Below the pieces are notes generated by a model, which ran no database searches, had not been told where the DNA came from, and was given only the letters and a program-made list of their open reading frames with translations. The position numbers were made by a program, and so were the translations under genes. Shown one piece after another: positions 1-64,000 of a stretch of DNA of 64,000 bases (the stretch's first letter is position 1; each line of letters starts with the position of its first letter). The DNA is from Pseudomonas aeruginosa PAO1 (GTDB lineage Bacteria > Pseudomonadota > Gammaproteobacteria > Pseudomonadales > Pseudomonadaceae): assembly GCF_000006765.1 (NCBI RefSeq), contig NC_002516.2. One strand, written 5' to 3'.

Positions 1-1094
<1,094 letters not shown>

Positions 1095-1109
1095 AGAACA
1101 GCGAACGAA

Positions 1110-1137
1110 AAAAAGGCGATCCTTCGATCGCCTTTTT
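1110..1137. terminator. Bidirectional intrinsic terminator between dolP and sspB
   Basis: AAAAAGGCGATC-cttc-GATCGCCTTTTT, perfect 12-bp stem with T-tracts on both strands. Confidence 0.85.
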
Positions 1138-1150
1138 CATTGCTCGCCGT

Positions 1151-1564
1151 TTACTTGACCACCTTCAGGGATGGCCTGCCACTGGGACGCGGCGGCTCAT
1201 CGGACGGTCCGCCATCGTCATCGCCCGGCTCGTCGTCCACCGGACCCGGCTGCTCCAGATCGAAGACCATGCCCTGTCCGTTTTCCCGGGCGTAGATGGC
1301 CATTACCGCCAGCGCTGGAATGTACAGGCTCTGCGCCACGCCGCCGAAACGCCCCTCGAAGCTGACCGCCTCGTTGTCCATGTGCAGATGCCGCACGGCA
1401 GAGGGCGAGACATTGAGCACGATCTGCCCATCGCTGGCATAACCCGGAGGCACCTTTACCCCGGCGAACTCTGCGTTCACCAGGATATGTGGCGTGCAAT
1501 CGTTGTCGACGATCCATTCATAGAGCGCGCGGACCAGATAGGGACGGCTGGAATTCATCTTCAT
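1151..1564 (-). CDS. sspB: ClpXP adaptor, stringent starvation protein B
   Basis: SSRPYLVRALYEWIVDNDCTPH N-terminus, RPSLKVVK ClpX-binding tail. Confidence 0.95.
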   Translation of the reverse strand: MKMNSSRPYLVRALYEWIVDNDCTPHILVNAEFAGVKVPPGYASDGQIVLNVSPSAVRHLHMDNEAVSFEGRFGGVAQSLYIPALAVMAIYARENGQGMVFDLEQPGPVDDEPGDDDGGPSDEPPRPSGRPSLKVVK

Positions 1565-1569
1565 GTTCC

Positions 1570-2187
1570 TTAACGCATATCTCGTTCAACGGAAGACAGG
1601 CTGGCCCGGAAGCTTTCCCGGGCGAATCCGCGCTCCATGTAGTCGAGCAACGGCTTGGCCTGCCGCGGCAACTCGATGCCCAGCAACGGCAGACGCCAGA
1701 GGATCGGCAACAGGCAGCAATCCACCAGGCTGAAATCCTCGCTGAGGAAATATGCCTTGTCGGCGAACAGCGGGGAAACCCCGGTCAGGCTCTCGCGCAA
1801 CTCCTTGCGCGCCTGGACCCGCTCGGCCTCCTTGCTGCGCGCATCCAGGATCCGGTCCACCAGGGAACACCAGTCCCGCTGGATACGATGGATCAACAGG
1901 CGGCTGTTGGCACGCTTCACCGGATAATCGGGCAGCAGCGGCGGATGCGGATAGCGTTCGTCGAGGTATTCCATGACCACCGTCGGCTCGTACAGCGCCA
2001 GGTCGCGATCGACCAGGGTCGGTACGCTGCCGTAGGGGTTGACCTCCGCCAGCATCGGCGGACAGCGGCCCGCCTCGATATCGATCACCTCTACCGCCAC
2101 ATTCTTCTCGGCCAGGACCAGGCGGATGCGATGGCAGTAATGATCGGCAGGGTCGGAATAGCAGGTCAGCTTGTTGATTGAAGCCAT
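1570..2187 (-). CDS. sspA: Stringent starvation protein A (GST fold)
   Basis: [39 protein letters not shown]; upstream of sspB. Confidence 0.95.
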
Positions 2188-2221
2188 GGAGCCCTCCTCG
2201 CAGGTCGACTTGTGGGAGGTG

Positions 2222-2252
2222 AAAAGACGCGCGCGCCCCGTAGGGCGCGCGC
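2222..2252 (-). terminator. Intrinsic terminator after petC
   Basis: GCGCGCGCCC-tacg-GGGCGCGCGC 10-bp stem followed by GTCTTTT on the minus strand. Confidence 0.7.
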
Positions 2253-2272
2253 TTCGAAGACCAACGTGCGGG

Positions 2273-3055
2273 TTAGTGCACGTCCTTCCAGTACTCGCGC
2301 TTGAGGAGATAGGCGAATACGAAGAAGAAGGCCAAGTAGAGCAGGACGTAGGTACCGATACGCTCGGAGGCCAGCTTGTTCGGGTTGGCCGAATAGGCCA
2401 GGAAGGTCACCAGGTTCTTGACCTTCTCGTCGAACTGGGCTTCGTTCAGCTCGCCGGTCTTCGGCACCACGGTCAACTGGTCACAAGCTTCGTGAGTCAG
2501 CGGGGTACCGGTCAACGGATCGAACTGCTTCTTGCCATCCTCGACCACCTGTACCTGCTTGCAGCCGATCACCTGGCGTCCCTGCAGGGGCGCCAGGACG
2601 TTCGGCATGCCGACGTTGGGGAAGATCACGTTGTTCACGCCCCACGGACGCTTGGGATCCTCGTAGAACGAGCGCAGGTAGCTGTACAGCCAGTCGGTGC
2701 CGCGTACGCGGGCAACCAGGGTCAGATCCGGCGGAGCGGCGCCGAACCAGGTCTTGGCGTCGGCCGGCTTCATGCCGATGTCCATGTGGTCGCCGATCTT
2801 GGCGCCGGTGAACACCAGCTTCTCCATCATCAGATCGGCAGGAATGCCCAGGTCGGTGGCGACACGCTCGTAACGCTGGAACTTGGCGCTATGGCAGCCC
2901 ATGCAGTAGTTGGCGAAGGTACGCGCGCCATCCTGCATGGCCGCCTTGTCGGTCAGGTCGATATCGACATGATCCAGTTGCGGCCCATGGCCGCCAGCGG
3001 CGAAACCCAGGACTGGCAGTACCGCCAGAATCAGTGCAGCGAATTGCTTTTTCAT
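2273..3055 (-). CDS. petC: Cytochrome c1 of the bc1 complex; start moved to MKKQF
   Basis: CMGCH heme motif, signal peptide, C-terminal TM helix, ATGA overlap with the petB stop at 3055. Confidence 0.95.
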
Positions 3056-4266
3056 CAGCCAGTCACCCTTTCCGGAACCGGTTTGGTCTTCTCCATCCGG
3101 GTGTAGAACGGCATCAGGATGAAGAAGGCGAAATACAGGACGGTGCAAACGCGCGACAGGGTAGTACCCAGCGGGCTCGGAGCCTGGGCGCCGTAGTAGC
3201 CGAGGATCACGAAGGACACCGCGAAGATCACCAGCCACAGCTTGCTCAGCCAGCCCTTGTAGCGGATCGAGCGAACCGGGCTGCGATCCAGCCACGGCAG
3301 GACGAACAGCACAGCGATCGCCGCACCCATCGCCACCACGCCCATCAGCTTGTCCGGAACCGCGCGGAGGATCGCGTAGAACGGGGTGAAGTACCAGACC
3401 GGAGCGATGTGCTCGGGGGTCTTGAACTGGTTGGCCATCTCGAAGTTGGGCTTCTCGAGGAAGTAGCCGCCCATTTCCGGGAAGAAGAAGATCACGGTGC
3501 AGAAGATGAACAGGAACACCACCACGCCGACGATGTCCTTCACGGTGTAGTACGGATGGAACGCGATGCCGTCCAGCGGTACGCCGTTCTCGTCCTTCTT
3601 CTTCTTGATGTCAACGCCGTCCGGGTTGTTCGAACCGACTTCGTGCAGCGCCAGGATGTGCAGCACGACCAGGCCGAGCAGGACGATCGGCAGGGCGATC
3701 ACATGCAAGGCGAAGAAGCGGTTCAGGGTGATGCCGGAGATCAGGAAGTCACCGCGGATCCACTGGGCCAGGTCTTCGCCGACCACCGGAATCGCGCCGA
3801 ACAGGGAAATGATCACCTGGGCGCCCCAGTAGGACATCTGACCCCAAGGCAGCAGGTAGCCCATGAAGGCCTCGGCCATCAGCGCCAGGTAGATCAGCAT
3901 GCCGAAGATCCACACCAGCTCGCGCGGCTTCTGATAGGAGCCGTAGAGCAGGCCGCGGAACATGTGCAGGTAGACCACGATGAAGAACGCCGATGCACCG
4001 GTGGAGTGCATGTAGCGAATGATCCAGCCGTAGTCGACATCGCGCATGATGTATTCGACGGAAGCGAACGCCTCTTCGGCCGACGGCGTGAAGCTCATGG
4101 TCAGCCAGATGCCGGTGAGGATCTGGTTGACCAGCACCAGCAGCGCCAGGGAGCCGAAGAAATACCAGAAGTTGAAGTTCTTCGGTGCGTAGTACTTGCT
4201 CAGATGGTCTTCCCACATCTTGGTCGCGGGAAAACGCGCATCGACCCAAGCCATGAACTTGTTCAT
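3055..4266 (-). CDS. petB: Cytochrome b of the bc1 complex
   Basis: LPWGQMSYWGAQVI, heme-ligand His (YMHSTGAS, YLHMFRG, ALHV, VLHI), TPEHIAPVWY (PEWY variant). Confidence 0.97.
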   Translation of the reverse strand: MNKFMAWVDARFPATKMWEDHLSKYYAPKNFNFWYFFGSLALLVLVNQILTGIWLTMSFTPSAEEAFASVEYIMRDVDYGWIIRYMHSTGASAFFIVVYLHMFRGLLYGSYQKPRELVWIFGMLIYLALMAEAFMGYLLPWGQMSYWGAQVIISLFGAIPVVGEDLAQWIRGDFLISGITLNRFFALHVIALPIVLLGLVVLHILALHEVGSNNPDGVDIKKKKDENGVPLDGIAFHPYYTVKDIVGVVVFLFIFCTVIFFFPEMGGYFLEKPNFEMANQFKTPEHIAPVWYFTPFYAILRAVPDKLMGVVAMGAAIAVLFVLPWLDRSPVRSIRYKGWLSKLWLVIFAVSFVILGYYGAQAPSPLGTTLSRVCTVLYFAFFILMPFYTRMEKTKPVPERVTG

Positions 4267-4859
4267 CAGGCTTTCTCCTGGTCCACGCCGATGGTGATGA
4301 CGTCGTCAGCATCGAACGTATAAGGCGGAATCGGCAGGTTCAGCGGCGCTGGCTGGCCTTTGTAGACACGACCGGCGAGGTCGTAGTGGGAGCCGTGGCA
4401 AGGGCAGAAGTAGCCGCCCTTCCAGTCCGGGCCGAGGTCGGCGGGGGCGACTTCGGGACGGAAGGTCGGCGAGCAGCCCAGGTGGGTGCAGATGCCGACG
4501 ATCACCGCCAGTTCCGGCTTGATCGAGCGAAGCTTGGGATCGACGTACTCCGGCTGCTCCGAGGCCTTGGAGTCCGGGTCGGCCAGTTGTCCTTCGAGGC
4601 TCGGCAGGGCGTCCAGCATCTCCTTCGTGCGGTGCACGATGAATACAGGCTTGCCGCGCCATTCAGCGATGATCTGCTGACCTGGATCGATCTTGCCCAC
4701 GTTCACCTGCACCGGCGCGCCAGCAGCCTTGGCTTTGGCACTGGGGAACCATGACCCTACGAACGGGACCGCAGCACCCACCGCTCCCGCCGCGCCAACC
4801 ACAGAGGTGGCCGCGACGAGGAAGCGACGCCGGCCTGCATTCACGCCGTCATTACTCAT
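4266..4859 (-). CDS. petA: Rieske iron-sulfur subunit of the bc1 complex
   Basis: Tat motif RRRFL, CTHLGC and CPCHGS Rieske boxes. Confidence 0.97.
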   Translation of the reverse strand: MSNDGVNAGRRRFLVAATSVVGAAGAVGAAVPFVGSWFPSAKAKAAGAPVQVNVGKIDPGQQIIAEWRGKPVFIVHRTKEMLDALPSLEGQLADPDSKASEQPEYVDPKLRSIKPELAVIVGICTHLGCSPTFRPEVAPADLGPDWKGGYFCPCHGSHYDLAGRVYKGQPAPLNLPIPPYTFDADDVITIGVDQEKA

Positions 4860-4939
4860 TCAGTCGTCTCCCATCAGCTTCAGACCTGTTCTAATCAGGC
4901 CTTTAAGTAAAAATTCGAGCCGCGCAAAAAATTCGCCAA

Positions 4940-4968
4940 ATGGTAAAGAAAACCCCCTTTGATGACAA
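4940..4968 (-). promoter_or_regulatory. Sigma70-type promoter for petABC
   Basis: Minus strand TTGTCA (4963-4968), 17 bp, TACCAT (4940-4945). Confidence 0.65.
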
Positions 4969-5058
4969 GGTAATAGCCTGACACAAAACGCCCGAAACCC
5001 TTGTAGGGCGCGCCCTTCGGCCATGCGACACCTTGCCGCAGAGTTAAAGCGTAGACAT

Positions 5059-5094
5059 AAAAAAACGCCCAGCTCCGAAGAGGTGGGCGTTTTT
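5059..5094 (-). terminator. Intrinsic terminator after rpsI
   Basis: AAAAACGCCCA...TGGGCGTTTTT stem with a T-tract on the minus strand. Confidence 0.8.
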
Positions 5095-5108
5095 CAGCAA
5101 GCGTCGAA

Positions 5109-5501
5109 TTAACGCTTGGAGTACTGCGGACGCTTACGCGCTTTACGCAGACCGACTTTCTTACGCTCGACTTCACGGGCATCGCGAGTCACGTAGCCGG
5201 CCTTGCGCAGCGAGCTACGCAGGGTTTCGTCGTACTCGATCAGGGCACGGGTGATGCCGTGACGGATCGCACCGGCCTGACCGCTTACGCCACCGCCAAC
5301 GACGGTAACGAAGATGTCGAACTTCTCGACGGTCTCGGTCAGCTCGAGCGGCTGACGCACGACCATGCGAGCGGTTTCACGACCGAAGAACTGATCGAGA
5401 CCACGGTTGTTGATGGAAATCTTGCCAGTACCCGGACGCAGGAAGACGCGAGCGGTAGCGGTCTTACGACGGCCAGTGCCGTAATTTTGAGTCGCCGACA
5501 T
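5109..5501 (-). CDS. rpsI: 30S ribosomal protein S9
   Basis: [36 protein letters not shown]. Confidence 0.99.
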
Positions 5502-5515
5502 AATGAGCTATCCCG

Positions 5516-5944
5516 TTAAATCTTCAGTTCTTGGGGCTGCTGAGCGGTGTGCGGGTGGCTGGCACCCTTGTACACCTTCAGCTTGCGATACATATCGCGA
5601 CCCAGAGGGTTCTTCGGCAGCATGCCTTTTACAGCGGTCTCGATGACGCGCTCAGGGGCCTTGGCGATCAGCTTCTCGAAGTTGATCGACTTGATGCCGC
5701 CCGGGAAGCCGGAGTGGTGGTAGTACATCTTGTCGGTGGTCTTGGCACCGGTCACACGCACCTGCTCGGCGTTGATGACGACGATGTAGTCGCCGGTGTC
5801 AACGTGCGGAGTGTACTCAGGCTTGTGCTTGCCACGCAGGCGGCGGGCAATTTCGGTCGCCAGACGACCCAGGGTCTGGCCGGCAGCGTCGACGACGAAC
5901 CAGTCGCGCTGTACAGTTTCCGGTTTCGCGGTATAGGTTTTCAT
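5516..5944 (-). CDS. rplM: 50S ribosomal protein L13
   Basis: [39 protein letters not shown]. Confidence 0.99.
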
Positions 5945-5984
5945 TCGTTATAGCCTCAGGGGCCGCCTGAAAATAAGACGGCGA

Positions 5985-6013
5985 ATCTTACTGGACAGTG
6001 GTTGCCTTGACAA
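5985..6013 (-). promoter_or_regulatory. Proximal sigma70 promoter candidate for rplM-rpsI
   Basis: TTGTCA (6008-6013), 17 bp, TAAGAT (5985-5990), followed by a GC-rich discriminator. Confidence 0.55.
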
Positions 6014-6126
6014 GTCAAGGACAGCCGAAAACAGACACGAATTGGGGCTCGGGTCGGTGTGCGTCCGTAACGACTAGATACATCGATCGGCAGGCTTGGC
6101 ATCCCCCACCGATGAAAGGCTGCGGA

Positions 6127-6154
6127 ATTATGCAGATTTCGCCAGAATTTACAA
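6127..6154 (-). promoter_or_regulatory. Distal sigma70 promoter candidate for rplM-rpsI
   Basis: TTGTAA (6149-6154), 16 bp, CATAAT (6127-6132), then GC-rich TCCGCAGCC as in stringently controlled promoters. Confidence 0.5.
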
Positions 6155-6189
6155 CCGCATTAACCACTTAATTTCACGAGGACACCCGC

Positions 6190-7227
6190 ATGGAGTATCG
6201 CCCGCTCGGCCGCACCGACCTGAAAGTCAGCGCCCTCTGCCTCGGCACCATGACCTGGGGCGAGCAGAACAGCGAGCAGGACGCCTTCGCCCAGATCGCC
6301 AGGGCCAAGGCCGCCGGGATCAATTTCATGGATACCGCCGAAATGTATCCGGTGCCGCCCCGCGCCGAGACCTACGCCAGCACCGAGCGCATCATCGGCA
6401 ACTGGTTCCGCCGCAGCGGCGACCGCGCCGACTGGATCCTCGCCAGCAAGATCGCCGGCCCCGGCAACGGCATCAGCCATGTGCGCGACGGCAACCTCAA
6501 GTTCAACCGCCAGCACATCGTCGCCGCCCTCGATGCCAGCCTGGAGCGCCTGCAGACAGACTGGCTGGACCTCTACCAGTTGCACTGGCCGGAGCGGCGG
6601 ACCAACTTCTTCGGCCAGCTCGGCTACCAGCACCAGGAAGAGAGCTTCACACCGCTGGAGGAAACCCTGGAAGTGCTCGACGAGCAGGTGCGCGCCGGCA
6701 AGATCCGCCACATCGGCCTGTCCAACGAGACGCCCTGGGGCACCATGACCTTCCTCAGGCTCGCCGAGGAGCGCGGCTGGCCGCGCGCGGTATCGATCCA
6801 GAACCCCTACAACCTGCTCAACCGCAGCTTCGAGGTGGGCCTGGCGGAAATCGCCATCCGCGAGCAGTGCGGCCTGTTGGCCTACTCGCCGATGGCCTTC
6901 GGCATGCTTTCCGGCAAGTACGCGGACGGCGCCCGCCCGGCCAACGCGCGCATCAGCCTCTACAGTCGCTTCACCCGCTACACCAACCCGCAGGCGGAAG
7001 CGGCCTGCGCGCGCTACGTGGCGCTGGCCCGCGAACATGGACTGGAACCGGCGCAGATGGCACTGGCCTACGTCACTTCGCGGCCGTTCGTGACCAGCAA
7101 CATCATCGGCGCGACCTCGCTGGAACAGCTGGAAACCAATCTCGGCAGCGTCGACCTGAGGCTGGACGAGGAGGTGCTCGCCGGTATCGATGCGATCCAC
7201 CGGGAGCAACCGAACCCGGCTCCCTGA
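6190..7227 (+). CDS. NADP(H)-dependent aldo-keto reductase, Tas family (PA4434-like)
   Basis: LCLGTMTWG, DTAEMYPVP, DLYQLHWP, GLSNETPWG, SIQNPYNLLNR. Confidence 0.9.
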   Translation: MEYRPLGRTDLKVSALCLGTMTWGEQNSEQDAFAQIARAKAAGINFMDTAEMYPVPPRAETYASTERIIGNWFRRSGDRADWILASKIAGPGNGISHVRDGNLKFNRQHIVAALDASLERLQTDWLDLYQLHWPERRTNFFGQLGYQHQEESFTPLEETLEVLDEQVRAGKIRHIGLSNETPWGTMTFLRLAEERGWPRAVSIQNPYNLLNRSFEVGLAEIAIREQCGLLAYSPMAFGMLSGKYADGARPANARISLYSRFTRYTNPQAEAACARYVALAREHGLEPAQMALAYVTSRPFVTSNIIGATSLEQLETNLGSVDLRLDEEVLAGIDAIHREQPNPAP

Positions 7228-7259
7228 GGCTCCAGGGGCCTGGCGGTGCCGGCGGGTTC

Positions 7260-7293
7260 GGCGGACAACCGCGCGATGCGGTCGTTCGCCCCT
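7260..7293. repeat. Degenerate GTAG-family REP-like palindrome between convergent genes
   Basis: GGCGGACAACCGC-gcgat-GCGGTCGTTCGCCCCT; resembles the REP at 57909. Confidence 0.55.
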
Positions 7294-7312
7294 CCCGGTG
7301 GCCAGGAGCGCC

Positions 7313-8449
7313 TCACAGGGCCCGCGCGATGATCTCCTTCATGATCTCGTTGGTACCGGCGTAGATCCGCTGTACCCGGGCATCGGCCCAGGCCCGCGCC
7401 ACCGGATATTCCCACATGAAGCCGTAGCCGCCGTGCAACTGCACGCATTCGTCGAGCACCTTGCATTGCAGGTCCGTCGTCCAGTACTTGCACATGGCGG
7501 CGGTGGGTACGTCCAGCTTGCCCTGGAGATGCAGCTCCATGCAGCGATCGACGAAGACCCGGCCGACCTGGATCTCGGTAGCCATCTCGGCAAGCTTGAA
7601 GCGGGTATTCTGGAAGTCCGCCACCGACTTGCCGAACGCCTTGCGCTCGCGAGTGTAGTCGAGCGTCCATTGCAGGGCCGCCTCGGCCGACGCCAGCGCG
7701 CCGATACCGACGGTCAGGCGCTCCTGCGGCAGCTCCTGCATCAGGTAGATGAATCCCTGGCCGTCCTTGCCGAGCAGGTTCTCCCGGGGAATCCGCACAT
7801 CCTGGAAGAACAGCTCGGAGGTGTCCTGGGCCTTCATCCCGACCTTCTCCAGGCGCTTGCCCTTGCTGAAGCCCGGCGTACCCGCCTCGACCACGAACAG
7901 GCTTATGCCCTTGGCGCCAGCCTTCGGATCGGTCTTCGCCACCACGATCACCAGGTCGGCGAGGAAGCCGTTGGTGATGAAGGTCTTCGAGCCATTGATG
8001 ACGTACTCGTCGCCATCCAGTACCGCCGTGGTCTTCACCCCTTGCAGGTCGGAACCGGCCCCCGGCTCGGTCATGGCGATGGCCGCGACCATCTCGCCGG
8101 ATACCAGCTTCGGCAGGTACTTGCGCTTCAGCGCCTCGCTGCCGTAGTGGAGGATGTAGGGCGCAGCGATGTCCGAATGCAGGGAGAAACCGATCCCGGT
8201 CAGGCCGGCCCGACCGATCTCTTCGATGACCACGGCGCTGTAGAGGAAGTCCGCGCCCATCCCGCCATACTCTTCCGGCAGGTGCGAACAGAGCATTCCG
8301 GCCTCGCCGGCCTTGTTCCAGAGCGCGCGGTCGACATGCCCATCCTTTTCCCATTGGTGATGGAAAGGCACGGCTTCCTGTTCGAGGAACTTGCGCACGC
8401 TGTCGCGAAACAGTTCGTGGTCGGAGCTGAACAGGGTTCTCGGTATCAT
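7313..8449 (-). CDS. Acyl-CoA dehydrogenase (PA4435-like); start at MIPRTLF
   Basis: AMTEPGAGSDLQG, NGSKTFITNG, QLHGGYGFMWEYPV, RIYAGTNEIMK. Confidence 0.93.
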   Translation of the reverse strand: MIPRTLFSSDHELFRDSVRKFLEQEAVPFHHQWEKDGHVDRALWNKAGEAGMLCSHLPEEYGGMGADFLYSAVVIEEIGRAGLTGIGFSLHSDIAAPYILHYGSEALKRKYLPKLVSGEMVAAIAMTEPGAGSDLQGVKTTAVLDGDEYVINGSKTFITNGFLADLVIVVAKTDPKAGAKGISLFVVEAGTPGFSKGKRLEKVGMKAQDTSELFFQDVRIPRENLLGKDGQGFIYLMQELPQERLTVGIGALASAEAALQWTLDYTRERKAFGKSVADFQNTRFKLAEMATEIQVGRVFVDRCMELHLQGKLDVPTAAMCKYWTTDLQCKVLDECVQLHGGYGFMWEYPVARAWADARVQRIYAGTNEIMKEIIARAL

Positions 8450-8612
8450 CGTGGTCACCTGGAAACGGTCTGGGATCGGGTTGGCTGCACGCGGCAGGTC
8501 TTCGACTGTAGGGAAATGCCCCGACCGACGCACTGGACAGTTGCGCCAAAAAATAAGACGATCCAGCCGCCTTTTGACCGCTTTCCCTTACTCACAACAA
8601 CGATAAAAATCC

Positions 8613-9611
8613 ATGCGCGCTCAATCCGCTCCGGTGCTGAAACATGTCGGCATCGTCGCCATCGACGGCGTCTTCGCCTCGACCCTGATGCAGGCCAAGG
8701 ACTTCTTCCACATGGCCAGCCTGCGCCACGGCAAGCAGCAGGGCCTCGGTCTCCAGCCGGCCTTCCGCACCCGCATCCTCAGCCCCGACGGCCAGCCGGT
8801 ACGCAGCTTCAGCGGCGACAGCATCGCCGTCGACGGTCCCCTCGCCGCCTGCGATATCGTGGTCCTGCCCGCCTTCTGGGGCGACTTCGACGCGCTCGAA
8901 CGGCGCTATCCGCAAATCGTTCCCTGGTTGCGCCGCAGCCATGCCGAGGGAACCGCCCTCTGCGGCGAGGCGACCGGGGTTTTCTGGCTGGCCCAGGCAG
9001 GCCTGCTGGATGGCAAGGAAGCGACCACCTACTGGCGCTTCTATCGGGAATTCGCCGAACGCTTCCCGAACGTGCTGCTCAACCAGGAGAAGCACCTGAC
9101 TGATGCCGACGACCTGTTCTGCGCCAGCGGCGTCACCTCCGCCTGCGACCTCTACATCTATCTGATCGAGCGTTTCTGCGGCGGATCGGTGGCCCAGGCG
9201 GTGGCCCGGGATACCCTCTACGAAGTACAGCGCAGCTACACCCCAGGGCGTATCGGCTTCGGCGGACAAAAGCTGCACCATGACCCGACGATCCTGCAGA
9301 TCCAGCAATGGCTGGAAGACCACTTCGCCGACAAGTTCCGTTTCGAGGACGTCGCCCGCGACCACGGCATGAGCATCCGCAACTTCATGCGGCGCTTCCA
9401 GGCCGCTACCGGCGACAAGCCGCTGCACTACCTGCAGCGACTGCGGATCGAGACCGCCAAGGGCATGCTCTCGAGCACGCGCAAGAGCATCAAGACGATC
9501 AGCTACGAGGTCGGCTACGACGACGCCAGCTTCTTCGCCCGCCTGTTCCGCCAGCACACCGAACTCTCTCCCCACCATTACCGTCGCCAGTTCATGCAGA
9601 AGGAAAGCTGA
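8613..9611 (+). CDS. GlxA-family AraC transcriptional regulator with an N-terminal DJ-1/PfpI-like domain (PA4436-like)
   Basis: LAQAGLLDGKEATTYW N-terminal domain; C-terminal double HTH (MSIRNFMRRF, VGYDDASFFARLF). Confidence 0.9.
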   Translation: MRAQSAPVLKHVGIVAIDGVFASTLMQAKDFFHMASLRHGKQQGLGLQPAFRTRILSPDGQPVRSFSGDSIAVDGPLAACDIVVLPAFWGDFDALERRYPQIVPWLRRSHAEGTALCGEATGVFWLAQAGLLDGKEATTYWRFYREFAERFPNVLLNQEKHLTDADDLFCASGVTSACDLYIYLIERFCGGSVAQAVARDTLYEVQRSYTPGRIGFGGQKLHHDPTILQIQQWLEDHFADKFRFEDVARDHGMSIRNFMRRFQAATGDKPLHYLQRLRIETAKGMLSSTRKSIKTISYEVGYDDASFFARLFRQHTELSPHHYRRQFMQKES

Positions 9612-9769
9612 GCCGGACATCGCCGGGCCTGCCCGAACGGCATCGGCGCCGGCGCTTTCCCTACAGAACCTAGGATAGGTAGCCAGGTCGGCCTTCGCGG
9701 GTTCTCATGAATCCGCAGGCCCGCCGCAGACGCGGGCGTTCCGAACAACGACAAGAACGGACCTTTGCC

Positions 9770-10732
9770 ATGCGCCTTTATCTGCTCGCCTTCCTGGCCC
9801 TCTTCGGTATGAATGCTATGGCCGCCGACAACTGGAAAGCCTTCCCCTACGACCAGAGCGCCTATGACTATCCAGGCGACAAGTTGAAGGAAGCCTGGCC
9901 GCGCCTGACCCGCGGCTTCGGCGACTATCCCTATCCGGACGCCGACTGGGTGGTGAACATGGCGACCGCCCATCCGGATGCCCTGGAAAAGACCGTGAAG
10001 GCCGGCACCGGCTTCACCGGCAAGCCGGAAGAGGCCGCGCAATATGCGGCGCGCCTGCAGGATGTCTGGCGCCTGCTGTTCCGCGGCGACTACGCCAAGG
10101 CCAAGGAGCAGGGACTGGCCCTGGGAGTCGGCGGCCAGGTACCGGCGATGTTCGCCCAGGTGCTCTACGCCATGTTCCTGGCTCCCGGCCAGGCGGAGAA
10201 ACAGCGCCTGCTCGAAGAGGTCATCGACTACACCGAACAGGCCGGCCCGCTGGTCAAGGCCGATATCGTCGCCCAGTTCGGCAGCGTCTACGCCAAGGCG
10301 CGCCTGGCCGAGGAGCTATCGGTACCGGTAGTGCTCAAGCGCGGCTATACCAGCGAGATACCCAAGGAACTGGACGCCCTCCTGGCCAGGCAACCCAACC
10401 AGCCGTTCGCCCTGGCGCTCTACGGCGGCTACGAGGCGGGAGTGATCCGCAAGGTCGGCAAGCTGGTCGGCAAGATGACCTACGGGGTCAGCGCCGACAA
10501 GATGGAACAGTACTTCGCCCGCTCCTTCCGCCAGGCCAACGACCTGCCGATCGGCCACTACGAGTACGCCAACGCGCTGACCTACGTATACGGCGACGAC
10601 GAGCGGGAGAAGGCCATCGCCCAACTGAAGCAGGCCGTGGCGATCAAGCCGATCAACGCCATGGAAGCCCTCGAAGTGGCCCATGCGAAGAAGCTCCTCG
10701 CCGGCTTCGAGCAGAACACCGCGCAGCGCTGA
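9770..10732 (+). CDS. Exported alpha-helical / TPR-like protein of unknown function (PA4437-like); start at MRLYLL
   Basis: Signal peptide MRLYLLAFLALFGMNAMA, amphipathic helical repeats, Pseudomonas-like codon usage. Confidence 0.8.
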   Translation: MRLYLLAFLALFGMNAMAADNWKAFPYDQSAYDYPGDKLKEAWPRLTRGFGDYPYPDADWVVNMATAHPDALEKTVKAGTGFTGKPEEAAQYAARLQDVWRLLFRGDYAKAKEQGLALGVGGQVPAMFAQVLYAMFLAPGQAEKQRLLEEVIDYTEQAGPLVKADIVAQFGSVYAKARLAEELSVPVVLKRGYTSEIPKELDALLARQPNQPFALALYGGYEAGVIRKVGKLVGKMTYGVSADKMEQYFARSFRQANDLPIGHYEYANALTYVYGDDEREKAIAQLKQAVAIKPINAMEALEVAHAKKLLAGFEQNTAQR

Positions 10733-10751
10733 AACGCCGCGCGTCCATGAA

Positions 10752-10780
10752 AAAAGGGGTTGCCATCGGCAACCCCTTTC
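10752..10780. terminator. Bidirectional terminator between the PA4437-like gene and zapE
   Basis: AAAAGGGGTTGCC-atc-GGCAACCCCTTTT, perfect 13-bp stem. Confidence 0.85.
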
Positions 10781-10796
10781 TCGTTTCCGCCCCGGA

Positions 10797-11891
10797 TCAG
10801 GGCCGGTGCGGACGCGTCAGGTATTCGTGGGACTGCATTTCCAGCAGACGACTGAGGGTGCGCTGGAATTCGAACTCCAGCCGGCCGCCGCTGTAGAGAT
10901 CCTTTAGCTCGACCTCGGCGGAGATGATCAGCTTGACGCTGCGGTCGTAGAACTCATCCACCAGGTTGATGAAACGCCGCGCCATGTCGTCCTTGGTGAC
11001 GCCCATCTGCTCGACGTTGGAGATCAGCACGGCGTGGAAAATCTTCGCCAGTTCGATGTAGTCGTTCTGGCTGCGCGGGCCGTCGCACAGCTCACGGAAT
11101 TCGAACCAGGCCACGTCGTCGCAGGTCAGGCGCGCGCGGATCTCGCGGTTCTCGATCATCAGCGCCTCGTCGCGCTGGGCCTTGGCACAGTCCGGGGTCA
11201 GGGCCTTGAAGCTGCGCGCCATCTCCTCCTCGACCTGTTCGCTGAGCGGCCAGTGGAACAGCTCGGCCTGCTCCAGCGCGCGCAGGCGATAGTCGACGCC
11301 GCTATCGACGTTGACGATCTCGGTATGTTCCTTGAGCAGGGCGATCGCCGGCAGGAAACGGGCGCGTTGCAGGCCGTCCTTGTACAGGCCGTCCGGCACG
11401 ATGTTGGAGGTCGCCACCAGGCTCACGCCGTTCTTGAACAGCTCTTCCAGCAGGGTGGCGAGGATCATCGCGTCGGTGATGTCGGAGACGAAGAACTCGT
11501 CGAAGCAGATCACCCGCGCCTCGTCGGCGAAGCGCTTGCCGATGATGGTCAGCGGGTTCTTCTCGCCCTTGAGGGTCTTCAGTTCTTCGTGCACCCGCTT
11601 CATGAAGCGGTGGAAGTGCGTGCGCACCTTCTGCTCGAACGGCAGCGACTCGAAGAAAGTGTCCACCAGGTAGGTCTTGCCACGGCCGACGCCGCCCCAG
11701 AAATACAGGCCCTTCACCGGCCCGCCGGACTTCCTGCCGAGCAGCTTGCCGAACAGGCCGGGCTTGGCGTGGTCGGCGGCGACCAGGTCATCGTAGAGGC
11801 GTTGCAGATGCTTCACGGCATTCGCCTGTGCGGCATCGTGGAAGAAATCGGGGCGTTGGAGATCGGCCTGGTAGCGCTCGAGGGGCGTCAT
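10797..11891 (-). CDS. zapE: Cell division ATPase ZapE (AFG1 family); start at MTPLERY
   Basis: GLYFWGGVGRGKT Walker A, CFDEFFVSDITDAMIL, ARRFINLVDEFYD. Confidence 0.93.
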   Translation of the reverse strand: MTPLERYQADLQRPDFFHDAAQANAVKHLQRLYDDLVAADHAKPGLFGKLLGRKSGGPVKGLYFWGGVGRGKTYLVDTFFESLPFEQKVRTHFHRFMKRVHEELKTLKGEKNPLTIIGKRFADEARVICFDEFFVSDITDAMILATLLEELFKNGVSLVATSNIVPDGLYKDGLQRARFLPAIALLKEHTEIVNVDSGVDYRLRALEQAELFHWPLSEQVEEEMARSFKALTPDCAKAQRDEALMIENREIRARLTCDDVAWFEFRELCDGPRSQNDYIELAKIFHAVLISNVEQMGVTKDDMARRFINLVDEFYDRSVKLIISAEVELKDLYSGGRLEFEFQRTLSRLLEMQSHEYLTRPHRP

Positions 11892-11910
11892 GATCGGTAG
11901 CAATGCAACG

Positions 11911-11943
11911 AAAACGGGGCCGTCACTTTAGCGACGACCCCGT
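11911..11943 (-). terminator. Intrinsic terminator candidate after trpS
   Basis: ACGGGGTCGTC...GACGGCCCCGT followed by TTT on the minus strand. Confidence 0.6.
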
Positions 11944-11985
11944 CTCTTGGCAATCGGCCATCCGTCGAGGATGTACCGGGGCTGC

Positions 11986-13332
11986 CTACTCCTGCGGTGC
12001 CAGCGCTTCGCGGGTGCGCTCGATGGCGGCGTCACGGGCGGCGGCGTCGGCGAAGGCCGGGCTCTGCGCCACCGCCTCGCCATCCAGCCACAGGCCAAAG
12101 GCATTGCCCTCGGCCCGCAGGTCGGCAGTCTCGCCAGCCAGCAGGCGCTTGCTCACCGCACCGGCGGCCTTGCCGTCGGCGAAGGCGCGGGACAGCAGTA
12201 GCTGTTCGCCGGCGGCGTCCAGCAGGCGGAAGCGGAAGCTGCCGTCGTCGTCGCGGAAGCTGACCAGGCGCGCAGCCTTGGCGGCCTTCTTCTTGCCGCT
12301 CTCGGCACTTTTCAGCGGCTCGCGCAGGGAGCGCAGGCCGACTGCCTCGCGCAACTCGGCGATGAATGGGGTGGCGATGCGGCGCGCCTTGGCGGCACCT
12401 GCGAGGAGAATGTCCTCGATATCGTCCGGCTTGGCGATCAGCGCCTGGTAACGCTCGCGAGCCTCGCCCAGTTCGTTGTCGAGCAACTGGAACAGGCGCT
12501 GCTTGGCTTCGCCCCAGGCCAGGCCTTCGAGCAGTTCCTGGCGGAACGCGGCGACCTGTTCGGCGCTGGCGAAGGCCGAGTAAAGAAGGAACAGGTGCGA
12601 ACTGTCCGGGTCTTTCGGCTCGCCCGGCGCGCGCGAGTCGGTGACGATGCGTGCGATGGCGTCCTTGAGCTGCCTGGACGGGCTGAACAGCGGGATGGTG
12701 TTGTCGTAGCTCTTGGACATCTTGCGCCCGTCCAGGCCCGGCAGGGTGGCGACGTTTTCCTCGATCACCGCTTCGGGCAGGACGAAGAACTCGCGGCCGT
12801 TGCCGAACAGGTGGTTGAAACGCTGGCCGATGTCGCGGGCCATCTCCACGTGCTGCACCTGGTCGCGGCCGACCGGAATCTTGTGCGCGTTGAACATCAG
12901 GATGTCCGCGGCCATCAGCACCGGATAGCTGTAGAGGCCCATGGTCACGCCGGCGTCCGGGTCTTCGCCGGCCTCGACATTGCGGTCCACCGCGGCCTTG
13001 TAGGCATGCGCGCGGTTGAGCAGGCCCTTGGCACTGACGCAGGTGAGCAACCAGGTCAGCTCGGGAATCTCGGGGATGTCCGACTGCCGGTAGAAGGTCG
13101 CACGCTCGACGTCCAGGCCGCCGGCCAGCCAGGTCGCGGCGATTTCCAGGCGCGAGCGCTGGATACGAGCGGGATCGTCGCACTTGATCAAGGCGTGGTA
13201 GTCCGCCAGGAAGTAGAACGAATCCACGTCGCTCCGACGGCTGGCGAGGATCGCCGGGCGGATGGCGCCGGCGTAGTTGCCCAGGTGCGGAGTGCCGGTA
13301 GGAGTGATGCCGGTCAGGATACGAGTAGTCAT
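11986..13332 (-). CDS. trpS: Tryptophanyl-tRNA synthetase with a C-terminal extension; start at MTTRIL
   Basis: TPHLGN (HIGH-like) and KMSKS motifs, [14 protein letters not shown]-like IPVGRDQ. Confidence 0.96.
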
Positions 13333-13373
13333 GCGATACCAGATGTCAGGCAAAGAAAAGAATGGCGCGCCGG

Positions 13374-13403
13374 ATGGTAGCAGGGCCGGCGCGACGACGT
13401 CAG
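13374..13403 (-). promoter_or_regulatory. Internal promoter candidate for trpS
   Basis: CTGACG, 18 bp, extended -10 TGcTACCAT, GC-rich discriminator CCGGCGCGCC. Confidence 0.4.
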
Positions 13404-14029
13404 TCCTGCAGGCGTGGCAGCAACAGGTCCTTCAGATCGATCAGCTTGCCATGGAAGAAATGTCCGCTTTCTGCCACCCGCAACAGCTCGTGCGGTCGTG
13501 CCAGGGACTCGCTCCAGGCATATACCGCGGCCGGCGTGACCACGTCGTCGTCCTCCGGCTGCACCACGGTCAGCGGGCAACGCGCAGGCAGGCTGACCGC
13601 GAAGCGTTCCACCGGCGGCGCGATCATGAACAGCCGCGCCAGCCCCACGCCCTGCGCTTCCAGGCGCCCCGCCAGATTGCCGGCGACGCAGGAGCCGAAG
13701 GAAAAGCCCATCAGTGTCAGCGGCAACCCCGGATGGCGTGCCAGCAACCAGCGCGCGGCGGCCTCGGCGTCGTCGATCTCGCCGATCCCCTCGCCATAGC
13801 TGCCAGCGCTCTGGCCAACGCCACGGAAGTTGAAACGCAGGGTCGCCAGGCCGGCATCGCGGGCGCTGCGTTGCAGAGTGGCGACCACCTTGTTCTGCAT
13901 GGTGCCGGCGAACAGCGGGTGCGGATGGCAGACCAGGGCGACGCCGCGGGCATCGGGCAGATCGAGGTGCAGGGCTTCCAGCGGCCCGCAGGGGCCATCG
14001 ATGGATACAGGGATTTCGCGGGTAGACAA
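13400..14029 (-). CDS. Alpha/beta hydrolase (PA4440-like), TTG start
   Basis: [33 protein letters not shown] nucleophile elbow, GHFFHG. Confidence 0.9.
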
Positions 14030-14173
14030 ACAGGAACTCCGTGACCCCGGCTCGGGTCGACTCGTCTAGCAGATTACTCCAAGCGACACAGGCACTTACT
14101 CGCGTGCCGTGGTATACAGCTCGGACTCAAGCCGTTAACGTAAAGCAAAGCCGTCTATAGAGGAAGGATTCGC

Positions 14174-14620
14174 GTGGAACAGTCGCTCACCGCCTGGCTG
14201 CTGCCGGCCCTCGCCCTGGTCGCCGGGGTCGCCATCGGTTTTCTGATCGCCCGCCTGCTGCCCAACGCCGCGCCGAACAAGGTGCAACGCCAGATGGACG
14301 ACCTGCAGGACCGCTTCGACAGCTATCAGCGCGAAGTCGTGACCCATTTCAACACCACCGCCAGCCTCGTGAAGAAGCTGACCCAGAGCTACCAGGACGT
14401 GCAGGAGCACCTCTCCGACGGCGCCCAGCGCCTGGCCCTGGACGAACAGACCCGCCAGCGCCTGCTGGCTGCGCTGCATGCCGACGAGGCCTATCCGGCC
14501 GAGCGCCGCGAGCGCCTGACTCCGCCGGCCTCCGGCGAAGTGCCGAAGGACTATGCGCCGAAAAGCCCGGACAGCCCCGGCACCCTCGACGCCACCTACG
14601 GCCTGAAAGGCAAGTACTGA
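14174..14620 (+). CDS. yhcB: YhcB/ZapG-family inner membrane protein, GTG start
   Basis: Single N-terminal TM then coiled coil YQREVVTHFNTTASLVKKLTQSYQDVQEHL, PKDYAP motif. Confidence 0.85.
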   Translation: MEQSLTAWLLPALALVAGVAIGFLIARLLPNAAPNKVQRQMDDLQDRFDSYQREVVTHFNTTASLVKKLTQSYQDVQEHLSDGAQRLALDEQTRQRLLAALHADEAYPAERRERLTPPASGEVPKDYAPKSPDSPGTLDATYGLKGKY

Positions 14621-14644
14621 CGCGCTGCGCGAACCTGCCGACGC

Positions 14645-14682
14645 CCATGAAAAAGCCCCGCATCCGCGGGGCTTTTTCATGG
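14645..14682. terminator. Bidirectional terminator between yhcB and cysN
   Basis: CCATGAAAAAGCCCCGC-atcc-GCGGGGCTTTTTCATGG, perfect 17-bp stem. Confidence 0.9.
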
Positions 14683-14693
14683 CTGCGAGACGA

Positions 14694-16595
14694 TCAGATC
14701 GCCTGGCGCTCGCGCAACAGGTCGAGCACCTGCTTCACGCCGTCCTCGACGCTCAGCGCCTGGGTATCGATCACCAGGTCGGCATCCAGCGGCACGTCGT
14801 AGGGGAAGGACTCGCCGGGGATATTGTCCTCGCCCGCCGCATACAGCCCCTGGGGATCGCGTTCGCGGCAGACCTGCGGCGACGCCTGCACATAGACGGT
14901 GATCAGGCGCTCGGCGCCGATCAGCGCCCTGGCCTGCTCGCGCCCTTCCGCGCTCGGCGCGACGAAGGCGCAGAGGCTGATCAACCCGGCCTCGTTGAAC
15001 TGCTTGGCGACATGGGCGGTGCGCAGCCAGTTCTCGGTGCGTCCGGCGCGGTCCTGCGGCAACCCCTTGTTCAGGTCGTGGCGCAGGTTCTGCCCGTCCA
15101 GCACGTAGACCGCGCGGCCCATATCGAACAGCTTGCGCTCCACGGCGTAGGCCAGGGTGCTCTTGCCGGCGCCGGAGAGGCCGCTGAACAGTACGGTCGC
15201 CGGCTGCTGGCCGAAGCGGCCGGCACGCTCCTCGCGCGTCACATGGGCATTCGAACCGTGATGCGCGCTGCTGCCATGGGCCGCCGGCGGAGCGGAGACG
15301 ATCATGCCGGCGCCAACGGTGCCGTTGGTCAGGCGATCGATGACGATGAAGGCGCCGGTGGTGCGGTTCTGCTCATAGCCATCGAGCGCGATGGGCGCGT
15401 CCAGGCTGACCTTGACCCTGGCGATCTCGTTCAGCTTCAGCTCGCTGCCCGGGGTCCGCTCCAGGGTGTTCACGTCCACCTTGTGGACGATGCTCGGAAT
15501 CGAACCCGGCACATAGCTGGTAGCGCGCTTGATATCGTACTTCTTGCCCGGAAGCATCGGCTCCTCGGCCATCCACACCAGCATGGCATCGAAGCCGTCG
15601 GTGACCAGCGGGCGATTGTCGGCATGCACCAGCATGTCGCCGCGGGAAACGTCGATCTCGTCTTCCAGGGTCAGGGTGACGGCCTGGCCGGGACCGGCCT
15701 GCTCCAGTTCGCCCTCGAAGGTGACGATGGATTTCACCTTGCTCCCCTTGCCCGACGGCAATGCCACCACCTCGTCGCCCTTGCGCACCACGCCGCTGGC
15801 CAGGGTGCCGGCGAAACCGCGGAAGTTCAGGTTCGGCCGGTTCACGTACTGCACCGGGAAGCGCATGTCATCGAGGTTGCGGTCGGCGGCGATCTCGACG
15901 GTTTCGAGGATTTCCATCAGCGACTGGCCGGCGTACCAGGGCGAACGCTCGGACTTGTTGACCACGTTGTCGCCCTTGAGCGCCGACATCGGCACGAAGT
16001 GCAGCGAACTGGTCTTCAGACCGATCTTCTCGGCAAAGGCCAGGTAGTCGGCCTTGATCTGTTCGAAGACACCCTGGTCGAAGTCCTTCAGGTCCATCTT
16101 GTTGATGGCGACCACGATATGCCGGATACCCAGCAGGGACGCGATGAAACTGTGCCGGCGGGTCTGGGTCTGCACGCCGTAGCGGGCATCGATCAGGATG
16201 ATCGCCAGGTCGCAGGTCGAGGCACCGGTAGCCATGTTGCGGGTGTACTGCTCATGGCCGGGCGTGTCGGCGATGATGAACTTGCGCTTGGCGGTGCTGA
16301 AGTAGCGGTACGCCACGTCGATGGTGATGCCCTGCTCGCGCTCGGCCTGCAGGCCATCGACCAGCAGCGCCAGGTCGACGTCGTCGCCCGTGGTGCCGAC
16401 TTTCTTCGAGTCGCGGGTGATGGCCTCGAGGTGATCCTCGTAGATCATCTTGGAGTCGTGCAGCAGGCGCCCGATCAGGGTGCTCTTGCCGTCATCGACG
16501 TTGCCGCAGGTAAGGAAGCGCAGCAGTTCCTTGCGTTCGTGCTGCCCCAGGTAGGCGAGGATGTCCTCGCTGATCAGATCGGATTGATGAGACAT
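14694..16595 (-). CDS. cysN: ATP sulfurylase GTPase subunit fused to an APS-kinase-like domain (CysN/CysNC)
   Basis: [32 protein letters not shown]; C-terminal [10 protein letters not shown]-loop. Confidence 0.95.
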
Positions 16596-16606
16596 GCTGC
16601 GTACCC

Positions 16607-17524
16607 TCAGAAATAGCCCTGACGTTTCTTTTCTTCCATCGAACCGGCCTGGTCATGGTCGATGACCCGGCCCTGGCGTTCGGAAGTACGCGTCAGGAGC
16701 ATTTCCTGGATGATTTCCGGCAGCGTGGTGGCGCTGGACTCGACCGCGCCGGTGAGCGGGTAGCAGCCGAGGGTACGGAAGCGCACCATGCGCTTCTCGA
16801 TGCGGGCTTTCTCTTCGTCAGAGAGATGCTCGAGGATGCGCTCGTCGTCGATCATGATCAATGTGCCATTCTTCTCGATGACCTCGCGCTCGGCGGCGAA
16901 GTACAGCGGGACGATCGGGATGCCTTCCAGGTAGATGTATTGCCAGATGTCCAGCTCGGTCCAGTTGGACAGCGGGAAGACGCGGATCGACTCGCCCTTC
17001 TTCACCTTGCCGTTGTAGATGTTCCACAGCTCGGGACGCTGGTTCTTCGGGTCCCAGCGGTGCTTGCTGTCGCGGAACGAATAGACCCGTTCCTTGGCCC
17101 GCGACTTCTCCTCGTCGCGGCGCGCACCGCCGAAGGCAGCGTCGAAACCGTACTTGTCCAGGGCCTGCTTGAGTCCCTCGGTCTTCATCACGTCGGTGTG
17201 CTTGGCGCTGCCGTGGGTGAACGGGTTGATGCCCTGGGCGACGCCGTCCGGGTTGACGTGGGTGATCAGATCCAGGCCCATTTCCTCGACCATCCGATCA
17301 CGGAACCTGTACATCTCCTGGAATTTCCAGCGGGTGTCCACGTGCATCACCGGGAAGGGCAGCTTGCCGGGGAAGAAGGCCTTGCGGGCCAGGTGCAGCA
17401 TGACCGCGGAATCCTTGCCGATCGAGTACAGCATCACCGGGTTATCGAACTCGGCGGCCACCTCGCGGATGATGTGGATGCTTTCCGCCTCCAGCTGTTT
17501 CAGGTGCGTCAGTTTGTCGACCAT
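16607..17524 (-). CDS. cysD: Sulfate adenylyltransferase subunit 2
   Basis: [10 protein letters not shown]-loop, [29 protein letters not shown]. Confidence 0.97.
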
Positions 17525-17576
17525 GGCTACTCACGGAATTGCTTATGGACGGCCGTCGGGCCGTAGACGAACGCGC

Positions 17577-17645
17577 ACTCTATCACAGCGCAAGGCTCTA
17601 AAAGATTCGCCATTTATACCGAAAAAATATACCCATATAGCCATC
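17577..17645 (-). promoter_or_regulatory. cysDN promoter candidate with an AT-rich upstream tract (possible CysB/LysR site)
   Basis: Extended -10 TGaTAGAGT (17577-17585), poor -35, AT-rich block 17600-17645. The CysB assignment is inference. Confidence 0.35.
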
Positions 17646-17806
17646 AGCGCTCAGCCTCGCAGCCGGCGAAAACACTGGCGTCGAGAGGTTTTCCAGGGGC
17701 GTTTCGCAGACCGGGCGGACAAAGCTGAGACGGCATCGTCCCGGACCGGACAAAGCCGTCGCCGCGACAGCGATCAGACAGTCCGCCCCCCTTTCGGCGG
17801 CTCGAC

Positions 17807-17834
17807 TTGTACGCCAGCGGCACTGCGCTAGCAT
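17807..17834 (+). promoter_or_regulatory. Sigma70 promoter candidate for mltB1
   Basis: TTGTAC, 16 bp, TAGCAT. Confidence 0.4.
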
Positions 17835-17868
17835 AGCGGGCATCGTCATTCCGCCAAGAAGACCCCAG

Positions 17869-18972
17869 ATGCGCCGTACCGCCCTCGCCCTGCCCCTGTT
17901 CCTTCTGGTCTCAGCATGCAGCAGCGAACCGACGCCACCACCGAAACCCGCCGCCAAACCCCAGGCCCGCACCGTCATTTCACCCCGCCCCGTACGCCAG
18001 TCGGTGCAACCGATACTGCCGCTGCGCGGCGATTACGCGAACAATCCGGCGGCACAGCACTTCATCGACAGGATGGTCAGCCAGCACGGCTTCAACCGCC
18101 AGCAACTGCACGATCTGTTCGCCCAGACCCAGCGCCTGGACTGGGTGATCCGCCTGATGGACCGGCAAGCCCCGACCTATACCCCACCCAGCGGACCGAA
18201 CGGCGCCTGGCTGCGCTACCGGAAGAAGTTCGTCACGCCAGGCAACGTACAGAACGGCGTGCTGTTCTGGGACCAATACGAAACCGACCTGCAACGGGCA
18301 TCGCGCGTCTACGGCGTGCCGCCGGAGATCATCGTCGGCATCATCGGCGTGGAAACCCGCTGGGGGCGTGTGATGGGCAAGACGCGGATCATCGATGCGC
18401 TGTCCACCCTGTCCTTCTCCTACCCTCGCCGCGCGGAATTCTTCAGCGGCGAACTGGAGCAATTCCTCCTCCAGGCGCGCAAGGAAGGCACCGACCCGCT
18501 GGCCCTGCGCGGTTCCTATGCCGGCGCCATGGGCTACGGCCAGTTCATGCCGTCTTCATTCACCAAGTACGCGGTGGACTTCGATGGCGATGGGCATATC
18601 GACCTGTGGAATCCGCGTGACGCCATCGGCAGCGTCGCCAACTATTTCAAGCAGCACGGCTGGGTCAGCGGCGATCGCGTGGCGGTTCCCGCCAGTGGCC
18701 GGGCTCCCTCGCTGGAAGATGGCTTCAAGACGCTGTACCCGCTGGACGTGCTCGCTTCCGCCGGATTACGCCCGCAGGGTCCGCTCGGCGGCCACCGGCA
18801 AGCCAGCCTGCTGCGCCTGGACATGGGCAGGAACTACCAGTACTGGTACGGCCTGCCGAACTTCTACGTGATCACCCGCTATAACCACAGCACCCACTAC
18901 GCGATGGCCGTCTGGGAACTGGGCAAGGAAGTCGACCGGGTGCGTCACCGCTCCGTCGTCAGGCAGGATTAG
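17869..18972 (+). CDS. mltB: Membrane-bound lytic murein transglycosylase B (family 3)
   Basis: Lipobox VSAC, GIIGVETRWG catalytic Glu, GSYAGAMGYGQFMPSS, EF-hand DFDGDGHIDL, ITRYNHS. Confidence 0.93.
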   Translation: MRRTALALPLFLLVSACSSEPTPPPKPAAKPQARTVISPRPVRQSVQPILPLRGDYANNPAAQHFIDRMVSQHGFNRQQLHDLFAQTQRLDWVIRLMDRQAPTYTPPSGPNGAWLRYRKKFVTPGNVQNGVLFWDQYETDLQRASRVYGVPPEIIVGIIGVETRWGRVMGKTRIIDALSTLSFSYPRRAEFFSGELEQFLLQARKEGTDPLALRGSYAGAMGYGQFMPSSFTKYAVDFDGDGHIDLWNPRDAIGSVANYFKQHGWVSGDRVAVPASGRAPSLEDGFKTLYPLDVLASAGLRPQGPLGGHRQASLLRLDMGRNYQYWYGLPNFYVITRYNHSTHYAMAVWELGKEVDRVRHRSVVRQD

Positions 18973-19717
18973 GACAGTCGATGAACAAGTGCTCGATGGC
19001 GAAGCGCTTGCCCAGGTAGTCGCCCAGCGCCTGTACCCCGTAGCGCTCGGTGGCATGGTGTCCGGCGGCGATGAAGCTGATGCCGTTCTCCCGCGCGCTG
19101 TGCACGGTCTGCTCGGAAACCTCGCCGGTCAGGTAGGCATCGACGCCAGCGGCGATCGCCTGGTCGATATAGCCCTGGGCGCCGCCGGTGCACCAGGCGA
19201 TGCGCCGGATCGGCTGACCGGCATCGACCAGCAGCGGCTCACGCCCCAGCGCATCGCGCACATGCCGAGCGAAATCGGCAGGCTGCATCGGCTCGGCAAG
19301 CGAACCGAGGAGGACGATGGAACGCGGGTTGCCCGGCTCCAACGGCCCTTCCACTTCGAAGCCGAGCTGCCGGGCGAGCTGCACGTTGTTGCCCACCTCC
19401 GGATGCAGATCCAGCGGCAGGTGGTAAGCGAGCAGACTGATATCGTTGTTCAGCAGGGTCTTCAGGCGCCGTTGCTTCATGCCAACCACGCAGGGGTTCT
19501 CACCCTTCCAGAAGTAACCGTGATGCACCAGCACCACGTCGGCGTCGGCCTCCACGGCGGCATCCAGCAGCGCCTGGCTGGCAGTGACCCCGCTGACGAT
19601 CCGCCGCACCTGCGGCCGGCCTTCGACCTGCAGGCCGTTCGGGCAGTAGTCCTGGATGCGCGCGGCATCCAGATAACGGTCGGCCTCTTCGACCAGGGTG
19701 CTCAGGGCGATAGCCAT
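18959..19717 (-). CDS. Nif3-like dinuclear metal centre protein (YbgI family)
   Basis: DYCPNGLQVEG, VHHGYFW, YHLPLDLH, GHHATERYG. Confidence 0.92.
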   Translation of the reverse strand: MAIALSTLVEEADRYLDAARIQDYCPNGLQVEGRPQVRRIVSGVTASQALLDAAVEADADVVLVHHGYFWKGENPCVVGMKQRRLKTLLNNDISLLAYHLPLDLHPEVGNNVQLARQLGFEVEGPLEPGNPRSIVLLGSLAEPMQPADFARHVRDALGREPLLVDAGQPIRRIAWCTGGAQGYIDQAIAAGVDAYLTGEVSEQTVHSARENGISFIAAGHHATERYGVQALGDYLGKRFAIEHLFIDCPNPA

Positions 19718-19833
19718 GCAAATTCCTCTTCATTCAGGCAGGGCGCGCCGCTCCTCTAATGGACGGCTTCCCCCTATAATGGGCGCCACCTTATCGGCCG
19801 CTTTTCGGCCTCGCAACCCCAAGGATTTTCCCG

Positions 19834-21003
<1,170 letters not shown>

Positions 21004-21014
21004 TCCCCGTCATT

Positions 21015-21042
21015 GAAAACGGCGCCCTCGGGCGCCGTTTTC
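21015..21042. terminator. Bidirectional terminator between algW and hisC
   Basis: GAAAACGGCGCC-ctcg-GGCGCCGTTTTC, 12-bp stem. Confidence 0.85.
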
Positions 21043-21045
21043 GTA

Positions 21046-22101
21046 TCACTTGAGGAAGTGCAGGGCGTCCAGTAGCGCCTGGTTCTGCTCCGGACTGCCG
21101 ATGGTGATACGCAGGAACTGGTCGATCCGCGCCTGCTTGAAATGGCGGACGATCACTCCCTGCTCGCGCAGGGTCGAGGCAATCTGCCCGGCATCGTGCC
21201 GCGGATGACGGGCGAAGACGAAGTTGGCGGCCGACGGTAGTACCTCGAAGCCCAGCGCCTGCAAAGAGGCGCTCAACGCCTCGCGGCTATCGATCACTGC
21301 CTGGCAGGTCCGACGGAAATAGGCGTCGTCCTCGAAAGCCGCCGCCGCGCCGGCGATCGCCAGGCGATCCAGCGGGTAGGAATTGAAGCTGTTCTTGATC
21401 CGCTCCAGCGCCTCGACCAGATCGGCATGGCCGACCGCCAGGCCGACCCGCAGGCCGGCCAGGGAGCGCGACTTGGACAGCGTCTGGGTGACCAGCAGGT
21501 TCGGGTAGCGATCGACCAGGGCGATGGCGCTCTCGCCGCCGAAGTCGACATAGGCCTCGTCGACTACCACCACCGAATCCGGCGACGCCTTCAGCATCGC
21601 TTCGATGGCGTCCAGCGGCAGCAGGCAGCCGGTCGGCGCGTTCGGATTGGGGAAGATGATTCCGCCGTTGGGCCGCGCGTAGTCTTCGACGCGGATGCGG
21701 AACCTTTCATCCAGCGCGATCTTCTCGTGCGCGATCCCGTACAGGCCGCAATAGACCGGGTAGAAGCTGTAGGTCACGTCCGGAAACAGCAGCGGCAGGT
21801 CGTGTTGGAAGAGGCCATGGAAAATGTGCGCGAGCACCTCGTCGGAGCCGTTGCCGACGAACACCTGGTTGGCCTGTACGCCGTAGTGCGCGGCGACCGC
21901 CTGCTTCAACCGCTCGCCGTTGGGATCGGGATACAGGCGCAGGTCGTCGTTGAGTTCCGCCTGCATCGCGGCGAGCGCCTGTGGCGACGGACCGTAGGGA
22001 TTCTCGTTGGTGTTCAGCTTGACCAGCCGCGACAGCTTCGGCTGCTCGCCCGGCACATAAGGCACCAGGTCCTTGACGAAGGGACTCCAGAATTTGCTCA
22101 T
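21046..22101 (-). CDS. hisC: Histidinol-phosphate aminotransferase
   Basis: [38 protein letters not shown]. Confidence 0.95.
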
Positions 22102-22103
22102 GC

Positions 22104-23426
22104 TCAGGCCTCCTTCTCGTCGAGGATGCGGTATTCGGCACTACGCGCGTGGGCGGTCAACGACTCGCCGCGAGCCAGCACCGAGGCGGTACGACCGAGG
22201 ACCGAAGCGCCCTCGGCCGAGCAGTTGATGATCGACGAACGCTTCTGGAAGTCATATACCCCCAGCGGCGAAGAGAAACGCGCGGTACCGGAGGTCGGCA
22301 GCACGTGGTTCGGGCCGGCGCAATAGTCGCCCAGGGCCTCGGCAGTGTAGCGGCCCATGAAGATCGCGCCGGCATGGCGGATCTCCGGCAGCCAGCTTTC
22401 CGGATCGGCCACCGACAGCTCCAGGTGTTCCGGGGCGATGCGGTTGGCGACCGCACAGGCCTGGGCCTGGTCGGCGACCTGGATCAGCGCGCCGCGCCCC
22501 TCCAGGGAGGTGCGGATGATCTCGGCGCGCTCCATGGTCGGCAGCAGGCGAGCGATGCTGTCCGCGACGCGGTCCAGGAACGCCGCATCCGGACTGACCA
22601 GGATCGACTGGGCGTCTTCGTCGTGTTCGGCCTGGGAGAACAGGTCCATGGCGATCCAGTCGGGATCGGTCTGGCCATCGCAGACCACGAGGATTTCCGA
22701 GGGACCGGCGATCATGTCGATGCCGACCTGGCCGAACACGTGACGCTTGGCGGTGGCCACGTAGATGTTGCCGGGGCCGACGATCTTGTCCACCCGCGGC
22801 ACGCTTTCGGTGCCGTAGGCCAACGCGGCCACGGCCTGTGCCCCGCCGATGGTGAAGACACGGTCGACGCCGGCGATGCAGGCGGCGGCGAGGACGATCT
22901 CGTTGATCTCGCCGCGCGGGGTCGGTACAACCATGACCACTTCGGACACCCCGGCGACCTTGGCCGGGATCGCATTCATCAGCACCGAGGACGGGTAGGA
23001 CGCCTTGCCGCCCGGCACATAGAGCCCGGCGCGGTCCAGCGGGGTGACCTGCTGGCCGAGCACCGTGCCGTCGGCCTCGGTGTAGCGCCAGGAACCCTGC
23101 TTCTGCTTCTCGTGGTAGCTGCGCACGCGCTCGGCGGCGACTTCCAGGGCTTCGCGCTGGGCTACGGTGATACGTGTGAGAGCCAGCTCCAGGCGCTCGC
23201 GCGGCAGGATCAGGTCGGCCATCGAGGCGGCCTGGAGACCGTCGAAGCGCTGGGTGAACTCGACCACGGCGGCGTCGCCACGGCTGCGTACGGCGGCGAT
23301 GATGTCGAGGACGCGCTGGTTGACCGAATCGTCGGAGACACTTTCCCAGCTCAGCAGATGATCCAGATGACGCCCGAAGTCCGGATCAGCGGCATTGAGT
23401 CGACGGATAGCGAAGGGAGCGGTCAT
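22104..23426 (-). CDS. hisD: Histidinol dehydrogenase
   Basis: [46 protein letters not shown]. Confidence 0.97.
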
Positions 23427-23551
23427 AGCGAGCCTCTTTTATGGATGGCGTTGTCTCGGGCGCCGCTAGACTACCAAGCCCACCGTGCGGGCACCCGAGA
23501 AAATTTGGCTATGACACGGATAGGCAGGTGCGGCGCGGAGCCGCACGGGTA

Positions 23552-24187
23552 TCAGTGACGGTGTCGCGCCTCGACGGCGTCGCGCAGGGTATCGATCAGC
23601 GACTGGATGCGACCGTGCTGCATCTTCATCGAGGCCTTGTTGACCACCAGGCGCGAGCTGATCGTGGCGATCAGTTCCTGGGGCTCCAGGCCGTTGGCGC
23701 GCAGGGTATTGCCGGTATCCACGACGTCAATGATCTTGTCGGCGAGACCGACCAGCGGCGCCAGCTCCATCGAGCCGTACAGCTTGATCACGTCGACCTG
23801 GCGGCCCTGCTCGGCGTAGTAGCGCTTGGCGACATTGACGAACTTGGTGGCCACCCGCAGGCGTCCCTTGGGTTCAGGCGCGCCAATGGCGCCGGCGGTC
23901 ATCAGCTTGCAGTTGGCGATACGCAGGTCCAGCGGTTCGTAGAGTCCCTGGCCGCCGTACTCCATCAGCACGTCCTTGCCGGCCACGCCGAGATCGGCGG
24001 CGCCATGCTCGACATAGGTCGGCACGTCGGTGGCGCGCACGATGAGCAGGCGCACATCGGACAGGGACGTCGGGATGATCAGCTTGCGGCTCTTGTCCGG
24101 GTTCTCCGACGGTACGATGCCCGCCGCTGCGAGCAGCGGCAGGGTATCGTCGAGAATCCGGCCCTTGGACAAGGCGATGGTCAGCAT
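23552..24187 (-). CDS. hisG: ATP phosphoribosyltransferase, short form (HisZ-dependent); start at MLTIALSKG
   Basis: [38 protein letters not shown]; 211 aa, lacking the C-terminal regulatory domain. Confidence 0.95.
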
Positions 24188-24204
24188 TTGCGCGACAGCC
24201 TCCG

Positions 24205-25730
<1,526 letters not shown>

Positions 25731-25769
25731 GCTCAACCTCAATCGGGCGCCCTACGCGCACGGTCGGCC

Positions 25770-25798
25770 ATCATACAAAAAAGCCCTCCGCCTGCGAA
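25770..25798 (-). promoter_or_regulatory. Internal sigma70 promoter candidate for ibaG-murA-his
   Basis: TTCGCA (25793-25798), 17 bp, TATGAT (25770-25775). Confidence 0.55.
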
Positions 25799-25846
25799 CC
25801 CCAGGAAGGGACGCGCAGACGGAGGGCCGCTCGTTCCGCCGGCCGG
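25777..25846 (-). ncRNA. Long terminator hairpin in the mlaB 3' UTR; candidate 3'-derived sRNA. I recall an annotated PAO1 sRNA between PA4451 and PA4452, unverified.
   Basis: Roughly 20-bp stem 25783-25827 (with G-U pairs) ending in T6 on the minus strand. Confidence 0.45.
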
Positions 25847-26155
25847 TCATTCCTGCAAAGGCAGGATCTCCAGAAGGCTGCTGACCTTGGCAATCTCCCG
25901 CATGTCGTCCGGCAACGCCCTGACGCTCAGGACCTTGCCGGCCTTGCGTGCGTCGCGTATGAAGGCCAGCAACAGGGAAATGCCCACGCTGCTGGAGCGC
26001 TCCACCGCCGAGCAGTCGACGACCAGTTCCGCCGCCTGGCTGGCGCGGATCAGCCGACCGCCCTGCTCGCGCAACGCCGGCCCGCTGCTGTAGTCGAGCA
26101 CGCCGGCGAGCTGCAGTTCGCCGGCCGCGCCTTCGCGCAGGCTGGCCTGGCTCAT
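25847..26155 (-). CDS. mlaB: Mla STAS-domain subunit
   Basis: VDCSAVERSSSVGISLL STAS motif; operon position. Confidence 0.9.
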   Translation of the reverse strand: MSQASLREGAAGELQLAGVLDYSSGPALREQGGRLIRASQAAELVVDCSAVERSSSVGISLLLAFIRDARKAGKVLSVRALPDDMREIAKVSSLLEILPLQE

Positions 26156-26799
26156 TTCGCCCCGGCCTCTTCCGCTTTCGCGGTTTCCTTGGCCTTGGCG
26201 ACCACCTCGCCCCAGCCGGCGATGGTCTTCTCGAGGTCGTTGCGGTTCTTCTGCATGGTGTCGGCGAACTGGTCGCGGAACAGCTTGCCGATGTTGATGC
26301 CGTTGATGATCACGTTGCGGACCTTCCAGCCACCGGCCAGGTTGGTCATGGTGTAGGAGACCGGATAGACCGTGCCCTTGCTGTCACGGATCTCCATGTT
26401 GACGCTGGCGCGATCGTCGCTCGGCTTGGCCGAACTAGGCAGCACGCGGATGTCCTGGTTGTCGTATTCGAGCAGCGCGTTGCCGTAGAACTGCATCAGG
26501 CTGTTCTTGAACACTTCCTCGAAGCGCTTGATCTGCTCGGGTGAGGCCTGGCGCGAGTACTTGACGGTCATCACGCTCTTGGCGATGCCTTCGGCATCGA
26601 CCACCGGCCCAAGGATACGGTCGAGAGTGGCGTAGAGCTTTTGCGGATCGGCCTTGTAGGCGGCCTTGTTGGCCTTGATGTCGGAAAGCAGTTCGTCGAC
26701 CGTGCCCTGCACCACCTGTTGCGGGGTCGGCGCCGCCATGGAAAGCAGCGGGAAAGCCGCCAGGAACACCAGCAGGCCGCGACGCAGAAGAGTCAGCAT
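26152..26799 (-). CDS. mlaC: Periplasmic phospholipid shuttle MlaC/Ttg2D; start at MLTLLRR
   Basis: Signal peptide, WKVRNVIINGINIGKLFRDQF. Confidence 0.92.
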   Translation of the reverse strand: MLTLLRRGLLVFLAAFPLLSMAAPTPQQVVQGTVDELLSDIKANKAAYKADPQKLYATLDRILGPVVDAEGIAKSVMTVKYSRQASPEQIKRFEEVFKNSLMQFYGNALLEYDNQDIRVLPSSAKPSDDRASVNMEIRDSKGTVYPVSYTMTNLAGGWKVRNVIINGINIGKLFRDQFADTMQKNRNDLEKTIAGWGEVVAKAKETAKAEEAGAK

Positions 26800-26810
26800 G
26801 GAAGAAAACC

Positions 26811-27284
26811 TCACTTTTTGGCTTCGTCTTTGTTAACCGAGTTCAGCAGGAACTTGCCGATCAGGTCTTCCAGCACCAGCGCCGACTGGGTGTCGTGGAT
26901 GGTGCTGCCGTCCTTCAGAACGTCCTCGTCGCCGCCGACGCTGATGCCGATGTATTTCTCGCCCAGCAGGCCGGCGGTCAGGATCGACGCCGTGGAATCG
27001 ACCGGCAGGTTGTTCACGTTCTGGTTGATCTCCATGGTCACGCGACCAGTGTAGCTGTCGCGATCCAGGTCGACCGCCGTCACCTTGCCGATCGTCACGC
27101 CGGCCAGGGTGACCTTGCCGCGCACGGTAACACCGGCGATGTTGTCGAAGTAGGCGTAGACCTTGTAGGTATCGCCGGCGTTGCCCACGCTCAGGCCGCT
27201 GACCCGCAGGGCCAGCAGCAACAGGGCCAGCAGGCCGGCCAGGAGGAACAGGCCGACACCGATTTCCAGGGTGCGGGTTTGCAT
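26811..27284 (-). CDS. mlaD: MCE-domain protein MlaD
   Basis: N-terminal TM, AYFDNIAG, VTLAGVTIGKV, LLGEKYIGI, LEDLIGKFL. Confidence 0.95.
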   Translation of the reverse strand: MQTRTLEIGVGLFLLAGLLALLLLALRVSGLSVGNAGDTYKVYAYFDNIAGVTVRGKVTLAGVTIGKVTAVDLDRDSYTGRVTMEINQNVNNLPVDSTASILTAGLLGEKYIGISVGGDEDVLKDGSTIHDTQSALVLEDLIGKFLLNSVNKDEAKK

Positions 27285-28082
27285 TCAGAAATCTCCAAAC
27301 ATCAAAGCAGTCAGAATGAAGTCGAGCCCCAGCACCGCCAGGGAGGCATAGACCACGGTCCGGGTCGTCGCCCGGCTGATTCCTTCCGAGGTCGGCTCGC
27401 AGTCGTAGCCTTGGTAGACCGCGATCCAGGTCACCACGAAGGCGAATACGATACTTTTGATCACGCCGTTGAGCACATCCTCGGTGAACTGCACGCTGTT
27501 CTGCATGTTCGCCCAGAACGACCCCTCGTATACGCCCAGCCAGTCGACCGCGACCATCGCCCCACCCCAGATGCCGACCACGCTGAAGATCGCGGCGAGC
27601 AGCGGCATGGAGATGAAACCGGCCCACAGGCGCGGCGCGACGATGTACTTGAGCGGGTCGACACCGATCATTTCCAGGCTGGAAAGCTGTTCGGTGGCCT
27701 TCATGTTGCCGATTTCCGCGGTAAGCGCAGAGCCGGCACGGCCGGCGAACAGCAGGCCGGTCACCACCGGCCCCAGTTCGCGCAGCAGGGTCAGGGCCAC
27801 CATCTGCCCGACCGCCTGCTCGGAACCATAGGAAATCAGGATGTTGTAGCCCTGCAGGGCCAGCACCATGCCAATGAACAGGCCCGAGACGACGATGATC
27901 GCCAGCGACAGCACGCCTACCGAGTAGAGTTGCTTCACCAGCAGGTGCAAACCGGTGCCTGGCGTGCGCCGGCCGAGCAGGGCGTGGCCGAGGAACAGGG
28001 TCGAGCGGCCGAGCGCGGCGACCACGTCCAGGCCGGCGCGGCCGAACAGGCGGATACGTTCGAGGGGAGAGACTCTACGCAT
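27285..28082 (-). CDS. mlaE: Mla ABC permease
   Basis: [29 protein letters not shown]. Confidence 0.96.
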
Positions 28083-28891
28083 CAGCGCTCTCCCAGCAGG
28101 TCGGCCCGGTAGTCGCGGGCCGGATAATGGAACGGAACGGGACCATCCGGGATTCCCTTGACGAACTGGCGGATACGAGGATCGTCGGTTTCCTTGAGGA
28201 CGTCCGGCGTCCCGTGGCCAAGTACCCGGCCGTCGCCGACGATATAGATGTAGTCGGCGATGCTGGCGGTCTCGGCCAGGTCATGGGAAACCACGATGCT
28301 GGTGATGCCGAGGGCATCGTTGAGCAGGCGGATCAGGCGCACCAGGACGCCCATGGCGATCGGATCCTGCCCCACGAACGGCTCGTCGTAGAGCAGGATC
28401 TGCGGGTCCAGGGCGATCGCCCGGGCCAGGGCGACGCGGCGCTTCATGCCGCCGGAAAGCTCGTCCGGCATCAGTTCCACGGCGCCGCGCAGGCCGACGG
28501 CCTGAAGCTTCATCAGGACGATGTCGCGGATCATCTCTTCCGGCAGCTGGGTATGCACGCGCAGCGGAAATGCGACGTTCTCGAAGACGTCGAGATCGGT
28601 GAACAGCGCCCCGCTCTGGAACAGCACGCCGAACTGCTTGCGCATGTCGAACAGGTCGCCGCGCGAAAGCTGCGGCAGGTTCTGCCCGTTGACCCAGACC
28701 TCCCCCTTCGAAGGACGCAACTGGGAGGCGATCAGCCGCAGCAACGTGGTCTTGCCGCAACCGGACGGGCCCATGATGCCGGTCACCTTTCCGCGCGGGA
28801 TACGCACATCGATGTTGTCGAAAATCGCCCGCGATCCGCGCTTGAAGGTCAGGCCCTTCAACTCGACCGCGTAGGCACTATCGGTGCTCAT
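28082..28891 (-). CDS. mlaF: Mla ABC ATPase; start at MSTDSAY
   Basis: [32 protein letters not shown]. Confidence 0.96.
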
Positions 28892-28978
28892 CAGGACTCC
28901 TTGCGATGCGACCCGTCCATGCTGGACGCCTTGCCCCGTTGCAAAGGCACGCATCCCGGAGGGGTCGAATGGGCGCGG

Positions 28979-29008
28979 ACTATAGCACTGCGGCGGGTTC
29001 TGGCCCAA
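28979..29008 (-). promoter_or_regulatory. Sigma70 promoter candidate for mlaF
   Basis: TTGGGC, 18 bp, extended -10 TGcTATAGT. Confidence 0.5.
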
Positions 29009-29023
29009 GGCCTGGCACCGTGC

Positions 29024-29041
29024 CGTTCAGCTTGGATTCAG
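29024..29041. promoter_or_regulatory. PhoP-box-like direct repeat upstream of the mlaF promoter
   Basis: CGTTCAG-cttgg-ATTCAG, 11-bp period; matches the P. aeruginosa PhoP consensus as I recall it (CGTTCAG-N5-RTTCAG). Confidence 0.65.
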
Positions 29042-29270
29042 CTTGTTCGGAGCGTTCTCTCAGCCCTTTAGGACATATCGCACACTTCAGGTTCACTACG
29101 GACAGAAAAAAATCGCGTCGACGTCGAATATATCGACATTTATGCAGTCATAGCGCGGAGTGCAGATAACGGCGGCGTAACAGAGCATTGCAGTCCATAC
29201 AACATTGCGCCGCGGGGGATGCGGACCGACTTCACAGCATGGCTGGTGTAAGCGGGGCACGCTTTCCCGT

Positions 29271-29276
29271 TATAAT
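29271..29276 (+). promoter_or_regulatory. -10 box for the kdsD-lpt-rpoN cluster
   Basis: Perfect TATAAT about 35 bp before the kdsD start, GC-rich discriminator, weak -35. Confidence 0.5.
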
Positions 29277-29310
29277 CCCGCCTTTAATCCAGGCGCCACA
29301 TTCGTTGAAC

Positions 29311-30285
29311 ATGAGCCAGAACCTCGATTTCATCCATTCCGCCCAGCGCACCATCGGCCTCGAGCGCGACGCGGTAGACAGCCTGCTGGCGCGGATTGGC
29401 GACGATTTCGTCAAGGCCTGCGAACTGCTGCTGGCCGGCAAGGGCCGGGTCGTCGTCGTCGGCATGGGCAAATCCGGCCACGTCGGCAAAAAGATCGCCG
29501 CTACCCTGGCCAGCACCGGCACCCCCTCCTTCTTCGTGCATCCGGCCGAGGCCAGCCATGGCGACATGGGCATGATCACCAAGGACGACGTGGTCCTCGC
29601 CCTGTCCAACTCCGGCTCGACTGCCGAAATCGTCACCCTGTTGCCTCTGATCAAGCGCCTGGGCATCACCCTGATCAGCATGACCGGTAACCCCGAGTCG
29701 CCCCTGGCCAAGGCTGCGGAAGTGAACCTGGACGCCAGTGTCGGCCAGGAAGCCTGCCCACTGAACCTGGCCCCGACCTCCTCCACCACCGTAACCCTGG
29801 TCCTCGGCGACGCCCTGGCGATCGCCCTGCTCGAAGCCCGCGGCTTTACCGCGGAAGACTTCGCCTTCTCGCACCCGGGCGGTGCGCTGGGCCGCCGACT
29901 GCTGCTGAAGGTGGAAGACGTCATGCACGTCGGCGAAGGGCTGCCGCAGGTGCTGCTCGGCACCTCGCTGACCGGCGCGCTGATGGAAATGACCCGCAAG
30001 GGCCTGGGCATGACCGTAGTGCTCGACGAACATGGCAAGCTTGCCGGCATTTTCACCGATGGCGACCTGCGTCGCGCCCTGGATCGGGGCATCGACGTCC
30101 GCCAGGTCACCATCGACCAGGTGATGACCGTCCACGGCAAGACCGTCCGCGCCGAGATCCTCGCCGCGGAAGCCCTGAAGATCATGGAAGACAACAAGAT
30201 CGGCGCACTGGTGGTGGTCGACGCGGACGACCGTCCGGTCGGCGCCCTGAACATGCACGACCTGTTGCGCGCAGGAGTGATGTAA
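29311..30285 (+). CDS. kdsD: Arabinose-5-phosphate isomerase; start at MSQNL (or TTG at 29305)
   Basis: GMGKSGHVGKKIAATLASTGTP, HGDMG, SHPGGALG, two CBS domains. Confidence 0.96.
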   Translation: MSQNLDFIHSAQRTIGLERDAVDSLLARIGDDFVKACELLLAGKGRVVVVGMGKSGHVGKKIAATLASTGTPSFFVHPAEASHGDMGMITKDDVVLALSNSGSTAEIVTLLPLIKRLGITLISMTGNPESPLAKAAEVNLDASVGQEACPLNLAPTSSTTVTLVLGDALAIALLEARGFTAEDFAFSHPGGALGRRLLLKVEDVMHVGEGLPQVLLGTSLTGALMEMTRKGLGMTVVLDEHGKLAGIFTDGDLRRALDRGIDVRQVTIDQVMTVHGKTVRAEILAAEALKIMEDNKIGALVVVDADDRPVGALNMHDLLRAGVM

Positions 30286-30824
30286 TGAGCGATACCCATT
30301 CGGCCGCGGAACTCCCGGTCCGGGCCAGCCGGATACGCCTGGCGATCTTCGACGTCGACGGCGTGCTGACCGACGGCAAGCTGTATTTCCTCGTCGACGG
30401 CAGCGAGTTCAAGACCTTCAACACCCTGGACGGACATGGCATCAAGATGCTCATCGCCTCCGGCGTGCGCACCGCCATCATCACCGGCCGCGACACTCCG
30501 GTGGTCGAACGGCGCGCGCGCAACCTGGGCATCCAGCATCTCTATCAGGGCCGGGAAGACAAGCTCGCCGTCCTCGACGAACTTCTCGGCGAACTCGGAC
30601 TAGGCTATGAGCAAGTCGCCTACCTTGGCGACGACCTGCCCGATCTGCCGGTGATCCGCCGCGTCGGCCTGGGCATGGCGGTAGCCAGTGCCGACCCGTT
30701 CGTGCGCCAGCATGCCCATGGCGTCACCGCGGCCCGCGGCGGCGAAGGCGCCGCCCGCGAGTTCTGCGAACTGATCATGCGCGCCCAGGGTACGCTCGAA
30801 GCCGCCCAGAGCGCCTATCTGTAG
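30285..30824 (+). CDS. kdsC: KDO-8-phosphate phosphatase
   Basis: FDVDGVLTDG HAD motif, GDDLPD, GGEGAAREF. Confidence 0.96.
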   Translation: MSDTHSAAELPVRASRIRLAIFDVDGVLTDGKLYFLVDGSEFKTFNTLDGHGIKMLIASGVRTAIITGRDTPVVERRARNLGIQHLYQGREDKLAVLDELLGELGLGYEQVAYLGDDLPDLPVIRRVGLGMAVASADPFVRQHAHGVTAARGGEGAAREFCELIMRAQGTLEAAQSAYL

Positions 30825-30832
30825 AGCCGACC

Positions 30833-31405
30833 ATGCCGAAGACACTACGCCAGAAACTGCTGCTCGCCCTGATCGCCCTGTTGCTGATCGTCGCGGGCTA
30901 CTACTGGAACGTCGGGCTCGAGCTGTTCAACGAACAGCCGACCCGTCCCGGCCAGGACAATACCATCGACTACTATGCCGAGAATGCCCATAGCCTCCAG
31001 TACCAGGAGGACGGCAGCCTCGACTACGAGATGACCGCGGTGAAGCTGGAGCACCAGAAAGCCACGGACATCACTTTCGTCACCACCCCCGACCTGCTGC
31101 TCTTCCGTGGCAACGTGCAACCCTGGCACATCCAGAGCGCCCGCGCCGAAGTCGGACCGAAAGGCAAGGAGGTCGAACTCATCGACGACGTGCGCGTCGC
31201 ACGTACCGATGCCAAGGGCCAACCAAGCATCCTGACCACCACTCGGCTGACCGTATTCCCCGACAAGAATTATGCACAGACCGAGCAAGCCGTTAAAATC
31301 GACGCGGCCAATGGAGTGACGACGGCTGTTGGAATGAAAGCGTATCTGAAAGACAGCCGGATGCACCTGCTGTCCAACGTAAGAGGTCAGCATGAGGTTC
31401 GTTAA
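30833..31405 (+). CDS. lptC: LPS export protein LptC
   Basis: N-terminal TM followed by a beta-jellyroll-like region; operon position. Confidence 0.9.
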   Translation: MPKTLRQKLLLALIALLLIVAGYYWNVGLELFNEQPTRPGQDNTIDYYAENAHSLQYQEDGSLDYEMTAVKLEHQKATDITFVTTPDLLLFRGNVQPWHIQSARAEVGPKGKEVELIDDVRVARTDAKGQPSILTTTRLTVFPDKNYAQTEQAVKIDAANGVTTAVGMKAYLKDSRMHLLSNVRGQHEVR

Positions 31406-31919
31406 TACCCTCCCCCTTATTTTCGGTCTGACTGCCGCCCTCGGCAGCTCCATGGCCTTGGCCCTGCCTTCGGACCGCGAACAACCGATCCGCGTCCAGG
31501 CCGACAGCGCCGAACTGGACGACAAGCAGGGCGTCGCGGTCTACCGCGGCGACGTCGTGGTGACCCAGGGCAGCACCAAGCTGACCGGCAACACCGTGAC
31601 CCTGAAGCAGGACAAGAACGGCGACATCGAGGTCGTGACCTCAGTCGGCAAGCCTGCCTACTACGAGCAGAAACCCGCTCCGGACAAGGACGTGACCAAG
31701 GCCTATGGCCTGACCATCCAGTACTTCGTCACGCAGAACCGGGTCGTGCTGATCGACCAGGCCAAGGTGATCCAGGAAGGCAACACCTTCGAAGGCGAGA
31801 AGATCGTCTACGACACCCAGCGCCAGATCGTCAACGCGGGTCGTGCCACCGGCTCCCAGGTGACCAGCCCGCGCCCACGCATCGACATGGTCATCCAGCC
31901 GAAGAAAAAGGCCCAGTAA
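31392..31919 (+). CDS. lptA: LPS transport periplasmic protein LptA (LptH)
   Basis: Signal peptide, [31 protein letters not shown]. Confidence 0.93.
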
Positions 31920-32644
31920 TGGCAACGCTCAAAGCCCAGCACCTGGCCAAAAGCTATAAAGGCCGGCAAGTCGTCCGCGACGTCAGCATGTCCATCGATA
32001 GCGGGCAGATCGTCGGCCTGCTCGGTCCGAACGGTGCCGGCAAGACCACCTGCTTCTACATGATCGTCGGCCTGGTCCAGGCCGACCAGGGCGTGGTCCG
32101 CATCGACGAGCAGAACGTCACCCACCTGCCGATGCACGGGCGCGCCCGGGCCGGCATCGGCTACCTGCCGCAGGAAGCCTCGATCTTCCGCAAGCTGTCG
32201 GTATCCGACAACATCATGGCGATCCTCGAGACCCGCAGCGACCTCGATCGCAACGGTCGCAAGGAAGCCCTGGAAGGCCTGCTGCAGGAATTCCACATCC
32301 ACCACATCCGCGACAACCTCGGCATGAGCCTGTCCGGCGGCGAACGACGCCGGGTGGAAATCGCCCGCGCCCTGGCCAGCGCGCCGAAATTCATCCTCCT
32401 CGACGAGCCCTTCGCCGGCGTGGACCCGATCTCGGTCGGCGACATCAAGCAGATCATCCATCACCTCAAGGCGAAGGGTATCGGCATCCTCATCACCGAC
32501 CACAACGTCCGCGAGACCCTGGACATCTGTGAAACGGCGTATATCGTCAATGATGGGCAGTTGATCGCGGAAGGGGATGCCGAGAGCATCCTCGCAAACG
32601 ACCTGGTCAAGGAAGTCTACCTGGGGCACGAGTTCCGCCTCTGA
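31919..32644 (+). CDS. lptB: LPS export ABC ATPase
   Basis: [42 protein letters not shown]. Confidence 0.97.
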
Positions 32645-32770
32645 AGAAATCTCCTAGCGCGCCCTCCGGCCTCGCCGGAGCGGTTCCGCTCGCCCGCGGT
32701 TTCGCAACCACGAGTGCCGCCTGGAGCGGATGATTTATTCAGAGCAACCCTAGGCAAAGTACGAAAATTC

Positions 32771-32786
32771 AGGCATATAATTTGCT
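32771..32786 (+). promoter_or_regulatory. rpoN promoter: TATAAT -10 box nested inside a sigma54 -24/-12 site
   Basis: AGGCATATAATTTGCT = GG-N10-GC, with TATAAT at 32776-32781. Confidence 0.7.
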
Positions 32787-32869
32787 TCCTGGCGGTGCCG
32801 CCACCTCGGCACCCGTAGTAGTGGATGGTGCCATCCGGTACCAGCGAATAAGGTACTAAGCCCTCAGCC

Positions 32870-34363
32870 ATGAAACCATCGCTAGTCCTCAAGATGGGCC
32901 AGCAGCTGACGATGACGCCGCAGCTGCAACAGGCCATACGCCTCCTCCAGCTATCCACCCTGGACCTCCAGCAGGAAATCCAGGAAGCGCTGGAATCCAA
33001 TCCCATGCTCGAACGCCAGGAAGACGGCGACGATTTCGACAACAGCGACCCTCTCGCCGATGGCGCCGAACAGGCGGCCAGCGCGCCCCAGGAGAGCCCC
33101 CTCCAGGAAAGCGCCACGCCCAGCGTCGAAAGCCTCGACGACGACCAGTGGAGCGAACGCATACCCAGCGAGTTGCCGGTGGATACCGCCTGGGAAGACA
33201 TCTACCAGACCAGCGCCAGCAGCCTGCCCAGCAACGACGATGACGAGTGGGACTTCACCGCGCGCACCAGCAGCGGCGAGAGCCTGCACAGCCACCTGCT
33301 CTGGCAGGTCAACCTGGCACCGATGTCGGACACCGATCGGATGATCGCGGTGACCATCATCGATAGCATCAACAACGATGGCTACCTCGAAGAGTCCCTC
33401 GAAGAAATCCTCGCCGCCATCGATCCGGAACTGGACGTCGAGCTCGACGAAGTGGAAGTCGTGCTGCGCCGCATCCAGCAACTGGAACCCGCCGGCATCG
33501 GCGCCCGCAACCTGCGCGAGTGCCTGCTGCTGCAACTGCGCCAGTTGCCGTCCACCACGCCCTGGCTGAACGAAGCGCTGCGCCTGGTATCCGACTACCT
33601 CGACCTGCTCGGCGGCCGCGACTACAGCCAATTGATGCGGCGCATGAAGCTCAAGGAAGACGAACTGCGCCAGGTCATCGAGCTGATCCAGTGCCTGCAT
33701 CCCCGGCCCGGTTCGCAGATCGAATCGAGCGAAGCCGAATACATCGTCCCCGACGTCATCGTGCGCAAGGACAACGAGCGCTGGCTGGTCGAGCTGAACC
33801 AGGAGGCGATGCCGCGCCTGCGCGTCAACGCCACCTACGCCGGCATGGTCCGCCGCGCCGATAGCAGCGCCGACAATACCTTCATGCGCAACCAGTTGCA
33901 GGAAGCCCGCTGGTTCATCAAGAGCCTGCAGAGCCGCAACGAAACGCTGATGAAGGTCGCCACCCAGATCGTCGAGCACCAGCGCGGTTTCCTCGACTAC
34001 GGCGAAGAAGCCATGAAGCCGCTGGTCCTGCATGACATCGCCGAAGCGGTGGGCATGCACGAATCGACCATTTCGCGGGTCACCACGCAGAAATACATGC
34101 ATACGCCGCGCGGCATTTTCGAGCTGAAATATTTCTTTTCAAGTCACGTCAGTACCGCTGAAGGCGGGGAATGCTCGTCCACCGCGATCCGCGCGATCAT
34201 CAAGAAACTGGTGGCCGCGGAAAATGCGAAAAAGCCATTGAGCGACAGCAAGATCGCTGGTTTACTGGAGGCACAGGGCATTCAAGTGGCTCGCCGCACC
34301 GTCGCCAAATACCGCGAATCCCTGGGCATAGCCCCTTCGAGCGAGCGCAAGCGACTGGTGTGA
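32870..34363 (+). CDS. rpoN: RNA polymerase sigma-54 factor
   Basis: [34 protein letters not shown] RpoN box. Confidence 0.99.
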
Positions 34364-34440
34364 CGTTGATCCACGCCAAGGTGTTCCGGAGGCAGGTTGC
34401 TAACCTGCCACTTACACACGGGCAACAAGGAGAACGCGGT

Positions 34441-34749
34441 ATGCAAGTCAACATCAGTGGCCATCAACTGGATGTGACCGACGCCCTGCGCGACTATGTC
34501 GGCGAGAAACTGAGCCGTCTGGAGCGCCATTTCGACAAGATCACCAATGTTCAGGTGATCATGGAGGTCGAGAAACTGAAGCAGAAGATCGAAGCCACCC
34601 TGCGCATCGCCGGTGGCGAGATCGTAGCCAATGCGGAACATGAGGACATGTACGCGGCCATCGACCTGCTGATCGACAAACTCGACCGTCAACTGATCAA
34701 ACACAAAGAGAAGTATCTCGAACGGCAGCAAGGCGTAGGCGCCCGCTGA
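34441..34749 (+). CDS. hpf: Ribosome hibernation promoting factor
   Basis: MQVNISGHQLDVT, DMYAAIDLLIDKLDRQL. Confidence 0.97.
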   Translation: MQVNISGHQLDVTDALRDYVGEKLSRLERHFDKITNVQVIMEVEKLKQKIEATLRIAGGEIVANAEHEDMYAAIDLLIDKLDRQLIKHKEKYLERQQGVGAR

Positions 34750-34762
34750 TCTCCCCTCCCCT

Positions 34763-35227
34763 ATGATCCGACTTGAGCAAATCCTGACCCCCGGCCGTTC
34801 CCTCGTGAACGTGCCGGGCGGCAGCAAGAAACGCGTACTCGAACAAATCGCCAACCTGGTAGCCAGGGAGCTGCCGGAGTTCGACGCCCAGACCATCTTC
34901 GAAAACCTGGTGGCCCGGGAAAAACTCGGCTCCACCGGCTTCGGCAATGGCATCGCCATTCCGCACTGCCGCCTGTCTGGCTGCCAGAGCCCCATCAGCG
35001 CCGTGCTGCACCTGGATGCTCCCGTGGACTTCGACGCGCTAGACGGCGCGCCGGTCGACCTGCTCTTCGTCTTGCTGGTACCGGAGGCCGCGACCGAAGA
35101 ACATCTCGAACTGCTCCGGCAGATCGCCGCCATGCTCGACCGTGCCGACGTACGCGACCGCCTGCGCAGCGCTCCCACTGCCGAAGCGCTTTATCAGATC
35201 GTGGTAGACGTACAGAACGGGCAATGA
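34763..35227 (+). CDS. ptsN: PTS-Ntr EIIA
   Basis: [17 protein letters not shown] phospho-His motif, [12 protein letters not shown]. Confidence 0.96.
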
Positions 35228-35228
35228 C

Positions 35229-36089
35229 ATGCGCCTGATCATCGTCAGCGGCCGCTCGGGCTCGGGCAAGAGCACCGCCCTGAACGTCCTCGAAGACAAC
35301 GGCTTCTATTGCATCGACAACCTTCCCGCCAGCCTGCTTCCCGACCTGGCGCAGCGCGCCCTGTTGCACACGGAGCTACTGCAGCCACAGGTGGCGGTGT
35401 CGATCGACGCCCGCAACCTGCCCAGCCAGTTGCAGCGCTTCCCCGAACTGTTGCAGGAAGTGCGGGACAACCACATCAACTGCGATGTGCTGTATCTCGA
35501 CGCCGACGACGAGACGCTGCTCAAACGATTCTCGGAAACCCGCCGGCGCCACCCGCTGACCACCGACACCCGTTCGCTGGCGGAGGCGATTGGCGACGAG
35601 AGCCAATTGCTCGGACCGATCGCCGACCTCGCCGACCTGAAGCTGGACACCACCAGCCTCAACCTCTATCAGTTGCGCGACACCATCAAACTGCGCCTGT
35701 TGAACAAGCCGGAACCCGGCACCGCGTTCCTCGTCGAATCCTTTGGCTTCAAGCGCGGCATGCCAGTCGACGCCGACCTGGTGTTCGATGTGCGCTGCCT
35801 GCCGAACCCCTACTGGAAGCCCGAGTTGCGCGATCATTCGGGGCTGGAGCCGGAAGTCCGCGAGTATCTGGCCGCCCAGCCGGACGTCGAGGAAATGTAC
35901 CAGGACATCGTCGGCTACCTGAACAAATGGTTGCCGCGCTTCGCCGCCAGTAACCGCTCATATGTAACAGTTGCGATAGGCTGTACCGGCGGGCACCATC
36001 GTTCGGTCTACCTCGCCGAGCGGATTGGCGCTGCACTCAGGGATTCCCTGAAGAACGTGCAGATTCGCCACCGCGATCTCAGCAGCTAG
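35229..36089 (+). CDS. rapZ: RNase adapter RapZ
   Basis: [29 protein letters not shown]. Confidence 0.96.
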
Positions 36090-36118
36090 CCCATAACAAG
36101 AAGGACAGACTCCCCAAG

Positions 36119-36391
36119 ATGCCCGCCCTCGAGATCACCATCATCAACAAGCTCGGTCTGCACGCCCGCGCGGCGGCCAAGTTCGTCGGCGTCGCGGGGC
36201 GCTACCCTTGCCAGGTCCGGGTCGGCCGCAATCCTGAAAGCTGCGTCGACGGCAAGAGCATCATGGCCGTGATGATGCTGGCTGCCGGCAAGGGCACCAA
36301 CCTGCACCTGCATACCGAAGGCGAACAGGAAGACGAGGCGTTGAACGCGCTGGTCGAACTGATCAACAACCGTTTCGACGAAGGCGAGTAG
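36119..36391 (+). CDS. ptsO: PTS-Ntr phosphocarrier NPr
   Basis: NKLGLHARAA, DGKSIMAVMML. Confidence 0.95.
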   Translation: MPALEITIINKLGLHARAAAKFVGVAGRYPCQVRVGRNPESCVDGKSIMAVMMLAAGKGTNLHLHTEGEQEDEALNALVELINNRFDEGE

Positions 36392-36410
36392 CCTCTTCCC
36401 AGCGACAACG

Positions 36411-36435
36411 AAAAAGCCGCCAACTGGCGGCTTTT
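36411..36435. terminator. Bidirectional terminator between ptsO and the ZIP gene
   Basis: AAAAGCCGCC-aact-GGCGGCTTTT. Confidence 0.85.
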
Positions 36436-36487
36436 CCTTTCCGGCGATTGCGGCCGGCGTCAATTCAGCGCGGGTCGGATGAGTCCC

Positions 36488-37420
36488 CTAGCCCAGCGCG
36501 GTATCCAGCACCATCATCAGGCAGAAGCCGAACACCAGGCCCAGCGTAGCCTCGGCGGCATGTCCCTGGCGGTGGGACTCGGGAATGATCTCGTGGGTGA
36601 CCACGAAGAGCATCGCTCCCGCCGCGGCGGCCAGCCCCCAGGGCAGGAGCAGCGCGGAGAGGCCGACCAGCCAGGCGCAGAGCACCGCGAACAGCGGCTC
36701 GACCAGGCCCGACGCGGCACCGACCAGCATCGCCTTGAAACGCGACATACCGACTCCGGCCAGCACCAGCGCCACCACCAGACCTTCCGGCACATCCTGC
36801 AGAGCGATGCCCAGGGCGAGGCCGTTCGCCTCGTCCAGGCCGGCACCGGCCGACACGCCAACCGCCATGCCTTCGGGGATGTTGTGCAGGACGATGGCCG
36901 TGACGAACAGCAGGATGCGCGGGGGAATGCCACCGGACAGTGGCGCGCCCTCGCAACCGGGATGGACGTCCGGCATCAGCCGGCCGAGGATGAACAGCCC
37001 CATCACGCCGACCGCCAGGCCGAAGCTGACCAGGAACCCCGCGCCGAACTTCGAGTAGCCGAGGTCGCCGGCCGCGGATAGCGCCGGCATGATCAGCGAG
37101 AAGGCCGTCGCCGAGAGCATCACGCCGGCACCGAAGCCCAGCAGCGCATCCGACAGGCGCGCCGGCATGGTCTTCACCACCAGCACCGGCATCGCCCCGA
37201 GAGCGGTACCGAAGGCACAGAGCAGGCCGCCTTTCAATGCCAGCACGATGGGCGCCGGCAGGTTGAGTTCGGCCAGCAACAGCGCGTGGCGGCCGAGCAG
37301 GTAGCCGCCGCCGATGAAGATCAGCAGGCCCAGCAGGTTGCGCAGCGTCCGCCCGTTACCTTCGGCGATGCCATGGAGCAACGCCTTCATCGCCGCACCG
37401 CCAGGCTGCCGGCCAGCCAT
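36488..37420 (-). CDS. ZIP (GufA/ZupT) family divalent metal transporter (PA4467-like); alternative start at 37390
   Basis: HNIPEGMAVG (TM4), LQDVPEGL (TM5), HEIIPESH; multiple TM segments. Confidence 0.92.
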   Translation of the reverse strand: MAGRQPGGAAMKALLHGIAEGNGRTLRNLLGLLIFIGGGYLLGRHALLLAELNLPAPIVLALKGGLLCAFGTALGAMPVLVVKTMPARLSDALLGFGAGVMLSATAFSLIMPALSAAGDLGYSKFGAGFLVSFGLAVGVMGLFILGRLMPDVHPGCEGAPLSGGIPPRILLFVTAIVLHNIPEGMAVGVSAGAGLDEANGLALGIALQDVPEGLVVALVLAGVGMSRFKAMLVGAASGLVEPLFAVLCAWLVGLSALLLPWGLAAAAGAMLFVVTHEIIPESHRQGHAAEATLGLVFGFCLMMVLDTALG

Positions 37421-37438
37421 CTCGCATCACGGGTAACA

Positions 37439-38050
37439 CTAGGCCAGGGCTTGCGCATAGCGACGCGCGACCTCCCGCCAGTCGATCACGTTGTAGAAAG
37501 CGCCGATGTATTCCGGGCGGCGGTTCTGGTACTTCAGGTAATAGGCGTGCTCCCATACGTCCAGGCCGAGGATCGGCGTATTGCCGTTCATCAGCGGGCT
37601 GTCCTGGTTGCCGCTGCTCTCCACCAGCAAGCTGCCCTGGGGAGTCACGCTGAGCCAGGCCCAGCCGCTGCCGAAGCGGGTCAGCGCAGCCTTGGTGAAC
37701 GCATCCTTGAACGCCTCGAAGCCCCCGAGCTGCTCATCGATGGCCCGCCCCAGGTCGCCATCGGGACGGCCACCGCCCTGGGGCGACATCACGGTCCAGA
37801 ACAGCGAGTGGTTGGCATGCCCACCGCCATTGTTGACAACCGGGGTGCGCAGCTTCTCCGGCAGACCAGCCAGTTGCCGCAGCAGACTTTCCACCGGCTG
37901 CTCGGCATAGGGCGTGCCTTCCAGCGCGGCGTTCAGGTTGTTCACATAGGTCTGGTGGTGCTTGCTGTGGTGGATCTCCATGGTCAGCGCATCGATGTGC
38001 GGTTCCAGGGCATCGTAGGCGTAAGGCAAGGGCGGCAAGGCGTGGGGCAT
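37439..38050 (-). CDS. sodA: Manganese superoxide dismutase (SodM)
   Basis: [15 protein letters not shown] (Mn-type signature), DVWEHAYY. Confidence 0.96.
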
Positions 38051-38062
38051 GGAAACTCTCCG

Positions 38063-38512
38063 TCAGTGATAGCGAAGTGAGGGGGGCGGAGCGAGGAACT
38101 CGGGTCGGACCTCCGCGTTCGGCGGTCCCTTGAGCAGGCGCTCGGTGCGCGGATAGGCACCGTGTTCGCCGATGAACGACAGCAGTTCGACATAGGTGCG
38201 CCGGCTGTGATGCTGGGCCGCCTGGCGCAGGGCCAGCGGCAGCTTCTGGTCGGCGCTGACCCGCAACAGGCGCTCGTGGCAGGCGCACAGGTATTCTGCG
38301 GTCTCCTCCGGTTGCTCCAGTTGCAGGTGCAAGTCGGCCAGGTTGTGATGGGAAATCACGAACGCCATCACCGCCTCGTCGGCGTCGCCCCAGCGTTCCA
38401 GCAGCACCTGGGCCAGGGCCAGGGCATGGAGGTAGTGCTCACGCGCATCGATCAATGCGCCGGTGACGAAACAGCGGTTGCCCTGTTCGATCGTTCGTTG
38501 CCAATGACGCAT
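38063..38512 (-). CDS. OrfX, uncharacterised helical protein (DUF2753-like, PA4469-like)
   Basis: Clean ORF with an RBS (GGAGG) inside the fumC-sodA operon; helical, His/Cys-rich. Confidence 0.8.
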   Translation of the reverse strand: MRHWQRTIEQGNRCFVTGALIDAREHYLHALALAQVLLERWGDADEAVMAFVISHHNLADLHLQLEQPEETAEYLCACHERLLRVSADQKLPLALRQAAQHHSRRTYVELLSFIGEHGAYPRTERLLKGPPNAEVRPEFLAPPPSLRYH

Positions 38513-38539
38513 GGCGGTACCTCCAGTGGTGGGGCGGCC

Positions 38540-39916
38540 TCAGAGGCCGCCAGCCGTGAGTTTTTCCGGATCCAGCAACACCTCCAGGCGCGCACGGTCC
38601 AGATCGGTGTTTTCCAGCGCCACATCGATGATCGGCCGTCCCTCGCGATAGGCCTGCTTGGCGATTTCCGCAGCCTTCTGGTAGCCGATGATCGGGTTCA
38701 GCGCAGTGACCAGGATCGGGTTGCGCGCCAACGCCTCGCTGAGCTTGCCCTGGTTGACCTTGAAGCTGGCGATGGCCTTGTCCGCCAGCAGCCGGCTGAC
38801 GTTGGCCAGCAACTGGATGCTGTGCAACAGGTTGTCCGCCACCAGCGGCAGCATCACGTTCAGTTCGAAGTTGCCCGATTGGCCAGCGACGGCAATGGCG
38901 GCGTCATTGCCGATCACCTGGGCGGCGACCATCGCGGTGGCCTCCGGGATCACCGGGTTGACCTTGCCGGGCATGATCGAGGAGCCTGGTTGCAGCGCTT
39001 CCAGCTCGATCTCGCCGAGCCCGGCAAGCGGCCCGGAGTTCATCCAGCGCAGGTCGTTGGCCAGCTTCATCAGGGTCACGGCCAGGGTCTTCAACTGGCC
39101 GGACGCAGCGACCGCGGTGTCCTGCGAACCGATCAGGGCGAAGAAGTCGTCGCCGGGGCGGAACGCCAGCCCGGTCAGGTCGTTCAGCTCCTGGCTGAAA
39201 CGTTCGGCGAACCGCGGATGGGCGTTGATCCCGGTGCCCACCGCGGTGCCGCCCTGTGCCAACTGCTGCAAGGCAGGAAGTACGCTCTCGATGTGCACGC
39301 CGGCCTGTCGCACCTGCTGCGCCCAGCCACCGAGCACCTGGCTCATGCGTACCGGCATCGCATCCATCAGGTGGGTGCGGCCGGTCTTCACATAGGCATG
39401 CACTTCGCCGGCCTTGCTCTGGATAGTCTGCTCCAGGTGGCGCAGCGCCGGCAGCAGGCGTTCGCTGATCTCGAGGGCGGCACTGATGTGGATGGTCGAG
39501 GGAATGATGTCGTTGCTGCTCTGCCCGCAGTTCACATGGTCGTTCGGATTGACCTTGCCGCCCAGGCGACGACTGGCCAGGGTCGCCACCACTTCGTTGG
39601 CGTTCATGTTGGAACTGGTGCCGGAGCCGGTCTGGAACACATCCACCGGGAAATGCTGCATGAAGTCCTCCTGCAGCAGTTGCAGGCAGGTGTCGGCGAT
39701 CGCCTCGCCCATCGGTGCATCCAGTTGCTGCAGGGAGACGTTCGCCCGCGCCGCCGCGGCCTTGGCCAGCAGCAGGGCGCGGACGAAGGCCTGGGGCATG
39801 CGTTGGCCGCTGACCGGGAAGTTGTTCACCGCGCGCTGGGTCTGGGCGCCATAGAGGGCGGTCGCCGGGACCGCCAGTTCGCCCATGCTGTCGCGTTCGA
39901 TGCGGGTGTCAGTCAT
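38540..39916 (-). CDS. fumC: Class II (iron-independent) fumarate hydratase FumC1
   Basis: QTGSGTSSNMN, HPND-like NPNDHVN, KTGRTHLMDA, GSSIMPGKVNP. Confidence 0.96.
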   Translation of the reverse strand: MTDTRIERDSMGELAVPATALYGAQTQRAVNNFPVSGQRMPQAFVRALLLAKAAAARANVSLQQLDAPMGEAIADTCLQLLQEDFMQHFPVDVFQTGSGTSSNMNANEVVATLASRRLGGKVNPNDHVNCGQSSNDIIPSTIHISAALEISERLLPALRHLEQTIQSKAGEVHAYVKTGRTHLMDAMPVRMSQVLGGWAQQVRQAGVHIESVLPALQQLAQGGTAVGTGINAHPRFAERFSQELNDLTGLAFRPGDDFFALIGSQDTAVAASGQLKTLAVTLMKLANDLRWMNSGPLAGLGEIELEALQPGSSIMPGKVNPVIPEATAMVAAQVIGNDAAIAVAGQSGNFELNVMLPLVADNLLHSIQLLANVSRLLADKAIASFKVNQGKLSEALARNPILVTALNPIIGYQKAAEIAKQAYREGRPIIDVALENTDLDRARLEVLLDPEKLTAGGL

Positions 39917-40304
39917 CTTGGTTTCCTTGTTGCGGGTGATCGAAGCTCATCGACGGCGCCAGGTCCTGCCTGGCCATTCGTACGGAGAGCTGGCGCAGCC
40001 GGCGTCGCTGGCTGCCGTTGGTGGTCAGTCGCTGAAGTTCGCAGAGGGGCCGGTAGGCGTAGTCGAGGCAGAGGCTGCGCCAGTGCCAGGGCAATATCGG
40101 ATCGCGACCGGTATCGAGCAGGAGGTTGTAGGCTTTCTCGAACAGCGGCCAGGCGGCCACACCTTCCCAACCGGCGAGATAGCGCGCCTCGCCGAGGTAC
40201 TGGTCGAGCAGGCGCGGTTCGTCGGGATCGAGCGCGCAGCGGATCTGCGTGCCCAGCCAGTACCAGTGATCCAATGCTTGCGGGTCGTGCGCCTCGAAGG
40301 ACAT
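39909..40304 (-). CDS. fagA: Fur-associated gene A protein, function unknown (PA4471-like)
   Basis: First ORF after the Fur box, RBS GAGG, 8-nt overlap with fumC. Confidence 0.8.
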   Translation of the reverse strand: MSFEAHDPQALDHWYWLGTQIRCALDPDEPRLLDQYLGEARYLAGWEGVAAWPLFEKAYNLLLDTGRDPILPWHWRSLCLDYAYRPLCELQRLTTNGSQRRRLRQLSVRMARQDLAPSMSFDHPQQGNQDD

Positions 40305-40320
40305 GGCAACCTCACCAGAC

Positions 40321-40362
40321 GATAATGAGATTGATTATTGTTTTCTTCTTGGCAAAAGACAA
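40321..40362 (-). promoter_or_regulatory. Fur box overlapping the -10 of the fagA operon promoter
   Basis: GATAATGAGATTGATTATT (40321-40339), 15/19 to the Fur consensus; TTGTCT (40357-40362), 17 bp, AATAAT (40334-40339). Confidence 0.85.
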
Positions 40363-40404
40363 GCATGGTCCCCATAGAGGCGGACAATTGAACAGGCGGA
40401 AACG

Positions 40405-40431
40405 AAAACGCCAGCGACGAGCGCTGGCGTT
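40405..40431 (-). terminator. Intrinsic terminator after pmbA
   Basis: AACGCCAGCG-N5-CGCTGGCGTT then TTCGTTT on the minus strand. Confidence 0.75.
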
Positions 40432-40451
40432 CTACAGAGGGAAACCCGGCC

Positions 40452-41801
40452 TCAGCGCCCGGCCACCATCATCGACTCGACCAGTACAGAACCGGTATGC
40501 AGGTTGCCGCGCCGTTCGATGTCCTTGCCGACCGCGACGATACGGCGGAACAGGTCGCGCAGGTTGGCGGCGATGGTGACTTCCTGGACCGGGAACTGGA
40601 TCTCGCCGTTCTCGACCCAGTAGCCGGCGGCGCCGCGGGAATAATCGCCGGTCACCAGGTTGACGCCCTGCCCCATCAACTCGGTGACCAGCAGGCCACG
40701 CTCCATCCGGCGTATGAGAGCGGCCTGGTCCTCGTCGCCATGGCTGACGAACAGGTTATGCACGCCGCCGGCGTTGGCCGTGCTCGGCAGGCCGAGCTTG
40801 CGCCCGGAATAGGTGCCCAGGACATAGGACACCAGCTCGCCGTTCTCGACGAATGGCTTGGCATAGGTCGCCAGGCCGTCGCTATCGAAGCTGGCGCTGC
40901 CGAGCGCGCCGACCAGGTGCGGCCGCTCGTCGATGCTCAGCCACTCGGGAAACAGGCGCTGGCCCAGCGCGCCTTCGAGGAAGGATGACTTGCGATACAG
41001 GCTGCCGCCTGAGATCGCCCCGAGGAAATGGCCGAACAGGCCAACAGCGATTTCCGGAGCGAACAGCACCGGCACTTCGGCGGTCTGCACCGGCCGCGCG
41101 CCCAGTCGGCTGGCGGCGCGCTCGGCGGCGCGCCGGCCGATCGACTCGGCGCTGGCCAAGGCCTCACCACGGCGGTTGACGTCATACCAATAGTCACGCT
41201 GCATCTGTCCTTCGCCCTCGGCGATCATCACGCAGCTGAGGCTGTGCCGGGTGCTGGCGTAACCACCGATGAAACCGTGGCTGTTACCGTATACCCGGCA
41301 GCCCTGGTGGGTATTCAGGGTGGTGCCGTCGGCCTTGGTCACCCGCTTGTCGGCGGCGAACGCCGCTGCCTCGCAAGCCAGGGCACGTTCCACGGCCTGC
41401 TCGGGACTCAGGCTCCATGGATGATAGAGGTCCAGCTCGGGCAACTCGCGGGCCATCAACGCGGCATCGGCGAGACCGGCGCATTCGTCCTCGGAGGTAT
41501 GGCGGGCGATCGCCAGCGCCGCCGCCACCGTCTCGCGGATGGCCGCCTCGCCGGTCGCCGAGGTGCTCGCCGAGCCCTTGCGCTGGCCTGCGTAGAGGGT
41601 GATGCCGAAACCTTGGTCACGGTTGAACTCGACGGTTTCCACCTCGCCCTGGCGCACGCTGGTGGACAGGCCCTGCTCCAGCGACACCGCCACTTCGCAG
41701 GCACTGGCGCCCTGGCGGCGGGCCTCGGCGATGATCTGCTCGACCTGCTCGCGAAGGTCCGGAAGCACGGAGGGACCGACTGCCGCGGCATGTAGACTCA
41801 T
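40452..41801 (-). CDS. pmbA: Metalloprotease subunit PmbA/TldE
   Basis: [39 protein letters not shown]. Confidence 0.93.
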
Positions 41802-41899
41802 CTGTTGACTCTCCTGTTGACGTGGCCGCCCACGCGGCCGGGCCGGACAAGCGGCCCCTGACTCGTTATCATGGCGGCGTTTTCCACTGGACCACCACC

Positions 41900-42424
41900 A
41901 TGGCTGAATTTCACGACGACGACTCGCAATTCGAAGAGAAGAGCAAGTCGCAGATCAAACGCGAGCTGCATGCCCTGCAGGACCTCGGCGAGCGCCTGAC
42001 CACCCTGCAACCGCAGTTGCTGGAGCGCCTGCCGCTCACCGACCCGCTACGCAAGGCGCTGCTCGAGGCGCCGAAGCACAAGGCGCACATCGCCCGCAAA
42101 CGGCATATCCAGTACATCGGCAAACTGATGCGCGACCAGGACGTGGACGCCATCGTCGCCCTCATCGACCAGGTGGACTCCTCCACCCGCCAGTACAACG
42201 AACGTTTCCATGCCCTCGAACGTTGGCGCGACCAGTTGATCGCCGGCGGCGACGCAGCGCTCGACGCCTTCGTCGGGGAGTTCCCCGAGTGCGATCGCCA
42301 GCACCTGCGCGGCCTGGTCCGCCACGCCCAGCACGAGGCCGCGCACAACAAACCGCCGGCCGCCGCACGCAAAGTGTTCAAGTACATCCGCGAGCTGGAC
42401 GAAACCAAGCGCGGCCTGCGCTAG
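41900..42424 (+). CDS. yjgA: Ribosome biogenesis factor YjgA/DarP; start at MAEFH
   Basis: [33 protein letters not shown]. Confidence 0.9.
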
Positions 42425-42454
42425 GTTTCGCCGCGCCGGCGCCCGGGCCATGCC

Positions 42455-43897
42455 TCAGGCGCCGGTGCCGCCGACGGTGATCGCATCGATCTTCAGGGTC
42501 GGCTGGCCGACGCCGACCGGCACCGACTGACCGTCCTTCCCGCAGGTTCCCACGCCACTGTCCAGGGCCAGGTCGTTGCCGACCATGGACACCCGGCTCA
42601 TCGCTTCCGGACCGTTGCCGATCAGGGTGGCGCCTTTCACCGGGGTGGTGATCCTGCCGTTCTCGATCAGGTAGGCCTCGCTGGTGGAGAACACGAACTT
42701 GCCGCTGGTGATATCGACCTGGCCACCGCCGAGGTTGGCGCAGTAGATACCCTTCTCCACCGAGGCGATGATTTCCTGCGGATCGCTCTCGCCGGCCAAC
42801 ATGTAGGTGTTGGTCATGCGTGGCATCGGCAGGTGCGCGTAGGACTCGCGGCGGCCGTTACCGGTGCGCGCCACGCCCATCAGGCGGGCGTTGAGCTTGT
42901 CCTGCATGTAGCCCTTGAGCACGCCGTTCTCGATCAGCACGTTGCAGTTGCTCGGCGTGCCTTCGTCATCCACGCTCAGCGAGCCGCGACGCCCGGCCAG
43001 GGTGCCGTCGTCGACGATGGTGCACAGGCTCGAGGCGACCTTTTCGCCGACCCGGCCGCTGTAGGCGGAGCTGCCCTTGCGGTTGAAGTCGCCCTCCAGG
43101 CCGTGGCCGACCGCTTCGTGGAGCAGGACCCCGGACCAACCCGCGCCCATCACCACCGGCAGGGTGCCGGCCGGCGCGGGAATCGCCTCGAGGTTGACCA
43201 GTGCCTGGCGCAGGGCCTCGCGGGCGTAGCCCATGGCACGATCCTCCTGGAGGAAATAGCGATAGTCGGTGCGACCGCCGCCGCCGTGGCCGCCGCGTTC
43301 GCGTCGGCCGTTCTGTTCGACGATCACGCTGACGTTGAAACGCACCAGCGGACGAATGTCGGCAGCCAGCGAACCGTCGCTGGCCGCTACCAGGATCTGC
43401 TCCCAGACGCCGGCCATGCTCACCGTGACCTGCTGGATGCGGGGATCGAGCGCACGGGTGGCGGCGTCGATCTGCTTCAGCAACTCGACCTTCTCGGCAC
43501 GGCTGAGCACGTCCAGCGGGTTCTCGCCGGCGTACAGGCGAGCCGGCACCACGGCCTTGAACGCCTGCACGCTGCCGTTCTGTCCCGCACGGGAAATCGA
43601 ACGGGCCGCCACCGCGGCCTGTTTCAACGCCTCGGCGGTGATCGCATTGCTATAGGCGAAGCCGGTCTTCTCGCCCGACTGCGCGCGTACCCCGACACCC
43701 TGGTCGAGATTGAAGCTGCCTTCCTTGACGATGCCGTCCTCGAGCATCCACGACTCGGAGACCTGACTCTGGAAATACAGGTCGGCGGCATCGATGCCCG
43801 GGCCGTTCAGTTCATGAAGAATGCCGGGCAGGCTGTCCAGTTCCAGACCACCGGGGGCCAGCAATTGCTGGCTGACGGATGACAACAACTCGCTCAT
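42455..43897 (-). CDS. tldD: Metalloprotease TldD; start at MSELL
   Basis: [13 protein letters not shown] zinc motif, [27 protein letters not shown]. Confidence 0.96.
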
Positions 43898-43899
43898 AT

Positions 43900-44748
43900 T
43901 CACTCCGTACGCGCCGGCCGCGGTTCGGCCGGCGGGAAAAATCGTCTGTGCGCCACCACCGGCATGCGCCGGCGGATATCCGCCTGTTCTGCGGCGTCGC
44001 GCACCGCCAGCAGCACCGCTTCGCCCTGCGGCCGCTCGGCCAGGACCCGGCCCCAGGGATCGACGATGGCCGAATGGCCGAACGTCTCCCGGCCCCGTGG
44101 GTGAACGCCACCCTGTCCGGCCGCCAGCAGGTAGCACTGGGTCTCGATGGCACGGGCGCGGACCAGTACCTGCCAGTGCGCCGCGCCGGTCACCGCGGTG
44201 AACGCCGACGGCGCCGTGATCAGCTCCGCGCCGGCCTCGCGCAGGGCGGTATAGAGCTCCGGAAAACGCAGGTCGTAGCAGACCGTCAGGCCGAGGCGGC
44301 CGACCGGCGTATCCGCCACCACGATCTTCTGACCGAAAGCATAGTCGTCGGATTCACGATAGCGGCCCCGCGCATCGGCTACATCCACATCGAACAGGTG
44401 CAGCTTGTCGTAGCGCGCAACCCGCTCTCCGTGCTCGTCGATCAGCAGCGAACAGGCATTCGCCTTCGCCTCGGGTTGCCCATCCGGCGGCAGCGGCAAC
44501 GTTCCGGCGACTATCCACAACCTGAGGTCGCGAGCGGCGGAATTCAACCACGGCAGGATAGGCCCGTTCCCCCGCGCCTCGGCGCGCCCCAGTTCGGCCA
44601 GGTCGCGCCGGCCCATGGCGGCGAAGTTTTCCGGTAGCACGGCGAGCCGCGCCCCGCCCTCGGCGGCCTGTTCCAGCAGGCGACGGGCGGCGGCCAGGTT
44701 GGCCGTCACGTCGTCCTGGCTGACCATCTGGATCACGGCAATGGACAT
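43900..44748 (-). CDS. Carbon-nitrogen hydrolase, Nit1 / deaminated glutathione amidase-like; start at MSIAVIQ
   Basis: LPEN, YDKLHLF and VCYDLRFPE giving the E-K-C triad. Confidence 0.9.
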
Positions 44749-44797
44749 GGTTTCCTCCTTGCGGACGAAAGCGCCGCGTCGCGGCACCGGGCGCCGC

Positions 44798-47700
44798 TCA
44801 GCGGGGCTTCTCGAATGGCTTGTCGAAGCTGATCTTCGGATCCTGCCAGGGGCCCTTGACGCTGTATTGCACGCTGGCGAAGCGCGAGACCCGGTCGCCG
44901 AGCAACTTGTCGACGACGAAGACCGCGCCGCCGACCGCCGGACCGCCAACTATCAGTGCCGCCAGGGTCAGGTTGTTGGTCAATGGCAAGGTCACCAGCA
45001 GCTTGGCGTCGATCCGATCGTGAGCCAGGTCCAGGGTACCGTTCAACTCCAGGTTGCTCGACGGTCCTTCCAGCTTCAGCGGCTCGCGGGTGACGTAGAC
45101 GCCGTCGGTGGCGGAGAGAACCCCCTTCACCCGGTCATAGCTCAGTCCCTTGCCGAGGATGTCCGAGAAATCCAGGCGCAGCCGGCGGTTGATCGCGTTG
45201 AAATTGAGCAGGCCAAACACTCGCAGCGCCTGGGCGCTGCCTTCGACCTCGACGAACTGCCCCTTGCGCAGCGATGCATCCATGCTGCCGCTGAAGCGCT
45301 TCAGGGCCATGTAGGCCGGCGATCCCGGCCACTGGCCGTTGATATCCATGCGGAAACGTTCGCTGGTGGCACTCGGCGCGAAATTCCAGGCCTTGAGCAC
45401 ATCCGCCAGGTTCTTGCCCTCGATCCGGCCCTGATAGGTGCTGCGGGTATTGCCCGGACTGCCGTCCCAACGCAGGCTGCCGTTGACGTGCAGGCCACGC
45501 AGGTCGAGGTCCAGGTCGTTGAACGCCACGCCGTTGCTGCCCGGCCGTACCTTCAGGCTCCAGGCGCCCAGCGGCTGGCCGCCGAGGGCGACCTGGCCGA
45601 TCTTCACGTCTACCGCCGGCAGGCTGCGCGGATCGACGGCGGCCAGCGGGTCCGAGTCCTCCACCTTGTTCTCGTCGGGAAGGGTCGACTTCGGCAGGTT
45701 CAGGCGGTCCAGATCGACCACGATCGGCGCGCCCCTGGCATCCGGCAGGACCAGGCGCCCCGATGCGAGGTCGCTGACCAGCACCAGTTGCCAGGCCCGC
45801 TCCTGGCGGGCCAGGTCGACGGTCAGGTTCTTCAGCTCCTGGCCGAAGCCCTTGAAGCTGTCGATGCGCAGGTCGGCGCCGCGCAGCAGGCCCGCAGCGC
45901 TACTGGCGGCCTGGTCGCCGTTGCCGTAGCGCTTCAGGGTGGCCTGCCAGGCGTCCCAGTCCAGTTCCGCCAGACGCCCGCGCACCCGCAGCCCCTGTGC
46001 CGAGGGCAGCAACGCCGGGTCACCGCCCAGGCGCAGGGCGCCGCGTCCGTTCAGCGGCTTGTCCGCCGGGGCCGCATAGGCCAGGCTGGCGAGGCCGTCG
46101 TAACGCGCCCAGTAACGTCGTTCGGCGCCATCCAGGGTCATCCGCCATTGGGTCGGCCGCGCCTGGGCGGCCGTCTTGCCGAACGGCGCCGGCAGGTCGA
46201 CGACGGCGCCCTTGAGATCCGAATCGATCTGCAATTGGCTGTCCTTGCCATCCAGCAGCAGGTTGAGCTGGAACGGCAGGCGTCCCGAGACCGGCAACGG
46301 ACGCTGGCCAGCGCCGAGCCAGTCGCTCAGCGACTTGACCGCCACCTGGCCGTTGAGCAGCAAGCGCGTGCGCGCATCGCCGCGCCCCTCGGCGACGATC
46401 CGCCCGCGTACCTCGCTGCCCAGCACCCGGGCCTGCACCGCCGGGGCGCTCAGGCCCTTGGCCAGGTCGAAACGGAAGTCGCCCTTCACTTCGCTCATAT
46501 CCAGCTTCGGACTGGGCATCTTCAGGGTCGCGCCCACGGTGGAGAAATCCACGACCACCCCGGTCTTGCCGGCCTCGTCGTGGTCCAGCGGAATATCCAG
46601 CGTCAGGTGGCCCTGCAAGGGCCCATCGCCCTCCCAGCCGGCGAAGATCTTGCGGGTCGGGATCGGCGCTTCCTGGAGCAGCTTGATGCCGTCCTTCAGG
46701 TTACTGTCGACGGCCCCATCCACATACAGGTGCGGCGTCTGTCCCGGACGGCCGAGGGGAATGTCGACCTTGACGTCGCTGACCCGGGAATTCAGCAGAT
46801 TCCCGCTGGAGGCCAGCACGCGGACTCCGGAATCCTCGACGAACACCTCGCCGACCGTTTTGCTCAGGGCGGGCCAGCCGGGCTGGTAGGCCAGCTCGCC
46901 GTCGCGAACCTTGAAGTACAGGTTCATGACGTGGGCTTCGGCCGCCGCGCCGCGGTTCAGCGAGCCCTGCCACTGGAAGTAGCCCTGCTCGACATGGCCA
47001 CTGCGGATCGCCGTCTTCAACCAGTTCGCCAGGCTTTTGTTCATTCCTGGCAACTGGGTCGGCAGGTACTTGGCGGTGAAGCGCGCGTCGCCGTCGCTGA
47101 GGCCGACCTGCAGGTCCATGTAGTCTTCAGCGCCGGGATCGCGCATCAGGCGGATCAGCATGTCGCCGGCCAGGCTGCCCTCCTCGCCCTCGACCCGCAT
47201 CAGGTGGCTGCCGAGGGTGAAGGCGCGGTCGTCCAGGCTCCAGAACATCCGCGTGCGAGCCTCGCGGTAGCGCCACGGCTCGGGAAACACCTTGGCCAGG
47301 TGCAGCATGAAATCCTGCGCCGATGCGTCGAGCTGGCCTCCGGCCAGGGTGCCGGTCAAGGTGCCGCTGACATTTTCCACTGCCGGAACCTCATGGAACG
47401 CCGAGATACCGACCTTTTCCAGGTTGGTCGCGTAGCTGACCCGCTCGGGCACCTCTCGCTGCGGCCAGAAATCGGCGTTCAGGTTGTGCAGGATGCCCTT
47501 CGGCTTCAGGCCCGCCACCCACTCCGCCGCCGCGTCCGGCAGCGGCGCCAGCGCTTCTATCGCCGGCACCAGGGGCGTCAGGTCGACGCGGTCGGCCTGC
47601 AGCTTCCAGTGTGGCTCGTTGTTCTGCTGGTCGCGACGCAACAGCAACTCCACCTCGCCCCAGCGCTGCTCGCCGAAATTCGCCGCCAGGTCGCCGACCC

Positions 47701-48637
47701 GAACCTTCCAGCCCTGCGCTTCGCGATCGAAGAACAGGTTCATGCCCAGGTCGTTGATTTCCACCGGCTTGCGCGCGGCATACGAGGCCTTCAACTGCGG
47801 CGCCAGCAGCCGTGCCACCAGCCGTTGCGCCTTGCCGTCGCGCCAGTCGAACCAGAAGTCGCCGCCGGCCTTGGCCCGGACGATCGTCCATTCCTGGGTC
47901 AGACCGGCCGGCAACCATTGCGCCCAGTCGCTCTGCGGCAGGCTGAGATAGAACCTGGCGCTGCTGCGCGGCCAGTCCTCGCTGTCGATCCGCCCTTCGG
48001 CGTGCAGCGCCAGGGGTTGGCCATCCGGCAGTTGCAGGCGGGCATCGAGACTCTGCCCACCGACCGATGAACTGCGCAGGGTCGCGCCGACCGCGCTGAG
48101 CGACAGCGCTGCGCTTCCCCGCGGCGCCACCTCCAGTTGACTGTCCAGCAGCGAGATGCGTTGGGTCTGCAGCAGGAATTGCAGGAGTTTCCGGGGATCG
48201 CTGGGCTTGTCGCTGTGCGGCAGGCCATCCAGGCTCCACTGGCCATCCTCACCTTCGCGCAGGGTCAGCTTGAGTCCCTCCAGCTCCAGGCTGCCGATCC
48301 GCACCTGGCGCGCCAGCAGGCTGCCGAGCAGGTCCGGCGCCAGCCGCACCCGCGCCAGGCGCAGACTCTGTTCGCCGTCGCCGACCTGAATGTCGCGCGC
48401 TACCACCAGAGGCTCGAAGCCGCGCCAGGAGCCCGTCAGTTCGGCAATCCGCACCGGTATGCCGAGTTGCTTGCCAGCTTCGTCCTCCAGCTGCTGGCGG
48501 TATTCGGCCACCAGCGGCACCAGTTGCCGGCCAAGGCTGACGTACAGCGCCAGCAGCACCAGTACCAGGGCGCACAGACCCAGGACGATCCGTAGCAGTC
48601 GCGTTCCGAGGCTTCCCACATCCGCCATTTCAGCCAT
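44798..48637 (-). CDS. yhdP: AsmA-family phospholipid transport protein YhdP; start at 48637 or 48628
   Basis: N-terminal TM, about 1270 aa rich in beta structure, C-terminal YSVKGPWQDP; located between rng and tldD. Confidence 0.92.
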   Translation of the reverse strand: MAEMADVGSLGTRLLRIVLGLCALVLVLLALYVSLGRQLVPLVAEYRQQLEDEAGKQLGIPVRIAELTGSWRGFEPLVVARDIQVGDGEQSLRLARVRLAPDLLGSLLARQVRIGSLELEGLKLTLREGEDGQWSLDGLPHSDKPSDPRKLLQFLLQTQRISLLDSQLEVAPRGSAALSLSAVGATLRSSSVGGQSLDARLQLPDGQPLALHAEGRIDSEDWPRSSARFYLSLPQSDWAQWLPAGLTQEWTIVRAKAGGDFWFDWRDGKAQRLVARLLAPQLKASYAARKPVEINDLGMNLFFDREAQGWKVRVGDLAANFGEQRWGEVELLLRRDQQNNEPHWKLQADRVDLTPLVPAIEALAPLPDAAAEWVAGLKPKGILHNLNADFWPQREVPERVSYATNLEKVGISAFHEVPAVENVSGTLTGTLAGGQLDASAQDFMLHLAKVFPEPWRYREARTRMFWSLDDRAFTLGSHLMRVEGEEGSLAGDMLIRLMRDPGAEDYMDLQVGLSDGDARFTAKYLPTQLPGMNKSLANWLKTAIRSGHVEQGYFQWQGSLNRGAAAEAHVMNLYFKVRDGELAYQPGWPALSKTVGEVFVEDSGVRVLASSGNLLNSRVSDVKVDIPLGRPGQTPHLYVDGAVDSNLKDGIKLLQEAPIPTRKIFAGWEGDGPLQGHLTLDIPLDHDEAGKTGVVVDFSTVGATLKMPSPKLDMSEVKGDFRFDLAKGLSAPAVQARVLGSEVRGRIVAEGRGDARTRLLLNGQVAVKSLSDWLGAGQRPLPVSGRLPFQLNLLLDGKDSQLQIDSDLKGAVVDLPAPFGKTAAQARPTQWRMTLDGAERRYWARYDGLASLAYAAPADKPLNGRGALRLGGDPALLPSAQGLRVRGRLAELDWDAWQATLKRYGNGDQAASSAAGLLRGADLRIDSFKGFGQELKNLTVDLARQERAWQLVLVSDLASGRLVLPDARGAPIVVDLDRLNLPKSTLPDENKVEDSDPLAAVDPRSLPAVDVKIGQVALGGQPLGAWSLKVRPGSNGVAFNDLDLDLRGLHVNGSLRWDGSPGNTRSTYQGRIEGKNLADVLKAWNFAPSATSERFRMDINGQWPGSPAYMALKRFSGSMDASLRKGQFVEVEGSAQALRVFGLLNFNAINRRLRLDFSDILGKGLSYDRVKGVLSATDGVYVTREPLKLEGPSSNLELNGTLDLAHDRIDAKLLVTLPLTNNLTLAALIVGGPAVGGAVFVVDKLLGDRVSRFASVQYSVKGPWQDPKISFDKPFEKPR

Positions 48638-48642
48638 ACGCC

Positions 48643-50100
48643 TCAGAGCAGGACCACGTCATATTGCTCCTGCGAGTACATCGCCTCGACCTGGAACTTG
48701 ATGGTGCGGCCGATGAACGCCTCGAGATCGGCGACGTTACCCGACTCCTCGTCGAGCAGCCGGTCCACCACCTTCTGGTTGGCCAGCACCAGGTAGGAGT
48801 CGGCCTGGTAGGCACGCGCCTCGCGGAGAATCTCGCGGAAAATCTCGTAGCAGGTGGTTTCCGCAGTCTTCAGCATGCCGCGTCCCTGGCAGCAGGGGCA
48901 CGGCTCGCAGAGGATCTGCACCAGGCTTTCGCGGGTGCGCTTGCGGGTCATCTGCACCAGGCCCAACTCGGTGATGCCGATGATGTTGGTCTTCGCGTGG
49001 TCGCGCTCCAGTTGCTTCTCCAGGGTGCGCAGGACCTGCCGGCGATGCTCCTCGTCCTCCATGTCGATGAAGTCGATGATGATGATCCCGCCCAGGTTGC
49101 GCAGGCGCAGCTGGCGGGCGATCGCGGTGGCCGCCTCGAGGTTGGTCTTGAAGATGGTTTCCTCGAGGTTGCGATGGCCGACGAAGGCGCCGGTGTTCAC
49201 GTCGATGGTGGTCATCGCCTCGGTCGGATCGACGATCAGGTAGCCGCCGGACTTCAGCAGTACCTTGCGCTCCAGGGCTTTCTGGATTTCGTCCTCGACG
49301 CCGTAGAGATCGAAGATCGGTCGCTCGCCCGGGTAATGTTCGAGGCGATCGGAAATCTCCGGCATCAATTCTTCGACGAAGGAAGTGATCTTCTGGAAGT
49401 TCTCTCGCGAGTCAATGCGGATCTTCTCGATCCGCGGGTTCACCAGGTCGCGCAGGGTACGGATCGCCAGGGACAGGTCTTCGTAGATCACCGAAGGCGC
49501 GCCGACGGTCTGGATCTGCGCGGCGATCTGGTCCCATAGCCGGCGAAGGTAGCGGATGTCGGCGAGAATCTCGTCCTCGCCCGCACCTTCCGCGGCGGTG
49601 CGCAGGATGAAGCCGCCCTGTCCCTCGATGCCTTCCGCCGCCACGCAGTCGGCCACTACCTTCTTCAGGCGCTCGCGCTCGACTTCGTCCTCGATCCGCA
49701 GGGATATCCCGACATGACTGGTGCGCGGCATGTACACCAGATAGCGCGAAGGAATCGACAGGTGGGTGGTCAGCCGTGCGCCCTTGGTGCCGATCGGATC
49801 CTTGGTCACCTGCACCACCAGCGCCTGCCCCTCATGGACCAGGGCACTGATGCTTTCCACGGCGCTGCCTTCGCGATTGGATATCTCGGCGGCATGGATG
49901 AACGCCGCACGTTCCAGGCCGATGTCGACGAACGCCGCCTGCATCCCCGGCAGTACCCGTACCACCCGCCCCTTGTAGATATTGCCGACGATGCCGCGCC
50001 GCTGGGTGCGTTCGACATGCACTTCCTGCAGGACGCCGTTTTCCACCACCGCCACGCGCGACTCCATCGGCGTGATATTGATCAGGATCTCTTCGCTCAT
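48643..50100 (-). CDS. rng: Ribonuclease G (CafA)
   Basis: S1 domain GNIYKGRV...AAFVDIG, IDVNTG, GGIIIIDFIDM, CPCCQG. Confidence 0.96.
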   Translation of the reverse strand: MSEEILINITPMESRVAVVENGVLQEVHVERTQRRGIVGNIYKGRVVRVLPGMQAAFVDIGLERAAFIHAAEISNREGSAVESISALVHEGQALVVQVTKDPIGTKGARLTTHLSIPSRYLVYMPRTSHVGISLRIEDEVERERLKKVVADCVAAEGIEGQGGFILRTAAEGAGEDEILADIRYLRRLWDQIAAQIQTVGAPSVIYEDLSLAIRTLRDLVNPRIEKIRIDSRENFQKITSFVEELMPEISDRLEHYPGERPIFDLYGVEDEIQKALERKVLLKSGGYLIVDPTEAMTTIDVNTGAFVGHRNLEETIFKTNLEAATAIARQLRLRNLGGIIIIDFIDMEDEEHRRQVLRTLEKQLERDHAKTNIIGITELGLVQMTRKRTRESLVQILCEPCPCCQGRGMLKTAETTCYEIFREILREARAYQADSYLVLANQKVVDRLLDEESGNVADLEAFIGRTIKFQVEAMYSQEQYDVVLL

Positions 50101-50133
50101 GCGTCCACTGTCCTTATTTCGGCGCGTTAGGCG

Positions 50134-50739
50134 TTACGGCGGGTTGCCACCCACGGGCTGCCAGCAAGGGATGCCGAATTCCCTCAACAGTTCCGCAGTT
50201 TCACACAAAGGCAGCCCGACCACCGCACTGTAACTGCCTTCGATGCGGCTGACGAATATCGCCCCGAGGCCCTGGATCGCATATCCGCCCGCTTTGTCCG
50301 CCGGCTCGCCGCTCTGCCAGTAGCGCAGCGCTTCTTCCGGAGCGACCTGGCGGAAGCGCACCCGGCACTCCACCACCCGCGCCTCGACGCCGCCAGCGGC
50401 GGCCAGGGCCACGGCGGTGAGAACCTGGTGTTCGCGCCCGGACAGCGCAGCCAGCATGGCCAGCCCGTCGGCCTGGTCCACGGGCTTGCCGAGAATTCGC
50501 CCGTCGATCACCACCGAGGTATCCGCGCCCAGGACACAACCGTCCTCGCCGCGCCCTTCCAGCATAGCCAGCCCGGCGGCCGCCTTGCCGCGCGCCAGGC
50601 GCTCGACGTAGGCGGCGGGCGCTTCGTTCGGCAAGGGGGACTCGTCGATAGCGGTGACGAGCACGGACAGCGGAACGCCGATCTGGGTCAGCAGTTCACG
50701 GCGACGGGGCGAGGCGGAGGCGAGATACAGCGACGGCAT
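50134..50739 (-). CDS. maf: Maf/YhdE nucleoside triphosphate pyrophosphatase
   Basis: [34 protein letters not shown]. Confidence 0.94.
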
Positions 50740-50827
50740 GGAGGCTCCCGGGAAACGCGTCGGGCGATGCGCCGATCACCCGTTTCGAAGAATGACGTAT
50801 CCGCCGCAGCATAGCTGCGAAGCGGAC

Positions 50828-51322
50828 CTACCTCACGTTGAGACGCAGGCGGACGAACTGCAGCAGGGCGTACACCCAGGGCCAGAGCAGCGCGCTGACC
50901 AGGGCCGGAAGCAGGAAGGTCAGGGTCGGCGGGCGATTGCCGGTCAGGGCGTTGAGCCAGAGCTGGAGCAGCTGCGCCAGGCCGTAGACCACCACCAGCA
51001 CCAGGCACTGCTGCCAGGCCGGGAACATGCGCAGGCGCTGGTGCAGGGACAGCACGAGGAAGGTGATCAGGCCGAGGATCAGCGCGTTCTGCCCGAGCAG
51101 GTTGCCGTAGAGCACGTCCTGGGCCAGGCCGAGCAGCCAGGCGGTGACCATCCCGACGCGCTCGGGCAGCAGCAACACCCAGTAGGTCAGCAGCATCGCC
51201 AGCCACAGCGGGCGGCCGATCTCGGTGAAGGTAGGCATCGGCGCTACGGCCAGCACCAGCCCGACCAGCAGGCTCAGCCAGATCACCCAGACATTGTTCG
51301 AACCCTGGGTCGCGCGAGCCAT
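50828..51322 (-). CDS. mreD: Rod shape-determining protein MreD
   Basis: Hydrophobic multi-TM protein, GLAQDVLYGNLLGQNAL. Confidence 0.94.
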   Translation of the reverse strand: MARATQGSNNVWVIWLSLLVGLVLAVAPMPTFTEIGRPLWLAMLLTYWVLLLPERVGMVTAWLLGLAQDVLYGNLLGQNALILGLITFLVLSLHQRLRMFPAWQQCLVLVVVYGLAQLLQLWLNALTGNRPPTLTFLLPALVSALLWPWVYALLQFVRLRLNVR

Positions 51323-52362
51323 CAGCGGCGCCCCCCGTTCGCCGCCGGAGCGGCAGGCTGCGTGGGAGCTGGCGCGGGCGCGGCGGCGGGCTGCTGCGCA
51401 GCGCCCTGGGCTGCCGGGGTGGCGGGCGACGGCGCGGCGGCCGGTTGCGCGGCAGGCTGGGGCGCCTGGGCGCCGGCGGCGGCTTTCTTGTCCGCCTCTT
51501 CCTGGGCCTCGGCGGCGTCGTTGGCGCGCTGTTCCGGGGTGCGGCTGTCGCTGAACACCAGCAGCACGTAGCGGCTACGGTTCATCTTCGCGGTCGGCAC
51601 CGCGCGCACCACGGCGAACGGCTGGCCGGAATCGTGGATCACTTCCTTGACCGTGGCCACCGGATAGCCGGCGGGGAAGCGTTGCCCCAGGCCGGAGCTG
51701 ACCAGTAGGTCGCCTTCCTTGATGTCGGCGGTGTCGGCGACGTAGCGCAATTCCAGGCGCTCGGGATTGCCGGTGCCGACGGCGATGGCGCGCAGGCCGT
51801 TGCGATTGACCTGCACCGGGATACTGTGGGTGGTGTCGGTGAGCAGCAGGACCCGCGCGGTATAGGGCATCACCTCGACCACCTGGCCCATCAGGCCGCT
51901 GGCATCGAGCACCGGCTGGCCGACGAAGACGCCGTCGTTCTCGCCCTTGTCGATCATGATGCGTTGGGTGAAGGGGTTCGGATCGACGCCGATCAGCTCG
52001 CTGACCAGTACCTTGTCGTCGACCAGCGCGGCGGAATTGAGCAGCTCGCGCAGGCGCACGTTCTGCTCGGTGAGCGCGGCGAGTTTCTGCACCCGGCGCT
52101 GCATCAGCAGGGACTCGGCCTTGAGGCGTTCGTTCTCGGCGATCAGCTCGCTACGGCTGCTGAACTGGTCGCGCACGCCTTCCCAGGCGCGCACCGGCAT
52201 TTCCGCCAGGCCGTAGAAAGGCGTGAGCACCATCCCCAGCTTGCTACGGACGGGCTCCAGATAGTCGAACCGGGCGTCCACCACCATCAGGCTGACCGAC
52301 AGCACGGCCAGCACCAACAGGCGAACGCCCAGCGACGGGCCTTTGGAGAATAGCGGTTTGAT
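51322..52362 (-). CDS. mreC: Rod shape-determining protein MreC; proposed ATC start at 52362
   Basis: Conserved N-terminus KPLFSKGPS, coiled coil ENERLK...NVRLRELL, LLVSSGLGQRFPAGYPV; AGGAG 6 nt upstream of the ATC. Confidence 0.93.
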   Translation of the reverse strand: MKPLFSKGPSLGVRLLVLAVLSVSLMVVDARFDYLEPVRSKLGMVLTPFYGLAEMPVRAWEGVRDQFSSRSELIAENERLKAESLLMQRRVQKLAALTEQNVRLRELLNSAALVDDKVLVSELIGVDPNPFTQRIMIDKGENDGVFVGQPVLDASGLMGQVVEVMPYTARVLLLTDTTHSIPVQVNRNGLRAIAVGTGNPERLELRYVADTADIKEGDLLVSSGLGQRFPAGYPVATVKEVIHDSGQPFAVVRAVPTAKMNRSRYVLLVFSDSRTPEQRANDAAEAQEEADKKAAAGAQAPQPAAQPAAAPSPATPAAQGAAQQPAAAPAPAPTQPAAPAANGGRR

Positions 52363-52393
52363 GATCCGCTCCTAGGCGACGATGCTCGCCACC

Positions 52394-53443
<1,050 letters not shown>

Positions 53444-53490
53444 CTAGGCGAAGCGTGGGTGAAAAATACGCGGGTAAAAAAGTGCGGCAA

Positions 53491-53539
53491 ACTCTAACAA
53501 CGACGGGGATTTTGGGCAAGGCGGGCAATATGCTAAATT
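53491..53539. promoter_or_regulatory. Back-to-back promoters for mreB (minus) and gatC (plus) with overlapping -35 boxes
   Basis: Minus: TTGCCC-17-(TGt)TAGAGT; plus: TTGGGC-16-(TGc)TAAATT. Confidence 0.55.
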
Positions 53540-53670
53540 GCAGGCTTTTCCCGGCCCCACAAGGCCCGTCCAGGCGGAATTAGACCGCCGACCGCGGCAT
53601 CCGTTCCCTGCCTTATATAACGCATGGCGCCCCGCCGCCCTTCCAAGGCCGCTTTTGCTGGAGACTCCCG

Positions 53671-53961
53671 ATGGCGCTTGAACGCTCCGACGTGGAAAAA
53701 ATCGCCCATCTCGCCCGCCTGGGCCTGAGCGAGGCCGATCTTCCGCGCACCACCGAGACCCTGAACAACATCCTCGGCCTGATCGACCAGATGCAGGCGG
53801 TCGACACCAGCGGCGTCGAACCGCTCGCCCATCCGCTGGAAGCCACCCAGCGCCTGCGCCCGGACGCGGTCACCGAGACCGATCACCGCGACGCCTACCA
53901 GACCATCGCCCCCGCCGTGGAAGAAGGTCTGTACCTGGTTCCGAAAGTCATCGAGTCATAA
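53671..53961 (+). CDS. gatC: Asp/Glu-tRNA amidotransferase subunit C
   Basis: [24 protein letters not shown]. Confidence 0.96.
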
Positions 53962-53973
53962 GGACGCGGACAC

Positions 53974-55428
53974 ATGCTGCATCAATTGACCCTCGCCGAG
54001 ATCGCCCGCGCCCTCGCCGACAAGCAATTTTCCGCCGAAGAGCTGACCCGCACCCTGCTCGGTCGCATCCGGCAGCTGGATCCCCAGCTCAACAGTTTCA
54101 TCAGCATCACCGACGACCTGGCCATCGCCCAGGCCAAGGCAGCCGACGAACGGCGCGCCAACGGCGAGAACGGCGCCCTGCTCGGCGCGCCGATCGCCCA
54201 CAAGGACCTGTTCTGCACCCAGGGCGTACGCACCAGCTGCGGTTCGAAGATGCTCGACAACTTCGTCTCGCCCTACGACGCCACCGTGGTCGAGAAGCTC
54301 ACCGCCGCCGGCGCCGTTACCCTCGGCAAGCTGAACATGGATGAATTCGCCATGGGCTCGTCGAACCAGTCCAGCCACTACGGCGCGGTGAAGAACCCCT
54401 GGAGCCTCGACCGCGTGCCGGGCGGCTCCTCCGGCGGTTCCGCCGCGGCAGTCGCCGCGCGCCTGCTGCCGGCCGCCACCGGCACCGATACCGGCGGCTC
54501 GATCCGCCAACCGGCGGCGCTGACCAACCTCACCGGGATCAAGCCAACCTACGGCCGGGTTTCCCGCTGGGGCATGATCGCCTACGCTTCCAGCCTCGAC
54601 CAGGGCGGCCCGCTGGCGCGCACCGCCGAGGACTGCGCGCTGATGCTGGGGGTGATGGCCGGATTCGATCCGAAGGACTCGACCAGCGTCGAACAGCCGG
54701 TGGACGACTACCTGGCCGCCCTGCAGAAGCCGCTGAGCGGCCTGCGCATCGGCCTGCCGCGGGAATACTTCGGCGCCGGCCTCGACAGCCGCATCGCCGA
54801 CGCGGTGCTGGCCGTGGTCGAGGAGCTGAAGACGCTCGGCGCCACGGTGAAGGACATTTCCCTGCCGAACATGCAGCACGCCATCCCGGCCTACTACGTA
54901 ATCGCGCCGGCCGAGGCGTCCTCCAACCTGTCGCGCTTCGACGGCGTGCGCTATGGCTATCGTTGCGACGCCCCGCAGAACCTGGAAGACCTGTACAAGC
55001 GCTCGCGCGCGGAAGGCTTCGGCAGCGAAGTGAAGAACCGCATCATGGTCGGCACCTACGCACTCTCGGCCGGCTACTACGATGCCTATTACCTGCAGGC
55101 TCAGAAGATTCGCCGGCTGATCAAGAACGACTTCGTCAGCGCCTTTGCCGAAGTGGACGTGATCCTCGGCCCGACCACGCCGAACCCGGCCTGGAAGATC
55201 GGCGAGAAGAACGACGACCCGGTTTCCCAGTACCTGGAAGACATCTACACCATCACCGCCAACCTCGCCGGCCTGCCGGGGCTGTCCATGCCCGCCGGCT
55301 TCGTCGACGGCCTGCCGGTGGGTGTCCAGTTGCTCGCGCCCTACTTCCAGGAAGGCCGCCTGCTCAACGTCGCGCACCAGTACCAGCAGGTCAGCGACTG
55401 GCACACCCGCACCCCGGCCGGCTTCTAA
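53974..55428 (+). CDS. gatA: Asp/Glu-tRNA amidotransferase subunit A
   Basis: [22 protein letters not shown] amidase signature. Confidence 0.97.
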
Positions 55429-55443
55429 GCCATGGCAACGCCA

Positions 55444-55506
55444 CGCAGTCCCCTCCCCTCTCCCGGCGCGGAGAGGGCGACCCGCAGGGTCGGCAGCGGG
55501 ACTGCG
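55444..55506. repeat. Three-stem palindromic element in the gatA-gatB spacer
   Basis: Outer stem CGCAGTCCC/GGGACTGCG, inner stems CCCTCTCC/GGAGAGGG and CGACCC/GGGTCG, all perfect. Confidence 0.65.
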
Positions 55507-55534
55507 CAGGCACAGAAGGATTGAGGAACACCAC

Positions 55535-56980
55535 ATGCAATGGGAAACCGTGATCGGGCTGGAAATCCACGCACAGCTCGCCACCCAATCGAAGATCTTC
55601 TCCGGCAGCTCGACCGCCTTCGGCGCCGCGCCGAATACCCAAGCCAGCCTGGTCGACCTGGCCATGCCGGGCACCCTGCCGGTGCTCAACGAGGAGGCCG
55701 TACGCATGGCCTGCCTGTTCGGCCTGGCGATCGACGCACGGATCGACCGGCAGAACGTGTTCGCCCGCAAGAACTACTTCTACCCCGACCTGCCGAAGGG
55801 CTACCAGACCAGCCAGATGGACCATCCTATCGTCGGCAAGGGCCATCTCGACATCACCCTGGAAGACGGCACCACCAAGCGCATCGGCATCACCCGCGCG
55901 CACCTGGAGGAGGACGCCGGCAAGAGCCTGCACGAAGACTTCCAGGGCATGAGCGGCATCGACCTGAACCGCGCCGGCACGCCGTTGCTGGAGATCGTTT
56001 CCGAGCCGGACATCCGCAGCGCCAAGGAAGCCGTGGCCTACGTCAAGGCGATCCACGCCCTGGTGCGCTACCTGGGCATCTGCGACGGCAACATGGCCGA
56101 GGGCTCGCTGCGCTGCGACTGCAACGTCTCGGTACGACCGAAGGGCCAGGCCGAATTCGGCACCCGCGCCGAGATCAAGAACGTCAACTCCTTCCGCTTC
56201 ATCGAGAAGGCGATCAACCACGAGATCCAGCGCCAGATCGAGCTGATCGAGGACGGCGGCAAGGTAGTCCAGGAAACCCGCCTGTACGACCCGAACAAGG
56301 ACGAGACCCGCTCCATGCGCGGCAAGGAAGAAGCCAACGACTACCGTTACTTCCCCTGTCCCGACCTGCTGCCGGTGGTCATCGAGCCCGAGTACCTGGC
56401 GAAGCTGCGCGAGCAACTGCCGGAACTGCCGGTGCAGAAGCGCGAACGCTTCGAGAGCCAGTACGGCCTGTCCGCCTACGATGCCAGCGTGCTGTCCGCC
56501 AGCCGCGAGATGGCCGACTACTTCGAGAAGGTCCAGGGCATCTGCGGCGACGCCAAGCTGGCGGCCAACTGGGTGATGGTCGAGCTGGGCAGCCTGCTCA
56601 ACAAGGACGGCCTGGAGATCGAGCAGTCCCCGGTGTCCGCCGAGCAACTGGGCGGCATGATCCTGCGCATCAAGGACAACACCATCTCCGGCAAGCTCGC
56701 CAAGATGGTCTTCGAAGCCATGGCCAACGGCGAGGGTTCCGCCGACCAGATCATCGAGGCCAAGGGCCTGAAGCAGGTCACCGACAGTGGCGCCATCGAG
56801 AAGATGCTCGACGAGGTGCTGGCGGCCAACGCCGAGCAGGTCGAGCAGTACCGCGCTGCCGACGAGGCCAAGCGCGGCAAGATGTTCGGCTTCTTCGTCG
56901 GCCAGGCGATGAAGGCCTCGAAAGGCAAGGCCAACCCGCAGCAGGTGAACGAGTTGCTGAAGAAAAAGCTCGAAGCGTGA
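55535..56980 (+). CDS. gatB: Asp/Glu-tRNA amidotransferase subunit B; start at MQWETV
   Basis: [39 protein letters not shown]; RBS GAGG. Confidence 0.97.
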
Positions 56981-56989
56981 GTCAAAGCC

Positions 56990-57017
56990 AGACGCCGGGT
57001 TCGCCCGGCGTCTTCTT
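56990..57017 (+). terminator. Intrinsic terminator after gatB
   Basis: AGACGCCGGG-ttcg-CCCGGCGTCT followed by TCTT; UUCG tetraloop. Confidence 0.7.
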
Positions 57018-57039
57018 GTCCGCCAGGAGCCTGTTGTCC

Positions 57040-57417
57040 ATGCCCACCCCATCCGCCGCCGCGCGCCTCGCCCTCGCCGTCCTGCCCCTGTTCCTCGCCG
57101 GCTGCTCCAGCCTCGCCGGCAGCGGTTCCGCGGATACCGGCGAAGCCTCCTACTATGGCAGCCGCCACGCAGGCCTGCGTACCGCCAGCGGCGAGCGCTA
57201 CAACCCCAACGCAATGACCGCTGCCCACCGCACGTTGCCGTTCGGTGCCCGCGTGCGGGTAACCAACCTCGACAACCGCCGCAGCGTGGTGGTGCGGATC
57301 AACGATCGCGGGCCGTTCCGCCGCGGACGGATCATCGATGTATCGCGCAAGGCCGCCGAAGGCCTGGGTATGATCCGCAGCGGCGTGGCGCCGGTTCGGA
57401 TAGAGTCGCTGGATTGA
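57040..57417 (+). CDS. Small RlpA-family (DPBB) lipoprotein / lytic transglycosylase-like protein (PA4485-like)
   Basis: Lipobox LAGC, ASYYG, TAAHRTLPFG, RINDRGPF, RIIDVS; RBS AGGAG. Confidence 0.88.
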   Translation: MPTPSAAARLALAVLPLFLAGCSSLAGSGSADTGEASYYGSRHAGLRTASGERYNPNAMTAAHRTLPFGARVRVTNLDNRRSVVVRINDRGPFRRGRIIDVSRKAAEGLGMIRSGVAPVRIESLD

Positions 57418-57448
57418 GCCACCTTCTACCCACGACAGGAACCTTCCG

Positions 57449-57835
57449 ATGAGCGAACAAGGCAAGACCGGCCTGGAGATCCGACGTGAAGTCATGGGCG
57501 ACGCCTTCGTCGAGCGCGCCATGGGCAACGCCACCGCCTTCACCCAGCCATTGCAGGACTTCGTCAACGAGCATGCCTGGGGCTCGGTCTGGGCCCGCGA
57601 GGCGCTGCCGCGCAAGACCCGCAGCCTGATTACCCTGGCCGCCCTGACCGCCCTGAAATGCCCGCAGGAACTCAAGGGGCACGTGCGCGGTGCGCTGAAC
57701 AACGGCTGCACGGTGGAGGAAATCCGCGAGGCACTGCTGCACTGCGCGGTCTATGCCGGGGTGCCGGCGGCGATCGATGCGTTCCGTGCGGCGCAGGAAG
57801 CGATCGATACCTGGCAGGGCGAACAGCCCGCCTGA
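57449..57835 (+). CDS. Carboxymuconolactone decarboxylase (CMD/PcaC) family protein
   Basis: AWGSVWAREAL, RSLITLA, ELKGHVRGALNNG, AVYAGVP. Confidence 0.88.
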   Translation: MSEQGKTGLEIRREVMGDAFVERAMGNATAFTQPLQDFVNEHAWGSVWAREALPRKTRSLITLAALTALKCPQELKGHVRGALNNGCTVEEIREALLHCAVYAGVPAAIDAFRAAQEAIDTWQGEQPA

Positions 57836-57908
57836 GCCCAGGAGCCATCCGCAGCGGCATGAGCGCCGCCGTCAGGCCACGGGTTGATAACACCGATGCC
57901 TGAGCGAC

Positions 57909-57941
57909 GGCGAATAACGCCAGGGGCGTTATCCGCCCTAC
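57909..57941. repeat. GTAG-family REP element
   Basis: Minus strand GTAGGGCGGATAACGCC-cct-GGCGTTATTCGCC. Confidence 0.8.
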
Positions 57942-57959
57942 GGGACCGAGCGCAGGCGC

Positions 57960-58751
57960 CTACGGATAACTGAAGCGCTTCACCAGCGTCAGCTCGCCAG
58001 GCTTGCGCATCGGCACCAGGAAGGTTTCCTGTTTCTCGTTCGGCGTGCCCTCTTCGGTGACCAGGGTGATGCGCGCCGTGGTCAGGTCCTGGGCGGCCTG
58101 TTCGGCGCCATCCTCGCTGCTGCCGTAGCCGCCGCCGAAGTAGTTGACGTAGACCAGGTAGGGCCCCTTCTGCGGCGTCGGCGTGGCGATGATTTCCGGG
58201 CCGTAGCCGGTGGTGACGTCGACATCCAGGGTCGCGCCGTTGGCCAGCGAACGATTGCCATACCAGACATGGTCGCCGTCCGGGGTCACCAGGTGCAGGT
58301 CGAGGTCGGTGTTGTCGCTGTCCCAGGACAGCAGCACGCGCAGCTTGGCCGGCACTTCCCCGCCGCCGCCACCGTGATAGAACTGGACCCGTCGCGACTG
58401 CCCGGCGGCGTTGCGCACCTCGACGCTGTTGCTGCCGGACGGGAAGGCGAACGGGCGGTCGAAGCTGCCATCGGCGTCCACCTTCAGTGGCATGCTCACA
58501 CCGTTCACCACCAGCGTCGCCGGGCGGTCCTTGGGTTGGCTCTCGATCGCGCCGCGAATGCGCGCGGTGGTCGCCTGGTCGGCGGCGACGTTGACCGAGG
58601 ACGCCGGGTAGTTCACCACCTGCCGGTAATTGGCGGCGGAACCGTCGCCGGCACGCCAGCCGGAGACCGGCGTATCCAGTTTCACGGGGTTGTCCGCCCA
58701 GGCGACGAGGGGAAGGCAACTGAGCAGGGCGGCAAGGGACATTCGGTTCAT
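57960..58751 (-). CDS. magF: MagF, YfaP/DUF2135-family exported protein; start at MNRMS
   Basis: Signal peptide, LRVLLSWDSDNTDLDLHLVTPDG, DVDVTTGYGPE. Confidence 0.85.
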   Translation of the reverse strand: MNRMSLAALLSCLPLVAWADNPVKLDTPVSGWRAGDGSAANYRQVVNYPASSVNVAADQATTARIRGAIESQPKDRPATLVVNGVSMPLKVDADGSFDRPFAFPSGSNSVEVRNAAGQSRRVQFYHGGGGGEVPAKLRVLLSWDSDNTDLDLHLVTPDGDHVWYGNRSLANGATLDVDVTTGYGPEIIATPTPQKGPYLVYVNYFGGGYGSSEDGAEQAAQDLTTARITLVTEEGTPNEKQETFLVPMRKPGELTLVKRFSYP

Positions 58752-58755
58752 GGAG

Positions 58756-60405
58756 TCATTCCAGTAGCAGGCGCCGGGCCAGGCTTTCGATATAGTTTTC
58801 GTCCTGGCCGCTGGGATGGGCGCGGAAGGCCAGGTGCAGGTATTCGTGGGTGAGGTCCAGGCGTTCCTGTAGGGAATACAGGCCGCGGACGAAGATGCGT
58901 TCGCGCTCGCGATCGACATAGGGCCGCCCGGAAGCCAGGCGGCACACGGAAAAACTCGGAATCTCCTCGTAGCCGGGCTCTCGGTCGAGGCGCTCGCGCC
59001 ACTGCCGGCGCTGCTTGCGCAGCCAGTCTTCGGCAGCCGGCAACGGCTGGCAGGCGGCCACCGGGTTGTCCCAGCGGCTCAGGCTGCTGCGCGGGAAAGC
59101 CTGGGCGAGGATGCTGTCGTAGCCCAGTCCCTGCCCGGCTTGCTCCACCGCGTGCTTCCAGGACAGGCGCGCCGGACCAGGCTGGTCGGAGTGATAGTTG
59201 ACGGTCGCCCCGGCCAGCACCAGGTCGGCGCTCCAGGCAGCGATCCGCCGCGTCGGCGCGCTGGCCGGGCGCGGCGCTACGCGCTGGCGCTGGCTGCTGT
59301 CATCGATGGCCAGGCATTCGCCGCGCGGCGCGGCGTTTTGCAATAGATAGGTGCGAATGGTCACCGCCAGCGCGCGAGCGGCTTCCTTCGGCTGCGCCGA
59401 GGCTTCGCGCTCCAGCACCCGCGCCACGTACTCTTCGCGCGAAACCCGCGCGACCAGGCGCGGCACGCCATCCACCCGTTGCAGGAAGAGGTCGCCGGCG
59501 CTGGCGATGTCCAGTCGATTGCCGTTGGCGAAGAGCACTTGCTGCGGACCATGCAGCAGGCCTTCGGCGGCCGGGTGGCCGGAGGGATCGCTGACCGAGC
59601 GCAGCGGATAGCGGCTGAACAGGTTCACTTCCACGCAACGGCCCGGATCGGCCGGCCACGGACTCGGCAGGAAGCGCCCGAGCACCTCGGCGTAGCGGTC
59701 CAGGATCATCTTGCTGGTTCCCGGGCCGCCGAGCCAGAGCGGCGTTCCATCGACCAGCCAGCCAGCGAAACCGCCCTGGCGCGCCTGCGGGTCATGGTCG
59801 TCGAGCCAGCTCCAGGTCTTCACCCGCAGGCGGCCGCCAAGGCTGGCCACGGCATGGCCGTCGCCGGCCTGCAACGCCACATCGAGCAGTACCCGCCGCG
59901 CCTCGCCCTGGGCCGGCAGTTGCTGCAACTGCTCCAGAAGCTCCTTAACCGGCACCCGCGTCTGCGGTTGCAGCCGTTCCAGATCGAGCAACCAGGCCGG
60001 TGCCTGGCGCGCCTGCCAGTAGCCGCGCCAGGCCTCCGGCCGCAAGGCGAGGCGCTGCGGCTCGAAATACAGCCCGCAGGAGCGCACCAGGGCGCGGTCA
60101 CGACCGATCGTCTGGCCATTCTCGCAGCAGTAGACCTCCTCGCGGCTGCGCCCCTGGCAGGTATAGGGCGGCTCGGCCTGGCCGGTGTCGCTCAGCCAGG
60201 CGAAGACGAACAGTTTCCACAGGCTGCCCAGCGGAGCCTGCAAATCGGCCGGCAACGGCCGGCGCTCGAGTACCCGCTGGCGATCCAGGCTCACCAGTTC
60301 GTAGCCCTGGGTCGTGCGCCAGGCCAGCTGGACCGGCGCCTCCGCTGCGCGAAGCAGCAACGGCACGGCGCACAGCAGGACCAGCCAGGCGCGCAACGCA
60401 ATCAC
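58756..60405 (-). CDS. magE: MagE, YfaQ-family exported protein (DUF2300 plus SpoIID-like domain)
   Basis: Signal peptide, EEYVARVLEREA...ALAVTIRTY SpoIID motif, 4-nt overlap with magD. Confidence 0.85.
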   Translation of the reverse strand: MIALRAWLVLLCAVPLLLRAAEAPVQLAWRTTQGYELVSLDRQRVLERRPLPADLQAPLGSLWKLFVFAWLSDTGQAEPPYTCQGRSREEVYCCENGQTIGRDRALVRSCGLYFEPQRLALRPEAWRGYWQARQAPAWLLDLERLQPQTRVPVKELLEQLQQLPAQGEARRVLLDVALQAGDGHAVASLGGRLRVKTWSWLDDHDPQARQGGFAGWLVDGTPLWLGGPGTSKMILDRYAEVLGRFLPSPWPADPGRCVEVNLFSRYPLRSVSDPSGHPAAEGLLHGPQQVLFANGNRLDIASAGDLFLQRVDGVPRLVARVSREEYVARVLEREASAQPKEAARALAVTIRTYLLQNAAPRGECLAIDDSSQRQRVAPRPASAPTRRIAAWSADLVLAGATVNYHSDQPGPARLSWKHAVEQAGQGLGYDSILAQAFPRSSLSRWDNPVAACQPLPAAEDWLRKQRRQWRERLDREPGYEEIPSFSVCRLASGRPYVDRERERIFVRGLYSLQERLDLTHEYLHLAFRAHPSGQDENYIESLARRLLLE

Positions 60406-63400
60406 TCGACCTTGACCTTGGCCAGCGCCGGCTTGGCTTCCAGGGCCTGCTGTTCCGGCGCGTAGAGACGCAGGTAGCGGGCCGGTGGCAGGTTGAAGCT
60501 GCCTTTCTGGGAGAAACGCACCAGGTGACGGAAACGCTGCTCGCCACTCAGGCTGTCCACCGGCACCCCGTAGAACAACTCGCCCGGTTCGTTGCGCGCG
60601 CGCTCCAGGGTGGTCGCTTCGTCGCCGGCCAGGCCGCTGATCTTGATGCCCCAGGTGGTGCGCTCGACATCCGCGCCGGGCGGCAGCGGCAATTCCAGCA
60701 TGCCGTAGCGTAGAGCGGTGTCTTCCGGAACGTTCAGGGTCACTTCGTCGAGATACAGTTCGTCGCTGGAAAGCGGCTTGTCGCCAACCTCCTCGACCTT
60801 GAACTCGAACGCCCCCTCACCGGGCACCAGGCGCAGCAGACGACGGCTGATCTGCACCGGCAGTTGCCCGCTCGGCGCCTGGGCGCTGCGGTAGCTGAGC
60901 GCAACCGGCAACGGCCGGGCCGGCGCCTCGTCCAGGTCGACCCAGCTCGGAATGCCGCGGCCGCGCCATTGCCAGTAGGTTTCGCCGCTGGCGCCGCGCT
61001 GCGCCTGCCAGTCCTTCGGCGGCTGCGGCAGCTTGCCCTGCGGCGCCTGGGCCAGGGCGCCCTGCAGCCAGGTCAGGGCCAGGGCGCGTTCCAGGGTCGA
61101 TTGCGCCGGCGCCAGGCGTTGCAGCAGAGCGCTGGCCTGCTGGCCATCCACGGCCGAGCGAGAGGCCAGCAAGGCATCGGTGAACGGCAAGCCGGCCTCA
61201 CGCAGGCGCTGCGTCGCCGTCTCGGCCTGGGCGGCCAGCGGCGCGGGCACCGCGACCCGCAGTTGCCGTGCAAGGTCCACCGCCAGCACTCGCGCCGCGG
61301 CCAGGCCGACGGCCGAGTCCGGGTCGCCCAGCACCAGGCCGTCGTCGGCCTCCAGCGGCTCCGCGCGCGCCTGCCCTTCGCCGGCGTTGGCCAGATCGTT
61401 GAGCAGGCCGCCGAGCAGGGTGTTCACCGGCAATTGCATGTCGCGGGCGAAAGCCAGGATCAGCGCACGCTGCAGCAGCGGGGTCTGCGTCGCCTGCTTG
61501 GCGTAGGGCTCGAGGATGCGCTGCCAGTGTTCGGCCGGCAGTTGGATCTCCAGTGCGCGGCTGGCGTACCAGTCGGCGTAGTAGGCGTAGGCGGTGAGGA
61601 AAGCGTCGCCATCGACGTCGCCACCCCACCAGGCGAACCAGGCGTCCGGGCCGGCCATCTGCACCAGGCGCAGGCGACTGTTCTGCATGATCAGGCGCAG
61701 GCGGTCGCGAATCCGCGGCTCGCCGCCGGCCAGCGCCGGATAGGCGATGCTCAGCGGCAGCAGTTGGCTGGCGGTCTGCTCGACGCCGCCGTAGGGATAC
61801 TCCAGCAGATCATCGAGATTGCCCAGGTAGGCAGCGGCCGGGCCATCGGCCAGGCGCAGGCGTACGTCGCGCGCGTCCGCCGGCAGTTGCAGCGGGTTGC
61901 TCGCCGCCGCCAGGCTGAGGTTCTGCATCTGCTCCACCTGCCAGCCGTCGGCCAGCAGGTTGAAGCGCACCGCCAGGCGGTCGCGGACCTGCCCGTCCTG
62001 GCGCAACTCGGCGCTCCAGTCGCCATCGCTGAGCGGCTGTTGCGCCAGCGGAATGTAGTTGACTCCCTTGGCCAGCTCCAGGGTCTGGCTGCGCTGGCTG
62101 CCAGGCGGCCCGCTGAGCAGCTCGGCCTTGACCGGCTGTTCGCCCTGGTTGAAGACGAACAGGCCGAGGTCGGGCTGGTCACCCTGGCGGAAGCGAGTCG
62201 GCCCGCTCCACTTCAGGTACAGCGGCTTCTCCGAGCGAAGGAACTGCTTCTTCTGGCCGACCTGGCCGTTGTCGTCGATGGCCCGCGCGGTGATCCGCCA
62301 GCGGGTCAGCGAGTCGGGCATGCGGAAGCTGAAGCTGGCCTTGCCCTGGGCGTCGGTGACCAGCTCCGGCTGCCAGGCGGCGGTGTCGACGTCCTCGCGG
62401 CGCGGCCGCTCCAGTACCTTGACGCCGCGCTCGCTGCGGTTCGCCCGTCCGGGTGCGCTGGTGCTGCCGGGCAACGCCACGTCGTAGCTGATGAAGGCCA
62501 GGCTGGCGCTGGTGCGCACGTTGTTGCGCCGCGGATGGTAGAAGAACTGGTCGATGCCGGGGGCGATCTCCGCCTGCAGGGCATAGACCATCTCATCCAC
62601 CACGCTGACGGTCAGGTGGCTGGAAACCGGTTTGCCGGCGAAGCGCGTGGCCAGGGTCACGGTCACCGTCTCGCCCGGTTCGTAGCGCTCCTTGTCGGTG
62701 GCGATGTCGATCTCTACCTGGGGCATGCCGACCTTGATCCCGGCGTTCTGGAAGCTGTAGTCGCCGCCCTTGGTGTAGAGCACCGAGAAGGTCAGGTTCG
62801 GCGAGAACTCCTCGCGCACCGGGATCCACACGCGGTACTGGGTCGGATTGAGCTTTTCCAGGCGCAGCCAGTCGGCGCCCTTGGACAGCAGGGCGGTGGC
62901 CTCGACCTTGTCGCGCTCCAGGGACAACAGCGCATCCTCCACCGGCTCGGGGAAGGTGATCAGTGCGGAGGCTTCCTCGCCGGTGCGGTACTCGGGCTTG
63001 TCGAACACCACCTCGACGGTGCCCGGCACCGACTTCACGCCCTCGCCGCTCACCGAGTGGCCGGTAGCGCCAAGGAGCTGGCCCTTGTCGTCGCGCAGCT
63101 CCACGGAATAGGTACCGGGGCGCTCGAAGGTCAGCGCGAAGCGGCCGTCGGCGACCGGACCGCTGTCGGTGGCGCGGTCCTCCAGGCGGATCCACTGGTA
63201 GCTGCTCGGCTTGAGCGGGGTCGGCTGTTCGCTGGCATAGCTGAACTCGACCTTCTCGCCGGCGGCGCTGAAGCGCTGCGGCGCGCTCAGGCGGTAGCGC
63301 GCGGCGCCGCGCTCGATGAGGATCTCCTTGCTGGTCTTGACCCGGTAGGCGGCGCCGTCGCTGGCGAAGATGGTCAGCATGTAGCGACTGGGTTTCTCGG

Positions 63401-64000
63401 CCGGCGGCAATTCGATGGCGGCGCGACCCTTGCCGTCGGTGGTCAGTTCGGTGCTGCTCAGTTCCACCGGGAACTGGCCGAGATACTGCAGTTCGTTGTC
63501 CACCATCGACAACTGCTGGGCGCGCAGGCTCAGTTGCAGGCGCGCGTTGGCCACCGGCTTGCCGTCCGGATAGAGCAGGACGATCTCGCCCTTCACCGGC
63601 TCGGCGGTCTTGAAGTCCGGCTTGGCCAGGTCGAGGGCGACTTCGAAGTGCGGCTTGATGTATTCGGCGACGCGGAAGGCGCTGCTGTAGGTCTGCCCGC
63701 GGTAGTCGAAGCGCAACTCGTAGCCGCCGGCGACGGCGTTCTCCGGCAGTTGGAAGCGGCCATTGGCGCCGCTCTTCGCGTCGAAGCGGAGGTCCAGGCT
63801 TTGCAATACCGTGCCGCTGGCGTCGATCACGCTCAGGCGCACCGGCGCGCTGGCGGCGGCCTGGGATTGCCGGGCGTCCTTGAACTCGCGGCCGACCATC
63901 TTCAACGAGACCCAGTCGCCCGGCCGGTACAGCGGGCGGTCGGTGAAGGCGTAGATCTTGGTGTCGTAGATCTCGCTGTCGTAATAGAAGTTCTCGGAGA
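60402..64000 (-). CDS. magD: MagD, bacterial alpha-2-macroglobulin of the YfaS type; 5' end lies outside the window
   Basis: Frame stays open to the window edge (FTDRPLYRPGD MG2 motif), SFRMPDSLTRWRITA, YPYGGVEQT thioester-position motif. Confidence 0.93.
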   Translation of the reverse strand, partial: SENFYYDSEIYDTKIYAFTDRPLYRPGDWVSLKMVGREFKDARQSQAAASAPVRLSVIDASGTVLQSLDLRFDAKSGANGRFQLPENAVAGGYELRFDYRGQTYSSAFRVAEYIKPHFEVALDLAKPDFKTAEPVKGEIVLLYPDGKPVANARLQLSLRAQQLSMVDNELQYLGQFPVELSSTELTTDGKGRAAIELPPAEKPSRYMLTIFASDGAAYRVKTSKEILIERGAARYRLSAPQRFSAAGEKVEFSYASEQPTPLKPSSYQWIRLEDRATDSGPVADGRFALTFERPGTYSVELRDDKGQLLGATGHSVSGEGVKSVPGTVEVVFDKPEYRTGEEASALITFPEPVEDALLSLERDKVEATALLSKGADWLRLEKLNPTQYRVWIPVREEFSPNLTFSVLYTKGGDYSFQNAGIKVGMPQVEIDIATDKERYEPGETVTVTLATRFAGKPVSSHLTVSVVDEMVYALQAEIAPGIDQFFYHPRRNNVRTSASLAFISYDVALPGSTSAPGRANRSERGVKVLERPRREDVDTAAWQPELVTDAQGKASFSFRMPDSLTRWRITARAIDDNGQVGQKKQFLRSEKPLYLKWSGPTRFRQGDQPDLGLFVFNQGEQPVKAELLSGPPGSQRSQTLELAKGVNYIPLAQQPLSDGDWSAELRQDGQVRDRLAVRFNLLADGWQVEQMQNLSLAAASNPLQLPADARDVRLRLADGPAAAYLGNLDDLLEYPYGGVEQTASQLLPLSIAYPALAGGEPRIRDRLRLIMQNSRLRLVQMAGPDAWFAWWGGDVDGDAFLTAYAYYADWYASRALEIQLPAEHWQRILEPYAKQATQTPLLQRALILAFARDMQLPVNTLLGGLLNDLANAGEGQARAEPLEADDGLVLGDPDSAVGLAAARVLAVDLARQLRVAVPAPLAAQAETATQRLREAGLPFTDALLASRSAVDGQQASALLQRLAPAQSTLERALALTWLQGALAQAPQGKLPQPPKDWQAQRGASGETYWQWRGRGIPSWVDLDEAPARPLPVALSYRSAQAPSGQLPVQISRRLLRLVPGEGAFEFKVEEVGDKPLSSDELYLDEVTLNVPEDTALRYGMLELPLPPGADVERTTWGIKISGLAGDEATTLERARNEPGELFYGVPVDSLSGEQRFRHLVRFSQKGSFNLPPARYLRLYAPEQQALEAKPALAKVKVE

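Follow-up and report, generated by a model that had tools for sequence, protein, structure and literature searches.

Type I macroglobulins, which carry a thioester, are paired with PBP1c, whereas type II macroglobulins belong to an operon of six genes without PBP1c, and a published idea for PBP1c and its type I macroglobulin is that they act as a trap and repair pair. This division, from which an initial annotation of the present locus also started (YfaS-type operons without pbpC), agrees with the literature. Operons of type II occur widely among Gram-negative bacteria, and what most of their accessory genes do is little understood. In Pseudomonas aeruginosa, the mag operon guards against peptidoglycan-targeting T6SS effectors, and the title of one report (FEBS Lett 2021) presents its product MagC as NlpC/P60-like and as interacting with peptidoglycan. 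The Mag papers regard MagE as a cytoplasmic helper of MagD export. The closest described relative of MagE is E. coli YfaQ (DUF2300, PF10062; COG5445), which shares its family, its length of 549 amino acids and its operon type. Published HHpred and AF2 analyses of YfaQ describe a Sec signal peptide, an N-terminal transpeptidase-like half (PBPs, 99.86%, TM 0.71) and a C-terminal SpoIID-like half (SpoIID, 99.86%, TM 0.46), and deletion of yfaQ gives wider cells with a phenotype profile similar to those of the mepK, mepS and nlpI deletions. The combined PBP-like and SpoIID-like reading is therefore not new, having been published for YfaQ in 2025. That description is bipartite and does not mention an HExxH motif, zinc or the macroglobulin operon. 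What MagE adds is a zincin-like module at its C-terminus, putative catalytic residues that are invariant and a putative cysteine clamp; the literature searched contained no earlier mention of these three features or of the link to the macroglobulin operon, and no measurement of the activity, metal content or substrate of any YfaQ-family member.

The window, that is, the whole 64,000-nucleotide stretch of P. aeruginosa PAO1 DNA analysed here, contains magE directly downstream of the type II macroglobulin gene.

60402..64000, minus strand: magD, type II alpha-2-macroglobulin, C-terminal 1198 codons; the gene is cut by the window end
58756..60405, minus strand: magE (PA4488 / YfaQ family) coding sequence, 549 amino acids plus stop, GTG start
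57960..58751, minus strand: magF (DUF2135 / YfaP_C), Pfam DUF2135 at 1e-19

The reading frame that the initial annotation had placed at 58756-60405 is present, on the minus strand, and all the motif strings quoted in that annotation were recovered at the positions given there, apart from one bound (59341). The part of MagD in the window carries the Pfam domains MG2, A2M_BRD, A2M and bMG10, with GVEQ (61776-61787) at the position of the thioester CxEQ in type I proteins. The GTG start of magE and the magD stop overlap as GTGA, and magF starts at 58751, 4 nt past the magE stop, in agreement with its published signal peptide. In the homologue search, a DUF2300 database protein from P. aeruginosa covered 100% of MagE at 99% identity. 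Pfam DUF2300 (PF10062) matches MagE with 295 bits against a cut-off of 25 and was matched by all 57 members of the alignment described below. The gene order DUF2138 - MagC - A2M - DUF2300 - YfaP_C also occurs in Pseudoduganella, Leeia and Serratia, and in these three distant genomes, as in the window, the YfaQ-family gene directly follows the type II macroglobulin gene in an operon of the type MagB-MagC-A2M-YfaQ-YfaP. Megablast against plasmids gave no match; the locus is chromosomal. MagE represents the YfaQ/DUF2300 family in P. aeruginosa and is encoded by a conserved and translationally coupled accessory gene of type II macroglobulin operons.

Conservation was judged in an alignment of MagE with 56 full-length representatives of 50%-identity clusters, which are 28-57% identical to MagE. 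A first homologue search had returned only Pseudomonas proteins of at least 64% identity, and a second, profile-based search gave relatives of 41-66% identity for the alignment behind the structure model. Across the 57 sequences the mean column identity is 29% and just 24 columns are invariant, among them S61, K64, C93, S109, C110, K196, T197, E334, H520, E521 and H524. The six residues whose conservation the initial annotation had singled out (S61, K64, E334, H520, E521 and H524) are thus all invariant. In the single MagE sequence the motifs are little proof by themselves, the by-chance expectation for its composition being 0.41 for SxxK and 0.009 for HExxH; they exceed chance because they are conserved across the relatives. 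The AlphaFold2 model of full-length MagE (pLDDT 91.9) is divided into three modules, at residues ~22-250, ~255-452 and ~455-549. The best 50 Foldseek matches listed for the whole model were of the beta-lactamase fold only, so the C-terminal 287 residues were modelled separately (pLDDT 92.8) and searched on their own. When PDB sequences were searched with MagE alone, the sole match was a spurious one to ribosome biogenesis (E 1), and matching MagE to the PDB needed the family profile. The three-module architecture, which had been proposed from the sequence alone, held up with respect to residue conservation and fold, with weak fold matches for the third module.

The N-terminal module has a compact fold of the penicillin-binding-protein kind.

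59656..60342, minus strand: compact penicillin-binding-protein / beta-lactamase-like module, residues ~22-250 (Foldseek, model)
60214..60225, minus strand: motif 1, SLWK (SxxK), residues 61-64; S61 and K64 invariant in 57/57
60076..60159, minus strand: cysteine cluster C83, C93, C94 and C110, ending in motif 2 (conservation, alignment)
59812..59820, minus strand: motif 3, KTW at the KTG position, K196-T197-W198; K196 and T197 invariant

Foldseek against the PDB gave 157 matches at E<=1e-3, the best with E 9.2e-6 and prob 1.0, and the best 50 of these 157 are all class A/D beta-lactamases or PBPs with TM scores (target) of 0.44-0.57. The order of strands and helices in the model is consistent with this fold, so that the beta-lactamase/transpeptidase fold claimed for the N-terminus is seen in the model as well as in the structural matches. 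The Pfam Transpeptidase family (PF00905) had no match in MagE at E<=10 and weak matches in 4/57 relatives (best 1.8e-4). In the model, S61 forms the N-terminus of helix 60-74, and the profile aligns SLWK to the SxxK of C. difficile PBP3 (7RD0). Motif 2, S109-C110-G111 (60073-60081), is aligned to the SCN of the same protein through S109, which is present in 57/57; its third residue is G in 44 sequences, S in 7, A in 2, T in 2 and E in 2, and never N. Motif 3 is on strand 193-201, which opens a run of three strands ahead of helix 231-245, and its third residue is F in 29, W in 16, Y in 11 and L in 1, which means that the glycine is replaced by an aromatic residue in 56/57. Substrate fit normally requires both the SxN asparagine and the KTG glycine. 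They are the only motif positions replaced in this family, and the catalytic positions are all invariant. The transpeptidase site had been annotated as non-catalytic or altered: the changes in the motifs are real, but non-catalytic is the less likely half of that statement, since the catalytic positions do not vary.

Zinc-binding class B PBPs, such as C. difficile PBP2, PBP3 and SpoVD and A. baumannii PBP2, have this fold in common with MagE, and their SxxK, two upstream cysteine positions and mid-SxN cysteine align with the SLWK motif and with C83, C94 and C110 of MagE. C. difficile PBP3 has four zinc ligands, and these cysteines align with three of them. The zinc tetrad of the class B enzymes consists of [D/C], [D/C], H and the mid-SxN Cys, and its histidine sits in an insertion that is absent from MagE, where the invariant C93 may take its place. 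The cysteines are conserved in 56/57 (C83), 57/57 (C93), 54/57 (C94) and 57/57 (C110) sequences. If the alignment is taken at face value, a compact PBP fold that is non-canonical and outside class B would share the Cys/zinc clamp of the class B PBPs. Unlike MagE, class B PBPs possess a pedestal domain and a membrane anchor; the MagE module has ~230 residues, with only ~40 residues between the signal peptide and SxxK. The best structural matches, class A/D beta-lactamases and the BlaR1/MecR1 sensor domain, are similar in size to the MagE module, and OXA-57, OXA-58, CDD-1 and L2 gave Foldseek TM scores of 0.44-0.57 over the whole target. However, the beta-lactamases are only 9-18% identical to MagE, whose module is fused to two others, and nothing suggests that MagE hydrolyses beta-lactams.

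The middle of MagE contains a core similar to the SpoIID/LytB lytic transglycosylases.

59050..59643, minus strand: beta-rich stretch and SpoIID/LytB-like module, residues ~255-452 (Pfam, profile, Foldseek)
59401..59436, minus strand: helix EEYVARVLEREA, residues 324-335, with the putative catalytic Glu E334 (59404-59406), invariant
59281..59301, minus strand: D369...Q374-R375 stretch, all three invariant

Pfam SpoIID (PF08486) matches residues 317-373 of MagE with 27.8-29.9 bits, above the cut-off of 23, and is matched by 57/57 sequences. The profile matched SpoIID 4RWR with E 4.4e-4, and a second, weak stretch (418-451) corresponds to the SpoIID C-terminus. Foldseek with the C-terminal model found the SleC lytic transglycosylase at E 1.4e-4 and, weakly, solved SpoIID structures (5I1T, E 0.15, prob 0.41; 4RWR, E 0.72, prob 0.28). 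The full-length SpoIID_LytB model TIGR02669 reached 15.8 bits against a cut-off of 83.3, over model positions 3-54 only. At the sequence level, what can be recognised of SpoIID in MagE is its N-terminal core only. The profile aligns E334 with E101 of C. difficile SpoIID (chain 5TXU), a residue demonstrated to be catalytic (PMC6221140), and D369 and Q374 with the D and Q of SpoIID 4RWR. The SpoIID-like core with an aligned catalytic Glu, as first annotated, is therefore borne out by both Pfam and profile. The motif span given for it, 59341-59436, contains the helix above and EAARALAVTIRTY (residues 341-353, 59347-59385), although its lower bound was set two codons too far. In comparison with SpoIID/LytB (PF08486; 4RWR, 5I1T and 5TXU) and SleC (9H68), MagE can be aligned over the helix pair bearing the catalytic Glu, a helix of A-R-T-Y type, the D...Q stretch and the two paired helices at the C-terminus. 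MagE differs from SpoIID in that its host is Gram-negative and non-sporulating, and the zinc turn of C. difficile SpoIID was not identified in MagE. It adds a relative of SpoIID from a Gram-negative bacterium and from outside sporulation.

The C-terminal ~95 residues have the layout of a minimal zincin.

58759..59043, minus strand: minimal zincin-like module, residues ~455-549 (model, Foldseek, profile)
58834..58848, minus strand: HEYLH, residues 520-524 (H520, E521 and H524), putative zinc site and catalytic base, 57/57
58786..58818, minus strand: candidate third zinc ligands H530 (58816-58818), E536 and E540 (58786-58800), by conservation

In the model, helix 456-474 is followed by strands 486-489, 496-498 and 503-506 and by helices 512-526, which holds HEYLH, and 536-548. 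In selecase and abylysin (minigluzincins), IrrE/M78 and SprT-like proteins, too, a sheet of three strands lies between a backing helix and the helix with HExxH, and another helix closes the C-terminus; selecase is about the same size as the MagE module. The Foldseek matches in the PDB (E 0.035-0.2) are weak yet consistent: selecase was found with prob 0.85-0.93, E 0.035-0.1 and TMt 0.44, a phage SprT-like protein with prob 1.0, E 0.043, TMt 0.56 and rmsd 3.4, IrrE with prob 0.82 and abylysin with prob 0.72. Around HExxH, the profile matched selecase at E 2.1. A Pfam scan of the isolated MagE C-terminus at E<=10 gave no peptidase family, and a curated peptidase-family threshold was reached by neither MagE nor its relatives, among which Peptidase_M78 was weakly matched in 2/57 at 0.025 and SprT-like in 1/57 at 0.17. 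Of the candidate third ligands, H530 is conserved in 50/57 and E536 in 54/57, and position 540 is E in 51 and D in 6; the two glutamates belong to the DENYIE segment (residues 535-540, 58786-58803). The zincin-like C-terminus of the initial annotation therefore stands as regards the layout and the invariant HExxH, whereas the fold matches are statistically weak and no Pfam family applies. MagE also differs from the known minimal zincins in lacking significant membership of their sequence families and in carrying the zincin-like module as an appendage at the C-terminus of a wall-enzyme chain.

Export of MagE is suggested by its N-terminus.

60346..60405, minus strand: residues 1-20, predicted as a Sec signal peptide; the model has a hydrophobic helix (2-17) at the N-terminus

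The published SignalP prediction places the cleavage after A20, a hydrophobic N-terminal window occurs in 43/57 relatives, and the model has no transmembrane helix beyond the signal peptide. Eight conserved cysteines and the signal-peptide-like N-terminus of MagE are consistent with export.

We consider it likely that MagE is a Sec-exported periplasmic protein with three peptidoglycan-directed modules that serve wall remodelling or repair at the macroglobulin trap. The architecture and the conservation are observed in the model and the alignment, and from them we infer the activities of the modules. The N-terminal module would be a trimmed PBP fold that keeps the nucleophile Ser61 together with Lys64, Ser109 and Lys196-Thr197; its cysteine cluster would clamp the SxN loop in the manner of the zinc site of some class B PBPs, and its pocket would be reshaped by the change from N to G and by the aromatic residue in place of the KTG glycine. 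Such a pocket might bind stem peptides or become acylated on them. The lytic transglycosylase core of SpoIID type would cut glycan strands by means of Glu334 as its catalytic acid, and the minimal zincin, with HExxH and either H530 or E536 as ligand, would cut stem peptides or cross-links, the role that SpoIIP has for SpoIID, or else trim a protein partner. Jointly, the three modules would remodel the wall, or repair it, at the sites where the macroglobulin trap is active, and MagE would substitute for the PBP1c of type I macroglobulins. The initial annotation would also have MagE supply the peptidoglycan arm of the Mag complex; published work, however, detected MagE in cytoplasmic fractions, did not find it among the partners pulled down with MagD and obtained no stable binary complex, and MagC is the member already reported to interact with peptidoglycan. 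PBP1c, a wall enzyme with a PBP fold, is likewise encoded next to a periplasmic macroglobulin; it is, however, a class A synthase with two functions, one of them in a glycosyltransferase domain, whereas MagE has a putative glycan-cleaving module and a non-canonical PBP site. In the resulting picture MagD is the trap and MagE a wall-processing enzyme coupled to it, and three facts fit this: PBP1c accompanies type I macroglobulins only, the mag operon protects against T6SS effectors, and the yfaQ deletion resembles deletions of peptidoglycan hydrolases.

The modules might instead be relics of wall enzymes that now only bind peptidoglycan or muropeptides and, non-catalytic themselves, hold the Mag system in place on the sacculus. 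Going by the title of the MagC report, binding modules already exist in the Mag system, and a scaffold of this kind would be in keeping with the loss of the SxN Asn and of the KTG Gly, the latter for an aromatic residue in 56/57, as well as with the score of the full SpoIID_LytB model, far under its cut-off. However, pseudoenzymes typically lose nucleophile, general-base and metal-ligand residues, and in MagE exactly these positions are invariant in all three modules, at a mean column identity of only 29%; we regard a purely structural role as unlikely.

A sensor-protease similar to BlaR1 or MecR1 is somewhat less probable still. In such a scheme, occupation or acylation of the PBP-like module, which has the size of a class D enzyme, by a wall fragment would gate the zincin, and the zincin's substrate would be a protein, for instance MagD or an incoming enzyme, and not peptidoglycan. 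The BlaR1/MecR1 chain also unites a PBP-fold sensor with an HExxH gluzincin, class D beta-lactamases are frequent among the best fold matches, and HExxH followed by ExxxE/D (E536 and E540) in MagE resembles the HExxH...ExxxD of MecR1. In the magE deletion, moreover, MagD occurs in a different pattern of forms and there is less of it. However, BlaR1/MecR1 (M56) has a membrane-embedded gluzincin followed by an extracellular class-D-like sensor, and MagE has neither the membrane-embedded protease chamber nor this order of modules, which is reversed, so that the likeness is an analogy only. The scheme also leaves the SpoIID-like module without a role; the 100 kDa form of MagD needs MagB and MagC, not MagE, as published, and a stable contact between MagD and MagE was not found. 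A broader version, in which MagE is a soluble periplasmic counterpart of these sensor-proteases and a wall fragment in the PBP-like pocket switches on both the zincin and the glycan-cleaving module, seems to us more doubtful again. If it were true, wall damage would directly trigger processing of the macroglobulin system together with local excision or repair of the wall, and MagE would be the damage-gated arm of a bacterial periplasmic immune system.

The evidence for three wall-enzyme modules with all catalytic positions conserved contrasts with the published view, according to which MagE assists MagD export or signal-peptide processing from the cytoplasm. That view draws on the published detection of MagE in cytoplasmic fractions and on the effects of magE loss, namely less MagD, altered MagD forms and MagD species of higher mass; in addition, MagE was not among the partners of MagD pulled down by immunoprecipitation, and a stable MagD-MagE binary complex was not obtained. 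A zincin could in principle act as a processing peptidase. Nevertheless, MagE has a predicted cleavable Sec signal peptide and eight conserved cysteines, the folds of two of its modules are of kinds whose only target is the wall outside the cytoplasm, and its E. coli orthologue YfaQ is predicted to be periplasmic. A cytoplasmic helper role therefore appears very improbable. The known kinds of signal peptidase are serine or aspartic enzymes of the membrane whose active sites are external, which also speaks against it. The reading that the motifs arose by chance in a protein with some other fold, favoured by the SxxK expectation of 0.41 and by the single-sequence PDB search without a real match, is refuted by the invariance of all the motif residues, fold matches of prob 1.0, a SpoIID Pfam match above threshold that recurs across the relatives, and an HExxH expectation of just 0.009, and its probability is negligible; we prefer the exported, three-module wall enzyme.

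The Pfam family DUF2300 has two matches in MagE, one to residues 85-207 and one to 413-531 (~1e-42 to 1e-48 each), which suggested an internal duplication with the HExxH region and the KTW region as repeats. A profile-profile comparison across the 57 relatives gave this a probability of 0.1-0.2%, and BLASTP of the two stretches produced only a chance-level, out-of-register match (E 0.26), and the duplication was rejected. The double match looks like a property of the Pfam model and not of MagE.

MagE combines a three-module architecture and conserved catalytic positions with a conserved operon coupling, and the reading we favour, by a modest measure, is that MagE is exported and processes the wall as an active enzyme attached to the macroglobulin system.

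Features of the mag operon and modules of MagE
57960-64000, minus strand: distal part of the P. aeruginosa mag operon (ORFs and Pfam)
continuing past the window end, minus strand: magD, type II alpha-2-macroglobulin (MG2, A2M_BRD, A2M, and bMG10 domains)
58756-60405, minus strand: magE, ORF with GTG start, 549 aa
ATG 4 nt past the magE stop (gap 58752-58755), minus strand: magF, DUF2135/YfaP_C (Pfam)
MagE residues ~22-250, minus strand: PBP/beta-lactamase-like module (Foldseek on the AlphaFold2 model)
MagE residues ~255-452, minus strand: SpoIID-like module (Pfam, profile, and Foldseek)
MagE residues ~455-549, minus strand: putative zincin-like module (AlphaFold2 model and weak fold matches)

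The TGA stop of magD and the GTG start of magE overlap as GTGA (60402-60405), and magD, magE, and magF are tightly coupled genes. Along its entire length, MagE shares 99% identity with a P. aeruginosa DUF2300 protein (1380 database entries); hence, magE is an already known gene (PA4488). MagD carries GVEQ (61776-61787, minus strand) at the place of the thioester motif (CxEQ) of type I proteins, as is characteristic of the type II class, which lacks the thioester. Pseudoduganella, Leeia, and Serratia keep the order MagB-like (DUF2138), MagC, macroglobulin, DUF2300, and YfaP_C, and the retention of this order in three other genera places MagE in the core of the type II system. In the Pseudoduganella and Leeia loci (L001 and L002; 11683-13243), a pair of YfaP_C genes lies after the MagE homologue and none before MagB, whereas the P. 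aeruginosa paralogues stand at the operon head (magA) and tail (magF), so that the order of these paralogues varies between operons.

The motif strings quoted for MagE in the initial annotation, which proposed PBP-like, SpoIID-like, and HExxH zinc modules, are all present where it had placed them, the sole error being one lower bound that was two codons over. Such motifs mean little in one sequence alone, with chance expectations for the MagE composition of 0.41 for SxxK and 0.009 for HExxH. A search of 1.84 billion cluster representatives returned 279 relatives at E ≤ 1e-3, and we aligned MagE with 56 full-length relatives (28-57% identity). The mean column identity was 29% and only 24 columns were invariant, including S61, K64, C93, S109, C110, K196, T197, Y326, R329, R333, E334, D369, Q374, R375, C452, C488, H520, E521, and H524. 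The residues singled out beforehand (S61, K64, E334, H520, E521, and H524 among them) lie among these columns, so that every one of them is invariant in the 57 sequences. The 127-position DUF2300 model of Pfam matches MagE twice from end to end (residues 85-207 and 413-531; window 58759-60405), each at ~1e-42 to 1e-48, one match overlapping the PBP-like module and the other the SpoIID-like end and the zincin. A profile-profile comparison of the two regions found no similarity (probability about 0.1%), and the model apparently merges two stretches of MagE that are unrelated.

The AlphaFold2 model of MagE, built on a 53-sequence alignment from the window and the homologue search, had a mean pLDDT of 91.9 and a pTM of 0.85; the C-terminal 287 residues, modelled separately, had a pLDDT of 92.8. 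Foldseek against the PDB gave 157 matches to the MagE model at E ≤ 1e-3, the best 50 of which were all class A/class D beta-lactamases or PBPs (best E 9.2e-6, probability 1.0; TM 0.44-0.57, calculated over the entire targets of 230-270 residues). These matches of a predicted model bear out the beta-lactamase/transpeptidase fold proposed for the N-terminus. The modelled order of elements also fits this fold: N-terminal strands, a helix (60-74) starting at S61, the SCG loop after helix 102-107, a strand (193-201) with K196-T197, and then two further strands before helix 231-245 closes the module. The family profile of residues 47-119 matched the transpeptidase domain of C. difficile PBP3 (7RD0) at E 0.075, weak alone, pairing the SxxK motif, cysteines at C83 and C94, and S-C-x at S109-C110. 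In zinc-binding class B PBPs, the middle Cys of the SxN motif, two Cys/Asp residues, and a His bind a zinc that stabilises the active site. Compared with the zinc-binding C. difficile PBP3 group, MagE has three of the four ligand positions, lacks the His-bearing insertion, and carries the extra invariant C93 instead; the cluster is possibly a Cys4 zinc site or a set of disulfides. Pfam Transpeptidase matched 4 of the 57 sequences weakly (best 1.8e-4) and did not match MagE itself. The site had been described as non-catalytic or altered, and the second term fits better than the first, as the tetrad positions are invariant and their neighbours vary (position 111: G 44, S 7, A 2, T 2, E 2; position 198: F 29, W 16, Y 11, L 1). 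We read the module as a trimmed PBP fold with a strictly selected catalytic tetrad and a reshaped pocket; that MagE as a whole is a binding-only pseudoenzyme is unlikely.

Pfam SpoIID was found at residues 317-373 of MagE (27.8-29.9 bits against a cut-off of 23) and in all 57 sequences (best 1e-9), and the family profile matched Bacillus anthracis SpoIID (4RWR; E 4.4e-4). Counting along the profile alignment, the invariant E334 corresponds to E101 of SpoIID chain 5TXU, which upholds its predicted role as counterpart of the catalytic Glu; replacement of E101 in C. difficile SpoIID abolishes activity and sporulation (PMC6221140). D369 and Q374 align with the D...Q stretch of SpoIID, and residues 418-451 align weakly with its C-terminal helix pair. 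The closest structural match of the C-terminal model, at E 1.4e-4 across all 287 columns, was SleC, whose deposition describes it as a lytic transglycosylase of spore germination; SpoIID structures matched weakly (probabilities 0.41 and 0.28), and the full-length NCBIfam SpoIID_LytB model scored far below its cut-off in MagE. The middle module is thus a divergent SpoIID-like core that keeps the catalytic Glu, not an orthodox SpoIID. Four more conserved cysteines lie outside the PBP-like module (window about 58942-59637; C452 and C488 in 57/57, C257 and C364 in 50/57) and could provide the SpoIID-like and zincin part with disulfides or another metal site; a Cys/His zinc turn is a feature of C. 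difficile SpoIID (PMC6221140).

The modelled C-terminal module, with a long helix, three short strands, the HEYLH helix, and a final helix bearing E536 and E540, appears to share the element order of minimal zincins. The family profile of residues 494-536 matched selecase around HExxH weakly (E 2.1), and Foldseek gave weak evidence for selecase (probability 0.85-0.93, TM 0.44), IrrE/PprI (0.63-0.82), and the abylysin zymogen (0.72). The viral library yielded a SprT-like protein (probability 1.0, TM 0.56, rmsd 3.4 over 87 columns) and also listed a PolyVal metallopeptidase domain; weak Pfam matches among the relatives were to Peptidase_M78 (two) and SprT-like (one). Profile, Foldseek, and Pfam thus agree on a zincin, each weakly, and because these three lines coincide with invariant H520, E521, and H524, we regard a zincin-like metal site as likely. 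For the proposed HExxH zinc module, the invariant residues and the predicted helix layout speak in its favour, while the fold matches are each weak. Candidate third ligands would be H530 (50/57) or E536 (54/57). A BlaR1-like sensor-protease acting on proteins is a marginally poorer prospect than the binding-only protein.

Earlier work had covered the gene, the family, and, as predictions for the E. coli orthologue YfaQ, two of the three modules. A 2025 study assigned YfaQ residues 1-245 to class B PBPs (HHpred 99.86%, TM 0.71) and 246-549 to SpoIID (99.86%, TM 0.46). It also described a Sec signal peptide, an increased cell width upon deletion, and phenotypes linking YfaQ to mepK, mepS, nlpI, and further envelope genes, and made no mention of HExxH, zinc, or the macroglobulin operon. 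In the literature searched, we found no earlier report of the zincin module in MagE/YfaQ or of the Cys clamp common to MagE and zinc-binding PBPs, no earlier proof of invariance at every catalytic position, and no work that expressly connects the biology of YfaQ with the Mag operon. The Mag papers predicted a signal peptide in MagE, yet saw the protein in cytoplasmic fractions; MagE was absent from the pulled-down partners of MagD and formed no stable binary complex with it, and magE deletion gave less MagD and additional higher-mass forms. Their authors suggested that MagE acts as a chaperone or in signal-peptide processing, but a cytoplasmic helper is improbable in view of the predicted signal peptide. 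That the motifs arose by chance is hardly credible, with the singled-out residues all invariant and HExxH so rarely expected.

As a wall-processing enzyme, MagE would be exported, its SpoIID-like module would cleave glycan strands, and its PBP-like module would bind or acylate on stem peptides. SpoIID acts only on strands that SpoIIP has stripped of peptides (PMC6221140); hence, a peptide-cutting partner is expected for MagE, a role that the fused zincin could fill, as could the NlpC/P60-like MagC. The trap-plus-repair idea originates from PBP1c being encoded with type I macroglobulins, a pairing on which the initial annotation agrees with the published account. In a 2025 T6SS screen, the mag operon, tested via magD, protected against the peptidoglycan-targeting VgrG3 and Tae1. 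Although still a prediction, these findings make the role of the type II macroglobulin accessory genes directly approachable.

Downstream of the operon, ORF translations on the plus strand (53974-57417) suggest gatA- and gatB-like genes (amidotransferase subunits), followed by a putative small lipoprotein that ends at 57417 and whose sequence resembles the double-psi beta-barrel of RlpA. RlpA-type proteins in Pseudomonas are wall-binding lytic transglycosylases, and a second wall enzyme may therefore adjoin the mag operon.
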